The notes beneath the pieces were generated by a model. The model saw nothing but the letters and a program-made list of their open reading frames with translations. It was not told where the DNA came from and made no database searches. The position numbers were made by a program, and so were the translations under genes. From assembly GCA_030390025.1 (NCBI GenBank), contig CM059425.1, positions 84,878,001-84,942,000 of the forward strand: a stretch of 64,000 bases of DNA, given 5' to 3'. This document shows, piece after piece, positions 1 through 64,000 of this stretch. How positions within the stretch are numbered: position 1 is the stretch's first letter; each line of letters opens with the position of its first letter. This DNA is from Squalus acanthias (lineage: Eukaryota).

Positions 1-1267
1 GTCAAAGACATGAAAATTAGATTTTATTTGTGTTTGCCAGAATTTCCTCAATAAAATTTATGCACGCACACTCACACAAAAATGAGGCTCCTCCTTTGAT
101 CAGTTATTTCTCCCTTTCCTCGTTCTTGGGTCTTCCAATGCCAGTTGTACCAACATGGAGTCCAGTGCCAAGGCCAAGCTAGAGTCTCAAAAGCAATAGA
201 GAGTCATACTTGACCCAGCTTTGTTTCAGTTCTACCTTGACTCTGTGGATGTTGTGTTAGGAGTCCATTTGAAAATGGCATGTGTTGGCAACACAGCAAT
301 GCTTTGCATTACCCCCCAGGGATTGGCCCTGAATGAGTATTGCTCTGAAGCTAGCAGCTGGAGATAAGTAAGGACAGCCTCTCTCCCCGGATTCCTGTCT
401 TTCCTTGTAGGAAACCACCTGACCATTGTTTACTGCCTCCACAGGCTCAGTAACTCACTGTGAGGAGGATTGTATGCCTGTACACAAATCCTATCATTCT
501 GCCGTGCAGTAGATTGGGACTCAGCAATTACATTACTTTGTATTTTCTATTTATACCATACAATCTTGCATTGCATAGTAATTTACGATAAAAGTCAGAA
601 CAATGTAGTTTAAAAAAGTGTGCTTACTTATAATTGTGGCAAATATGAACATAACCATTTATTAACAAACCCAGCATCAGTTTGAAAACTGTCACTTAGA
701 ACCAAACATGAGCTTACCCCATTGTCAGGACCAGCTGTGCCTTCCATTCATCGTAGTGCTTGGCTGTCGATTAACCTGTTAACAACTATATGCAAGAATC
801 AGTTACTCCTTAACTTACACTTAGCTTGAGGTTCCATTAGTTTATAATCTCTTGTTCTCATCTCAGAGTTCAGTGCGATGCATTCTTTCACACCCAGTTC
901 TATAATTTCTTTCGTAATGGGCCTCTCTCCCTTTATTCTAATGAGAACGGATTACACTCTCTTAGCTGCTCATCGCTGCTTTTTGATTTAAGACTTGGTT
1001 GCATACTTGTTGCAGTCTCTTGTACCCTACCAGACCCTTATGTCGTTGTAAGTAGCGAGACATCGGGCAAGGCCTCATTCTGTTTTGCATCACCACTAAC
1101 TGGCATGAGCATCATAATCCACAATTCATGAAGAGTTTAAAGTCAACTACCGTTTAAAAAATACTTTGTCCAGGCCAAACTCAGTACATATATTGAGGTT
1201 GATTCAAACTGTTTTTTGAACTGTAGGCTTGAGTGGAGGAACCAAGCTACTTTTGAACAAACATGGA

Positions 1268-1835
1268 CACTGGTTTGGCCTCAACTGGAGTATTGTGTCC
1301 AATTCTGGGCACCGCACTTTAGGAAGGATATGAAGGCCTTGGAGAGGGTGCAGAAAAGATTTACAAGAATGATTCCAGGGATGAGGGACTTCAGTTACGT
1401 GGATAGACTAGAGAAGCTGGGGTTGTTCTCCTTGGAGCAGAGAAGGTTGAGAGGAGATTTGATAGAGGTGTTCAAAATCATGAGGGGTCCTGACAGAGTA
1501 GATAGAGAGAAACTGTTCCCATTGGTGGAAGGGTCGAGAACCAGAGGACACAGATTTAAGGTGATTGGCAAAAGAACCAAAGGTGACATGAGGGAAAACT
1601 TTTTTACGCAGCGGGTGGTTAGGATCTGGAATGCACTGCCTGAAAGGGTGGTGGAGGCAGACTCAATTGTGGCTTTCAAAAGGGAGTTGGATAAGTACCT
1701 GAAGGAAAAAATTTGCAGGGCTACGGGGAAAGGGCGAGGGAGTGGGACTAGCTGAAGTGCTCCTGCAGAGAGCCGGCACGGGCTCGACGGGCCAAATGGC
1801 CTCCTTCTTTGCTGTTACCATTCTAGGATTCTATG
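1268..1835 (+). mobile_element. CR1 LINE, 5'-truncated 3' fragment (ORF2 C-terminus and 3' tail)
   Basis: ORF 1216-1755 contains PQLEYCVQFWAPH...RRLRGDLIEVFKI...FFTQRVVRIWNALP, typical of the CR1 ORF2 C-terminus. Ends in an ATTCTAGGATTCTATG repeat tail. Confidence 0.95.
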
Positions 1836-2501
1836 GACCATGTAATTAATTCAATTAAATGTATGACAACCAATTATTTTTTAATCTGACTGTCAGTGAT
1901 GGAAATTGAAAATATCCATGGCAAACAGTGATCGAGTGTAAGTGGCTAGATCGGTTCACTGGGGCTGAGTTGGTAGAAGTTAGTTGAAACGATTAAAACC
2001 TTTTGCAGGAAAGGACATGGTATGCCAGCTGGCTCCCGTAGTCAGAAAAGAATACAAGAAAGAAAAGGACTGGGTGTGTAAAAACAACCTATATAGAGGC
2101 TTAGCTTAGGCTTAAAATACAACTCTTTGATTTTTTCCACCCAAAGAGTTAAATAATAGATTTTTTTTACTGTAAATATATAATGGCACTATATCACTGA
2201 GATTATTTGCTTATTGAATGTTTGGTTAATAATTCTTAGTATTTTTAATTAAATTAAAATTAGGTCTGAAACTTTAATACTTTCAAAGACTGGAGAGATG
2301 ATGCTTAAAAATAACTACTATACAGGATTTGCTGTTCATTATTCTGAGCATATTTAGACAGTTTACCTAGATCTCAAAGCTATGATATACACTCTTGAAG
2401 GTACAGGGGTTCGGGGCTCGGACTATGACAGTCATGCAAGGTATGAGAGCAAAAATAATCTAGAGTAAGAAGTGTACAAAAGATCCAAAAATGTACTCTA
2501 A

Positions 2502-2907
2502 ACAGCAGCAACTTGCATTAATATAGCGCCTTTTATATAGAAAAACATCCCAGCAAGCTTCACAGAGGCGTAATCAGACAAAAATGGACAATATGGCCAT
2601 AGAAGGAGAGGTGGCCAAATGCTTGGTCAAAGAGGTGAGTTTTAAGGAGGCTCTTAAAGGAGGTGAGAGAAGTGTATAGCTGGGGGGGCGGAGTTTAGGG
2701 AGGGAATTCCTGAGTGTGGGACCTCGACAACTGAAGGCACAGCCACCACTAGTGGCACAAAGGGAGGGAGATGCACAGAAGGCCAATCAGAGGAATGGAG
2801 AGTGTGCGGCAGGGTTGTAGGGCTTGATAAGGTTACAGACCTAGAGACGGGCAAGGCCATGAAGGGATCTTAAACACGAGGACAATGTAGGTCAGCAAGA
2901 ACAGGTG
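2502..2907 (-). mobile_element. L2-type LINE 3' end fragment
   Basis: Minus strand reads GGCAFSCRGPTLRNSLP...LKLTSLTK (degenerate L2 C-terminus). Ends in a GGCGCTATAT.AATGCAAGTTG tail shared with 19938-21208 and 32308-32875. Confidence 0.8.
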
Positions 2908-2919
2908 AAGGGAACCTTG

Positions 2920-3372
2920 CAGACCGCACCTTAAGTACTGTGATCAGTTTTGGTCACGAAAACATAAGGGAAACATTTAAAACATGGAGGCAGTATAGAG
3001 AAGAGCCACACAGCTGAAGCCTAGCATCGAAGGATTGAGTTACAAGAAAGACTGGAGAAACTCGCCTCTTTCACACTGAAAGAAGTGACTGCAGAGGGTC
3101 TTTTGGAGTATGCAAGGCCAGTCCAACGCCGGCATCTCCGCATCTTAAATAAAGTAGATAAGGTTAATCAAGACAATTGAAGAAGGAAGCATGGGCTTTA
3201 ACTGGTGAAAGGACATTGAAGACAGATGACATTAAAATTAGAATGGTCTCTGGGAAGAGAAGTGGAAGTAGAAACCTTAGATACAACTAGATGAACAGAT
3301 GGGGAAATGCAACCTTTTTAAAAATTCTGGATGATTGAGCTAAGATGGATCGAATGGCCTCCCATATCTGTA
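2920..3372 (+). mobile_element. Highly degenerate old CR1 3' fragment
   Basis: AGACCGCACCTTAAGTACTGTGATCAGTTTTGG resembles RPHLEYCVQFW; GATGGATCGAATGGCCTCC resembles the CR1 3' UTR. Confidence 0.6.
3118..3144 (+). mobile_element. 27-nt Penelope terminal-tail fragment
   Basis: CCAGTCCAACGCCGGCATCTCCGCATC matches 46221-46247 at 26/27 positions. Confidence 0.8.
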
Positions 3373-3416
3373 ATTAACAAATGCAAACTAGCCAATCAGG
3401 ATCCACCTGTAATAAT

Positions 3417-3610
3417 TAAAAAAAAGAAAATACTGCAGATGCTGTAAATCTGAAATAAAAACAGAAAATGCTGGAGATACTCAGCAGGTCAGGCAGCATC
3501 TGTGAAGAGAGAAACAGACGAAATGTCATCGACCAGAAACGTTAACTCTGTTTCTCGCTTCACAGATGTTGCCTGACCTGCTGAGTATCGCCAGCATTTC
3601 CTGTTTTTAT
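3417..3610. mobile_element. Palindromic Penelope-derived terminal-repeat insert
   Basis: Inverted arms AATAAAAACAGAAAATGCTGGAGATACTCAGCAGGTCAGGCAGCATCTGTG and its reverse complement. Flanked by 15-bp TSD TCCACCTGTAATAAT (3402-3416, 3611-3625). Confidence 0.85.
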
Positions 3611-4462
3611 TCCACCTGTAATAATGCTCCTTTGACATTTTTCAACATCAAAAATGCAGGGAAACAAATGAAAATGTCTTTAACCAAACTATGGACTCTG
3701 CAAGATTTAGTGGAGATGGTACAATAAAGATTCTGTAAATTCACAGCTCGCTATGACTCAGCTCCTCACTGCTGGGCCAACGCTGACCTGACCCGATTCT
3801 TGTTGTCAATCACAAAGCAGCCTGGCACTCATTGGTAGCCCCAATCCGTGCTGACTCTGTCATACAAACGTTCATTGGAGTTTATTCATTTGGGTGGATT
3901 AATATTTTATTTATTTCATTAATGTCTTAAAGATTTTATAACTTCATCACCCATATAGCAAGTGAACAGATCACATACCAATGGTGGACCTGTTAGCTGT
4001 AAGTTCATTCATTTGAGTTTTTGTCCTCTAAGTGGTGGTTGGGGTGAGTTGGATTGGGACTGGTAGCTTAAGGAGGAAATGGCTAATTGCCCTGCATCCC
4101 CCACCCCCACCACCCACCCCTAAATCTGTCACTGCTTCTGCCAGTGCTCTTTTTACACTTTGACATCTAAAGCTTGCTTTAACAAATTAATATGTAGGTC
4201 AAACTGTGAGCAATAAACTCAATCTTCCTATTTATCCCAAAGTACAATCAAAAGAAACACTTGAAGCAAAGCCTAAGAGGTTCTCTCAGTGACACTTTAA
4301 CAAGGATTTAATTGCCCTTTAGGAGCATTTTTTCTCTTTTTATCAACAAGAACAACTTGCATTTATATAATGCCTCTCACATGGAAAAACATTCCAAGGC
4401 ACTGCATGTTTTGCTCACCTGTTTACTCTTTTTGTTAAACTTTATCCACAGAGGAAAATAAG

Positions 4463-4595
4463 GGGGGAAAATTCAGTTGCTTTGCACCTCCCGTTTGAGG
4501 GGGTGCTAATGGGGCGCAAAGCAACTAGCGCCCGGGCGCTGCGCTGCCAACGGCTCCCGTGAAATTCAGCGGGAGGTTAGGGACGGCGGTAGCAC
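4463..4595 (+). mobile_element. Truncated left end of GGGGG-TIR Harbinger-type MITE
   Basis: GGGGGAAAATTCAGTTG...GCTAATGGGGCGCAAA matches the left end of 34523-35415. Confidence 0.7.
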
Positions 4596-4652
4596 TTAAT
4601 TGGCTGTGAAGCGCTTTAGTATGTCCTGAGATCATGAAAGGCGTTAAGCAGT

Positions 4653-5309
4653 GGTTCAGGATTTTTATGGATGGGGTGGCCCGGACCTGGAGGTGATTGG
4701 ATTAGGAGGCTGTGGATTGAAGTCTATGGGTGTGGGGAATGGGGACACGGGCCCCAATATTAGTGGGGAGAATGCAGGGGAGCCCGGTAACGGGCGAAGA
4801 ACCCGGCTAGTCTGGGGAAGTGGAGGCTCTGCCGATCTTAACAGCAGGGTCTCAATTTAATTTATTCTGGGCAGAGTCCCGCCCAACAGCCGATCCAGGA
4901 GTGGACACGAGGCACGAAGCCGCACCCGGGGACCTGTGGGGACGGTCCCTGGCAGTCAGTGGGGTGGGGAAGGCTCCGGGTCACATTCGGGAGTGGGTAG
5001 TGAGCCAAAAGATTGGGGCCGTGAAGGCTGAAGGCTTCCTTGAGGCCTGGGGGGGGGCAGTCAGCACCTTCCTCCATTGATCTGTTGTCGGGCAGCCGAC
5101 AGCACGGGACTGCCAGTGACGTAGAGTTAAGTTTGTTAACTAGGTCCCCGCTGCCCTTTGCATGAGCCTTGTCGATGGCTTGGTTTGGGTTTGTAAAAAT
5201 TTAAACGGCCGGGATGTCAGCAGGTTGGAGCCGGGAGGTAGAATTATTAAATTGTAACCCCTCCCACACACCATTCCCGCTGTTAGGGGCGGGGGTGAAA
5301 ATCGGGACC
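4653..5309. mobile_element. GC-rich non-autonomous DNA transposon (Harbinger-like MITE)
   Basis: Imperfect TIRs GGTTCAGGATTTT / AAAATCGGGACC with 3-bp flanks AGT/ATT. Internal motif related to GCACTCCTGCTCCTCC of 26652-27305. Confidence 0.55.
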
Positions 5310-6032
5310 ATTAAATCTGTTGATTATATGACAACTGCACCATTCTTTTCATACTGATCTTAGAGGAAGGCCCGACACTGTTATTCTCAACAAATAAAAT
5401 TATTTTAAAAGATTCTTCTGTACATGCTTATGAGCTTTAATAATATTCCAAAAATAAAAATGAGAAAAAAAGACTGGGCAGGAGCAGAAGTTTCTCATGG
5501 CCTCAAGTGCTGCATACTTTATTCCCATAATTGTAGAGGAAGCTTTGAAACTTTTAAATTTCCAGGGCAGTGTGAGGCCAATTCCTCCCTTGGGCCTAGC
5601 CTGCGTTCAGCTGTAAAAACAGTGGAAGTCAATTATAACTACCTCATTTCTGGGCTGAGCATCCCTCCTGTCCACCAATAAAATATCGTTCTTGTGCCAT
5701 GGTGATGTGGACTGCACCTCAGTGGAAATGAAATGACACCTTGCAGTCCGTACGTGGCTTAATGAAAACGATGGTGTTCAAACCAAAGTGTGAAAATTCC
5801 ACCAACTGAATTGAAATTTTAATTAATTGACAAATTGAATATTGTGAAGAACAAATTTTGAAAAGGACTATCAACGAAAACATATTTCAAAACCCAGTGA
5901 GAGATTGTTAAGATTTGTACAGATCCTGCAGTGCATTGATCTCGTGGACTGAGGGGGAGGGGCAAGCAAGTCATGCATGAATGTTTCTATTTTTAAGTCA
6001 ATATATATTCAGCTTCCCTGATTCATCTTAAT

Positions 6033-7428
6033 TACAGAGAATTTACAGCACAGCAACAGGTCATTCGGCCCAACTTGTCTATGCCAATGTCCATGCTTCA
6101 CATGAGCCTCCTCCCACCCTACTTCATCTCTCCCTTATCAGCGTAATCTTCTATTCTTTTCTCCCTCATGTGCTTATCTAGCTGCCCCATAAATGCATCT
6201 ATGCTATTCACCTCAACCACTCCTTGTGGTAGTAAGTTCCACATTCTCACCACTCTGTGTGTAAAGAAGTTTCTCCTGAATTCCCTATTGGATTTATTAG
6301 TGACTATTTTATATTTATGACCCCTAGTTTTGGACTCCCCCACAAGTGGAAACAGCTTCCCTACATCTACCCGCTCAAACTCCTTCAGAATTTTAAAGAC
6401 CTCGATCAGGTCACCCCTCAGTCTTCTCTTTTCTAGAGAAAAGAACCCCAGCCTGTTTAGACCTTCCTTATAGGTATAACCTCTCAGTTCTGGTATCATC
6501 CTTGTAAATCTTTTTTTCATCTTCTCCAGTGCCTCTATATCCTTTTATAATATGGAGCAAAATTGTGCACAGTGTGGCCGACCAAGGTTCTATATAAATT
6601 TAACATAACCTATCGGCTTTTCAATTCTGTTCCTCTAGAAATAAACCCCAGTGCTTTGTTTGCATTTTTTATGGCTTTGTTAACCTGCATCGCCACTTTT
6701 AATGATTTGTGAATCTGTATCCTTAGATCCCTTTACCCCTCTACCCCATTTAGACTCTTATTTTCCAAGGAGTATGTGGCCTCCTTATTCCTCCTACCAA
6801 AATGCACCTCCTCACACTTAACTACAGGAAACTTTTGTTTATCCGGCACCCAAATATCCGGAATTCTCGCTTAACCGGCAAAAATCATCCTCCGAAAACT
6901 CCTCTCAAATAACCGGCAATGTTGCCGAGTCGCAGTCGAGTCTCCGCGAACGCCGAGTACTCCGAAAACTCCTCTCAAATAACCGGCAATGTTGCCGATC
7001 CCGAGTCCGAGTCCGAGTCCGAGTCCGCGAACGCCGATTTAGTCAGTAGGGGTAGTTTTCAAAAGTGCCACTACTCGGCCGCCTGGCGCTGTCGGAAGTA
7101 TACTGCACATTTCTTGATTTATTTATTTTTCTTTGTTAAAAATAGCCTCGGTAGATATAACTCTCCGTTATCCGGTACTTTCGATAAACCGGCACCATGC
7201 CGGTCCCGTCGGTGCCGGTTTTAAAGCGTTTCCTGTATATTGAAATTAATTTGCCATTTTCACACCCATATTGCACGTTTATCATCATCATCTTGTATTT
7301 TGTCAGTCTTCTTCAGTATTAACCACAAGCTCAATTTGGTGTCATCCGCAAATTTTGAAATTATACTTCTGATTCCAGAGTCCAAATCGTTTATGTAAAT
7401 GTTGGAACAACAGCGATCCCAGCACATT
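6033..7428 (-). mobile_element. CR1 LINE fragment (RT C-terminal half to 3' UTR), interrupted by a Tc1/mariner MITE
   Basis: ORF 7260-7460 (YINDLD...SKFADDTKL) and ORF 6119-6520 (RRLRGDLIEVFKIL...FFTHRVV). Confidence 0.92.
6825..7235. mobile_element. Tc1/mariner (pogo/Tigger-type) MITE, 411 bp
   Basis: TA TSD (6823-6824, 7236-7237). Imperfect TIRs CAGGAAACTTTTGTTTATCCGGCACC versus CAGGAAACGCTTTAAAACCGGCACC. Repeated subterminal (T/A)CCGG motifs. CR1 host rejoins on removal. Confidence 0.85.
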
Positions 7429-8491
7429 CTATTCCATGTTTCTGCAGCTGGACAAACCAACTAATGAATGACATAAGGTTTACTCAAACTGTTGTCTCCT
7501 GGTGTTTACTTGATTTTCTTTGCTGGTCAGTGAGGAATTTCCCCGAGTGTTTTCCTACATTGGCCTATGGTTTTTTTCTCCATTTATTTGCCTCGCCCAG
7601 GAGATTTCATGGCTGGAGGTTGGTGGGTTGATGGTGCGTGAGGGATGTCCCATGTTGAGATGGAATAGGCTTGATAATCCAGTTGGTCTTTTCCTGTCCT
7701 TCTATTTTGTATGTTCATAAGATGTATTTGGAATTAATATAACAGTGATAAGAGTGGAGAACTATTACTACAGCATGCTGGATTGGACTGTGCTTCTTTG
7801 TGATGACTAAAGCGGGACAATGCCTGAACTTCCAGAACCGGATGTGTAGGCTATGTCCTTGGATTGCTGTTTTGAGGGAGCCTCTTCCCAAACAGCTTGT
7901 ATGCTTGGAAAATAACAACACATTTTAAAGCACAAAATTGGAAATAAAGAGACTTTGTATAGAGTCAATTTAACTGGAGATGCTCTGGCACTTTAAACAA
8001 ATATTAGTTTGTGTGATGAAAGCTCATTATTTAACCAATAGCTTTGGCCAGGCACAATCTTTTGTTAACCTTTAGACTGCCAACAGCTTCAACGATTCGA
8101 GTTTGCTTGTGCCAGCCATTTTTCTTTAAATATTTTAACTCCAACATGACACTGTCTTTAAATCTGTGGTTAGTTATTATGCTTGTTCTGTTTGTTTCCT
8201 CCCTCACTTCCCCTTCTTTCCTGAAGGCATTGACTGTTGCTGGAGTACAGTTCCATGCGGTCAGTCTACCTTGTGTATCTTGCCCAAGAGGGGCATTCTT
8301 CAATTGTGAGCCTTGATGTTAAGTACCATTAGACTATTCCCCCACAATGGGGAGATGTCTTCACAGCTGAGCCCCATCCTGCCCTTCACTGAATCCCGTA
8401 TATGTGCACTTACAGCAGGGATGACTAGGTACTGATCAGGACTGGATAAATATTTGGAAAAGATTAAAAAAGGAATGAGGAAAAGGCAAGG

Positions 8492-9793
8492 AACATAGGA
8501 ACAGGAGTAGGCCATCAACCCCTCGCGCCTGTTCCGCCATTCAATTAGTTTCTCTATCTACCGTTTCAAATCTGCTAATCATCTTTAATACCTCAATTAA
8601 ATCACCCCTTAATCTTCTATATTCAAGGGAATACAAGCCTAGTCTAGGCAACCTGACCTCATAATTTAACCCTTTTAGCCCCGGTATCATTCAGGTTAAT
8701 CTGCGCTGCACCCCCTCCAAGGCCAATATCTCCTTCATGAGGTACGGTGCCCAGAAGTAAATGCAGTGCTCCAGATGTGGTCTAACCAGTGCTCGGTACA
8801 GCTGTAATATAACTTCCACCCCTTTGTATTCCAGCCTTCTTGAGATAAAGGCCAGTATTCCATTTTTAATTATTGTTTGTATGTGTCCACGAGCTTTTAG
8901 TGATTTCTGTACTTGGACCCCTAAATCTCTCCGCTCCTCCACAGTTCCTAGCTTCTCTCCATTTAGAAAACACTCTGATCTATCTTTCTTAGGTCCAAAA
9001 TGGATGACCTCATACTTTCCCACAATGAACTCCATCTGCCACAGTTTTGTCCACTCACTTAAGCTATCAATGTCCCTTTGCAACTTTCTGCTCCCATCTA
9101 CACTATTTACTATGCCACCTAACTTAGAGCAGTCAGCAAACTTACAGCGCTCGATTCCTTTATCCAAGTCATTTATAAATATAGTGAAAAGCTGAGGCCC
9201 CACTAGTCACTTCCTGCCAATTTGAGTACTACATACCCATTATCCCTACTCTCTGTCTTCTACCTCTTGTGTCAGCTGTGGCTCAGTTGGTAGCACACTT
9301 GCCTCTCAGTCAGAAGGTTGTGGGTTCGAGTCTCACTCCAGGGACTTGAGCACATAACTCTAGGCTGACACGCCAGTGCAGTGCTGTGGGAGTGCTGCAC
9401 TGTCAGAGCTGCTGTCTTTCAGATGAGATGTTAAACCGAGGTCCCGTCTGCTCTCTCAGGTGGATGTAAAAGATCCCATGGCACTATTTTGAAGAGGAGC
9501 AGGGGAGTTATCCCCGGTATCCTGGCCAATATTTATCCCTCAATCAACATAACTAAAACAGTTTATCTGGTCATTATCACATTGCTGTTTGTGGGAGCTT
9601 GCTGAGCACAAATTGGCTGCCGCATTTCCCACATTACAACAGTGATTACACTTCATTGGCTGTAAATCGCTTTGAGACGTCCGGTGGTCATGAAAGGTGC
9701 TATATAAATGCAAGTCTTTCTTTCTTTCTCTTAACCAATTCCCTACCCGTCAATAGGTTGCGTCCAATTCCACGTGCTCTTATTTTTGTTAAC
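8492..9793 (-). mobile_element. CR1 LINE fragment with internal deletion, interrupted by a SINE
   Basis: ORF 8691-9203: GPQLFTIFINDLD...KFADCSKLGG...RALVRPHLEHC. Confidence 0.9.
9268..9728 (+). mobile_element. tRNA-derived Deu-domain SINE (SacSINE1-like) with L2-type tail
   Basis: A box TGGCTCAGTTGG and B box GGTTCGAGTC. Deu core GTCTTTCAGATGAGATGTTAAACCGAGGTCCCGTCTGC. Tail GCTATATAAATGCAAGT(CTTT)n. Confidence 0.88.
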
Positions 9794-10646
9794 AGGGAGG
9801 GAATAAATGGATAGCTCTTTCAGAGAGCCAGTGCAGGCACATTGGGCCAAATGGTCTCATTCTGTGCTGCAAAATTCTATGATTCTAACCATGCCCTATC
9901 TTCCCTTCTCCTCCCCAGGGCCGCTGAGGCCAATGATAGCCCTCCCATCAATGCCTGGCTAACTCAGCACAGATCAGGGACACAGATGTTCCTGATCCTG
10001 TACGCTCTCCAACTCACTGTATAAACTCATTGAACCATTCTGGCTATTCCTGGCTCTCTAAAATCCATTTTGAAGTCAGAGGATGATAAATCAAAACAGG
10101 GCCACGTGCTCTTCATACATCATCTCTCTTGAGCATTCTGATACTGTTCAACTCGCAGTTTGCCTGTATATTCAGAGATAGCTGCTGCTCAGTATATGAT
10201 GGCTGTTAGCCAGGAGCACACATTATTTCTACAGTGTTCACTTCCATCAGAAGTGATGATGGTAATGATGGGATGAAGTAGCATTCCTGAATGGAAGGGA
10301 CGACAGCATGTAACTGTTATGCAATATTGCTATTATGGGAGGGAGGGTATTTCAAATTTGAATGTAATCGATTGCCCGACCAATTGTAATATTTTTTAAA
10401 TAAATGGCCCATTTCTTCAGCCGCCTGTTCCGCTGCTGCAGGTACCCGAATCATATTGCACTCCTCCCGGAGAGGGGTTCCCGCTACCGGTGGGAATGCA
10501 GCATGGAACACACCAAACTTATTCAAATTAAGCTGACCCCAGAAATTTCATGGGGTCAGCAGTAGCCGAGTTGGATTGGGCACGAAGCCCATCCTGTGGA
10601 CTTCATGTGGAGTTTCTGCTGAAGTGGAAAATCCCAGTTTATGTAT

Positions 10647-10940
10647 GGGCAACATGGTGGCATAGTGGTTAGCACTGTTGCCTCACAGCGCCAGGGACCT
10701 GGGTTCAAATCCGGCCTCGGGTGACTGTGTGTGGAGTTTGCACATTCTCCCCGTGTCTGCGTGGGTTTCCTCCGGGTGCTCCGGTTTCCTCCCACAGTCC
10801 AAAGATGTGCGGGTTAGGTTGATTTGGCTATGATAAATTGACCCTTAGTGTTAGGGGGATTGGTTACGGGGATAGGGTGGGATATGTGTCGGTGTAGGCT
10901 TGATGGGTCGAAATGGCCTCTATCTGCACTGTGGGGATTC
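10647..10940 (+). mobile_element. HE1-type V-SINE
   Basis: tRNA head (TGGCATAGTGG, GGTTCAAATCC), V-domain GTGGAGTTTGCACATTCTCCCCGTGTCTGCGTGGGTTTCCTCCGGGTGCTCCGGTTTCCTCCCAC, CR1-like tail, TGTAT TSD (10642-10646, 10941-10945). Confidence 0.92.
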
Positions 10941-11559
10941 TGTATCTTGTTAAATTTCTGTAAATAACCCGACGTGGTTAATTTGGAATTAGGACCAAGC
11001 TCATGCGCAGTATGCCGATATAGTCATGTGGCTTGGATAGAAATAGAGTTCAGTTGCACTTACGGTCTGGGACTGCGTGAGTCGTAATGTCTCGATAGCG
11101 GTAGAAAACGGAGAGGCTGCAGGTTTTAGGTCATAAGGTCCACTTACAGAAATGACAGCAAGACCATTGCAAGAGGAAACAGCTAATTTAAATACTCTAA
11201 ACTTACATCACAGGCAAGTCACTCAAAAATAAAACGACTGTGACTTAAAAGCTGTATCCTTACAGTAGGTTTTAGGGATAATTACAAACTACAAAGCAAG
11301 TGACTTACATTCCCTTTAATTACTTCCAGCTATTCATTATTTTTTGGGGCTCATTGGCAGTGCTAAGGAATGGAATACTTTCAATTTGGGCATTCATTGT
11401 CAGCATGAAGGACCACCTGGTCACATTGCCCCAATAATGGTGGTAGTGATGTACAAATATTGGGGTACACTCAGTACAACATTCTAAACACAATGGGCAA
11501 AAACAGGCACTAAATGGGTGCTGTGCTAATAAGACATGCCTGTTTGAAAGTCTGGTTTT

Positions 11560-12603
11560 AGCACACAATTTTGGGCCTAATTGCTAATTACCATAATTTG
11601 AGCTTGCCTGGAGGTGTTAAAACAGACACCTGCAGGTTTAGCACTCAAGCACTGATTAGACATAATTTTCGTGGAACAGTGTATGTGGGCACCACACACC
11701 CACTTCCACTGAAGGTGTAGGGTGTGCTGGCTGACACACAGCGGCAGGTTTCAGGGTGGCTCAAGGACCGAGTGAGAGGGTGGAGGAGGTCCAGAGGAGG
11801 AGGGAGTCCACCTCACCCTCCTGTCCCACCTGTCCCTCTCTCCAGCAGCAGCTGGTGCTGCTCTGCCTGGCCTCATCTCCTCCTCCCATTCCTCCTGCAG
11901 ATAAGGAGGACTCCTAGCAAGATGCCCATGACCAAGCACTCCCTTTCTCCTGGTGACTCTAACAAGGTGGAGTAGCACAGCACTCACTCTTTTTAGGTGA
12001 AATCCTCAGAGAATTTCCCCAAAAAAGTTGCTAAGCGTGTTGGTGAAATCTTGACAAAGTGTCCCAATGAGTTTCAAAAGTCCTCTTCAAACCTCCAGCC
12101 ACAAGCGAACAGTGATATACCTTTAAGTAGCACTCGCAATCCTCTGCAACGACTTCTTTACTCACAATCAGCTGGTTGCCATTAGGAGCAGGGGTCCCAC
12201 TACACTGTGCTGCAGTCTGGAGGTCCCACATCGGCCTTTCGCCGGCTTTTACACTGAAGAAACCGCGCATGCGTGAAAATGTGAATGGGCCGCGCAGCCA
12301 GTTAAAGGGACCACGCACCTAAAATAAAAATTAGAGGGAACATTGGTTGGGAGAGGACGCTCGGTCAAGCGTTATCCACCAAAGTGCCGCGCAGCCTCAT
12401 TAATGAGTGCTAGCAGGCAATTTAAGTGACAATCAGCCCCTTAACGACCCTCTGGGCGGCTGTTCCTAGCGCAAGCTTCAACTCCTTTACCAAGATGGCG
12501 TCTTGCGCTAAGCATGGGCTCAACCGGCGTTTCAGCTCAAGGCCCCATCTTGGCCACTTCGAAGGCTCTTTAGCATCTGAACGAGCCATCGAAAATCGCC
12601 CCC
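11560..12603 (-). mobile_element. Degenerate Harbinger-type remnant(s), possibly with a hAT-like end near 12345
   Basis: Minus ORF 11751-11987 (QEEWEEEMRPGRAAPAAAGERDR) resembles low-complexity transposase N-termini. Right end GAAAATCGCCCCC. TTAGAGGGAACATTG at about 12331-12345 resembles a hAT TIR. Confidence 0.4.
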
Positions 12604-14036
12604 CAACGGGAGCAGGCATTTCCCTAACTGCTCGCATCTCTTGTTACCAGGGTGATCACTGTTTCAGATCCAAGTGCTGTGAGGGTAAATCTGTGAGGGA
12701 CCTGAAAGAGATACGATGCTTGGATTATGAGAGAATGAGGGAACTGATGAAGTACAGATCGGCACGTTCAAGTACAGATCGGCAAGGTTTGGAAGAAGTT
12801 ATCTAACAATGAATGTTGTCAGATTTTCTTCTCTCAAGGGAGAAGAGATGTATGGATTAAACTGCCACTACTTAAGTTGGATGGATTTTTGCTGAAGGAA
12901 GATATAGGTGAATACAAGCAGTGAATACAAAATAGTTAGGCACATTTTAGATTGCAGTTTGACTCTGCCAGCAATCCATCAGGCTGAATTACAGAGGAAC
13001 AGGTTGAATGGACTTTTTCTATCGTACGGATAAATTATTATACCCTTGGGCAAAATTGCATCCAGTGTCGACAACATTATGCAAAAAAGATCCATTTATA
13101 TCGTACCTTATCAAATCTCTTGGAAATGTCTCAAGATGCTTCACACACAATGGAATACTGTGAAATGCAGCAGCTCTTATTACGTAAAAAATGTGGTGTC
13201 CGTTTTGTGCACAGCAAGACTCCCCAAACAACAAGATGAATGAATTGACGAGTTAATCTATTTCTGGTGGGAAAGCATTGTTGGCAAGGAGGATAGCCCC
13301 TGGACATCGGCTCCTGAAGTAAGTAGAAGCCTATAGTCAAAAGTGCAGTCTTTATTTTGTTATCTGTTGACATCATAGGCAGTGCTACAGTGTAGAATAG
13401 GATGCTAGCTTGGCAGACCAGTAGAACACAAGCCTACAGAAATTTTACTACAGAAGGTACAAGCAAGAGCTGCTAAGTTCATACTTAGAACCCTGTGTTT
13501 AGTTATGGGCACCACACCAAAAGAAAGGTATCTGTTTGAATGGAGGGTCCTCTCCTCTTCCAGTGAATAATAAAAATTGGCAGATAACCTATTTTTTAGT
13601 CTTATATGTATGATACAGCAATACACTAGGCATAGGAATGAAGACAAATTCAATACAAATAGTGTACGTAGACTTTATTCTTTTAGAAGATTGTTGTTAG
13701 TGTACTGTGTATTGAGGCAACATCTCATCCAAAGCTTTGGTCCACAGAAACCCTGGTCAGTTATCAGGAAGACAGATAATTGTAGTGCGGATAATCTACT
13801 CTGCTCTACTTACATTAGAAAGGACACAGAAACACCAATATGAAAGATCCAAAGTGTAATGATTATGATTTGTGGGCAAAGATTAGAAAAGTTTAAACTT
13901 TACAACCGATAAAGAAAGCAGTTAAGGGGGACCTTATTGGAGAATATAATATAGCACATGGCACAGTTAAAGTAAACTGAAGTTATTGTTTCAAAGTAAG
14001 CTAGGAAGGTAGATCATAATACTGATGGAAAAAATG

Positions 14037-14435
14037 TTTTAATTCGTTTATGGGATGTGAGCGTCACTGGCAAGGCCAGCATTTATTGCCCATCCCTAAT
14101 TGCCCTTGAGAAGGTGGCGGTGAACCGCCTTCTTGAACCGCTGCAGTCCGTGTGGTGAAGGTACTCCCACAGTGCTGTTAGGGAGGGAGTTCCAGGATTT
14201 TGACCCAGTGACGATGAAGGATCGCCGATATACTTCTAAGTCAGGATGGTGTGTGACTTGAAGGGGAACTTGGAGGTGGTGGTGTTCCCATGCGCCTGCT
14301 GCCCTTGTCCTTCTAGATGGAAGAGGTCGCGGGTTTGGGAGGTGCTGCCGAAGAAGCCTTGGCAAGTTTGCTGCAGTGCATCTTGTAGATGGTACACACT
14401 GCAGCCACGGTACACCGGTGGTGGAGGGAGTGGAA
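14037..14435 (-). mobile_element. 3' end of a second CR1-group LINE family, inserted in an old CR1
   Basis: Minus ORF ends ...SFIVTGSKSWNSLPNSTV...LQRFKKAVHRHLLKGN*, then TAGGGATGGGCAATAAATGCTGGCCTTG. Degenerate CR1 sequence flanks both sides (about 13840-14030, 14440-14615). Confidence 0.8.
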
Positions 14436-14969
14436 GATAAATTTGACGTACATCAGGTTAAAGTGATATCGTTTTGGAATGAACTTCAAGTAAAGGCAGA
14501 AATATTGGGGTTGTTCAAAATGATGTGGGATGCTGTAGCAGGAGAGTTAGGGCACTACAGGATTCCGCTTCAATGGGCTGAATGACCTTTTTCAACCCTG
14601 GCTTTTCTTATGTTATTACACCGAAGAGCATTGTCAAGCAGAGACTATTGCCTGTTTACTAACAACAAGGTTTGAATGTTACGAGCTGGTTAGAAGGCAC
14701 TAAATGTTTTAATTTCCACTTCCTGATTTCAGTGAAGGCATCTGGGGTAGGCCTAAAGCATAAATTGAATGATGAGAGGGGCAGGGAGAGGGGCAATGTA
14801 TGTTCTGGCACACTCTGTTCTGAAAACTCAGTTAAATGTTGTCACAAAATTTCATGAGACACTCGAGCCTATTTAACTCGAGTTACCTGGGCTTGTGAAC
14901 TTGGTCCTGGTCTCAGTGGTATCATCAGGAAATAAAACAGTCATGAACTTTCTCCTAGGAAAGTAATGA

Positions 14970-15375
14970 TTGGCTCCTTTGGAAGCACTCCTGCCTCTGG
15001 TCAGAAGCTGGTGAGCCCCACACCACTGGCACCATTATGACAAGCTCATAATTTAAAGTGGCACTTCAGTGCAGCATAAGGGAGCGCTGCATTGTTGGAG
15101 CTGCCATCCTTCAATGAGACATTAAACTAAGGTCCTGCTTGTTCAGCTGCATGTACAAAAATGACACGGCATCATTTGGAGAAGAGCAAGGAGTTCTCCT
15201 GGTGTCCTGGCCAATATTCCTTTCTCAGATATCATCAACAGATAATCTCATTGCTGTTTATTGCTGTTACTACACACAATGGTTGCTTTTAAATAAAAAT
15301 TTAGAACCAAAGCAGAAAAGTTTCTTTTTAAAAAAAAAGTTTCCTACATTACAGCAGTGACTACACCTCAAAAGT
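14970..15375 (+). mobile_element. Degenerate Deu-domain SINE
   Basis: GCACTCCTGCCTCTGGTCAGAAG...GGAGCGCTGCATTGTTGGAGCTGCCATCCTTCAATGAGACATTAAAC is collinear with 9268-9728. Confidence 0.7.
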
Positions 15376-15409
15376 ACTGTCAGTGTAAAAACTGAGAGTC
15401 ACTGGTGGT

Positions 15410-15697
15410 TTGGCTGTAGCCAGTCTTTCTTTCTTTATGTAGGCCAGACCAGGTAAGGACAGAAGATTTCCTTCCCTAAAGGGCATTGGCAAACCAGATG
15501 GGTTTTTACAACATCCGGTAGTTTCATGGTCACCATTACTGATACTAGATTTTTTTAAATTCCAGATTTTATTTAATTAAATTAATTTAAATTTCCCCGG
15601 CTTCTATGGTGGGATTTGAACTCACTCAGTCTCTGGATCATTAGTCCAGGCCTCTGGATTACTAGTCCAGTAACATAACCGCTATGCTACTGTACCC
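15410..15697 (-). mobile_element. tRNA-derived SINE (same family as 37645-38097)
   Basis: Minus head GGGTACAGTAGCATAGCGGTTATGTTACTGGACTAGTAATCCAGAGG...GAGTTCAAATCCCACC. Confidence 0.75.
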
Positions 15698-16274
15698 ATT
15701 CAGTGTGCTCTCAGGTGAGCTCCTGTAGCCTGTTACAGAGCAGCACTGATAGAGGCATGGAGCGAGTCAGTTGGTCACACACTCAGAGGCAGTGCATCGT
15801 GGTAGGGGGGATTTAAATACAAGGAGCAGAGAAAACACAAAATAACTTAGCTGAGGATGAGCTAATAACGTAAGAACATAAAAACCGAAGACAAGACAGT
15901 GCCAATCCATACGAGTTGTTAATAAATGACAGAAATAAACAATAAAAACGATTTCATTCAAGGCAAAATTCTCCATTTAAAATTTTGCCCAAGGGCAATT
16001 TGATTGCTTTTGTGAACCAAGATATTGAAATGACAGTGCGACAGGCGATTTGAGATTAATGGCAGGAGATGGTTTTGGGGCTTTACTGTAGGAGTTGAAA
16101 TGCCGAGTTGATGATCAGTTGTTGGGTGCTGGTGTTGCAACACACAGATCTCAGCAGTTCAGCCTAGATCAACAGGAGCTGTGAGCCGGATACCTTGACA
16201 GAGTGGCAGATTGGCCGGCAGGAAAGCAGGTTGGCGAGTGGATGAGAGTGTGAGGTCTATTTCTCAAAGTCAGC

Positions 16275-16637
16275 ATAAGAACATAAGACGTAGGAGCAGG
16301 AGTAGGTCATTTGGCCCCTCGAGCCTGCTCCGCCATTCAATAAGATCATGGCTGATCTGATCTTGGCCTCAACTCCACTTCCCTGCCCGCTCCCCTTAAC
16401 CCTTGGCTCCCTTACCTTTCAAAAATCTGTCTTTCTCCACCTTAAATATATTCAATGACCCAGCCTCCACAGCTCTCTGGGGAAGAGAATTCCAAAGATT
16501 CACGACCCTCTGAGAGAAGAAATTTCTCCTCATTTCCGATTTAAAAGGGTGCCCCCTTATTCTGAAATTATGCCCCCTAGTTCTAGATTCCCCCACGAGG
16601 GGAAACATCCTCTCTGCATCTACCCTGTCGAGCCCCA
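16275..16637 (-). mobile_element. CR1 3' fragment
   Basis: ORF 16396-16644 (RNFFSQRVVNLWNSLP) and CTTATGTTCTTATG tail. Confidence 0.93.
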
Positions 16638-17264
16638 GCAGCAACAGGAGAGAGTAGGGTAAGTAAGTGGGCCATTGGACACTGGCGCTGGGGCAGGAGA
16701 TTGGGGTGGGGTGGGGGGCGCTATAGATGAGACAGGCAAAGAGGAGGTAACTGGTGGAATTAGTCCAGGAGAGCTGGAAGTGGCAAAATATTTACAAAAG
16801 TTCAAAAATAACTTTTACACTTTGAGACTTACCTTCTTTACTTGCTGGATAAGACAACAGAGGCTCACAAACTTAGGCTGTTCCACAGTGGCACTCTGTG
16901 GCCAGAGCCTGCAACTGCATGCAGACGCGACCATTAACTTTTAATTGTACAATGGAGTTGCTGGTGTTTTAGCAGCTAATGTTACGTGACATTTAACATT
17001 GAAAAAAACTATCACAGCATCACCTACAAGTGCAGCAGGTCGTGCAGTTAAATGTCAACACTTTTAGAATTGATTTTGCCATGGACAGAGCCTGACGTAA
17101 GAGTCTTCAATGCATTTTGAAATGGAATTCTGTGATCCACTCAGCCATTTTAAAATGTATACTTTTTACAATGATTATTGAGAGAATTCTGCGCTGTTTG
17201 AGAGCCTGGTCTCTAAAGTTCTTCATCTGTCTAATTGAGAGGCATTTGCATTTCTGAGTTTTAC

Positions 17265-17600
17265 CCTTTCCTTCGTCCCCTCCCCACTTGTCCTGATGAT
17301 GGGGTATGGTTCCACAAGTACCTGTAGCACTCTGGCACCTCTCTGGCTTGTTATATTAGCCAAGTGAATATTGACCCGTGGAAAGCATCACAGCCAACTT
17401 GATCCGATTCTCACCTCATGTTCACATGCACACTTTCCAGCAGAGAGCACTGGATCTTGATCAAGAGTAAGAATTCGGGTTGATGTTTCACCCCACTCCG
17501 TAGTCCAGGAGCACTGAAGCCAATTGAAGTAGCAGGTACCCTCCATCACTACCCCATCTAAAATCAGCTTATTCAGCACAGTCTAGGGATAAAACCTAGT
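17265..17600 (-). mobile_element. AmnSINE2-like ancient SINE
   Basis: Minus motifs CTGTGCTGAATAAGCTGAT, CAATTGGCTTCAGTGCTCCTGG, CTGCTGGAAAGTGTGCATGTG, GGCTGTGATGCTTTCCACGGGTC, GTGGAACCATACCCCA. Confidence 0.6.
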
Positions 17601-18164
17601 TTTATAACGATTCCTTTTTGTAAACGGGAATCTCTCTTTTCCCCTCTCTTCCCAGCTCAGTCATTTAAGTTTATTTAAAATCAGCCATGCCAACATCAGA
17701 ATGGTGTATCTAAATTCAAAACAGTGCAAGTTCTGATTTCTCTTCCACTCATTGCCCATAAATTAGATCTGGTCCAATTCCTATTTATTTTAGGGTCAGT
17801 ACTCATCCTTAGCACAAACTACTGTGACACGTTGGTCAAATGGGTGTAACTTCTGACAGAGGAAGGTTTGCCTATGTGTGCACAAAAGCCACCATTTTGA
17901 AAAATCAAAGGTCTGTAGTGAAACACTTTAGGTAGCAGCAATTCAAGGAAATAAGTAGTTTACTTGACAGGTTAAACTTACTGGCTGTGCAAACACAGTG
18001 AAGTAGGTAGAATTTTTCTGGAGAGTAATGTCTTCCTATTCCCAGTTAAGATTGGGACAAACTGAAGGAAATGATTCCACTGGCGGAATCAGTGTTAGTT
18101 AATTTAGACATAGTGGTTCAACAATCAATATTTGTTGATGAGAGAAAACAAGACGATTGGTTCC

Positions 18165-18582
18165 TTTTTATTTACCTGTTCCCAGCTTCTCTTTTTCAGG
18201 CACTTACTGATGCTTACAGGCACCTGCCACCTTCCAGTACTTGGACATTTTCTTGTGTGAACCTAGTCAATGAGTGGCAATAAACTATTTAACTGTGCGG
18301 GGTGGGGGTGGGGGGGGTGACATGGGGGATTACAATTCTCAATTGTGTCCTCACATAATGCCCGCTCGTCCACTTTCCAGGAGGGGCAGCTGGGTAATAA
18401 ACAGGAGCAAGAGCTCTGGCTATCGTTCCTGCCAAAGGCACCGAGCCAACTGTGGCAGCCCATTGCTATGCTAGCTAAAATCCGCAAACTCAGCACAAAG
18501 TGGAGACTGAGACCTGGGACCTCCCCAATCTATACGACTCAGTTCAACACTAGATAGTGCACTTTTCAAGTGAGCCATTGGG
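18165..18582 (-). mobile_element. AmnSINE2-like ancient SINE
   Basis: Minus head CCCAATGGCTCAC...GGAGGTCCCAGGTC...TGTGCTGAGTT, then CTGGAAAGTG and CACTCATTGACTAGGTTCACACAAGAAAATG. Confidence 0.6.
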
Positions 18583-19374
18583 CAATTAACAAGAATATTT
18601 TGTAAGAGAAAATTAAAAACATGCAATTTTCATTTGGGTAAATGTTAGAGAAATAAAAGCATTAGTGTGATAGAATGTAAGCTCACATCTCTGATCCCCC
18701 CAAGCTCTGAGTTACTGATCAGCTTCAGGGACAAGGACAGACGGGGATTGTCAGCCGCAAGGGCTGTGCATTAATAACCTGGCTCAATGATCAAGCTGAG
18801 GGAATGTGAATTTGATGTGAATGCACCATCAACTCATATGATTTTCAAGTATCGTACTGTGTCTAAAATCAGCATGGGAAGAGTTTCATTGTACAATGAT
18901 CCTGCTGCATGAGACTCCATCTGTAAATGTAGAACCTAAACTAACATGTATTTTACATTCAGCTACAGTAGCTTTGTTGAGGCTCACAAAAATAGCTTGT
19001 CTGAGCCTCCCCAGAATATTCCTTGAAGGTTTCATTGTACACAAAGCAGCATAACAACTGCTACAGCAGCATATTCTTGACAGAGTTGATAATTATGTAC
19101 ACTTGGAGCAGTGGCAAAAAGATTACTTAAATCTAACACGTCTTTCAGGTATGATTTGTATTTTCACTCTGCCAGTAGCAACAGGCCCCAGGAGATTTTT
19201 GGGGGGCAGTTTAATTGGTGAGCAGAGAGTTGTTCCCCTTTGCACAGCTCTCCCATTAATCAACGGAGCCAAAGCACATTCCTGTAACATCAGAAGAAAT
19301 AGGCTTTGGGTTGATTAGTGCCACTGAACTGCATTAATGTGTTTGTGTACATTAAGAATAAGATTTCATTAACA

Positions 19375-21208
19375 ACTGATTGCAATTATATAGTGCCTTT
19401 AACATGGAAAATGTCCCAAGGAGCCTCACAGGAGATCAAGGGCAACAACCACGAACTGGGAGAAACGTTAAGGGAGGTGAATGAGGTCCAGGTTTTGAGG
19501 AGCCTTTTGATGGAGTTTAGGGAGAAAATTCTAGAGCGCTGGAGTGTGATGGCGAAAGGCTCTGCCAGCAATGGTGACGGGGGAGGGACATACAGTCGAC
19601 CACAGTGCAAGAATACAGCTGTCATATATAGCTGGAGGTGATTGCGGAGGTAGGTGGAGCTTGGTCTCAGAGGATACAAAAATGAGGATAAGAATTTTAA
19701 AGTCGATGAGCTGGGAAATGAGGAGCCAATGGCAATTGATGAAGGAAGAGACGATAGATGAGTGGCATCCAGTGCAGGATAGGAGGGAGGGAGTGGAGTT
19801 CTGGATGAATTGGAATTTATGTCAGCGGAATCTAGAGGGGTCAGCTAAAAGACCATTAGAAAAATCATGCCTTAAAGTGACAAAGGTGTTGGCTGAAGGG
19901 CTCACTAGAGGCAGGCCATTTAGATGATAAGGAGATGACAACAACTTGCATTTATATAAAATCTTTAATGTATAAAAACGTCCCAAGGTGCTTCATAGAG
20001 GCATAATCAGATAAAATGGATGCCAATACAAAGAAAGAGGTATTAGGAGGGGCAATCAAAAGCTTGATCAAAGAGGTGGCTTTTAAGGAGGGCCTCAAAG
20101 GTGGAGAGGTGGAGAGAATTAGGGAGGAAATTCCAGAGCATGGGGCTTATGGCTGAAGACATAGCTGCTAATGATGGGACGAACGGAGAGGAGAATACAC
20201 AAAAGGCCAGTGTAGGAGGAACGGAGTGTTCTGTTGGGAGCAGGGGTGCGACGGGGGTGGATGTAGGGTTGGAGACAGTTACAGGGATAGAGAGGTGCAA
20301 GGCGTCACAAGATGCTTCACAAGAACGTTATCAAACACATTTTGACACCGAACCACAAGAGGAGATATTAAGACAGGTGGTCACAGAGGTAGGTTTTAAG
20401 GAGTGTGTTAAAGGAGAGAGAGCTAGAGAGGCGGAGAGGTCGAGGGAGGGAATTACAGAACTTAGGGCCTAGGCAGATGAAGGCACGGCCGCCAATGGTG
20501 GAGCGATTAAAATCATTGATGCACACACAGCCAGAATTGGAGGGTCACAGAGATCTCGGAGGGTTGTAGGGTTGGAGGAGGTTACATGGATAGGGAGGGG
20601 TGAAACTGGAGGGATTTGAAAACAAGGATGAGAATTTTAAAATCGAGGTGTTGCTGGACTGGGAGCTAATGTAGGTCAGTGCGCACGGGGGTGATGGATG
20701 AACGAGATTTGGTGCGAGTTAGCGTACGGCAGCAGAGTTTTGGATGAGTTCAAGTGGAGGGTGGAAAATGGAAGGCCGGCCGGGAAAACATTGGAATAGT
20801 CAAGTCTAGAGCTGGGTGTGGTCAGGAAGCTGACCCCATGTCTGCGGATGATGTCGCCAAATGGCAGCATGTAGATGAGGAAGAGGATGGGGTTAAGGAC
20901 AGATTCTCGGGGAACTCCGGAGGCAACAGTGCATGGATGAGAACAGAAGCCATTGCTGGAGATACTCCAGCTACAATTGGATAGGTATGAGTGGAACCCA
21001 GTAAGGGCAGTCTCACTGAGCTGGAGAAAGGAAGAGAGGTGTGGAATAGGATGGTGTGTTCAACCGTGTCAAAGGCTGCAGAGACATCTAGAATGAGGAG
21101 GGAAAGTGCAAAACGGTCATAATCACGGATAATGTTATTTGTGACTTTGGTTAGATCCATTTCAGTCTTGTGACAGGAATGGAAACCTGATTGGAGAGAT
21201 TCAAACAT
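19375..21208 (-). mobile_element. Cluster of two or three L2-type LINE fragments
   Basis: ORF 20822-21208 FESLQSGFHSCHKTE...LLILDVSAAFDTVEHTIL (L2 RT); SRLDYSN motif; L2 C-terminus LWNFLP...LLKSHLFDQAF; tail at about 19938. Confidence 0.85.
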
Positions 21209-21209
21209 G

Positions 21210-22681
21210 GAGTTGCACGAGGGAAAAACCTACTTAACCTCGTCCTTACCAATCTACCTATCGCAGATGCATCTGTCTATGACAGTATTGGTAGGAGTGA
21301 CCACTGCACAGTCCTTGTGGAGACAAAGTCCCATCTTCACACTGAGGACACCCTCCATCTTGTGTGGCACTACCACCGTGCTAAATGGGATAGATTCAGA
21401 ACAGATCTAGCAGCTCAAAACTGGGCATCCATGAGGCGCTGTGGGCCATTAGCAGCAGCAGAATTGTATTCCACCACAATCTGTAACATCATGGCCCGGC
21501 ATATCCCTCACTCTACCATTACTATCAAATCAGGGAACCAACCCTGGTTCAATGAGGAGTGTAGAAGAGCACCTAAAAATGAGGTGCCAACCTGGTGAAG
21601 CTACAAAACAGGACAACATGCAAGCTAAACAACGGAAACAGCATGCTATACACAGAGCTAAGAGATCCCACAATCAATGGATCAGATCAAAGTTCTGCAG
21701 TCCTGCCACATTGAACCGTGAATGGTGATGGACAATTAAACAACTAACGGAAGGAGGAGGCTCCATGAACATCCCCATCCTCAATGATGGCGGAGCCCAG
21801 CACATGAGTGCAAAAGACAAGGCTGAAGCGTTTTCAAGCATCTTCAGCCAGAAGTGCCGATTGGATGCTCAATCTCGGCCTCCTTCTGAGGTCCCCACCA
21901 TCACAGAAGCCAGTTTTCAGCCAATTCGATTCACTTCACCTGATATCAAGAAATGGCTGAGCACACTGGATAGAGCAAAGGCTATTGGCCCCGACAATAT
22001 CCCGGCTGTAGCACTGAAGACTTGTACTCCAGAACTAGCCGCGCCTCTAGCCAAGCTGTTCCAGTACAGCTACTACATGGCATCTACCAGACAAAGTGGA
22101 AAATTGCCCAGGTATGTCCTGTCCACAAAAAGCAGGACAAATCTAATCCGACCAATTACCGTCCTATCAGTCTACTCTCAATCATCAGCAAAGTGATGGA
22201 AGGTGTCGTCGATAGTGCTATCAAGCAACATTTACTCACCAATAACCTGCTCACCAATGCTCAGTTTGGGTTCCGCCAGGACCACTCAGCTCCAGACCTC
22301 ATTACAGCCTTGGCCCAAACATGGACAAAAGAGCTGAATTCCAGAGGTGAGGTGAGAGTGACTGCCCTTGACATCAAGGCAGCATTTGACCGAGTGTGGC
22401 ATCAAGGAGCCCTAGTAAAATTGAAGTCAATGGAAATCAGGAGGAAAAACTCTCCACTGGCTGGAGTCATACCTGGCACAAAGGAAAATGGTTGTGGTTG
22501 TTGGAGGTCAATCATCACAGCCCCAGGACATCGCTGCAGGAGTTCCGCAGGGCAGTGTCCTAGGCCCAACCATCTTCAGCTGCTTCAACAATGACCTTCC
22601 CTCCAACATAAGGTCAGAAGTGGGGATGCTTGCTGATGATTGCACAGTGCTCAGTTCCATTTGCAACTCCTCAGATAACCA
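21210..22681 (+). mobile_element. CR1-group LINE ORF2 fragment (endonuclease end plus RT), frameshifted; probably the family of 14037-14435
   Basis: Motifs IGRSDH, PWFNEEC, KAIGPDNIP, NYRPISLLS, QFGFR, LDIKAAFDRVWH, GVPQGSVLGP and ADD, spread across four frames. Confidence 0.9.
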
Positions 22682-23849
22682 AAGAAAATATATTTGCTCG
22701 TTAAAGAAATCAAAGTATTGAATTATTCTAAGAACTATCCCCAGAGTGGGTGTTTGAATAACAATATAACAACAGACGTATAAAAGAATACTGCAGAAGT
22801 GAGCTGGCTCTTTTTTGCTCTACGACTAGGGAGGCTGCAGCCAGAATTAATGTTTGGACATATCAGATGGAGGTCAATGAAGATTAGCAAAATAGAATGA
22901 AAAGCGATTAAATCCGACCAAAACAATTTGGAAACAATTACCGCAGTAAAAAGAAGGGATTTCAGGAAGGGTGGTTGGGCAGTAGAAACACTGGGTACAG
23001 TTAAAGAACAACAAAGGATGCAAGACTCGAGTGGGAGTTGTTTTACGACGTTAAAGGCGCTATAAAATGCAAGTTGTTGTTGTTGTCTACAAGCCTCCTA
23101 ATAGTAGTGATGTAGTGGAGGGATATATAAATATGCTGTTTTAATCAGTGGCAGAAACTGAATGGTGCTGAGCTGCAGAAGTCGTACAAAGACGAGCACA
23201 GACTCATTGTTCTTGGCCATCGGTTTAAATCAGATTCACCTAATCAGACACTTTCTCACTGCTATGGACAGGTTTCTGACGTGGAATGCGTTGTTAAGGC
23301 TGATAGATCTGTAAAATTGGGAGGGGGTGGTGTAAATAAAACGCAACACGATGAAGTGGTTCGGAATTTAGATCGAATGCGTTGAGCATTTTGCTGGGTT
23401 GCTGATGGTAATTCGAGATGTAAAAGCGATGTTACTCATGCCCGTGATAGTTTATACAATCGGGAATCCCGAATGTGCTGTTTCGAACGCGAATCGTCAG
23501 ATATTGTAAACAGCGGCCCACACAGGGCGATTTATTTTTGGTCAGACCTGCTGTTCTGGAGGATATTTGAATATTTTAAGCATTAAGTATAGGCTTACTA
23601 TTTGAACCAGTTAATTCAAATGTAGGTTAATTTACATTGTTAATATTCTGCATTTTATAACCAAAATGTTCATGATTTTTCCTATTCCTGTGATTATACC
23701 AAGTATATTGAACACACCATTCTGTAACAGTGATGATCAAAGTAGTGTTAATCCAGCAAATTTGAAATCGTCATTCATTTTAAGGGGGGGTGCAGGTGGA
23801 GCTAATATAATAAATTTTTAAGTGTTTTTGTGAGAGTCTCAGTGGAGCA

Positions 23850-24992
23850 GCACCAAATCCCCAAGAAATTATGGTATGGAGTAAGTCAGTTACACCATAA
23901 TTTCCTGGAACTTTTTCACCATAAAACTGGCCCTACGACGTAGATGAGCCTTTACAATGGTGCAAGTCTCCAGGAAATTCTAGGCCATTGGCGCATTGAT
24001 GGCGCTCGCCATTATTAATTCCTAAAAAATCCAGCAATTTGCAGAGTAGAAGAGATATACCATGAGGTCCGATCTTCCGCACATTGTTGGACAATTTGCT
24101 CCGCTCCACCGTTAGCCTTGCCGAAGCCGATAAAAGTTTGTTCTCGCCGTGAGGTTCCCCATTGAACTGAATGCCGATCGTGAAATTGCTGGATTTGCAA
24201 CATTAATATGAATTATTCCACCGCAGCCATTTAGGGCTGGGAATCAATGTTGTAGAGGACCCTGTTAATGATGTGATTTATGGTCCTGACATGAACCTTG
24301 GAGGCCCATAAAGGGACCAATGAAGCCGTGGTGTCTCACTCCAGTAAATAGTGAATGGTTCCTAGAGGTTTTTATTCTTTTTATCTCTTCGGTAGTCTTT
24401 TTGCGCCAGTCTTGCAAAGCTGTTTCAAGACTCAGAAGAAAGTGAATGCAGTACAATGCCGTACCGAATGGGTGGTCCACTGTTCCTGATCATGGTGGAC
24501 GGGGCTGATGGTTCTATACTTCATGGGTGAAGAACGTTCGTACATGTAGCAAACCTACCCTGCCATTCACTCATTAACTTCTCAAAGGCCAGTACAGCAA
24601 TTCTCAAATACAACTGGGTTACAATGTCCTCTTCTTCTGCTTGTTCTTTTTTTTTAATTTCTTGCTTTTCCTTTCTGTCTTTTTTCTCCTCTCTCTCTCT
24701 CTTAATCCACTCTCTTTCTATCCTGCTCTTTATTCCTCTTTCTGTCTCTATATTGCATTTGACTCTAATTCACCCTATTTCCTTTTCTGTCTTTTGTTCT
24801 GTTTCTTTCTCTATCCATTTCCTTCATTGGTCAAGCCATTGGGAGCGACGTTCACAAGGTCCCAGAGGCGACATTGACATCGCTGCGCCATTATCGGATC
24901 GACATTCCAGGAAGTGTGATGTCAATGGTGGGCATAAAAGTCCAATTAATGTCATTCACCACCAAACCCTACATTGCAGCAATTTCTGGCCT
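23850..24992. mobile_element. Adjacent or nested degenerate MITE pieces (Harbinger-like ends)
   Basis: Ends AAATTCTAGGCC (about 23987) and CAATTTCTGGCC (about 24991) resemble the GGCC-TIR family. TC-rich tract at 24620-24830. Confidence 0.4.
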
Positions 24993-25049
24993 GTAATGTT
25001 TTAGAACTGACAAGGGTTACAGGTGATGAGTAACAAACCAGAATTAGTT

Positions 25050-25335
25050 AACAACAGAAAGCGCTGGAAAAACTCAGCAGGCCAGGCAACATCCGTGGAG
25101 AGAGAAACAGAGTTAACGTTTCAGGTCGAAGACCCTTTGTCAGAACTGAGAAAAAAGCAGGAAATGAAACAGATGAAAAAGCAAGTTTGGGGGCTGGGAA
25201 ATGGGGGAGGGAATAAAAGAACAAAAGGGAAGGTCTGTGAGAAGTAAAGAGACATTAAGAGATATTCAAGGCGAGACGAGATGGTAATAGGACAGGTTAA
25301 GAAACAAAAGATGGCTCTAGATGAAGTGTGAAATG
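25050..25335 (-). mobile_element. Penelope terminal-repeat remnant with degenerate hammerhead core
   Basis: Same arm sequence as 3417-3610. Minus strand 25110-25147 reads AGTT-CTGACAA-AGGGTCTTCGACCT-GAAACGTT-AACT. Confidence 0.65.
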
Positions 25336-25399
25336 CGCTGGCAGAATGAAAGACAGCTGCCATGTGGGAGAGAGAAAAAAAGGAAAGGCACAAACCAAT

Positions 25400-26650
25400 C
25401 TGGTGGTAAGGGAGCATCTTGCAAATAGTGACCATACTGTGACTGAATTTGATACTAGGTTTGAGAAGGAAGAGGGAGTGTCACAAACCAAGGTTTTAAA
25501 TATAAGTAAGACAACCTTCAAAGGGATGAGAAATACATTGACCACAGTAAACTGGGCTGAACTATTATGGGTAAATCTAGGGGAAGTATTCAAAGAAGTA
25601 TTTGGTATGATACAAAACCAATGCATGCCCCTAAAAGGCAAAGATACCACTTGTGCATCGCCAATGAGGTAAGAGACAGTGTCAAGCTAAAAGAATAGGC
25701 TTAGACAACGGCAAGGAAAAATGGAAATCTGGTGGACTGGGAGAGCTACAAAAAGCAACAAAAGGACACAATGAAAGTAATAAGAGATGCAAAAAGGGAA
25801 TATGGAAAAACCTTGGAAGTAATATCAAATCTAACAAAGTTTTTTTATAAATATATTAAGAGATTGGTGAAGGGGAATGTGGGCCCATTAAATATGGAGG
25901 CAGATGACACTATAATCGATATTAAGGAAATAGCAGATTTTTTAAAATGAATACTTTCTATTTTTCACAGTGGAGTAAGAGGACCAGAGGTACAAGGGGA
26001 CCTAAAAATAAGTCAACTTAATGGATTTAATATAAGTAAAAGAATAGTAATGGAGAAAATAATGGGACTTAAGATAGACAAATGTCCAGGACTTGATGGT
26101 TTCCACCCCAGGGTATTAAAAAATAAAGGTGAGGAAATGGCAGAATCATTAGTCATAATTTCCAAAGCTTACGTGGATAAACTAGAGAAGCTGGGGTTGT
26201 TCTCCTTAGAGCAGAGAAGGTTGAGAGGAGATTTGATAGAAGTGTTCAAAATCATGAGAATTCTAGACAGAGTAGATAGAAAGTGTTCCCATTGGCGGTG
26301 ATTGGCAAAAGAACGAAAGGTGACATGAGGAAAAACTTTTTTACGCAGTGAGTGGTTAGGATCTGGAATGCACTGCCTGAAAGGGTGGTGGAGGCAGACT
26401 CAATTGTGGTTTTCAAAAGGGAATTGGATAAGTACCTGAAGGAAAAACATTTGCAGGGCTACGGGGAAAGGGCGGGGAAGTGGGACGAGCTGAAGTGCTG
26501 TTGCAGAGAGCCGGCATAGGCTGGATGGGCTGAATGGCCTCCTTCTGTGCTGTAACCATTCTATGATTCTATGAAGCTCTCTTCAGACTACAAACCTGTC
26601 AGTTTAACATCACTTATGCGGAAGTTACTGGAGTCTATCTTCAGAGACAG
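25400..26650 (+). mobile_element. Degenerate CR1 ORF2 fragment containing a younger nested CR1 3' end
   Basis: HLANSDH, FFYKYIK and DKCPGLDGFHPRVLK motifs. Nested piece about 26171-26574 closely resembles 1395-1835 and is flanked by AAGCT repeats. Confidence 0.85.
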
Positions 26651-26651
26651 A

Positions 26652-27305
26652 GGCCCCAATAAGCGGGGGGACAGTTTAGTGGCCGGAAGGACGGTCAAAT
26701 TCGGCAGGACCTGATTACCATTTTAGGAATCTGTTTTCCAGGCGTAGCCCGTAGCCGGCCAGATTGAGAAGCTGCCTGGTTCTCCGACGGTTAGGCCTTC
26801 AGCACCAGGCTGCAGCTGGAGAGGAGGGAGGCAGAGGTCGGGGGGACATCGATGGGGGGGGCCAGGAGAGATCGGGGAAGATGGGGAGAAGATCGTGGGG
26901 AGGGCCCATGGAGGAGATTGCAGAGGGGCCATGGAGGACATGAAGAGGGTGCGGGTGGGGAGGGAAATCATGGACCGTGGAGGACCGGGAGGGCATCGGA
27001 TTGCGGTGGAGGTGGGGGGGATCCGGTCACTAGTGAGGTTAACAAGGTAGCTTGGTGGGCTGGGGGGAAAGCACTCCTGCTCCTCCTGGCCCACAAGCAG
27101 TGCTGGAAAGGCACTTAGTGTTCTATCCAGCAATCCTTGCCTCCCTTCAGGTGCCCCGAGGCCCGGGAAACCCGCCCGGCCAGGGGTAAAGCTGGAATAG
27201 AGATAAAATCTTAGGCAAGCAGCCTCATTAACCTGTGTGCCCTCTCCCTCGGTCCCTGAGCCATCCTGCAACCTGCCTCTGTGTGCCAGCCAGCGCGTTC
27301 CACAC
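26652..27305. mobile_element. GC-rich non-autonomous DNA transposon remnant
   Basis: Core GCACTCCTGCTCCTCCTGGCCCACAAGCAGTGCTGG recurs at about 61934. Related pieces at about 31420-31735 and 60330-60525. Confidence 0.55.
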
Positions 27306-27308
27306 CTT

Positions 27309-30300
27309 CATAAGAACATAAGAAATAGGAGCAGGAGTAGCCCTTTCGGCCCCTCGAGCCTGCTCTGCCATTCAATAAGATCATGGCTGATCTTCTACCT
27401 CATCTCCACTTTCCTGCACTATCCCAATATCCCTTGATTCGCTTAATATCCAAAAAAATTTCGATCCCTGTCTTGATTATACTTAACGACTGAGACTCCA
27501 CAGCCCTCTGGGGTAGAAAATTCCAAAGATTCACCACCCTCTGAGTGAAGAAATTTCTCCTCATCTGAGTCCTAAACGGCTGACCCCTTATTCTGAAACT
27601 GTGACCCCTGGTTCTAGACTCCCCAGCCAGGGGAAACATCCTCCCTGCATCTACCCTGTCAAGCCCTGTAAAAATTTGTATGTTTCAATGAGACCACCTC
27701 TCATTCTTCTAAACTCTAGAGAATATAGGCCTAGTCTACTCAATCTCTCCTCATAGGACAATCCCCCCATCCCAGGAATCAGTCTGGTGAACCTTTGTTG
27801 CACTCCCTCTGGCAAGTATATCCTTCCTTAGGTAAGGAGACCAAAACTGTACACAATACTCCAGGTGTGCTCTCACCAGGGCCGTATATAATTGCAGTAA
27901 GACGTCTTTACTCTTATACTCAAATCCTCTTGTAATAAAGGCCAACATACCATTTGCTTTCCTAATTGCTTGATGTACCTGCATGTTAACTTTCAGTGAT
28001 TCGTGTACAAGGACACCAGATCCCTCTGAACACCAACATTTCCCAATCTCTCACCATTTAAAAAATACTCTGCTTTTTTATTTTCCTTCCAAAGTGGATA
28101 ACTTCACATTTCTCCACATTATATTCCATTTGCCATGTTCTTGCCCACTCACTTAGCTTGTCTGTATCCCCTTGAAGCCTCTTTGCATCCACCTCACAAC
28201 TTACATTCCCACCTAGCTTTGTATCATCAGCAAACTTGGATATATTACATTTCGTCCCCTCATCCAAATCATTGATATAGATTGTGAATAGCTGAGGCCC
28301 AAGCATTGATCATTGCGGTATCCCACTAGTTACATCCTGCCAACCCAAAAATGACCCGTTTATTCCTACTCTCTGTTTTCTGTCCGTTAACCAATCCTCA
28401 ATCCATGCTAGTATATTACCCCCAATCCCATGAGCCCCAATTTTGTTTAGTAACCCCTTGTGTGGCACCTTATCGAATGCCTTCTGAAAATCCAAATACA
28501 CCACATCTACTGGTTCCCCCTCATCTATTCTGCTAGTTACAACCTCAAAAACCTCTAACAGATTCGTCAAACTTGATCTCCCTTGTTGACTCTGCCTAAT
28601 CCTATTATTATTTTCTAAGTGCCCTGTTACCACGTCCTTAATAATAGATTCTAGCATGTTCCCTACTACTGATGTCAGGCTAACTGGTCTGTAGTTCCCC
28701 ATTTTCTCTCTCCCTCCTTTCTTAAATAGTAGGGTTACATTTGCTACCTTCCAATCCGTGGGAACCGTTGTAGAATTAATGGAATTTTGGAAGATGACAA
28801 CCAATGCATCCACTATCTCTATAGCCACCTCTTTTAAAACCCTAGGATGTAGGCCATCAGGTCCAGGGGATTTATTGGCTTTCAGTCCCATTAATTTCTC
28901 CAGTACTATTTTTTTACTAATATTAATTTCTTTCACTTCCTCATTCTCGCTAGACCCTTGGTTCTCCACTATTTTCAGGAGGTTTTTTTCGTCTTCTTCT
29001 GGGAAGACAGACACAAAATATTTGTTTAATTTCTCTGCCATTTCCTTATTCCCCAACATAATTTCTCCTGTGTCAGCCTGTAAGGGACCCACGTTTACTT
29101 TCGCTAATCTTTTCCTTTTTACATACCTATAGAAGCTTTTACAGTCTGTTTTTATGTCTCTCACTAGTTTACTCTCATATTCTATTTTCCCTTTCTTTAT
29201 CAATTTCTTGGTCCTCCTTTGCTGAATTCTAAAATCCTCCCAATCGTAAGGCTTACTAGTCATTTTGGCAACATTATAAGCCTCTTTCTTTAATCTAATA
29301 CTATCTTTAATTTCTCTTGTTAGCCATGGTTGGGCCATTTTTCCCATGGTGTTTTTATTCCTTAAGGGAATGTATATTCATTGCGAATTATTAATTATTT
29401 CTTTAAATATTTGCCTTTGTTTTTCTACTATCATATCTTTTAATCTAGTTTCTCAACTTACTTTAGCAAACTTGCCCCTCATACCTACATAGTTTGCTTT
29501 GTTCAGGTTTAAGACCCTAGTTTTGGACTTAACTAAGTCACTCTCAAACTCAACATAAAATTCTAACATTTTATGATCACTGCTCCCCAGAGGTTGCTTT
29601 ACTACAAAGTTATTAATTAACCCTGTCTCATTGTACAGTACTAGATCTAAAATGACCAATTCCCTCGTAGGTTCCTTGACATACTGATCTAGAAAACTAT
29701 CTTGAATGCATTCCATGAATTCTTCCTCTGCACTATTTCTGCAAATTTGGTTTGCCCAGTCTATATGAAGGTTAAAGTCCCCCATGATTACTGTATTACC
29801 CTTGTTACATGCATCTCTAATTTCCTGATTCATACTCTGCCTGACACTACAACCACTGTTAGGGGTCCTATAGACTACTCCCATTAGTGTTTTCTGCCCC
29901 TTGTTGTTTCTTAGCTCCACCCAAACTGATTCTACATTTTGTTTTTCTGAGCCAAGATCCTTTCTCTCTACTGTCTTTATTCCCTCCTTTATTATCAGGG
30001 CTACCCCTCCTCCTTTTCCATTCTGCATGTCTCTTCTAAAAGTCAAATATCCTGGAATATTTAGTTCCCAACCTTGGTCACTCTGCAACCACATCTCTGT
30101 AATGGCTATTAAATCAAACCCATTTATTTCTATCTGCGCTATTAATTCATCTATTTTGTTGCGAATGCTTCGTGCATTCAGATATAGTACCTTTAGCTTT
30201 AACTTTTTTCTATTTTTCCCTGATGTCACTTTAGTCACTACTACCCTATTACCTTTGTTAATCTCTCTGTCCCTTCCTGATCCACTCTGCTTATCTTTAC

Positions 30301-30365
30301 CCAGATCACTACTCTGCTCTACAGCCTTGACTGCTTTTGAATTTACCCTTTCCTGAACCCTCCCA
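27309..30365 (-). mobile_element. CR1 LINE, nearly whole ORF2 (APE endonuclease plus RT) with several frameshifts or stops
   Basis: ORFs 29453-30238 (LYLNARS, GDFN, SDH), 28310-29347 (NYRPVSLTS, YLDFQKAFDKVPH), 28058-28306 (FADDTK), 27751-27984 and 27400-27639; TTCTTATG tail. Confidence 0.97.
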
Positions 30366-31211
30366 CCTCCTCAGTGGAAGTGGTTGCGAGGAGCCCACAT
30401 ATACAGCTCCACAAAAATTGCATCGAATCAGCACTTGAGTGTTAAACTTGCAGGTTTCTGCTTTAGCCCCTCCAGGCAATTTCAAATTAGAACCAAAATT
30501 GTGTGCTAAAGCCAGACTTTCAGACTTGCACCCATTTAGTGCCTGTTTTGACCCTTTGGCCATAATAACCCCCTTGATCTTATGCAATTGCTGTTTTGAA
30601 AAACTCTATTTAATTGAAAAGACATTCTCAATATATGATAGAAAATTTATCACATTGTAATAACATTGTAACTAGTACCACAATCAACGGGGAATTGAAT
30701 AGTTTTGTCTCTCTGTCCCAGAGCTAAATATTCACACCAGCTCTTCAGCTCTTGATTTAAAGGAATGAGGATTTGGAGCAAAAATGGTCCATGAAATGAA
30801 TACTTCATTTCCCTGGAGGATGTTTTTCAGATGATAACCGATTGTATCCAGAGAGAAGTGGCAGCACAGATGCAACAAGGACCGAGTGTTAAAACATTGT
30901 TCACATTTTTGCTTCTGCCTTTTTTAAAGAGATCTCATACTCGCTGTGTGCAAAATATTTGATGAAAACAAGTTTTGCATAAGCCAAACAAATCAGCCAT
31001 TTACAGCCATGGTAGACTAACTCAGTTCATCAGTCATGCAGGCTTTGTAAAACACATACCTTGTGGTCTTGCAGTGCAATAATTTCTACCATATAATGAA
31101 ATACAGGTACTCGCTGCCTTTTCCACTTACTATTTAACAGCCATAACAATTAAGGAACACTGAGTGATTTTCTTTACAACGCTATCAAAAATTAGTATAA
31201 TGCGGTGAAGG

Positions 31212-31870
31212 AAGAACTTGTATTTGTTTTGCATTTGTCATGTTCTGAGGACATTCCAAGGCAGTGGATTACTTTTGAAGTGTAGTCACTATTGTTTATG
31301 CAGGCAAACATGGCAAGCAATTAGTGCACAGCAAGGGCCCACAAACAGCGAATGAGATAAACGGCCAGATAATCTGTTCGGGTGGTGTTGGTTAAAGGGA
31401 CGAGATTTGATCAGATGTGCGGGGAGGCCACAAAATCATAAGGAAATAATTATTTTGTGGGACCAGGCAGACCAGGAGTTCTGCACTGAACTCCAGAAGA
31501 ATAATGTGGGCCACTGCCGTTCCAGGCTTCCCCCTTTCCGCGATCCCCTTCCCCACTCCCCGACCTCCTTTCCTACCAGCTGGGTCAGCCTCCGGGCTGC
31601 CCGATATTGCGCTGGCCCAGAGCTGACTAGCTACAGCGGGGCTCCCGGTCGGGCATGCCGCTCACTGGCAGCACGGCCCTCGATATGGACCAGCCCTCCT
31701 GCCGGCGTTCCAACCACTGCCCGCTTATTCCGTGCCTGGAGTTCAAATCTACTTCAGAGTCTCATCTGAAAGACACCACCTCCGAGAATGAGGCACTCTG
31801 TCCCTCAATACCGCAGCAAAGTATCAGCCTAGCTTGCATGCTGAACGCCTGAGTTGCAGGGTCAACGCAC

Positions 31871-31901
<31 letters not shown>

Positions 31902-31912
31902 ACTGAGCCAAG
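31212..31912 (-). mobile_element. Deu-domain SINE split by a GC-rich MITE piece (about 31415-31735)
   Basis: Minus head TGGCTCAGTGGTAGCACTCTTGCCTCTGAGTCAGAAGG at about 31873-31910; 3' portion at 31212-31400. Confidence 0.75.
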
Positions 31913-32307
31913 TTAATACTGTACAGTTTATGAATTAGTGCTCCCTGATAGAGCTTCACAGGAAAACAGCAAATCAAGAATTTGGACATATGGGTGAGTT
32001 AGTCACACGTGATTTTCCACTTATTAATCTTGGTTGATGGAAAATTGTGCGAGCATGCTGATGACCACAATACATATTCCGGTTGCACAAAGCTTCACGG
32101 CATGAGCACTCATTCATAACATGAATATTACTGCCTCCACCCGTGCTTCTGCTTCTTTTCTAATCTGGCTGCCATTGCTTTGAATAAAATGTTATTGATC
32201 AATGGCTCTTTAGCTTCAGCACTGTGTAGGGTTTTTCCTAGGTTTGGAAGAATTGTTGTCCGAATCGTGTATCATGTTTTTAATAAGATCTTCCCAAATA
32301 GCCCGTC

Positions 32308-32875
32308 AACAAGAACTTGCATTTATATAGCATTTTGAACGTACTAAAATGTTCCAAAGCATTTCACAGGACTGTTATCAAACAAAATTTGACACCGAGC
32401 CATATGAGCAGATATTAGGACAGGTGACCAAAAGCTTTGTCAAAGAGGTAGGTTTAAAGGAGGTGGAGAGGTTTAGGGAGGGAATTCCAGAGCTTGGGCC
32501 TAGGCAGCTGAAGGCACATCCGCCAATGTTGGAGCGATTAAAATCAACGATGCACAAAAGACCAGAATTGGAGGCGTGCAGAGATCTTGGAGGGTTGTAA
32601 GGCTGGAGGAGATGAGGCCATGGAGGAATTTGAAAACAAGGATGAGAATTTTTAAATCGAGACATTGCCGGACCAGAAGCCAATGCAGGTCAGCGAGCAC
32701 AGGGGTGATGGGTGAAAGGGACTTAGTGTGAGTTAGAATTCGGGCAGCAGAGCTTTGGATGAACTCAAGTTTTTGGAGGGGGGAAGATGGGAGACAGGCC
32801 AGGAGAGCATTGGAATAGTCAAGTCTGGAGGTAACAAAGGCATGGATGAGGGTTTCAGCAACAGATGAGCTGAGG
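32308..32875 (-). mobile_element. L2-type LINE 3' fragment
   Basis: LADLHWLLVRQCLDLKILILVFK and GGCAFSCLGP motifs, plus L2 tail. Confidence 0.88.
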
Positions 32876-32894
32876 ATTGGAAAGGAACACTAAA

Positions 32895-33243
32895 GAACTT
32901 GCATTTATGAAGCACCTTTCATGACTCAGTGCTTCACAGCCGATGAAGTGTAGTCACTGTTGTAATGTAGGAAACGCAGCAGCCGATTTGTGCACAGCAA
33001 GGTCCCACAAACAGCAATGGCATTAATGACCAAATAGTCTGTTTTAATGATGTTGGCCAGGACACTGGGAAAACTCCACTGCTCCATGGGATCTTTTCTG
33101 TCCACCTGAGACGGCAGACATCTCATCTCATCCGAAAGATGACAACTCCAACAATGCAGCACTCCACTGAAGTGTCAGCCTGGATTATGTGCTCAAGTCT
33201 CTGGAGTGGGACTTGAACCTACGACCTTCTGACTCAAAGGCGG
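32895..33243 (-). mobile_element. Deu-domain SINE
   Basis: Minus GAGTCAGAAGGTCGTAGGTTCAAGTCCCACTCCAGAGACTTGAGCAC...CTTCGGATGAGATG, collinear with 9268-9728. Confidence 0.85.
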
Positions 33244-33669
33244 TCTTGCGTCTGTCTCAGAGGACTTTGAGGAAGGAAAAAGGGTAACTAATAATCTCCC
33301 TTTTCACTTGATAATACTGGAAATTTTAAATCCTTGAAAAAGTCTCTTAGTTTTTCTTCCAAAGAAGAACAAAGGATTCTCATAAAACCTTTCAAATTTG
33401 GTGCTAAAACCTCTGGAATTGTCTCTTGTCGTTCCATCTGATTTCACAGTTTCAATTTCCTCGGTAAGTGGATTTAGTTATCCAAAAGCTATATTCCGGT
33501 TTTTAGAAAATGTTTATTTCTCACTTGCTCGGAATCAAATTCAGTCTCTTTTCTCACACACATTCTTACTGAACTTCTTTAATATTTTCTGGTTTCTCAA
33601 CTCCCCTTTCCCTTTGTTTTCTCACATATTCCCGAACAGTAAACAAATTGATCTCTTCAAATACAAAGA

Positions 33670-33890
33670 GAAAAAAAACCTGTAAATGCTGCAAGTCTGA
33701 AACAAAGCAGAAACTGCTGGAATGGTGCAGACGCTTGGCGGACAGCTGTAAGGAGAAACGGCAGGCTAATGCTTCGGTATAATACTTTGCCAAGACTCAG
33801 GGTAACTCAGGGTTACACCCAAAATGTGGACCTCCCGTTTCTCTTCACTGATGTGAGGGAGCTGCTATGTATTTCCAGCATTTTTTGTAT
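33670..33890. mobile_element. Degenerate palindromic Penelope terminal-repeat insert
   Basis: AAATGCTG...CTGAAACAAAGCAGAAACTGCTGGAA and the inverted TTCCAGCATTTTTTG, as in 3417-3610. Confidence 0.55.
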
Positions 33891-34522
33891 GTGATCTCTA
33901 CAAATTGCTCTGTCAGCTTACAGGAAGATAATGCACTCAACCTCTAGGGTAGCATTGAAGATTTAAAAAAGTCTTTAATGTTTCTGAATGTACTGCATGA
34001 TAATAATCTTGCACTGAAATAGCACCAAGGGGATTCTTTAGATTGGACTAAAGTATTTAAATCTGCCTACACAGAGCCACAATATGATGTATTATTTATA
34101 ATCTATCAGTTTGTGTTGTCATTAGAGGCTTAGAAACCAGCAACGAGTTCACCCTACGGTATGTACAGTATCATACCGATCAAAATATGTAACTGTCATT
34201 CCCTGTAGGATGTTTGATCCACTTGATCCATCTCCTGCATCAAGACCCCAGAGTCCTCCCTGTTTGATTTTTCACTTGGCAAATACCCATCAACTACAAG
34301 GGATCTGGAACAGAATTCCACCGAGAATCAATGCGCCACCTTCCCATTTAAGTAATTGAATAGGTAACATCTGATGGTTCATGGCTAGGACATACTTGAG
34401 GTGAAATTATACATGAGCAGGGACACAAAACAGGCAGAGTCGCTTTTACCATCTGTTATGCTACATGCCGGATATTCAGTTCTATTAAAGTCAATATCGG
34501 GCAGGGTGTCTTAAGAGTCATG

Positions 34523-35415
34523 GGGGGAAAAATTCAGTTGGTTGCGCCTCCCGTTAGCGCCTTAAGAGGGCGCTAATGGGGCGCAAAATATCTAGTGCCC
34601 GGGCGCGGCGATGTTTGCGCCGCTCGCGAAATTAACTAGACATTTTGCGGCGGCGCTAAACACTACCACCACGATCTCCTGTGCCGGCAGATCGTGACGT
34701 CAGTCGAGTGCGCAACGCCCCGGTATCGCCCGGGAGCGGATATTGAGTGGCGCCCCCTGCCTTACCATCTGCCGCTAGCAACGACAGGTTGAGGGGAGCG
34801 TTTTGCAGTTAGGAAGGGACTAGGGGAGCGCTATTTAAAGGCGACCGCTTCCTGCCTTTTATTGTTGGTGACATTTTTGAACCACGCATTCTGAGAGAGA
34901 GAGAGAGAGACTTCTGGAGAGATTCAACGCTGTGTGAAGGAGTTTTGGGTACTGAGCAGCACTTTGCAGGTTCATTTTGATTTGCCCTTCCTTGTATCGA
35001 TTTAGAAGAGACTGTGGGGGCTGCACTCTGAGCTCTTTGCCTGGTACTCTCCATTGTTCTTTCCAGCAGATTTGATGTGCAGGTCTCTCCAGGCCGAGAT
35101 TCAAGGCTGCAATGAGCAGGATGTGGATGGAAAGCAAGATCAACCCTCCCCTTTAAGAACTGGCCCGCGCCATTGTGTGTGTGTTCCATTGCTGACTGAC
35201 ATCACATGAGCTTCGCCAGCGCTCTGAGGTAGCGCCTCGCTCCTCGGCCTTTGCGCCTTAAGACAGGTGTGAAGCGCCTGATTTAGCGCTCCAATCACCT
35301 CCAGGGGCGATAAAAGTCAAGCTTGCAGTCGGTGGCGATAATTAGCGCCAGGCGCTAATCTTTGCACCCGGCCGATAATTGCGCCCCAAATGGGGCGATA
35401 CTGAATTTCTCCCCC
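34523..35415. mobile_element. Harbinger-type MITE with GGGGGARAAATTC TIRs
   Basis: TIRs GGGGGAAAAATTCAG / CTGAATTTCTCCCCC with 3-bp flanks ATG/ATA. Inserted in the CR1 tail. Homologous to 58845-59633. Confidence 0.85.
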
Positions 35416-37497
35416 ATAGAGTTATACAGCACAGAAAGAGGCCCTTCGGCCCATCGTGTCCGCGCCGGCCATCAAGCCCTGTCTATTCTAATCCCATTTT
35501 CCAGCACTTGGCGTTTCAAGTGCTCATCTAAATGCTTCTTGAATGTTGTCAGAGTTCCTGCCTCTACCACCCTTTCAGGCAGTGAGTTCCAGATTCCAAC
35601 CACCCTCTGGGTGAAAAAGTTTTTCCTCAAATCCCCTCTAAACATCCTGCCCCTTACCTTGAAACTATGCCCCCTGGTTATTGACCCCTCTACTAAGGGG
35701 AAAAGTTCCTTTCTATCTACCCTATCTATGCCCCTCATAATTTTGTACACCTCAATCAGGTCCCCCCTCAACCTTCTCTGCTCTAAGGAAAACAACCCCA
35801 GCCTGTCCAGTCTCTCTTCATAGTTGAAGCGCTCCAGCCCAGGTAACATCCTGGTGAATCTCCTCTGCACCCTCTCCAATGCAATCACATCCTTCCTATA
35901 GTGTGGCGACCAGAACTGCACACAGTATTCCAGCTGTGGCCTAACTAGCGTTTTGTACAGCTCCATCATAACCTCCCTGCTCTTATATTCTATGCCTCGG
36001 CTAATGAAGGCAAGTATCCCATATGCCTTTTTAACCACCTTATCTACCTGTCCTGCTGCCTTCAGGGATCTATGTACATGCACACCAAGGTCCCTCTGAT
36101 CCTCTGTCCTTCCTAGGGTCCTACCATTCTTTGTGTATTCCCTTGCCTTGTTAGTCCTCCCAAAATGCATCACCTCACACTTTTCAGGGTTAAATTCCAT
36201 TTGCCACTGTTCTGCCCATCTGGCCAACCCGTCTATATCGTCCTGTAGCCTGAGGCTTCCCTCCTCGCTATTTACCACTCCACCAATTTTCGTGTCACCT
36301 GCGAACTTTCTGATCATACCTCCTACATTCATATCTACATCATTAATGTACACTACAAACAGCAAAGGACCCAGCACCAATCCCTGCGGTACAATACTGG
36401 ACACAGGCTTCCAGTCACAAAAACAACCTTCGACCATCACCCTGTGCCTCCTGCCACTAAGCCAATTTTGGATCCAATGTGCCAATTTGCCTGGATCCTA
36501 TGGGCTCTTACCTTCTTGACCAGTCTCCCATGCGGGACTTTGTCAAAAGCCTTACTGAAGTCCATGTAGGCTACATCAACTGCACTACTCTCATCCACAC
36601 ACCTAGTCACCCTCTTGAAAAATTCAATCAAATTGGTTAGACATGATCTCCCCCTGACAAAGTCATGCTGACTATCCTTGATTAATCCTTGCCTCTCCAA
36701 GTGGAGACTAATTCTGTCCCTCAGAATTTTTTCCAATAATTTCCCTACCACTGATGTTAGGCTCACTGGCCTGTAATTCCCTGGTTTATCCCTACTACCC
36801 TTCTTGAATAATGGTACTACCTTAGCTGTCCTCCAGTCCTCTGGCACCTCCCCTGTGGCCAGAGAGGTTCTGAAAATTTGTGTCAGTGCCCCTGCTATCT
36901 CCTCCCTTGCCTCACACAGCAGCCTGGGATACATCTCATCTGGGCCTGGGGATTTATCCACTTTTAAGCCTGCTAAAACCGCTAGTACCTCCTCTCTCTC
37001 AATACTAATTTGTTCAAGTATATCACAATCCCCCTGCCTGATTTCTATGCCTACATCGTCCTTCTCCATCGTGAACACATATGCAAAATATTCATTTAAA
37101 ACCTCACCCACATCTTCCGGCTCTACACATAGATTGCCACTTTGGTCCCTAATGGGCCCTACTCTTTCCCTGGTTATCCTCTTGACCTTAATATACTTAT
37201 AAAACACCTTGGGATTTTCCTTTATTTTGCCCACCAGTGTTTTTTCATGCCCCCTCTTCGCTCTCCTAATTTCTTTTTTAAGTACCCCCTTGCACTTCCT
37301 ATACTCCTCTCGGGCTTCCACTGTTTTTAGTCCTTTACAGCTGCCAAAAGCCTCCCTTTTTTTCCTAATCCATTCTTGTATATCCCTTGACATCCAGGGT
37401 TCCCTGGGCTTGTTGGTCCCACCCTTGACCTTTACGGGAACATGTTGGCGTTGTACTCTCTCTATTTCCTTTCTGAAAGACTCCCACTGCTCTGACA
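35416..37497 (-). mobile_element. CR1 LINE, RT and C-terminus with one frameshift
   Basis: ORFs 36437-37393 (NYRPVSLTS, YMDFSKAFDKVPH) and 35472-36485 (VPQGLVLGP, RPQLEYCVQFWSP). Confidence 0.97.
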
Positions 37498-37644
37498 GGT
37501 GATCGATGCGATACCGTCTGTTTTGCGTCCTTGCTCATGTGCAATTTTACCCCCATACACTGAGAATCAATCTATTCTAATTTAAGCAATTAGTCATTCA
37601 TCAAGTTTGCCCACTGCTTGGTACCTTTCTCTTAAAGGAATGTT

Positions 37645-38097
37645 TTAATCGTTCACAGGATGTGGGCATCACTCATCACAAGGCCAGCATTTATTGCCCA
37701 TCCCTAATTGCCCTTGAGAAGGTGGTGGTGAGCCGAATTCTTGAACCGCTGCAGTTCATGCTTCTTTGTAGCGGTTTGGTATAACCGAGTGTCTCGCGAG
37801 GCCATTTCAGAGGGCAGTTAAGAGTCAACCACATTGCTGTGGGTCTGGAGTCACATATAGGCCAGACCAGCAGATTTCCTTCTCTAAAGGACATTAGTGA
37901 ACCAGATGGGTTTTTACGACAAACCGGCAGTCTCATGGTCACCATTACTGACACTAGCTTTTGATTCCAGATTTATTTAATTAACTGAATTTAAATTCCC
38001 CAGCTGCTGTGGTGGGATTTGAATTCACGCCTCCAGATCATCAGTCCAGATCTCTGAATTACTAATCCAGTAACAATACTACTATGCTACCGTTCCC
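37645..38097 (-). mobile_element. tRNA-derived SINE with 3' tail shared with the LINE at 14037-14435
   Basis: Head GGGAACGGTAGCATAGTAGTATTGTTACTGGATTAGTAAT...GAATTCAAATCCCACC; tail CACCTTCTCAAGGGCAATTAGGGATGGGCAATAAATGCTGGCCTTG. Confidence 0.8.
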
Positions 38098-39192
38098 GTA
38101 CCGTAGAGTGCATTACCTTCCCCACCCAACTCCAATTAGTTCTTTTGGCCTTATAATCTGTTAAGAGGGTTTCTTAAAGAAGGGTTTCATGTGCTTCACC
38201 AGGAGTTTTATCTTTTAAAGGGAAGAGGTCATCCCTCTTAACTGCCAAGATCAATTTGTAGTTTGAACTTTTGTGCCAAATCGTGCACATCAATGTCACC
38301 TGTCTTCCTTCATGTGCGTGCCCACTTCACCAGGAGAGTTGCCCTTTTACTCGAAGGTTGAGTGTCACCGTTTTTAAGTTCCAAGCCACAACTTTTAGTT
38401 TCTTCTTTTGTACCAAATTGTGCATACATTGATAGCGATGCTCCAGTTGGCCTTAGTAATTATGGTTTATTGACGGGAAAATCAGCGCGGATTCCCGCTG
38501 CTGATTGACATCCAGCAATCTCCACTGCAAGTACAATATTGTCGACATTGGGTGAGGTATGGATCAGGATCACTCTGATGCATCGCTGGTTGAGCAGACT
38601 GATAGTGCACAAAGCTCACGACCAATAGGTAAGCTACCAGAGGTATTGAACACTACTGGAAGTGTGGGGTAACTTGGAGCTAAGTGAACAACAGGACAAC
38701 AGCCAAGTCAAAAATCCCATCTGCCCTACCAATGTTATTTTTCCTTTTTTTTTGTCTCTCCTTTCACCACTCCTGAGTGGGAGGAGTCAGAAGTTCTGAT
38801 TTGTGTTGGAACCTGATCAGTGAATATTTGTTTTATATAAAAATTGTAAACATTTGCAGGCAGCATCCAATGTCTCAGAACTTTGAGCAACTTCTTGGAG
38901 TGTTCCTGTAATTACACCAGTAAATGAAAACTGCCAACAAAAGGGAAAAACACATTTGGCTAATTCTCAACTGCACAAGTCTGGCCAAGCACTAGGCCCG
39001 AGGAGGCACTTAATGAGTCTGAATATCAAATAGCATGACAGATGGGGAAGATATTGAACATAATCCAAATGATGAAATATGATACAATGAGAAGAGAAGT
39101 TCCATAATATATCTGATAAATATTAAGATCATATAAAGATGGAACAAACAGCATACCAGATGGCCAATAATTCATGATACTGTATGAAAATA

Positions 39193-39698
39193 ACATAAGA
39201 AATAGGAGCAGGAGTTGGCCATTAGGCCTTTCGAGCCTGCTTCGACATTCAATAAGATCATGGCTGATCTTTTACCTCAACTCCACTTTCCCACCCTATC
39301 CCCATATCCCTTGATTCCCTTAGTATTCCAAAATCTATCGATCTCTGTCTTGAATATACTCATCGACTGAGTCTCCACAGCCCTCTGGGGTAGAGAATTC
39401 CAAAGATGCACCACCCTCTGAGTGAAAAAATTTCTCCCCATCTCGGTCCTAAATGGCCGACCCCTTATTCTGAGACTGTGACCCCTAGTTCTAGACTCCC
39501 CAGCCAGGGGAAACATCCTCCCTGCATCTACCCTGTCAAGCCCCTTAAGAATTTTATATGTTTCAATGAGATCACCTCTCATTCTTCAAAACTCTAGGGA
39601 ACATAGGCCTAGTCTACTCACTCTCTTCTCAGAGGACAACCGTCCATCCCAGCAATCAGTCTGGTGAACCTTTGTTGCACTCCCTCTAAGGCAAGTAT
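39193..39698 (-). mobile_element. CR1 3' fragment
   Basis: ORF 39277-39582 (MRGDLIETYKIL...RNFFTQRVV) and tail. Confidence 0.93.
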
Positions 39699-39759
39699 AA
39701 AATAGAATAAAATATAATGCTGTGTGAAACTGAGAAGATGCAAACAATTACTCTAATGG

Positions 39760-39922
39760 AGATACTCAGCAGGTCAGGCAGCATCTGTGAAGAGACCTTT
39801 CGTCATCGACCTGAAACGTTAACTCTATTTCTCTCCTCACAGATGCTGCCTGACCTGCTGAGTATCTCCAGCATTTTCTGTTTTTATTTCAGATTTCCAG
39901 CATCTGCAGTATTTTCTTTTTG
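39760..39922. mobile_element. Palindromic Penelope-derived insert (same family as 3417-3610, opposite orientation)
   Basis: Inverted arms GAGATACTCAGCAGGTCAGGCAGCATCTGTGA; 14-bp direct repeat AATTACTCTAATGG (39746-39759, 39923-39936). Confidence 0.85.
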
Positions 39923-40142
39923 AATTACTCTAATGGCCTGTATTGTCTTAACTGGGAGCAATAGTTTACTTCCAACTACCAGGAATTAATAGGAGCCATT
40001 ACATTTTAACTAACTCTCCAGGAGGATTGAATTGGCGCACTTTAACATCGACGAGACAAAACAAGAATGTTCAGCAAAATGAGGGCAGTCCTGAGAATGC
40101 GATGAAGGCTACAAATGAACCAGCTGCACAGTGACATTGAAA

Positions 40143-40582
40143 GGGAGAGATTGGGTCGACTAGGCCTGTATTCACTGGAGTTTAGAAGAATGAGAGGGGA
40201 TCTCATTGAAACGTATAACATTCTGACAGGGCTAGACAGACTGGATGCAGGGAGGATGTTTCCCCTGGCTGGGGGGTCTAGAACGAGGGGTCACAGTCTC
40301 AGGATACGGGGCAGGACATTTAGGACTGAGATGAGGAGAAATTTCTTCACTCAGAGGGTGGTGAATCTGTGGAATTCTCTACCACAGAGGGCTGTGGAGG
40401 CCAAGTCACTGAATATATTTAAGAAGGAGATAGATAGTTTTCTAGACGGAAAAGGCGTCAAGGGGTATGGGGAGAGAGCGGGAACATGGTATTGAGATAG
40501 AGGATCAGCCATGATCATACTGAATGGCAGAGCAGGCTCGAAGGGCCGAATGGCCTACTCCTGCTCCTATTTTTCTATGTTT
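40143..40582 (+). mobile_element. CR1 3' fragment
   Basis: ORF 40115-40495 (LGLYSLEFRRMRGDLIETY...FFTQRVVNLWNSLP). Confidence 0.93.
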
Positions 40583-40589
40583 CTGTGGG

Positions 40590-41593
40590 AGGAGGAGTGG
40601 GCAGAATGGCTGGAGCATATGTAAGGAGGGAAAAGCCCTTTGGAGCGACAAGAACATTTTAATTCCCACACAATGAGTTCCTGATCTTAGCCTGTCCATC
40701 AGAGGGAAGCAGCGTGCCCTGAAAGCCACGATGGCAGTCGTCTAAGCTTCCATGGCAGCATTCTGTGCTGTCAGCAGAGGCTCCATCATGGTGGGTTGCA
40801 CTGTGGTAATGATGGAGCTGACCATGTCAGACAGAATGATCTTCATGCTCTGCACAAAGCCTTGAGAAAAGCTGGAGCTGGACTTCTCCATGCTCTGCGA
40901 CATTGTACGCAAGTTCTCTGGCAGGCTGCCTAGTGCACCAAGCAATTCCCGGTGTATGTCCATCAGCCTTCTTTGGTAAGCTGGGCCCTCAAAGTCAGTA
41001 TCTGAGTCCTCTAGAGCAGAACTAGTATGCGACATCGCCATCCAGTGAACTGGCACCTGTGATGTTCTATCCCCTGCTCTAGCTCGTACCCAGTGAGCAA
41101 CGAGTATTAGAGCAGTCTTCTTACCTTAACAACTTTAGCTATATCATTACATTTCTTGCAGCATTGCAGCCATGTCCTGGGTGCAATGCTCCTGGAATTG
41201 ATATGCTCATCGATTTCTTCCCATTGTCGGCAAAGTAGATGCCTGGAAGGAAGAGGATGTCCCTCTTCCTCTCTACTGACTGCACAAGGGCCTCCAGTGC
41301 AGTGTCTTAGAACCCTGGAGCTGGCTCAAAACCACCTTCAGCCATTTCCTCAGCACTAACTTCCTTGTTCTCTGCAGCCAGAATGTACTTCCACTTTAAG
41401 AGGTGCCAACTGCCTTTAAGTGGCATCATAGACACCCGATATCGAGCACCCCCGATAGCCATGCAGCCAATGAATAGCACGGGTAGTGCTGGATGCACGC
41501 CTGAGTAATTATAATCTGTAGGCAATGCAAATATTACGTGCTGCCTGAGTCAATACACACAACCGTTTCCAGACGCGATCAGATTTTTAGGCC
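40590..41593 (-). mobile_element. Harbinger remnant carrying degenerate Myb/SANT gene pieces
   Basis: Minus strand at about 41150-41240 reads CRQWEEIDEHINSRSIAPRTWLQCCKK. ORF 40742-41056 resembles exon 3 of the 54437-56400 gene. End GATTTTTAGGCC followed by AAT. Confidence 0.7.
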
Positions 41594-41753
41594 AATGAAT
41601 CAGAATGGGAGATAAACAGAAAGAGAGAGAAAGAGACCAACTTTTATTTCTTCTTTTTGCCCATGAACAATACCATGACAGAGGTCTTATTTTCAAGTAT
41701 TTGTTGTTTCCAATCCCCCACAGTGGGTTTGTAGTATTTGCTTACAATACAAT

Positions 41754-42517
41754 GGCCCAGAAATTAAACAGTGAGGGTTCCCGCGGAGGTAAGGAATCCC
41801 CGCGATATCGCACTCCGCGCCTACCTTTTTGCTCCGGGCCCACACGAACTTTAGTCTGAAAGGCTCTCTCTCTTGAACCGTGCAGTGCTTGCGTGACCCA
41901 GAGACGCAATTAGTTCGTGCGAGCTCTGGAATCACGTGATTCAGTTAGAGCCAATGGCAGCACACCATCTTTCATTCATAGTTTTGACAGGAAGACCTGT
42001 CAAAGCTATGAATACTATACCCCCCCAAAAGAACAGCTAAACCTCAATTAAATTTAAAAAAAAAGCCATCACATTAATAAAATAAGTATAGTTAAATAAA
42101 TTAACCACTTTAAACAAAAAATTAAATTTTTGAAAAAATTTAAAATCTTTTTAAAAGTTATAAAAATAAACTTACCTTTCTTTAAAGTCTCTAAAAAAGA
42201 TAAACCTGTTGAAAATTTTTTAAAATAACACTTAATTAACTACTTACCTTGTAAAAAGGGGGTCCTACGCCTGCTTTCTTTATGTGTAAAATGTTCACCA
42301 CTTACCTGCGCGTTCAAAGCTGAAAAAATAACTAAGTGCACTGCGTGCGCACAGCCTGTAGCGCGCACGCGGTTCACTTAGGAACCGCCCCCTTTTGAAT
42401 TCACGAAATGCCGGTTTCCCGCGCATGCGCAGTGCATGCAGGAAACCGGCAATTGGAGACCTAATACGCGAGAGTACACAGTGCGTACTCTCGCGTATTA
42501 GGTCTAATTTTCGGGCC
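41754..42517. mobile_element. Harbinger-type MITE, 764 bp, with internal hairpins
   Basis: TIRs GGCCCAGAAATT / AATTTTCGGGCC, AAT TSD (41751-41753, 42518-42520). Homologous to 48785-49550. Confidence 0.88.
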
Positions 42518-43274
42518 AATGTTTCTTCTCCCCTCCTCCTTTCTCAAACCTTAGTGGCCCACTTTGGGGGTCAAAGTGGCTCCAAGATTACCAACCAGCC
42601 TTGCAAACCAATGTCCTAATGGGGAAAATTGTCCTGGCTGCACAAGCAGCAGGAAGCATTGTGCTGGTAAAGTGAGTGGTTTTAAGCTGGTTAAACTCCA
42701 GCAGTACCCCTGTGCTCACCTGGGGGTTGTCCCTAAGCCTCGGCTCTGCCTACTTGCACCTAAGCTCTCTGGACTTGGGTGAGCGAGGTATGTCCCTATG
42801 GGGCAAGCATGTGAACTCCATATTCGGCAAACAGAAACTCTATATGTGTAGATTTCTCATTAAGGGTATTTTAGAAACTTTTGAACATGGCGATGAGCTG
42901 CATGCGTATCAGATATCCAGCTGACTCCACCTCCGCCCCTCACCACACACAAATATACAAGTGTTCCTCTGATGGCTAAGCTGTGCAGACCAAGACAGTG
43001 CCAGGTATGATCCTTACACTGGACTGAGTTAGTTGATCGCAGCCAAGAAGGCTGTAGGGGCTACAGTTAGAGTCCCTTTTTTACGGAGAAGAATATCATC
43101 CATGGTTCCCACTCCCAGCTGATAGCCAGCAATCTCTGCTGGAAGTGCACATTTGTAGTCATCAAGTAAAGATAGGATCAGGCTTGACCCCTGCCTGCCA
43201 ACTCTCACTGTCTGTGCTCACATAAATGAGAAGTCGCACAACACCAGGTTATAGTCCAACAGATTTATTTAATT

Positions 43275-43312
43275 TTACAAGCTTTCGGAGCTGTCGCTCC
43301 TTCCTCAGGTAA
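43275..43312 (-). ncRNA. Minimal type I hammerhead ribozyme core (left arm)
   Basis: Reverse complement of 46123-46160. Confidence 0.75.
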
Positions 43313-43545
43313 GTTAGCAGTGAGAGAATCTCCCAGAATTCACAATTTAAACACAGACAAAATCTATTCAAATATTTCCCTACATCAAAGACACACTAAG
43401 AGCACAGCCAAGACAATGAGATGTGTCCCAGGGGGTCCAACGTGTCAAACCACCTGCTGGCTGCATATCCTGTCAATTTGTGTTGGTTTCTTGTGTTAGT
43501 CTTTTTTTAAAAAAAACACCTGGGAAGACCGGCCATGATGTCAAG

Positions 43546-45162
43546 TCACGTTCTGTATCGTGACATGAACCCGATATCGCGATTGAGGCCATCCTCATGA
43601 GTGCGGAACTTGGCTATCAGTTTCTGCTCTATGATTTTGCGCTGTCGTGTATCCCGAAGGCCGCCTTGGAGGACGCTTACCCGCAGATCCGAGGCTGAAT
43701 GCCCCTGGCTGCTGAAGTGTTCCCCGACTGGGAGGCAACCCTCCTGCCTGGCGATTGTTGCGCGGTGTCCGTTCATACGTTGTCTCAGTGTCTGCATGGT
43801 CTCGCCGATGTACCATGCTCTGGAGCATCCTTTACTGCAACGTATCAGGTAGACAACGTTGGCCGAGTCACATGAGTATGTACCGTGTACCTGGTGGGTA
43901 GTGTCCTCACGTGTGATGATGGTATCTGTGTCCATGATTTGGCATGTCTTGCAGAGGTTGCCGTGGCAGGGTTGTGTGGTGTCTTGGTTGCTGTTCTCCT
44001 GAAAGATGGGTAATCTGCTGCGAACGATGGTACTTTTGAGGTTAGACGGCTGCTTGAAGGCGAATAGTGGAGGCGTGGGGATGGCCTTAGCAAGGTGTTC
44101 GTCGTCATCGATGACATGTTGAAGGCTGCGAAGAACATGGCGTCGTTTTTCCGCTCCGGGGAAGTACTGGACGACGTAGGGTACTCTGTTGGTTGTGTCC
44201 CGTGTTCGTCTTCTGAGGAGGTCTATGCGGTTTTTCGCTGTGGCCCGTCGGAACTGTCGATCGACGAGTCGAGCGTCATATCCCGTTCTTACGAGGGCGT
44301 CTTTCAGTGTCCGTAGGTGTCCATCGCGTTCCTCCTCGTCTGAGCAGATCCTGTGTATTCGCAGGGCTTGTCCATAGGGGATGGCTTCTTTAACGTGGTT
44401 AGGGTGGAAGCTGGAGAAGTGGAGCATCGTGAGGTTGTCCGTGGGCTTGCGGTAGAGTGAAGTGCTGAGGCGTCCGTCTTTGATGGAGATTCGTGTGTCC
44501 AAGAATGAAACCGATTCTGAGGAGTAGTCCATGGTGAGTTTGATGGTGGGATGGAACCTGTTGATGCTATCGTGTAGTCCTTTCAGTGATCCTTCGCCGT
44601 GGGTCCAAAGGAAGAAGATGTCGTCGATGTATCTGGTGTACAGCGTTGGTTGGAGGTCCTGTGCAGCGAAGAAGTCTTGCTCGAACTTGTGCATGAAGAT
44701 GTTGGCGTATTGGGGTGCGAATTTGGTCCCCATGGCTGTTCCGTGTGTTTGGGTAAAAAAATGGTTGTCGAAGGTGAAGACATTGTGGTCAAGGATGAAG
44801 CGGATGAGTTGTAGGATGGCGTCCGGAGATTGGCTGTTGTTGGTGTTGAGTACTGAGGCTGTCGCAGCGATGCCGTCATTGTGGGGGATATTGGTGTAGA
44901 GTGCCGATACGTCCATCGTGACGAGGAGTGTTCCTGGTTCAACTGGTCCATGGGTGCTGAGTTTCTGCAAGAAGTCTGTAGTGTCGCGACAGAAGCTGGG
45001 GGTTCCCTGTACGATGGGTTTCAGGATGCCCTCGACGTACCCAGAGAGGTTCTCACACAGGGTTCCGTTGCCTGATACGATAGGACGTCCGGGTGTGTTG
45101 GCTTTGTGTATCTTTGGGAGGCAATAAAAGTCTCCTACGCGGGGAGTACGTGGGATGAGAGC
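43546..45162 (-). CDS. Penelope reverse transcriptase plus GIY-YIG endonuclease (N-terminally truncated, frame open)
   Basis: Motifs LPKIHK, GRPIVS, MDVSALYTNIP, QTHGTAMG, RYIDD, CKTC, VVYLIRC...WYIGET...RMNGH and GLN. The first ~28 aa of the listed 566-aa ORF are antisense read-through of the other arm. Confidence 0.93.
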   Translation of the reverse strand, partial: ALIPRTPRVGDFYCLPKIHKANTPGRPIVSGNGTLCENLSGYVEGILKPIVQGTPSFCRDTTDFLQKLSTHGPVEPGTLLVTMDVSALYTNIPHNDGIAATASVLNTNNSQSPDAILQLIRFILDHNVFTFDNHFFTQTHGTAMGTKFAPQYANIFMHKFEQDFFAAQDLQPTLYTRYIDDIFFLWTHGEGSLKGLHDSINRFHPTIKLTMDYSSESVSFLDTRISIKDGRLSTSLYRKPTDNLTMLHFSSFHPNHVKEAIPYGQALRIHRICSDEEERDGHLRTLKDALVRTGYDARLVDRQFRRATAKNRIDLLRRRTRDTTNRVPYVVQYFPGAEKRRHVLRSLQHVIDDDEHLAKAIPTPPLFAFKQPSNLKSTIVRSRLPIFQENSNQDTTQPCHGNLCKTCQIMDTDTIITREDTTHQVHGTYSCDSANVVYLIRCSKGCSRAWYIGETMQTLRQRMNGHRATIARQEGCLPVGEHFSSQGHSASDLRVSVLQGGLRDTRQRKIIEQKLIAKFRTHEDGLNRDIGFMSRYRT

Positions 45163-45889
45163 TCGACTCGTCGATCGACAGTTCCGACGGGCCACAGCGA
45201 AAAACCGCATAGACCTCCTCAGAAGACGAACACGGGACACAACCAACAGAGTACCCTACGTCGTCCAGTACTTCCCCGGAGCGGAAAAACTACGCCATGT
45301 TCTTCGCAGCCTTCAACATGTCATCGATGACGACGAACACCTTGCTAAGGCCATCCCCACGCCTCCACTACTCGCCTTCAAGCAGCCGCCTAACCTCAAA
45401 AGTACCATCGTTCGCAGCAGATTACCCATCTTTCAGGAGAACAGCAACCAAGACACCACACAACCCTGCCACGGCAACCTCTGCAAGACATGCCAAATCA
45501 TGGACACAGATACCATCATCACACGTGAGGACACTACCCACCAGGTACACGGTACATACTCATGTGACTCGGCCAACGTTGTCTACCTGATACGTTGCAG
45601 TAAAGGATGCTCCAGAGCATGGTACATCGGCGAGACCATGCAGACACTGAGACAACGTATGAACGGACACCGCGCAACAATCGCCAGGCAGGAGGGTTGC
45701 CTCCCAGTCGGGGAACACTTCAGCAGCCAGGGGCATTCAGCCTCGGATCTGCGGGTAAGCGTCCTCCAAGGCGGCCTTCGGGATACACGACAGCGCAAAA
45801 TCATAGAGCAGAAACTGATAGCCAAGTTCCGCACTCATGAGGATGGCCTCAATCGCGATATCGGGTTCATGTCACGATACAGAACGTGA
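45155..45889 (+). CDS. Duplicated Penelope C-terminal region with GIY-YIG endonuclease
   Basis: 244-aa ORF identical to the C-terminal part of the minus ORF except for three residues (EKL/EKR, PLL/PLF, QPP/QPS) and its junction-derived start. Confidence 0.9.
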   Translation: MRARLVDRQFRRATAKNRIDLLRRRTRDTTNRVPYVVQYFPGAEKLRHVLRSLQHVIDDDEHLAKAIPTPPLLAFKQPPNLKSTIVRSRLPIFQENSNQDTTQPCHGNLCKTCQIMDTDTIITREDTTHQVHGTYSCDSANVVYLIRCSKGCSRAWYIGETMQTLRQRMNGHRATIARQEGCLPVGEHFSSQGHSASDLRVSVLQGGLRDTRQRKIIEQKLIAKFRTHEDGLNRDIGFMSRYRT

Positions 45890-46122
45890 CTTGACATCAT
45901 GGCCGGTCTTCCCAGGTGTTTTTTTTTAAAAAAGACTAACACAAGAAACCAACACAAATTGACAGGATATGCAGCCAGCAGGTGGTTTGACACGTTGGAC
46001 CCCCTGGGACACATCTCATTGTCTTGGCTGTGCTCTTAGTGTGTCTTTGATGTAGGGAAATATTTGAATAGATTTTGTCTGTGTTTAAATTGTGAATTCT
46101 GGGAGATTCTCTCACTGCTAAC

Positions 46123-46160
46123 TTACCTGAGGAAGGAGCGACAGCTCCGAAAGCTTGTAA
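46123..46160 (+). ncRNA. Minimal type I hammerhead ribozyme core (right arm)
   Basis: TTAC-CTGAGGA-A-GGAGC-GACA-GCTCC-GAAA-GC-TT-GTAA: CUGANGA and GAAA boxes, 5-bp stem II, 4-bp stem I, palindromic AAGCTT in place of stem III. Confidence 0.75.
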
Positions 46161-46920
46161 AATTAAATAAATCTGTTGGACTATAACCTGGTGTTGTGCG
46201 ACTTCTCATTTTTGTCCACCCCAGTCCAACGCCGGCATCTCCACATCATGTGCTCACATATGAAGAGAAGACACATGAGCGAGAGATTGAAGAGTGATCA
46301 ATGCCTATGGAACCGTAACTGCGCAAAAAGAATCAAGGTGTTCAGGAGAGGAGGAAGAGAGGGGAGAGAATTAGTGGGGAAAATAAATTATGCTCGCTCT
46401 GTCCTACCTTAAGGAAGAACACCACCTTATTAAATGATCATGGCTCTCGGATTCTGTGGCCGCTGTGTGTGTGGCTGCCTCTGCCTGGTTACTCAGTATA
46501 TTTCATTAAAACCTCTTTCTTTAGCAATTTAGCTCTCAACACTTGCAAATATTAATAATGAAATCCATTAATAACAAACACAAATGTTCCCAATGGCAGC
46601 CTATTGCAACAAAGTGCTCCTGTAGTTTGTCCCTGTAGCGCATTTACTTTTAATTGTGCTGGGAGATATTTGAAGGGATCCGACCTCTTGAAACGAGAGG
46701 TGTTTTGATTTATGGTTTGCACTTTCCCTCTGTAAGGCAAAAGTATGGGAATTGGTTTGGAGGGTGGGGGAGGAAGAGTACAGTCATTAACGTAAACTTA
46801 TCCACTTTATTTAGGTATTTTTTGTCAATACTTCTATCAGTTTGGGCTAGATACCCCTGCTGTCATAAGGGAGGCCATTCAACCACCAATCCCCTCTTAT
46901 TGTCAGTCGCTAGGAGGCAG

Positions 46921-47490
46921 TAGAACATAGAACATAAGAAATAAGAGCATTTGTAGGCTATACGGCCTCTCAAGCCTGCTCCGCCATTCAATAAGATCAT
47001 GACTGATCTTCTACCTCAACTCCACTTTCCCACTCTATCCCCATATTCCTTGATTCTCTTAGTGTCCAAAAATCTTTCAATCTCAGTCGAATATACTCAA
47101 CGACTGAGCATCCACAGCCCTCTGGGGTAGAGAATTCCAAAGATTCACCACCCTCTGAGTGAAGAAACTTTTCTTCATCTCAGTCCTAAATGGCCTTATC
47201 CTGAGACTATGCCCCCTAGTTCTAGACTCACCAGCCAGGGGAAACACCCTCTCAGCATCTACCCTGTCAAGCCCTCTAAGAATTTAATACATTTCAATGA
47301 GATCACCTCTCATTCTTCTAAACTCCAGAGAGTATAGGCCTAGTCTACTCAATCTCTCCTCATAGGACAACCCTCTCATGCCAAGAATCAATCTAGCGAA
47401 CCTCCGTTGCGCCCCCCTCTAAGACAAGAATATCATTCCTTAGGTAAGGAGGCCAAAACTGTACACAGTCCTCCAGGTGTGGTCTCACCT
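46921..47490 (-). mobile_element. CR1 3' fragment
   Basis: Collinear with 27309-27880; minus GGTGAGACCACACCTGGAGGACTGTGTACAGTTTTGG (RPHLE.CVQFW); repeat tail. Confidence 0.92.
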
Positions 47491-48664
47491 TTTGCCCAAT
47501 GTTTCCATCCCCCTCCCCAAAGCAGGGGCCCACTCGATACCTTCACACTCAGCACAGTTCAGACTGGAAGCTGAGCGGAGTTAGGATCGGACATTCGATC
47601 ATCTTTCACCTGGTAGATTTAATTCTCAGTGCCTAAACTAGCCTCTCATTCTTTTTTTTCCCCCCAAGTATAAATTCATGAACCATAAGTTTTCACTTTT
47701 AAGAAATGCAGGTCATATTTTTAGTGCCAATAGAGAAAGCATACTGATGGTCTGTGCAAATCTAACCCAATGTACACACCCAAATTGGGCTGATCATAAA
47801 ATGGATATTCCCTGATAATGTAAGATATGAAAGCCACATCATGGTGAATGTGTGGCTATTTCAGCTCTTTGTTATTCGTGCTAATTTTGCCTAGTTTATA
47901 TATGTAGATAATGCTGTTTGTGGTTCCTTTTATTCATAACTGAAGTAAATGCCTGTTTTGTGCTCTGACTCCCACATTATCATTAAGTGATTTCAAGGCT
48001 GTGGGTTGTTCTTTTACATTTAATAAAAGTACAATACAGCATTGCATCTAAAAGTGATTAGTCTTATTAATTATGGCTGCAAGAAGGTTTTATTCTGTCT
48101 CGGTCGGTGCACGTCAATAGAGAACACTGAATTGAAACACACCATTTACGAAAATTTAAAGAATATTAAAGTGTTGGTGAACTTATGTTAAAACACTGAG
48201 TTTTAATCTGGTAGCCTCTGAATTTGATGAATCAGTTAACCACGTCTTAGTAGCATGTTAAAATAGATAAAATTTGGGAAGATATTTGTTCACGAACTGA
48301 GCTGTTGGAAATGCAGTGATTTTCCAAGTGTTATGCACGGGAGCTGGAAGTTCAAATTAGCCAACTAGACAAATATTGTGACACAACAATGGTTTTCTGG
48401 GGAAAAAGCAATTATAAGTGGGGGGCAATCTTTTCCGCAGAGATTCTCTAAACTGCTACGTTTTGGAGCTATTTGAGTTTGGATTCTGGATTGGCAGATG
48501 CTTGTTTTGCAACTATTTCTATGGCATTCGAGGGGTTTGTGTTGGTTTATAGCAAGTGCGGTTTGTCAGCTTCTTTTCACGGGGGAGACCAAAAGGTCTT
48601 TGATGGGTCAGATTCTGAGAGCTCAGTGCCCGGATTGGTCAGCGTTTGCTGTCGATCTACGAAC

Positions 48665-49893
48665 ACCAAGGTTCACTAGATTGATTCCTGGAATGAGAGG
48701 GTTGTCCTATGAGGAGAGATTGAGTAGATTGGGCCTATACTCTGGAGTTTAGATGAATGAGAGGTGATCTCATTGAAACATATTGGCCCAGAAATTCGCC
48801 TCTCCGGCTTGCCGCGGGGGTAAGGATCGCACGCGCACTTACCTACCGCGTCTGCCGTTGACCTCTGGGCCCACGGGGACTTCGGCTCCTGGGCCTGCCC
48901 CAACTGCCGGCGCGCAGTGCTTGCGTGTCCCAGGGGCGTAGTTAGTGCGATGCGTCCCCTGGGATCACGTGGGCCATGGAGAGCCAATGGCAGCAGACCA
49001 TCTTTCATTCATAGATTTGACAGGAAGACCTGTCAAATCTATGAATTGAAATCGGCCCCAAAAGAACAGCTAAACTTCAAATAATTTTTTTACAAAACCA
49101 TCACATTTTTAAAATAACTATAAGTTAAATAAATTAACTACTTTAAACAAAAATTAAAATTTTTGAAAAAATTAAAATACTTTTTAACAGTGCTAAAAAT
49201 AAACTTACCTTTCTTTAAAGTATCTAAAAAAGATAAACCTGTTGAAAAATTTTTGAAATTATAATTAATTAACCACTTACCTTGTTGAAAACGGGTCCTG
49301 TGCCTCCTTTTTAAAAGCGCAGGTTCTTCAATACTTACCCTCCCGGAGAAACCTGAAAAAAAACCTAAGTTTGCTGCGTGCGCGCAGCCTCTACCGCGCA
49401 CGCGGTTCACCTCTGAACCGCTCCCTTCACGAGACCGGAAGTTCCGGTTTCCCGCGCATGCGCAGTGCATGCAGAAAACCAGCACTTCAGGCGGCCTTAC
49501 GGGTGAGTACACAGTGCGTACTCACCCGGCAAGTGCCGAATTTTTGGCCCATAAGATTCTGAGAGGGCTTGACAGGGTAGATGCTGAGAGACTGTTTCTC
49601 CGGGCTGGAGAGTCTAGAACTAGGGGGCATAGTCTCAGGATAAGGGGTCGGCCATTTAGGACTGAGATGATGAGAAATTTATTCACTGAGGGGGTTGTGA
49701 ATCTTTGGATACTCAGTCGTTGAGTATATTCAAGACTGAGATCGATAGATTTTTGGACTCTAAGGGAATCAAGGGATATGGGGATCGGGCGTGAAAGTAG
49801 AGTTGAGGTCGAAGATTGCCATGTTCTTTTTGAATGGCGGAGCAGGCTCGAGGGGCCATACAGCCTACTCCTGCTCCTATTTCTTATGTTCTT
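48665..49893 (+). mobile_element. CR1 3' fragment interrupted by a MITE
   Basis: RFTRLIPGMRGLSYEERLSRLGLY before the MITE and KILRGLDRVDAERLF after it; TTCTTATGTTCTT tail. Confidence 0.92.
48785..49550. mobile_element. Harbinger-type MITE, 766 bp, with internal hairpins
   Basis: TIRs GGCCCAGAAATTCG / CGAATTTTTGGCCC, 3-bp flanks ATT/ATA. CR1 host rejoins on removal. Confidence 0.88.
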
Positions 49894-50444
49894 AACAGAA
49901 TGAAAGCTGGGAGTGGACTGGGTGGTGAGTTCCTACATTCTGATTTAAAAGAAGACCAATAATAAAGCACCATTAGTGACTTTGTTGTAATAAACCCACT
50001 TGTGAAAAGAACCTGGTTTGAAGGTGTTTTTCTGTGTGTGCAGTAAGAGTATCTGCAGACATTGTCTGTATGAGAGGATTCTGGACAGCTAGTAGCGAGC
50101 TAGGAGGCAGTAACTAAATCAAGCAGCTCTGACAAAAATTGCAATTGTGAATCTCAAAATGGTTCTGAACCTGTGCAGCACCCCGAGATTGAATTGTTCT
50201 GTGAAACCTATTGCCAGACTTTTATTGTCCTTAATATTTTGTGGAATTTTTGTTTAATATTTCCATAAAGTTCATTTTTGTTTGTTTTTCGAGTTGGGCA
50301 TCGAAAATGATTGCAATTTAGGAATTGAAGGCGTTGGCATCACACAACTGATAATATAGTGGCACCAGATTTATTCAGTAGCAGACTATCAAGAAACATA
50401 TAAAATATGCATAATATACTGCATAATTAGATGATTTGTTATTG

Positions 50445-50775
50445 TATAATCAGGAGGAGGTCACTAACAAGTGGGCAGGGGGAATGTCTATGGATGTTGT
50501 CTATATGGATTTCCAGAAGGCATTTGAGAAGGTTGCATCCTCTGTCTCCTACCTTCCAACCAATTACCAGCTCACGTCACAAGATTACCTCCAATTCCAT
50601 GCGCACTCATTTTCACTAATAATCTCTTGTGAGGAACCTGAGCAAATGTCTTCTGGAAGTCCATATAGACACTATCCCCTATCCACCATGCTAGTGACCT
50701 CCTCAAAAAAGTAAACTAGATTAGTCAAATATATCCTATCCTTCACAAATCCATGCTAATTCTCTTTCATCAGCT
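50445..50775. mobile_element. Two small CR1 RT fragments in opposite orientations
   Basis: Plus strand MDVVYMDFQKAFEKV; minus strand TTTGAGGAGGTCACTAGCATGGTGGATAGGGG...TATGGACTTCCAGAAG. Confidence 0.65.
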
Positions 50776-51514
50776 GATACTTCAACAATAGCTAAATCAA
50801 ATAAACATTGTTTAGGTAACACTGAACATTTCTTTTATTGTGAGAGAGATTTTACTATTAGAAAAGTTCAAGTGTTGCCATGAAATGAGTTTCAAAACCG
50901 CTCTTATGTGTTAGAGTGTGGAATATTCCTCTTTCAGAAGTTTTTTTTCGCAAATTAATTTCATTCCGTAAAGAGCAGGTGAGATTTTTTTCCTCTCACT
51001 AGTTAGGTTTAAGCTTAAGGAGAAACAAAGACTTTCAATAATAGAAATATGAAGGTATTAAGATGCAATAAAAACAAAAGCACTGATTAAGCTGGAAATC
51101 TGAAATGAAGCAGCAAATGCTGAAAATACACAGCAGGTCCATCAGCATCTGTAAAGAGAATATAAATGTTCTGGGTGTAAAACTTTCCTCAGAAGTAGAG
51201 ACTGGAAGATAGGCCTGCCTCTTGTGAAAATTAAAAAGAAGAAAAAAAGGGGAGGGCAGGCTAAAGCAGTCTGTCTACTGGGACAACCCTAATTGTGTAC
51301 CCTATGGCTAAGAACTGGATGTGTGGCATTGGGAACTACAAGATTGGAGGCAGTGGGGGACAATCTCTGAAACAATCTGGGAAACGCTTTGGTGTTGGTA
51401 ATGGGGTAATGGTCCAGAGAAGAGGTCTCAGAGTTGATGTTCAGTCAGAGCCACGAAGAGGTCCTTCTGACGTAATGCAACAGCCCCTCCTTTATCAGCA
51501 GATTTGAAGACAAT

Positions 51515-53220
51515 GGATGAGATTTTCTGGGGGGTCAGCGGGCGCGATCGGTGGCGGGTGAGGTGGGAAAGTATTTTTTTACCACAGCGGGTCGGGACCC
51601 CGCGGCAAACCCGCCGCCACGCGCCTTTCCCAGGTCTGTCAGCACTGAGCAGACCCGACACGCAGCGGCGGGGGACCCAATTCAGGTAATTATGACCTTG
51701 TTTAGAGATCATTAAGAATACATTTCAGCTCACCTTTTGATTTTATGTGCTCGCCCACAGGGTCCACGCTGGTCATGGACCATGTCTGTCAAACTGAGAC
51801 GGGAGTTCAGTGGCCGTTGAATCAGCTGTTGAGTTGACAGCTTCAAATGTACAGTAAAAGCTCCCACCTTACAGAGATATCTTCCCTCAGCCACAAGCTC
51901 TTCCTCAATGCATTTCCACAACAGATTCACCATGCAGCAAGTCTTTACACAAGATTCCATCCAGTCTGACCTCATTACCTCTCTCACCATTACAGATCGC
52001 TTCTGTCATCTCTACTTCACCTGCCATCTATTCCATCAGCATGGGTGCCCTTTATACTCTCTCACCTTGGTCCTCAGAATCCCACCACGATCAGCCCCAA
52101 CACCAGTAGCACCAGGCACACCAGCAGCACCAACAACACCACCAACCTTCTCCGCAATCACCTGATGCTGCATAGGACACAGGGCATCAGCACCCGAGCA
52201 CATTGCTGCCCGAGAGGCCAGGGATGGCCTCACCATGGCCAGATTTACTTCATTTGGCGCTGTATATTCTGGCTGCCACATGATGCGCCAGGTTGGCACC
52301 ACCCCACACCAACACCATAAAGCATCCCTACAATGTCCAAGCCATTCCTTCCACACTCATCGCCATTGCGGGGGGTACCGTTATGTCTCCCCATTCATTG
52401 CAACTCACTAAGCCACTTCCAAAGGTGCACACAAATCTGTCCAAGATCGATGTGTTGAAAATAAAGGTTTCAATGTTTGACACCACATGAACAGAAACTT
52501 TACATGAACATTGCATAAAACACCCAAGTGCCTACCTTTGTATGTTGTCAGTTGGTATGATTGCATTAGGATGAGGGTGAGTGTGAGGGGTGGCTAGTGA
52601 GATGGGGATGTGATAATATAGATAGAGAGTAAGGATGTGCAGGAGTACAGCAGGGATGGGGATGTGATGAGAGGCACAGCAGGATAGGTTGAGTGTGGCT
52701 TTGTACTAACGTTTCGTGAACTACTGAGATCATTGAAACATTTGCGGCACTGCACCCAGGTCCTCCTGACCACATCCCTGCTTGTGCCCTCCTAGCAATG
52801 TGCAACCAGGCTGTGTTATTCTCCTGGGGAGGTCTCTTCCACCCATTGGAAGGGAAGAGGACCTCCCTGCGTGCTGTGACTCCTTCCATAAGCATATGGA
52901 GGGAGTCATAGGAGAGCCTGGGTGCAGCCCTGTGCCTTTGTGCAGTGCTTGTCAGTGTTTGCAGCACCTCAATGCTGCAGAACACTGACAGCACAAATGT
53001 CAAATTAAAGTTGGCCATGGTCCCTTTAAGGAATCCGGCTGATGATGCACCATCAAATGACGTCACCAGACCGACTTCCTCTAATTGGACTGGAAATGCG
53101 CTTAACAAGCCCCAACAAGGGAAATTCATTTTACAGAGCGGGATGGAGCCAGCAGCGGGGTCAGGACCCGCCACTGACGTCGCCCGCCACGGACCCGCCG
53201 AGGTTGGTAAAATCCCAGCC
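51515..53220. mobile_element. Non-autonomous PIF/Harbinger element, 1706 bp
   Basis: TIRs GGATGAGATTTT / AAAATCCCAGCC, AAT TSD (51512-51514, 53221-53223). Myb/SANT exon on minus (RAAPRLSYDSLHMLMEGVTARREVLFP...TAWLHIA). Transposase end remnant on plus (AREARDGLTMARF). Confidence 0.88.
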
Positions 53221-54436
53221 AATATCTGGGTTAGAACTGAGATAATGGAGTGCTACAAGTTCAGAGTGTTTTAGATTAGAGTGAAGAAGGAGTATAGAGA
53301 AAGTGAGGCACCTAATAGCACAATTGATGAAAAGATTGAGAGAAAGTATGAGACCAACTAGGGTTCCAGAAGGCTGGAGATAGGCGCAGGGAACAAAAAA
53401 CAAATACTGCAAATGCTGGAAATCTGAAACAAAAATAGGAAAGGCTGGACAACAGGTCAATCAGCATCTGTCAAGAGAACAGACCGCCAACATTTACGTA
53501 CCCTTGCTCAGAACTTTTGAACCTAAAACATTGACTGTTGGTGCTCTCCACAGATGTCGATTGATCAATTGTGTATTTTCAGATCGGGGAAGGGGTCAGA
53601 TTCATGAGTGACTAGGGACTCTCCTGACCAAAAAAAGGAAGCAATGACAGCAAGAGAACCTAGCATCATGTTGAGCTTCTAGTTCATTGCCGGGGAGAGC
53701 GGGTGTAGGGGGATAAAGCTAAGGCCCTTGCTGAGGATGGACCATTCAGGACCATAAAAGGGAAAGTCAAAAGGAATGGGGAAATCCCGACAAGATGTGA
53801 GTTTAGAAGGAGGGATAGAGTCAGACGAAAGTGAAGGGATCAGGGATAGGCTAATATCCAAGAGTTGTGATGAAGCAAAGGATGATGTGGAGCTGAGGAC
53901 CAGAACAGCTAGAATATTAGTCGATGCTGCTGAAGAGAGGTTGAGGGCATACATACAGTGGCTTATAGTAGAAAGGGTGGATTGCATAAAACTCTGCGAG
54001 GCAATCAGAGGAGGGTTGAATAAGACAAAGGTATCGGTGATCATGGGTGGATTTGAAAAAACAACAGGTGAGACTTCAGCCAGAGTCCGTGAGGAATGAC
54101 TTGGAAGTGGAGGTGGGTGCTAAGAAAAGAGATGTCACTGTAAAAGCAGGTCTCGGCAAACACATAGGGCTGGATTTTGTCGGTGTGGGCGGGCTGGGGC
54201 GTGTCAGGTGGAAATCGTGTCAGGACCCCGACTCCTAAGTGAAGTGTTGAAAAAGTGGGATTTTCCCCTAATTGGGCAATTGATTTCCTGCGTGTGGGAA
54301 CCCCTGGCCCAATGAGTCTTTTCATACAGAAAGTCGCCTCCGATGACGTCATCAATGCTGCTGGATTTAAGGCCTGCAAGCAGCCTTGCTTCTTCTGGAG
54401 ACTGCAAAGGCTCTGCAAATTGTATGAAGGAGTTGA

Positions 54437-56400
54437 TTTCCCGACAATGTCAACGACAATGATGAGCCCTCCCTCCAAGCTCTGGTGCACGGAGCCAGAT
54501 GTAATAAGGAGGTGCTGTTCCCTTCCTCAGGGAGAAAAAAGCCACCCCAGCAGACAAAAGCTGTGTGGCTGCAAGTGGCCGAGGAGGTCAACTCCATCTC
54601 AATGAGCCGCAGAACCTGGCTGCAATGCAGGAAGAGGTTTCATGACCTTCTCCGCACAGGAAAAGTGAGTATGACTTTCCCATCACCCTCAATCTGATCC
54701 CCATCGCCTCTCCTCACCAGCACTCTGCTTTGCCAACCTCTTCCTCCACATCCCACTTGACACTTACATCCCTGCACCCTTACTCATGCCCTCTCTCTCA
54801 ATGGTCACATTCACTTAACTATTCGACCATGCAGCCCTCACACTCCCTATCACAGTGATGCAATGACTACAACAACTTACAACACACAGGGAGGGTCCTT
54901 TGTATCCTTCTAAGCATCTATGCTATGGATTCTCTGCACTCACTCCTTCATTCTCACTCAAACTCCACTTGTGTCCCTCATTGCAGGAAAAGAGAGCCCA
55001 CAATAGGAGGGAAAGAGCCATGACAGGAGGAGGGCCACCCTCAGTAGCCCAGCTCAGCCCCTGGGAGGAGGCGGCCCTGGAAATCGCTGGGATCGAGGAC
55101 GATACCCAAGTGGGGGACGGACAGACGGGCGCATCACAGCAAGCTGGTGACAGAATAGTTTGGCATCTCTCTCATTGACATTGTATGAGTCACTGATAAT
55201 GAATCTGATGCTCTAACAGATTGAATTATGATCATCTGCACTATTCAATGTGCATGTAACCTTGACCTCACATCTTTAACTCTTTCCTTTACTCCCCCAC
55301 AGGACCATCGAAAGCCCCTGTCCCCACTGTCCAGGTGGAAGAGCCTGAGCTTCCAGACTCCTCAGAGGAAACTGCAACCTCTGAGGGCGCAGCGTCAGCA
55401 GAATTCATCGCACCCAGCACCAGCGCAGACACTCACACCTCGGTGGGACCTTCACGAGATAGAGTAGTGTTGGCACCTGGTGTATCACAGCTCACAAGTG
55501 AGCATCAGCAGATTGTGGAGACAGGGACAGCAGTGGAGAGTCCTCGTCGGAGGGCGCAGGACTCTGCCAGCTCGGCTCAGCTGCAAGTTGACCCTATGCC
55601 TCCGGGTCCATCCAGAAGGAGAGCAGTGCTGGAACTCCAGGAACAGGTGCAGGAGTCTCTGGCAGGTTTTGTCTCCAGGGTCGCTGCGAGTGTGGAGCGA
55701 ATGGAGGAGTCCATCGCGAACATGAGCAGAGCCTTTGTGGAGGCATTGGCACTTGAACGCATCACCACGGAAAGCATGGCAACCTCAGTGGAAAGGATGG
55801 CTAACTCTTTGGTAAGGCTGGCTACCGTAGAGGAGAGGATGGCTACGGTAAAGGAGAGGATGGCTATGGCCATGGAGGAGCTTAGTCACCAGGGTATAGA
55901 AAACATGGTAATTGTTCGGACTAGAATGACATCTCTTGAGGAGCGATGGTCAGCTATTGAGCATCGAAACCAGACCTTCATGCAAGTCCTCTGGAGTAGG
56001 ACTTCCAGTGCAGAAACGGGTCCTCGTGGCCCCCCTGAAGTGCAGCAAGGCGCTGTCAAGCCACTTGCTAGCTCTGAGGTAGGGCTGACCCATGAGAGGG
56101 ATGTTGGTGGCAGAGAACAAGGAAGTGGGGGCTCCTCTCCAAGCGCTCACACGACCATGCCACTGCAGAGCTCTCGGTCAGAGCCCCACCAAAGTCCTCA
56201 CCCAACTGAGATGGGCGTCACAGCCGCAGGAGCAGCAGACTGTTGGCGAGCCCACACAGGTTCGCCACCCCAGAGGACGGCCGCCAAAGGCGTCGAGACA
56301 GGAGCAGCAAGAAAGTGAGCAAGGGGCCTCCACATCTGCTGAAGCCACAGGGGAAGCACCACATAGGAGCACGCGTAAGAGGAAGATAAAGCACAAGTAG
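54437..56400 (+). pseudogene. Three-exon Harbinger Myb/SANT-like DNA-binding protein gene (start region damaged, probable late frameshift)
   Basis: Exon 1 to 54664 (SLQALV...EVLFP...VWLQVAEEVNS...RTWLQCRKRFHDL); intron 54665-54986 (GTGAGT..TTGCAG, phase 0); exon 2 54987-55146 (EKRAHNRRE..TGGGP); intron 55147-55302 (phase 1); exon 3 from 55303 in frame to TGA at 56318. An alternative frame ends PRGRPPK...RSTRKRKIKHK at 56400. Confidence 0.8.
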
Positions 56401-56659
56401 TCACTAGGGTAGTCACTTGGGTGCTGTGATGTAATGTATTTGGACCAGCCATCATTGTCATTGTATTATAAACAGATTTGATGGCGAACTGTTGAAGTTG
56501 TGGCCTGTGTCATTTCGCAAATGGGACTCTCACATTGAGGGCTTAGGGCGCCTTGCAATTGTCAGTATGGTGGTCAGAGTGAAAGGAATCCGCAGGTTCT
56601 TGGCCATTGTGGATGCTCCGGTAAGAAGGGGCGAGACAAAAGTGTTTGATTGTGCAGGC

Positions 56660-56890
56660 TCACCAAATCTGGCCAAGATGAGTGCGTCCCTTGCATCCAG
56701 GGCACCAATGTTGTCGCGCGCCGGCACCTTCTGGCCTGTGCAGCTTCAGGTGGGTGACTAGCAGCTTGGCGCTCCTGTTGTTGCTGCTGCTGTTGGTGCT
56801 GCTGTTGTTCATGGTTCTGCTGCTGCTCCGGCTGGTCTTCGTCCGAATCTGATGTCCAGGAGGAAAGGAATTAAATGGTCGCCATGCTTC
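56660..56890 (-). pseudogene. Hollowed Harbinger transposase remnant (N-terminal Q-rich segment fused to C-terminal helix)
   Basis: Minus reads SDSDEDQPEQQQNHEQQQHQQQQQQQERQAA...ARRCRR, abutting NIGALDARDALILARF. No DDE core is present. Confidence 0.6.
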
Positions 56891-57834
56891 TGGTATATGC
56901 CTCAGTTGAGGAAGCGCTCAGTCAAGGTGGGGAGAGGGGTTTCCCAGGAGGTCACACTGGAGATGGGTGTCAGGCTCCAAACTTCCACAACAATGAGTAA
57001 GCCTGCTAAAAACTTGCCCAGACCTGAGACAACAAAGTTCTGCCACCTGCAAATGATCATCGGTGAAAACTCCTTTGTAATGGTGGAGCTGCAGCTGTTA
57101 GTAAGCAATGCAATTGTGAGGCCGCCAGGATTACCTGGCATGTTCCAGAAAGGCGTGGAGGATGTGGGAAATGTCTAAAAATCGAAAAGGCATCTCAAAA
57201 TGGGATAATAGAGGCAATTAAGGGGTTGTTAAGGGCCTCAAGGGCCTATCCCGCCTCCTCGTGCTTGGCAAAATCGAGCCCATAGTGAGAAACAAGGGAA
57301 TGGGATAATAATAAAAATGAACAGGATAAAAGAAACAAACAAGAGTCACAACAAAGAGAAGAACCAAACTATTTTGAGGCTGGCATTCCTACTTCTTGTG
57401 CAAGGCTGTTTGAGGTTCTCTGATCTTAGAATAAAAGACTTGTAACAAAATGCATGTGTACATGTCAATGTTTTACTATAATTACAATATGCTGCTGTGT
57501 AAGGCAGATAAAATTCCACATCAAGAACTGACTGGTTTTCAGTCTAAAACATGTTCTTTTAAGTGACAAGCAGATTGTCCGCAGAAAAGTGTGATCCAAT
57601 TTGTTGAGGAAATTAATCTGACAATCACACAGTGCTAATCAAAAGTGAACAGATGAATCCTGAATATGAATGTAGGACGAGACATAGGCCCAGTGAGGAC
57701 ATGTTGCAGGACATCAGGATCCTGCTGAGAAAATTAAAGCTGATAAATTAAATGCTTCCTTTGGTAGAAAATATCAAAACAATAGTTGATGTAAAACTAT
57801 GCTCTGCTCTTTTATTAAAGTGAATAAAATTGCT

Positions 57835-58170
57835 TAGCCCAACTCGGTGGTTTAGAACAATGTCCTTTCACCTCTAGACTTCAATCCAACCCAGACTGAT
57901 GGGATAAAAGTCTCTCTCTGACAGCTGTAAGTGAAGTGAATTTCAGGAGTTGCACTCCAGTACCTGGTGGGCAAAAACTCATAACCCGAAACATTCAGTA
58001 GTAAATTGACAACTTAACTCAGAGAGGAGGGCTTTTGTAGGAATGGAAATTCTACGATGCTGTAGAGCTATGTGATGGTGTCAAGGTATGTTGTTGGAGC
58101 CGAGTGGGGGGAGCTTTACTTTGAATCCAGCCTGTGCTGCCATTGACGTGAGAGTGCCTAATACTGTTGT
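57835..58170 (+). mobile_element. LF-SINE-like ancient SINE, degenerate
   Basis: CCTTTCACCTCTAG...AATCCAACCCAG...AAAGTC...CTGACAGCTGT...GTGAAGTGA...CTCCAGTACCTGGTGGGCA follows the LF-SINE consensus order as remembered. A weaker piece lies at about 59797-59915. Confidence 0.5.
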
Positions 58171-58304
58171 TGCTCACAAGATCACAACATACTTATGGAT
58201 GAAGGCCATTTGGCCCATCCAACCAGAACAACCGTACACTCCCCCCATTGCTGCATTTAATTGTTTCTGAAATGATTCCAGGACTTCTGCCTCCACCACT
58301 CTGC

Positions 58305-58717
58305 CCTGTTCCTGCTGTTCCAGCCCCGGTCCTGTTCCTGCTGTTCCAGCCCCGGTCCTGTTCCTGCTGTTCCAGCCCCGGTCTTGTTCCTGCTGTTCCA
58401 GCCCAGGCTCTGTTCCTGCTGTTCCAGCCCCGGTCCTGTTCCTGCTGTTCCAGCCCCGGTCCTGTTCCTGCTGTTCCAGCCCCGGTCCTGTTCCTGCTGT
58501 TCCAGCCCCGGTCCTGTTCCTGCTGTTCCAGCCCCGGTCCTGTTCCTGCTGTTCCAGCCCAGGCTCTGTTCCTGCTGTTCCAGCCCCGGTCCTGTTCCTG
58601 CTGTTCCAGCCCCGGTCCTGTTCCTGCTGTTCCAGCCCAGGCTCTGTTCCTGCTGTTCCAGCCCCGGTCCTGTTCCTGCTGTTCCAGCCCCGGTCCTGTT
58701 CCTGCTGTTCCAGCCCC
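58305..58717. repeat. 26-bp minisatellite, about 16 copies
   Basis: Unit CTGTTCCTGCTGTTCCAGCCCCGGTC; variant ending AGGCT in units 4, 10 and 13. Confidence 0.97.
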
Positions 58718-58844
58718 AATCTAGTGCATTAGCTGAGATCAGTTAACTTAGCACAGAGCAGGGATCAATCCTGGGACACTCCTGGTCTCAATGACTCAGC
58801 TACACATTGGATAAACTCACTGAGTCATCGGGAGAAAAGATTAA

Positions 58845-59633
58845 GGGGGAAAAAATTTGGTTGGTTAGCGCCCCCCGGAGGCGCTAACAGGGCGCTAGAA
58901 ACTGAGCGCCCGAGCGCGGCGATTTTAGCGCCACTCGAAAAATTGACCAGTCATTTTGCGGCGGCGCTAAACACTACCGCCACGATCTCCTGCGCCCGCA
59001 GATTGTGATGTCAGTCAAGCGAACGCCCCGGTAGCACCCCAGACCGGATATTGAGTTGCGCCCCCTGCCTTAGCGCCTGCCGCTAGGAACGACAGGTAGA
59101 GGCGAACGTGTTCAAGTTGGAAAGGGGCTGGGGGAGCGCTATTTAAAAGCGGGCGCTTCCTGCTTTTTCTTGTCGGCAAAGTTTTTGGTTTTAATGTTGT
59201 CCTAAGGAGTTTTGGCCCTCAGCACCAATTTTGAGGTTCCTAAGCACCGAGCTCTTTCCCTGGGCCTATCCATTAGTGCTTCCAACACAATTGCTTTTGA
59301 GGTCTCTCCAGGCTGAGATTCAAGGCTGCAATGAGCAGGGAGTGGCTGGCCAGCAAGATGGCCCCTCCCCTTTAAGAACTGGATGGCTCCAGTCTGTCTG
59401 GCTTCCATGGTAATTGGCATCGCCTGAGCTTCGGTAACGTTCTGAGGTAGCGCCTCGCTCCCTGACGTTTGCGCCTTAAGAGAGGTGTGTAGCGCCTGAT
59501 TTAGCGCTCAAATCACCTCCAGGGGTGATAGAGGCGAATTTTGCAGTCGGAGGCGATAATTAGCGCCGGGCGCTAAACTTTGCGCCCGGCCGATATTAGC
59601 GCCCCAAAATGGGCGATACCGAATTTTTCCCCC
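58845..59633. mobile_element. Harbinger-type MITE with GGGGG TIRs (family of 34523-35415)
   Basis: TIRs GGGGGAAAAAATT / AATTTTTCCCCC, flanks TAA/TGA, both ends collinear with 34523-35415. Confidence 0.85.
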
Positions 59634-59651
59634 TGAACCTTTTTAATACCG

Positions 59652-59741
59652 AGTGAGAAGTCACACAACACCAGGTTATAGTCCAACAGCTTTATTTGAA
59701 ATCACAAGCTTTCGGAGCGCTGCTCCTTCGTCAGGTGAAGT
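59652..59741 (-). mobile_element. 90-bp Penelope terminal fragment containing a hammerhead core (59702-59738)
   Basis: Homologous to 43225-43315; 13-bp TSD CTTTTTAATACCG (59639-59651, 59742-59754). Confidence 0.88.
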
Positions 59742-60529
59742 CTTTTTAATACCGTGAGTGAATAAAACTGTAATGAATCATTTAATGATAGAACTGGGGA
59801 CTGAGTCGTGCAGTGGATTAGAATTCTGTCTTTTCATTTGGGAGCTAGTTCAAATCTAGTCTCCTCACTATGAAGACTGTAAAGGGCCCAAGTGAAGACA
59901 AGTCCTCCACATCATAGGGTAAATTGTGTGACTGCTCCCAGCACACAGCCTCATCCGATTCGGGAATTCGTGATGAGCACCCTACAGATTGCCCAACATG
60001 TGGGCCTGCCGGTTAAGGTTCCATACCAAGAATGATCATTCATGAAACGTACCCCCATAGACATGAGCCCCTAAATAAAATCAATCAAGTAATTCCACGT
60101 GGAGACTATAAACTCACATGTGCTCTCATGTGCAATTCTCCTATCTTCCAAAAGGTGAACTAGTCAACATTCTAGTGAGACAGGGCCAACTGTAAATCAT
60201 CAAACTGATTTATTTTACATGTACTATTTGAACGATCCGAATACAATTTACAGTGAATTTCACTCCTAACACACCTCACAACAAGCTGACATGGTGTGCA
60301 AAAAATAATGGTTCAGATAACTACGAGGAGGCCTAAAATGGGCGAAGAACCTGGCAAGGCTGGGGATGCGAATTTAACGGCAGGACCTCATTATCATTTT
60401 TTTATTCCATATCCCGACTGGCAGCCGGACAAATCGACAGTCTGGCCGGCAGCAAGGATGGAAAACCAGCGGCAGGAGGCTGCAACCGGGGACAGAGGCT
60501 GCAATCAGCAGGGGGGGGGGGGGTCGAAG

Positions 60530-61908
60530 GAACATAGGAACAGGTGTAGGCCATTGAGCCCTTCAAGCCTGTTCCGCCATTCAATGAGATCATGGCTGAT
60601 CTGTGACCTAACTCCATATACCTGCCTTTGGCCCATATCCCTTAATACCTTTGGTTAACAGAAAGCTATCAATCTCAGATTTAAAATTAACAATTGATCT
60701 CGCATCAATTGCCGTTTATGGAAGAGAGTTCCAAACTTCTACCACCCTTTGTGTGTAGAAGTGTTTCCTAATTTCACTCCTGAAAGGTCTGGCTCTAATT
60801 TTTAGACTATACCCCTAGTCCTAGATTCCCCAATCACCGGAAATAGTTTCTATCTACCCTATCTGTTCCCCTTAATATCTTGAAAACTTCGATCAGACCG
60901 CCCCTGGATATGGCGATAAGGCTGGTGAATGGAATTGAGGCAGAAGATCAGCCATGATCTCATTGAATGGCGGAGCAGGCTCGAAGGGCCGAATGGCCTA
61001 CTCCTGCTCCTATTTCTTATGTTCTTAACCTTCTAAATTCAAGGGAATACAACCCTAATTTGTGTAATCTCTCCTCGTAACTTAACCCTTGGAGTCTGGG
61101 TATCATTCTGGTAAACCTACACTGCACTCCCTCCAAAGCCAGTATATCCTTCCTAAGGTGTGGTGCCCAGAACTACTCACAATACTCCAGGTGTGGTCTA
61201 ACTAGGGTTTTGTACAGCTGCAGTGTAACTTCTACCCCCTTGTACTCTAGCCCTCTAGATATAAAGGCTAGCATTCCATTAGCCTTTTTGATTATTTTCT
61301 GTACCTGTTCATGACATTTTAATGATCTCTGTACCTGGACCCCAAGTCTTTTTGGACCTCCACTGTTTTTAGCTTTTCACCATTTAGAAAGTATCCTGTT
61401 CTATCCTTTTTAGGTCCAAAATGGATGACCTCTCATTTGCTTATATTGAAATCCATTTTCCAAAGTTTTTCCCATTCACTTAATTTATTGATATCCCATT
61501 ATAATTTTATGCTTTCATCTATACTGTCTACAATGCCGCCTATCTTTGTGTCATGGGAAAAATTTGGATATATGACATTCTATGCCATCATCTAAGCCAT
61601 TAATAAATACTGTGAATAGTTGAGGCCCCAACACCGATCCCTGTGGGACACCACCAGTCACATCCTGCCAATTTGAGTACCTACCCATTATCCCTAGTCT
61701 CTGTCTCCTGCCGCTCAGCCAATTTCCTAAACAAGTCAATAATTTGCCTTGAATTCCATGAGCTTCAACTTTAGCTAACAGTCTCTTATGTGGGACTTTA
61801 TCAAATGCCTTCTGGAAGTCTATATAAATAACATCCATAGACATTCCCCTGTCCATGACCTTAGTCACCTCCTCAAAAAATTCAATCAGGTTTGTCAGGG
61901 ACCTTTCA
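60530..61908 (-). mobile_element. CR1 fragment (RT to 3' tail) with a plus-strand CR1 tail nested at about 60906-61026
   Basis: ORF 61551-61979: LTNLIEFFEEVT...DFQKAFDKVPH...GVPQGSVLGPQLF. Confidence 0.92.
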
Positions 61909-62180
61909 CAGGTTTCCTTGAGGGGCCGGGGAGTGCACTCCTGCTCTTCCGGGCCCACAAGGAGTGCTGGAAAAGACACTTAACTTGGGGGGCCGGTAGC
62001 TCCCTTTCACTGCCAAGTTTTCTGACCTCTGGGAAACTCGCATGGCAGCAGTGAATTTTAAATCAGGCTCTCAATTGCACTGTGGGAGCCTGATTTAAAT
62101 ATGTTAATGAAATCGCTCCGATATCCCCACCGTAAAAACGGCAACGAGCGAGTTGGGGACGTGTTCCCCATACTTAAGTC

Positions 62181-62375
62181 TTGAACAGGATAGTTAGGCT
62201 AAATACGTGGCTTGAGCAGTGGTGTAAGAGGGAGGGTTTTAAATTTTTGAGGCATTGGGACCAGTTTTGTGGTAGGTGTGACCTATACAAAAGGGACGGT
62301 CTACACCTGTGCAAAGATGGAACTGATGTTCTCGGGGTAAATTTTGATAAAGCAGTTCGGGAGCATTTAAACTAG
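62181..62375 (+). CDS. CR1 ORF1 C-terminus (SGNH/esterase-like domain), 5'-truncated
   Basis: LNTWLEQWCKREGFKFLRHWDQF...LYKRDGLHL...LN*, with the DGLH motif typical of CR1 ORF1 esterase domains. Confidence 0.85.
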   Translation: MNRIVRLNTWLEQWCKREGFKFLRHWDQFCGRCDLYKRDGLHLCKDGTDVLGVNFDKAVREHLN

Positions 62376-64000
62376 TATGGCAGGGGGCTAGAAACCCATG
62401 TAGTGAAATAGAGGAAAGTGAAAGGCAGACAGAAATAAATGGTAAAAAGGAGAGGAACAAAAAACAAAGGGCCAAACTAATTCATAAAAAATGTGAGCAT
62501 AAAAAAAGCCTGAGGGTTTTATACCTTAATGCGAGAAGCATCAGGAACAAGGTAGATGAATTAGCTGTGGAAATAGAGGTTAATAATTATGATCTAATTG
62601 GGATTACGGAAACATGGTTGCAGGGTGAGCAGGGCTGGGAGCTTAACATACAGGGGTATTCAGTATTTAGGAAGGATCGACAAAAAAGAAAGGGAGGAGG
62701 GGTAGCATTGCTGGTAAAAGAGGGGATAAATGCAATTGAAAGGAAGGATATTAACTCAGTTAATACAGAATCTATATGGGTGGAGCTAAGAAATAGCGAG
62801 GGGCGAAAAACATTAATAGGAGTGGTATATAGGCCTCCAAATAGTAAAATAGAGGTTGGGGAGGGCATCACGAGGGAAATTAGAGAAGCGTGCAATAAGA
62901 GCACAGCTGTCATCATAGGTGACTTTAACTTACATATAGATTGGACTAGCCTAATCAGTAAAAATAATGAGGAGGAGGAATTCCTTGAGTGTTTAAGGGA
63001 TGGTTATCTGGATCAATATGTCGAGGAACCAACTCGGGAACAGGCTATATTGGACTGGGTACTGTGCAATGAGAAGGGACTAATTAGTAATCTTGTTGTA
63101 CGGGGACCCTTGGGTCAGAGCGATCATAACATGATCGATTTCTCACTCGAAATGGAGAGCGAAGAAATTGACTCAGAGACTCAGGTCCTGAATTTAAACA
63201 AGGGGAATTATGATGCCATTAGACGGGAACTGAGTAGGTCTGATTGGACAACGTTCCTGGGAGGACTGGAGGTAGATAAACAATGGCAAGCATTTAAAGA
63301 TAGAATGACAAAATTGCAAAAATTGTTTATACCAATCTGGCATAAAAGGAAATCTAAAAAGGTGACTCAACCGTGGATAACAGGGGAAATTAGAGACAGC
63401 ATAAAATCCAAAGATAGGGCGTATAAAATAGCCAAAAAACGCGCCAGAGCGGAAGATTGGGAACAGTTTAAGATAGAGCAAAGGAGGGCAAAGGGCTTAA
63501 TCAAGAAGGGCAAAATAGCTTACGAAAGCAAGCTGGCGGAAAATATAAAAACTAACTCCAAAAGCTTTTATAAGTATATCAAGAGGAAAAGACTGGTGAA
63601 AACCAAAGTTGGTCCATTGCAGTCAGATACGGGGGAATATATAATGGGAAATAAGGAAATGGCAGACCAACTAAATGCATACTTTGGGTCAGTCTTTACG
63701 AAGGAAGACACAAAAAACCTCCCTGGGATATCGGGAAAAATAGGGACATTGGCAAAGGAGGAACTGACGCAAATCAATATCTCTAAGGATATGGTGTTAA
63801 GGAAGCTAAAGGGATTGAAGGCGGACAAATCCCCAGGGCCTGATAACATGCATCCTAGGGTACTGAAGGAGGTGGCCCTAGAGATAGCGGATGCACTAAG
63901 CATGATTTTTCAGAATTCATTAGACTCGGGAACAGTGCCCATGGATTGGAGGGTAGCTAACGTTACCCCACTATTCAAAAAGGGGGGTAGGGAAAAAGCA
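62351..64000 (+). CDS. CR1 ORF2 (APE endonuclease, linker, start of RT), uninterrupted to the window edge
   Basis: Translated by hand: open after TAA (62348-62350) through LYLNARS, ITETW, GGGVA, YRPP, GDFN, SDH, PWIT, KSPGPD and DWRVANVTPLFKKG. Absent from the ORF track, presumably because no stop lies inside the window. Confidence 0.93.

Follow-up and report, generated by a model that had tools for sequence, protein, structure and literature searches.

ORF1 and ORF2 of a LINE family in Squalus acanthias that we assign to CR1 meet at a slippery heptamer placed directly before the ORF1 stop codon. On the basis of its conservation we consider it likely, with a probability of roughly 80%, that CR1 ORF2 is translated by a programmed −1 frameshift at U_UUA_AAC, giving an ORF1–ORF2 fusion of roughly 1,300 aa. 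In the window, the whole 64,000-nt stretch of DNA that was analysed, ORF1 ends CAT TTA AAC TAG. The heptamer T_TTA_AAC (62366..62372, + strand), an X_XXY_YYZ sequence in the ORF1 phase, adjoins the stop codon, which is TAG in this copy (62373..62375, +), as the sequence-only reading had stated; it is the single TTTAAAC-stop site in the whole window. Upstream lies a 3′ remnant of CR1 ORF1 (62183..62375, +), identified by its translation, Pfam and sister copies as the C-terminus of an SGNH esterase, with a DGLH motif at 62295-62306 (+; ...DGLHL...) and the end ...EHLN*. The ORF2 frame is shut upstream by a TAA six codons 5′ of the heptamer (62348..62350, +); read in the −1 frame, it then stays open from 62351 as far as the edge of the window, also as that reading had it. 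A variable charged linker (62372..62521, +) leads in this frame from the heptamer to the endonuclease; it has 52 codons counted from TTT, compared with 37-88 in relatives. The APE-type endonuclease of ORF2 (YLNARS...ETW...GDFN...SDH; 62522..63127, +) lies wholly 5′ of the first in-frame ATG (63131..63133, +). Counted from TTT, NARS, ETW, GDFN and SDH of the window family stand at codons 55, 82, 185 and 252, the Pfam endonuclease (Exo_endo_phos) spans residues 55-254, and the first Met is codon 256, so that the first ORF2 ATG does follow the SDH motif, as had been noted. ORF2 then continues (63134..64000, +) toward the reverse transcriptase, as followed in locus L035. The nearest AUG of the window family is in the wrong frame: it opens a Met-Ala-Gly-Gly-stop in the third frame (62377..62391, +), which is not conserved and cannot yield ORF2.

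Intact copies elsewhere in the genome allowed the element to be read as a whole. The 40 best-scored of 734 genome candidates were 100% identical to the window over 62190-62700. In L035, ORF2 was open to the equivalent of window position 65317 and was followed by a CR1 3′ UTR hairpin and CTATGTAT-type repeats. All five copies that were read through to the end had 983 open ORF2 codons with the PQG and ADD reverse transcriptase motifs, and all five ended in a 3′ hairpin with short tandem repeats and without poly(A). Full-length sister copies encoded a 315-aa ORF1 with a Cys-rich region, a long helix or coiled coil and the SGNH esterase, and the ORF1 profile matched the ORF1-encoded protein of PDB 4c1b (E 1.6e-40), which we take to be the ZfL2-1 esterase. 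APE endonuclease and reverse transcriptase in ORF2, Cys-rich region, coiled coil and SGNH esterase in ORF1, and a hairpin with short tandem repeats but no poly(A), together with frequent 5′ truncation, a CR1-type trait, are all what is expected of the CR1 clade. Sawshark, rays and sharks supply the nearest named relatives of ORF1. We classify the element as a young CR1 LINE family, an assignment based on its ORF1 relatives (sharks, rays and alligator) and on features generally associated with CR1. The window copy is 5′-truncated at 62183; from that point onward to the 3′ end it matches a full-length copy without a difference. Since it lacks the start of ORF1, it is a faithful relic that is not itself expected to produce a fusion; since it is identical to intact full-length elements, its layout is the working state of the family. 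The missing AUG is thus the state of a recently active family rather than decay. Older CR1 pieces that share 65-94% identity with the young element also lie in the window, at 27316-30200 (−) and at 11 more places between 6225 and 61897; all of these are without the junction. At 58170-58750, units of roughly 36 nt are repeated in tandem, with several frames open.

Across the genome, 26,395 sites end in Leu/Phe-Asn-TRR at the expected distance from the esterase motif DGLHL, and 24,799 of these read exactly TTTAAACTAR. The corresponding reversed controls gave 4 and 0 sites; with 24,799 against none, the junction is not a product of chance, and the S. acanthias genome holds about 25,000 CR1 copies that contain it. 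We rejected the existence of a large family with a different heptamer because TTTAAAGCARTRA was found in only two copies and a base other than T at heptamer position 1 in only 351, the 100 listed among them being scattered over many families. Among 50 loci picked by the esterase motif alone, 39 had the exact TTTAAACTAR and 11 were point-mutated or interrupted; a further 20 loci, pre-selected on the junction, were consulted for phase and downstream sequence alone. From a metagenome scan came 30 loci, 11 of which cover an amniote-type ORF1 end. Eight of the 11 carried a complete TTTAAAC-TAG or TTTAAAC-TGA, one lay on a contig that ends past the stop, and two were mutated. The nearest named proteins of these contigs are from alligator; presumably the hosts are bird-like.

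We then grouped 79 copies into 24 linker clusters with a mean linker identity of 0.60; three copies (interrupted, deleted, or at a contig end) were dropped. TTTAAAC plus a stop was kept in 22 of the 24 clusters from the shark's own genome and the amniote-type contigs, counts that are not independent trials since the clusters share ancestry, and 6 of the 15 own-genome clusters were drawn from lists pre-selected on the heptamer or on L-N-stop. It was kept in eight of the nine amniote-type clusters, whose ORF2 is 41-42% identical to that of the window family. Four intact shark elements were 47-72% identical to one another in ORF2, and 39-44% identical to the amniote type. The stop itself varied (TAG in 11 clusters, TAA in 9, TGA in 2). 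Two single-copy clusters had TTTAAAG-CAR instead. Two related old copies in the S. acanthias genome (L186, which is the same place as L084, and L187) have the same form, their ORF1 ending T_TTA_AAG CAA TAA; these heavily decayed copies possibly represent a small lineage with a variant heptamer. Among database ORF1 proteins, an LN end was present in 30 of 34 of the DGxHL type and in none of 36 of the teleost-like DGxHP type. Scans of viral contigs and of genome contigs returned no relative, and among distant metagenome LINEs a degraded esterase LINE (L109) and an element whose ORF2 has its own AUG (L096) were without the signal. Three metagenome matches (L105-L107) were rejected as relatives, being bacterial-like esterases. 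By this comparison the signal is real and deeply conserved from sharks to the amniote type.

The constraint on the junction acts on nucleotides. The first base of the heptamer was T in all 24 clusters even though its codon encodes A, G, D, H, T or C. The Leu codon was TTA in 24 of 24 clusters, compared with 17 of 127 (13%) upstream Leu codons, and the Asn codon was AAC in 22 and AAT in none, against an upstream background of 27:26. For comparison, 15 ordinary four-fold columns of the last 24 codons had conservation values of 0.33-0.93. Thus the heptamer does not vary freely at its synonymous positions, contrary to one outcome by which the sequence-only reading would have been refuted. The absence of AAT is not explained by dual coding of L-N and F-K-L, because such coding would still permit AAT; AAC shifts better than AAU on eukaryotic ribosomes.

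The phase of ORF2 relative to the heptamer was equally constant. In 51 of 133 distinct copies the −1 frame was open from the heptamer to the endonuclease, with 14 different linker lengths (37-88 codons), as conservation of the −1 phase would have it; four were open in the ORF1 frame behind the stop and none in the +1 frame, 48 were broken and 30 had no recognisable endonuclease motif. The ORF2 frame was shut by a stop 2-6 codons 5′ of the heptamer in 18 of the 24 clusters. We found no near-cognate start common to the 24 clusters. The first Met of the four intact ORF2s was at codons 256, 167 and 179, that is, in or behind the endonuclease, and in the fourth at codon 20. A usable ORF2 AUG is therefore absent in three of the four, the window family included, and the earlier view that AUG initiation would lose the endonuclease stands to that extent. 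A Met somewhere in the linker was present in 25 of the 51 open copies and absent in 26. The junction thus combines an in-phase X_XXY_YYZ heptamer, conserved at synonymous positions, with a downstream ORF that opens in the −1 frame from the heptamer and lacks a start of its own, as at a canonical −1 site, with non-conserved linker AUGs in some lineages.

The best of the competing explanations, although we regard it as unlikely, is termination-reinitiation, in which ribosomes would stop at the end of ORF1 and begin again close by in the −1 frame, using an AUG where there is one or a non-AUG codon, as in L1, the motif and the G-tract described below would be the restart signal, and ORF2p would be a separate protein. 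There is precedent in SART1, which uses a UAAUG stop-start (available portions of PMC3708506 and PMC3894237), and the lack of a detectable frameshift-type structure downstream would fit. One shark lineage (L038, L056, L068, L069, L073-L075) has, in addition to the heptamer, such a UAAUG overlap in the ORF2 frame, and an AUG stands 2 nt past the stop in L086 and L089, both amniote-type elements; frameshifting and restart could coexist in these. However, an ORF2-frame AUG near the junction was found in only four of the 24 clusters and at differing places, and in the window family no AUG overlaps or adjoins the ORF1 stop in the ORF2 frame. Reinitiation would also leave unexplained why the base before the Leu codon, TTA and AAC are frozen and why the frame opens exactly at the heptamer.

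It is much less probable that the slippery pattern is incidental, either because LN is required at the C-terminus of ORF1p or because the site is recognized as RNA or DNA, with ORF2 starting by other means (an IRES or a non-AUG codon). L314 closes the last helix (296-314) of the predicted esterase, so conservation of the terminal Leu may partly reflect the protein, and LN is invariant in an alignment (A1) whose rows were picked for LN ends. Nevertheless, related teleost esterase ORF1s end freely, and a protein constraint cannot freeze the first T, TTA or AAC, with AAT in none of the cluster majorities. A non-translational site, for its part, would not require the −1 phase to be held over 14 linker lengths.

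Stop readthrough, splicing or transcript slippage, by which a longer G-run would set ORF2 in the ORF1 frame or the RNA would gain or lose bases, is largely refuted, because, although ORF2 falls in the ORF1 frame in several copies whose G-run is 8 bases long, the G-run length that keeps the −1 phase is in the majority (82 among 100 matches listed; 23 of 30 loci) and two raw RNA runs had no joints or indel at the junction (5% cut-off, depth about 85-120). Of the four copies open in the ORF1 frame, three had a lengthened G-run region and one came from a lineage otherwise in the −1 phase; we rejected the 8-G arrangement as the true layout of older lineages since it is found in a minority of copies. 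The RNA reads mix many copies and both strands, which limits their power, and they exclude splicing or editing only weakly. Phase-breaking G-run variants were seen in six of the seven first-listed copies, from 0-16 Mb of contig C1, and in 12 of the 93 other copies listed; homopolymer instability may be higher near the start of C1.

A canonical −1 site has a stem-loop or pseudoknot 5-9 nt downstream of the heptamer, and none was found here. The ATGG...CCAT stem at 62377-62399 that the sequence-only reading had put forward can be drawn (−7.8 kcal/mol), but its stability does not exceed that of shuffles (z −0.39), and it lacks conservation. Downstream folding of the 24 cluster representatives gave a mean z of −0.34, with two of 24 below −2; few C residues are available for pairing, and pseudoknots are outside the folding model. 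Nor was conserved structure detected across positions −60 to +60 (mean z −0.15). Given the lack of the canonical stimulator, the frameshift may be inefficient. A G-tract (62383..62387, +) that starts 10 nt past the heptamer is conserved instead. G occupied positions 18-22 in 83-96% of the 24 representatives. All 24 clusters had Gly at ORF2 codon 7, 21 of them as GGG (background 38%), and the base preceding it was G in 23 of 24 despite a variable residue. These features make the G-tract a better candidate stimulator than the stem. A G-quadruplex was predicted in nine of the 24 representatives, compared with 8.5% of shuffles, and the window family was not among them; a G-quadruplex may act as a stimulator, but is doubtful as the general one. 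In synthetic constructs G-quadruplexes do promote frameshifting; a natural case was not known in 2016, according to one paper (PMC5009743). We rejected a long-range duplex between the G-tract and the C/U-rich 3′ UTR: it ranked first in only one of four intact elements, and the two do not covary, because lineages with different G-tracts have the same 3′ UTR. Most lineages are also rich in G at bases −8 to −2 before the heptamer (20 of 22 have G at −3, and 19 of 22 at −2).

From the layout of the junction and its conservation we infer a programmed −1 frameshift that would proceed as follows. In a minority of ribosomes, tRNA-Leu and tRNA-Asn would slip from UUA AAC to UUU AAA. Most ribosomes would finish ORF1 at UAG, yielding abundant ORF1p, and the slipped ones would read the transframe peptide EHLN-LVWQG and then the flexible linker, the endonuclease and the reverse transcriptase. 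The predicted product, ORF1p–linker–endonuclease–reverse transcriptase, would comprise 315 + 981 = 1,296 residues. Slippage would set a low ratio of ORF2p to ORF1p and tether the enzyme to the ORF1p particle. With less assurance, we suggest that the ribosome would pause because of the adjacent stop and the G-tract, the latter through a bound protein or a weak G-quadruplex, and not because of a classical pseudoknot. A broader proposal, which we offer tentatively and consider rather doubtful as a whole, is that heptamer, stop and G-tract at a 10-nt spacer form a structure-free signal, stimulated by a bound protein or a G-quadruplex, that drives a Gag-Pol-like ORF1p–ORF2p fusion in vertebrate CR1s from cartilaginous fish to amniotes. 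This would add a new class to the natural frameshift stimulators and might be a switch by which the host or ORF1p controls retrotransposition.

Frameshifting in LINEs would not be new in kind, given the precedent of Dictyostelium TRE5-A and TRE3-A, both of which need a −1 frameshift for ORF2 according to a figure legend in a review (PMC5911963). Like the shark element, these are non-LTR retrotransposons of the APE type and have two ORFs. They belong to another clade and another host, and the passages on them mention no esterase ORF1 and name neither a slippery heptamer nor a test; in CR1, by comparison, the overlap is minimal and the heptamer directly precedes the stop. The identical in-phase heptamer leads to the polymerase ORF at the nidovirus ORF1a/1b junction (U_UUA_AAC in IBV and PRRSV), with the difference that in the viruses a pseudoknot lies about 5 nt downstream and at the CR1 site none can be detected, and that CR1 is a LINE (PMC5009743 and PMC9000960). 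On mammalian ribosomes, few heptamers are described as shifting more readily than U_UUA_AAC (PMC5009743). The arterivirus nsp2 site, as treated in sections of PMC9000960, likewise has no RNA structure and a motif at a 10-nt spacer; that motif is C-rich and is used with PCBP and nsp1-beta, whereas CR1 has a canonical heptamer and a G-rich motif without a known binding protein, so that the likeness is an analogy only.

Among vertebrate elements, CR1s with an esterase ORF1 (ZfL2-1-type esterase) share the Cys-rich N-terminus, coiled coil, SGNH esterase, ORF2 with APE and reverse transcriptase, 3′ hairpin and short tandem repeats, and their teleost relatives of the DGxHP type differ in having no LN end. 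L1 reinitiates across a spacer to make a separate ORF2p, with which the fusion predicted here contrasts. L1 and SART1 resemble CR1 in having a bicistronic APE-type LINE RNA with low ORF2 output; SART1 differs by its UAAUG termination-reinitiation (PMC3708506, PMC3894237, each in part), and neither has been described with a slippery site. The searchable literature, which did not extend to Haas 1997, Kajikawa 1997, Kojima 2005 or Kapitonov and Jurka 2003, contained no report of a CR1 frameshift. The passages on CR1 in PMC11835228 and PMC4255032 do not mention frameshifting, and the available text of PMC5009743 does not mention CR1.

Among the repeats of the chicken genome, according to one of these passages, CR1 is dominant (PMC11835228). 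How ORF2 initiates was called an open and ‘interesting-and-important’ question in a commentary of 2013 on LINE translation, which, in the part available, did not discuss frameshifting (PMC3894237). The conservation of a viral-type slippery site makes LINE ORF2 translation testable with a short reporter insert. A −1 frameshift at the heptamer would redefine the annotated start of CR1 ORF2 and guide the design of a working CR1 retrotransposition assay, and the junction points to a frameshift stimulator other than a pseudoknot.

Several protein database records also contain pieces of this junction or of ORF1. Two of them (P0034 and P0050) run through the junction as F-K-L, making the −1 frame visible in mutated copies of other species. 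A CR1 ORF1 that is 56% identical and has the LN end is labelled as a Pseudomonas aeruginosa SGNH hydrolase (P0014), likely host contamination in a bacterial record. CR1 ORF1 pieces are also included in ray TMEM204 and ABHD14A gene models (protein group P0034, P0050, P0051, P0052 and P0093).
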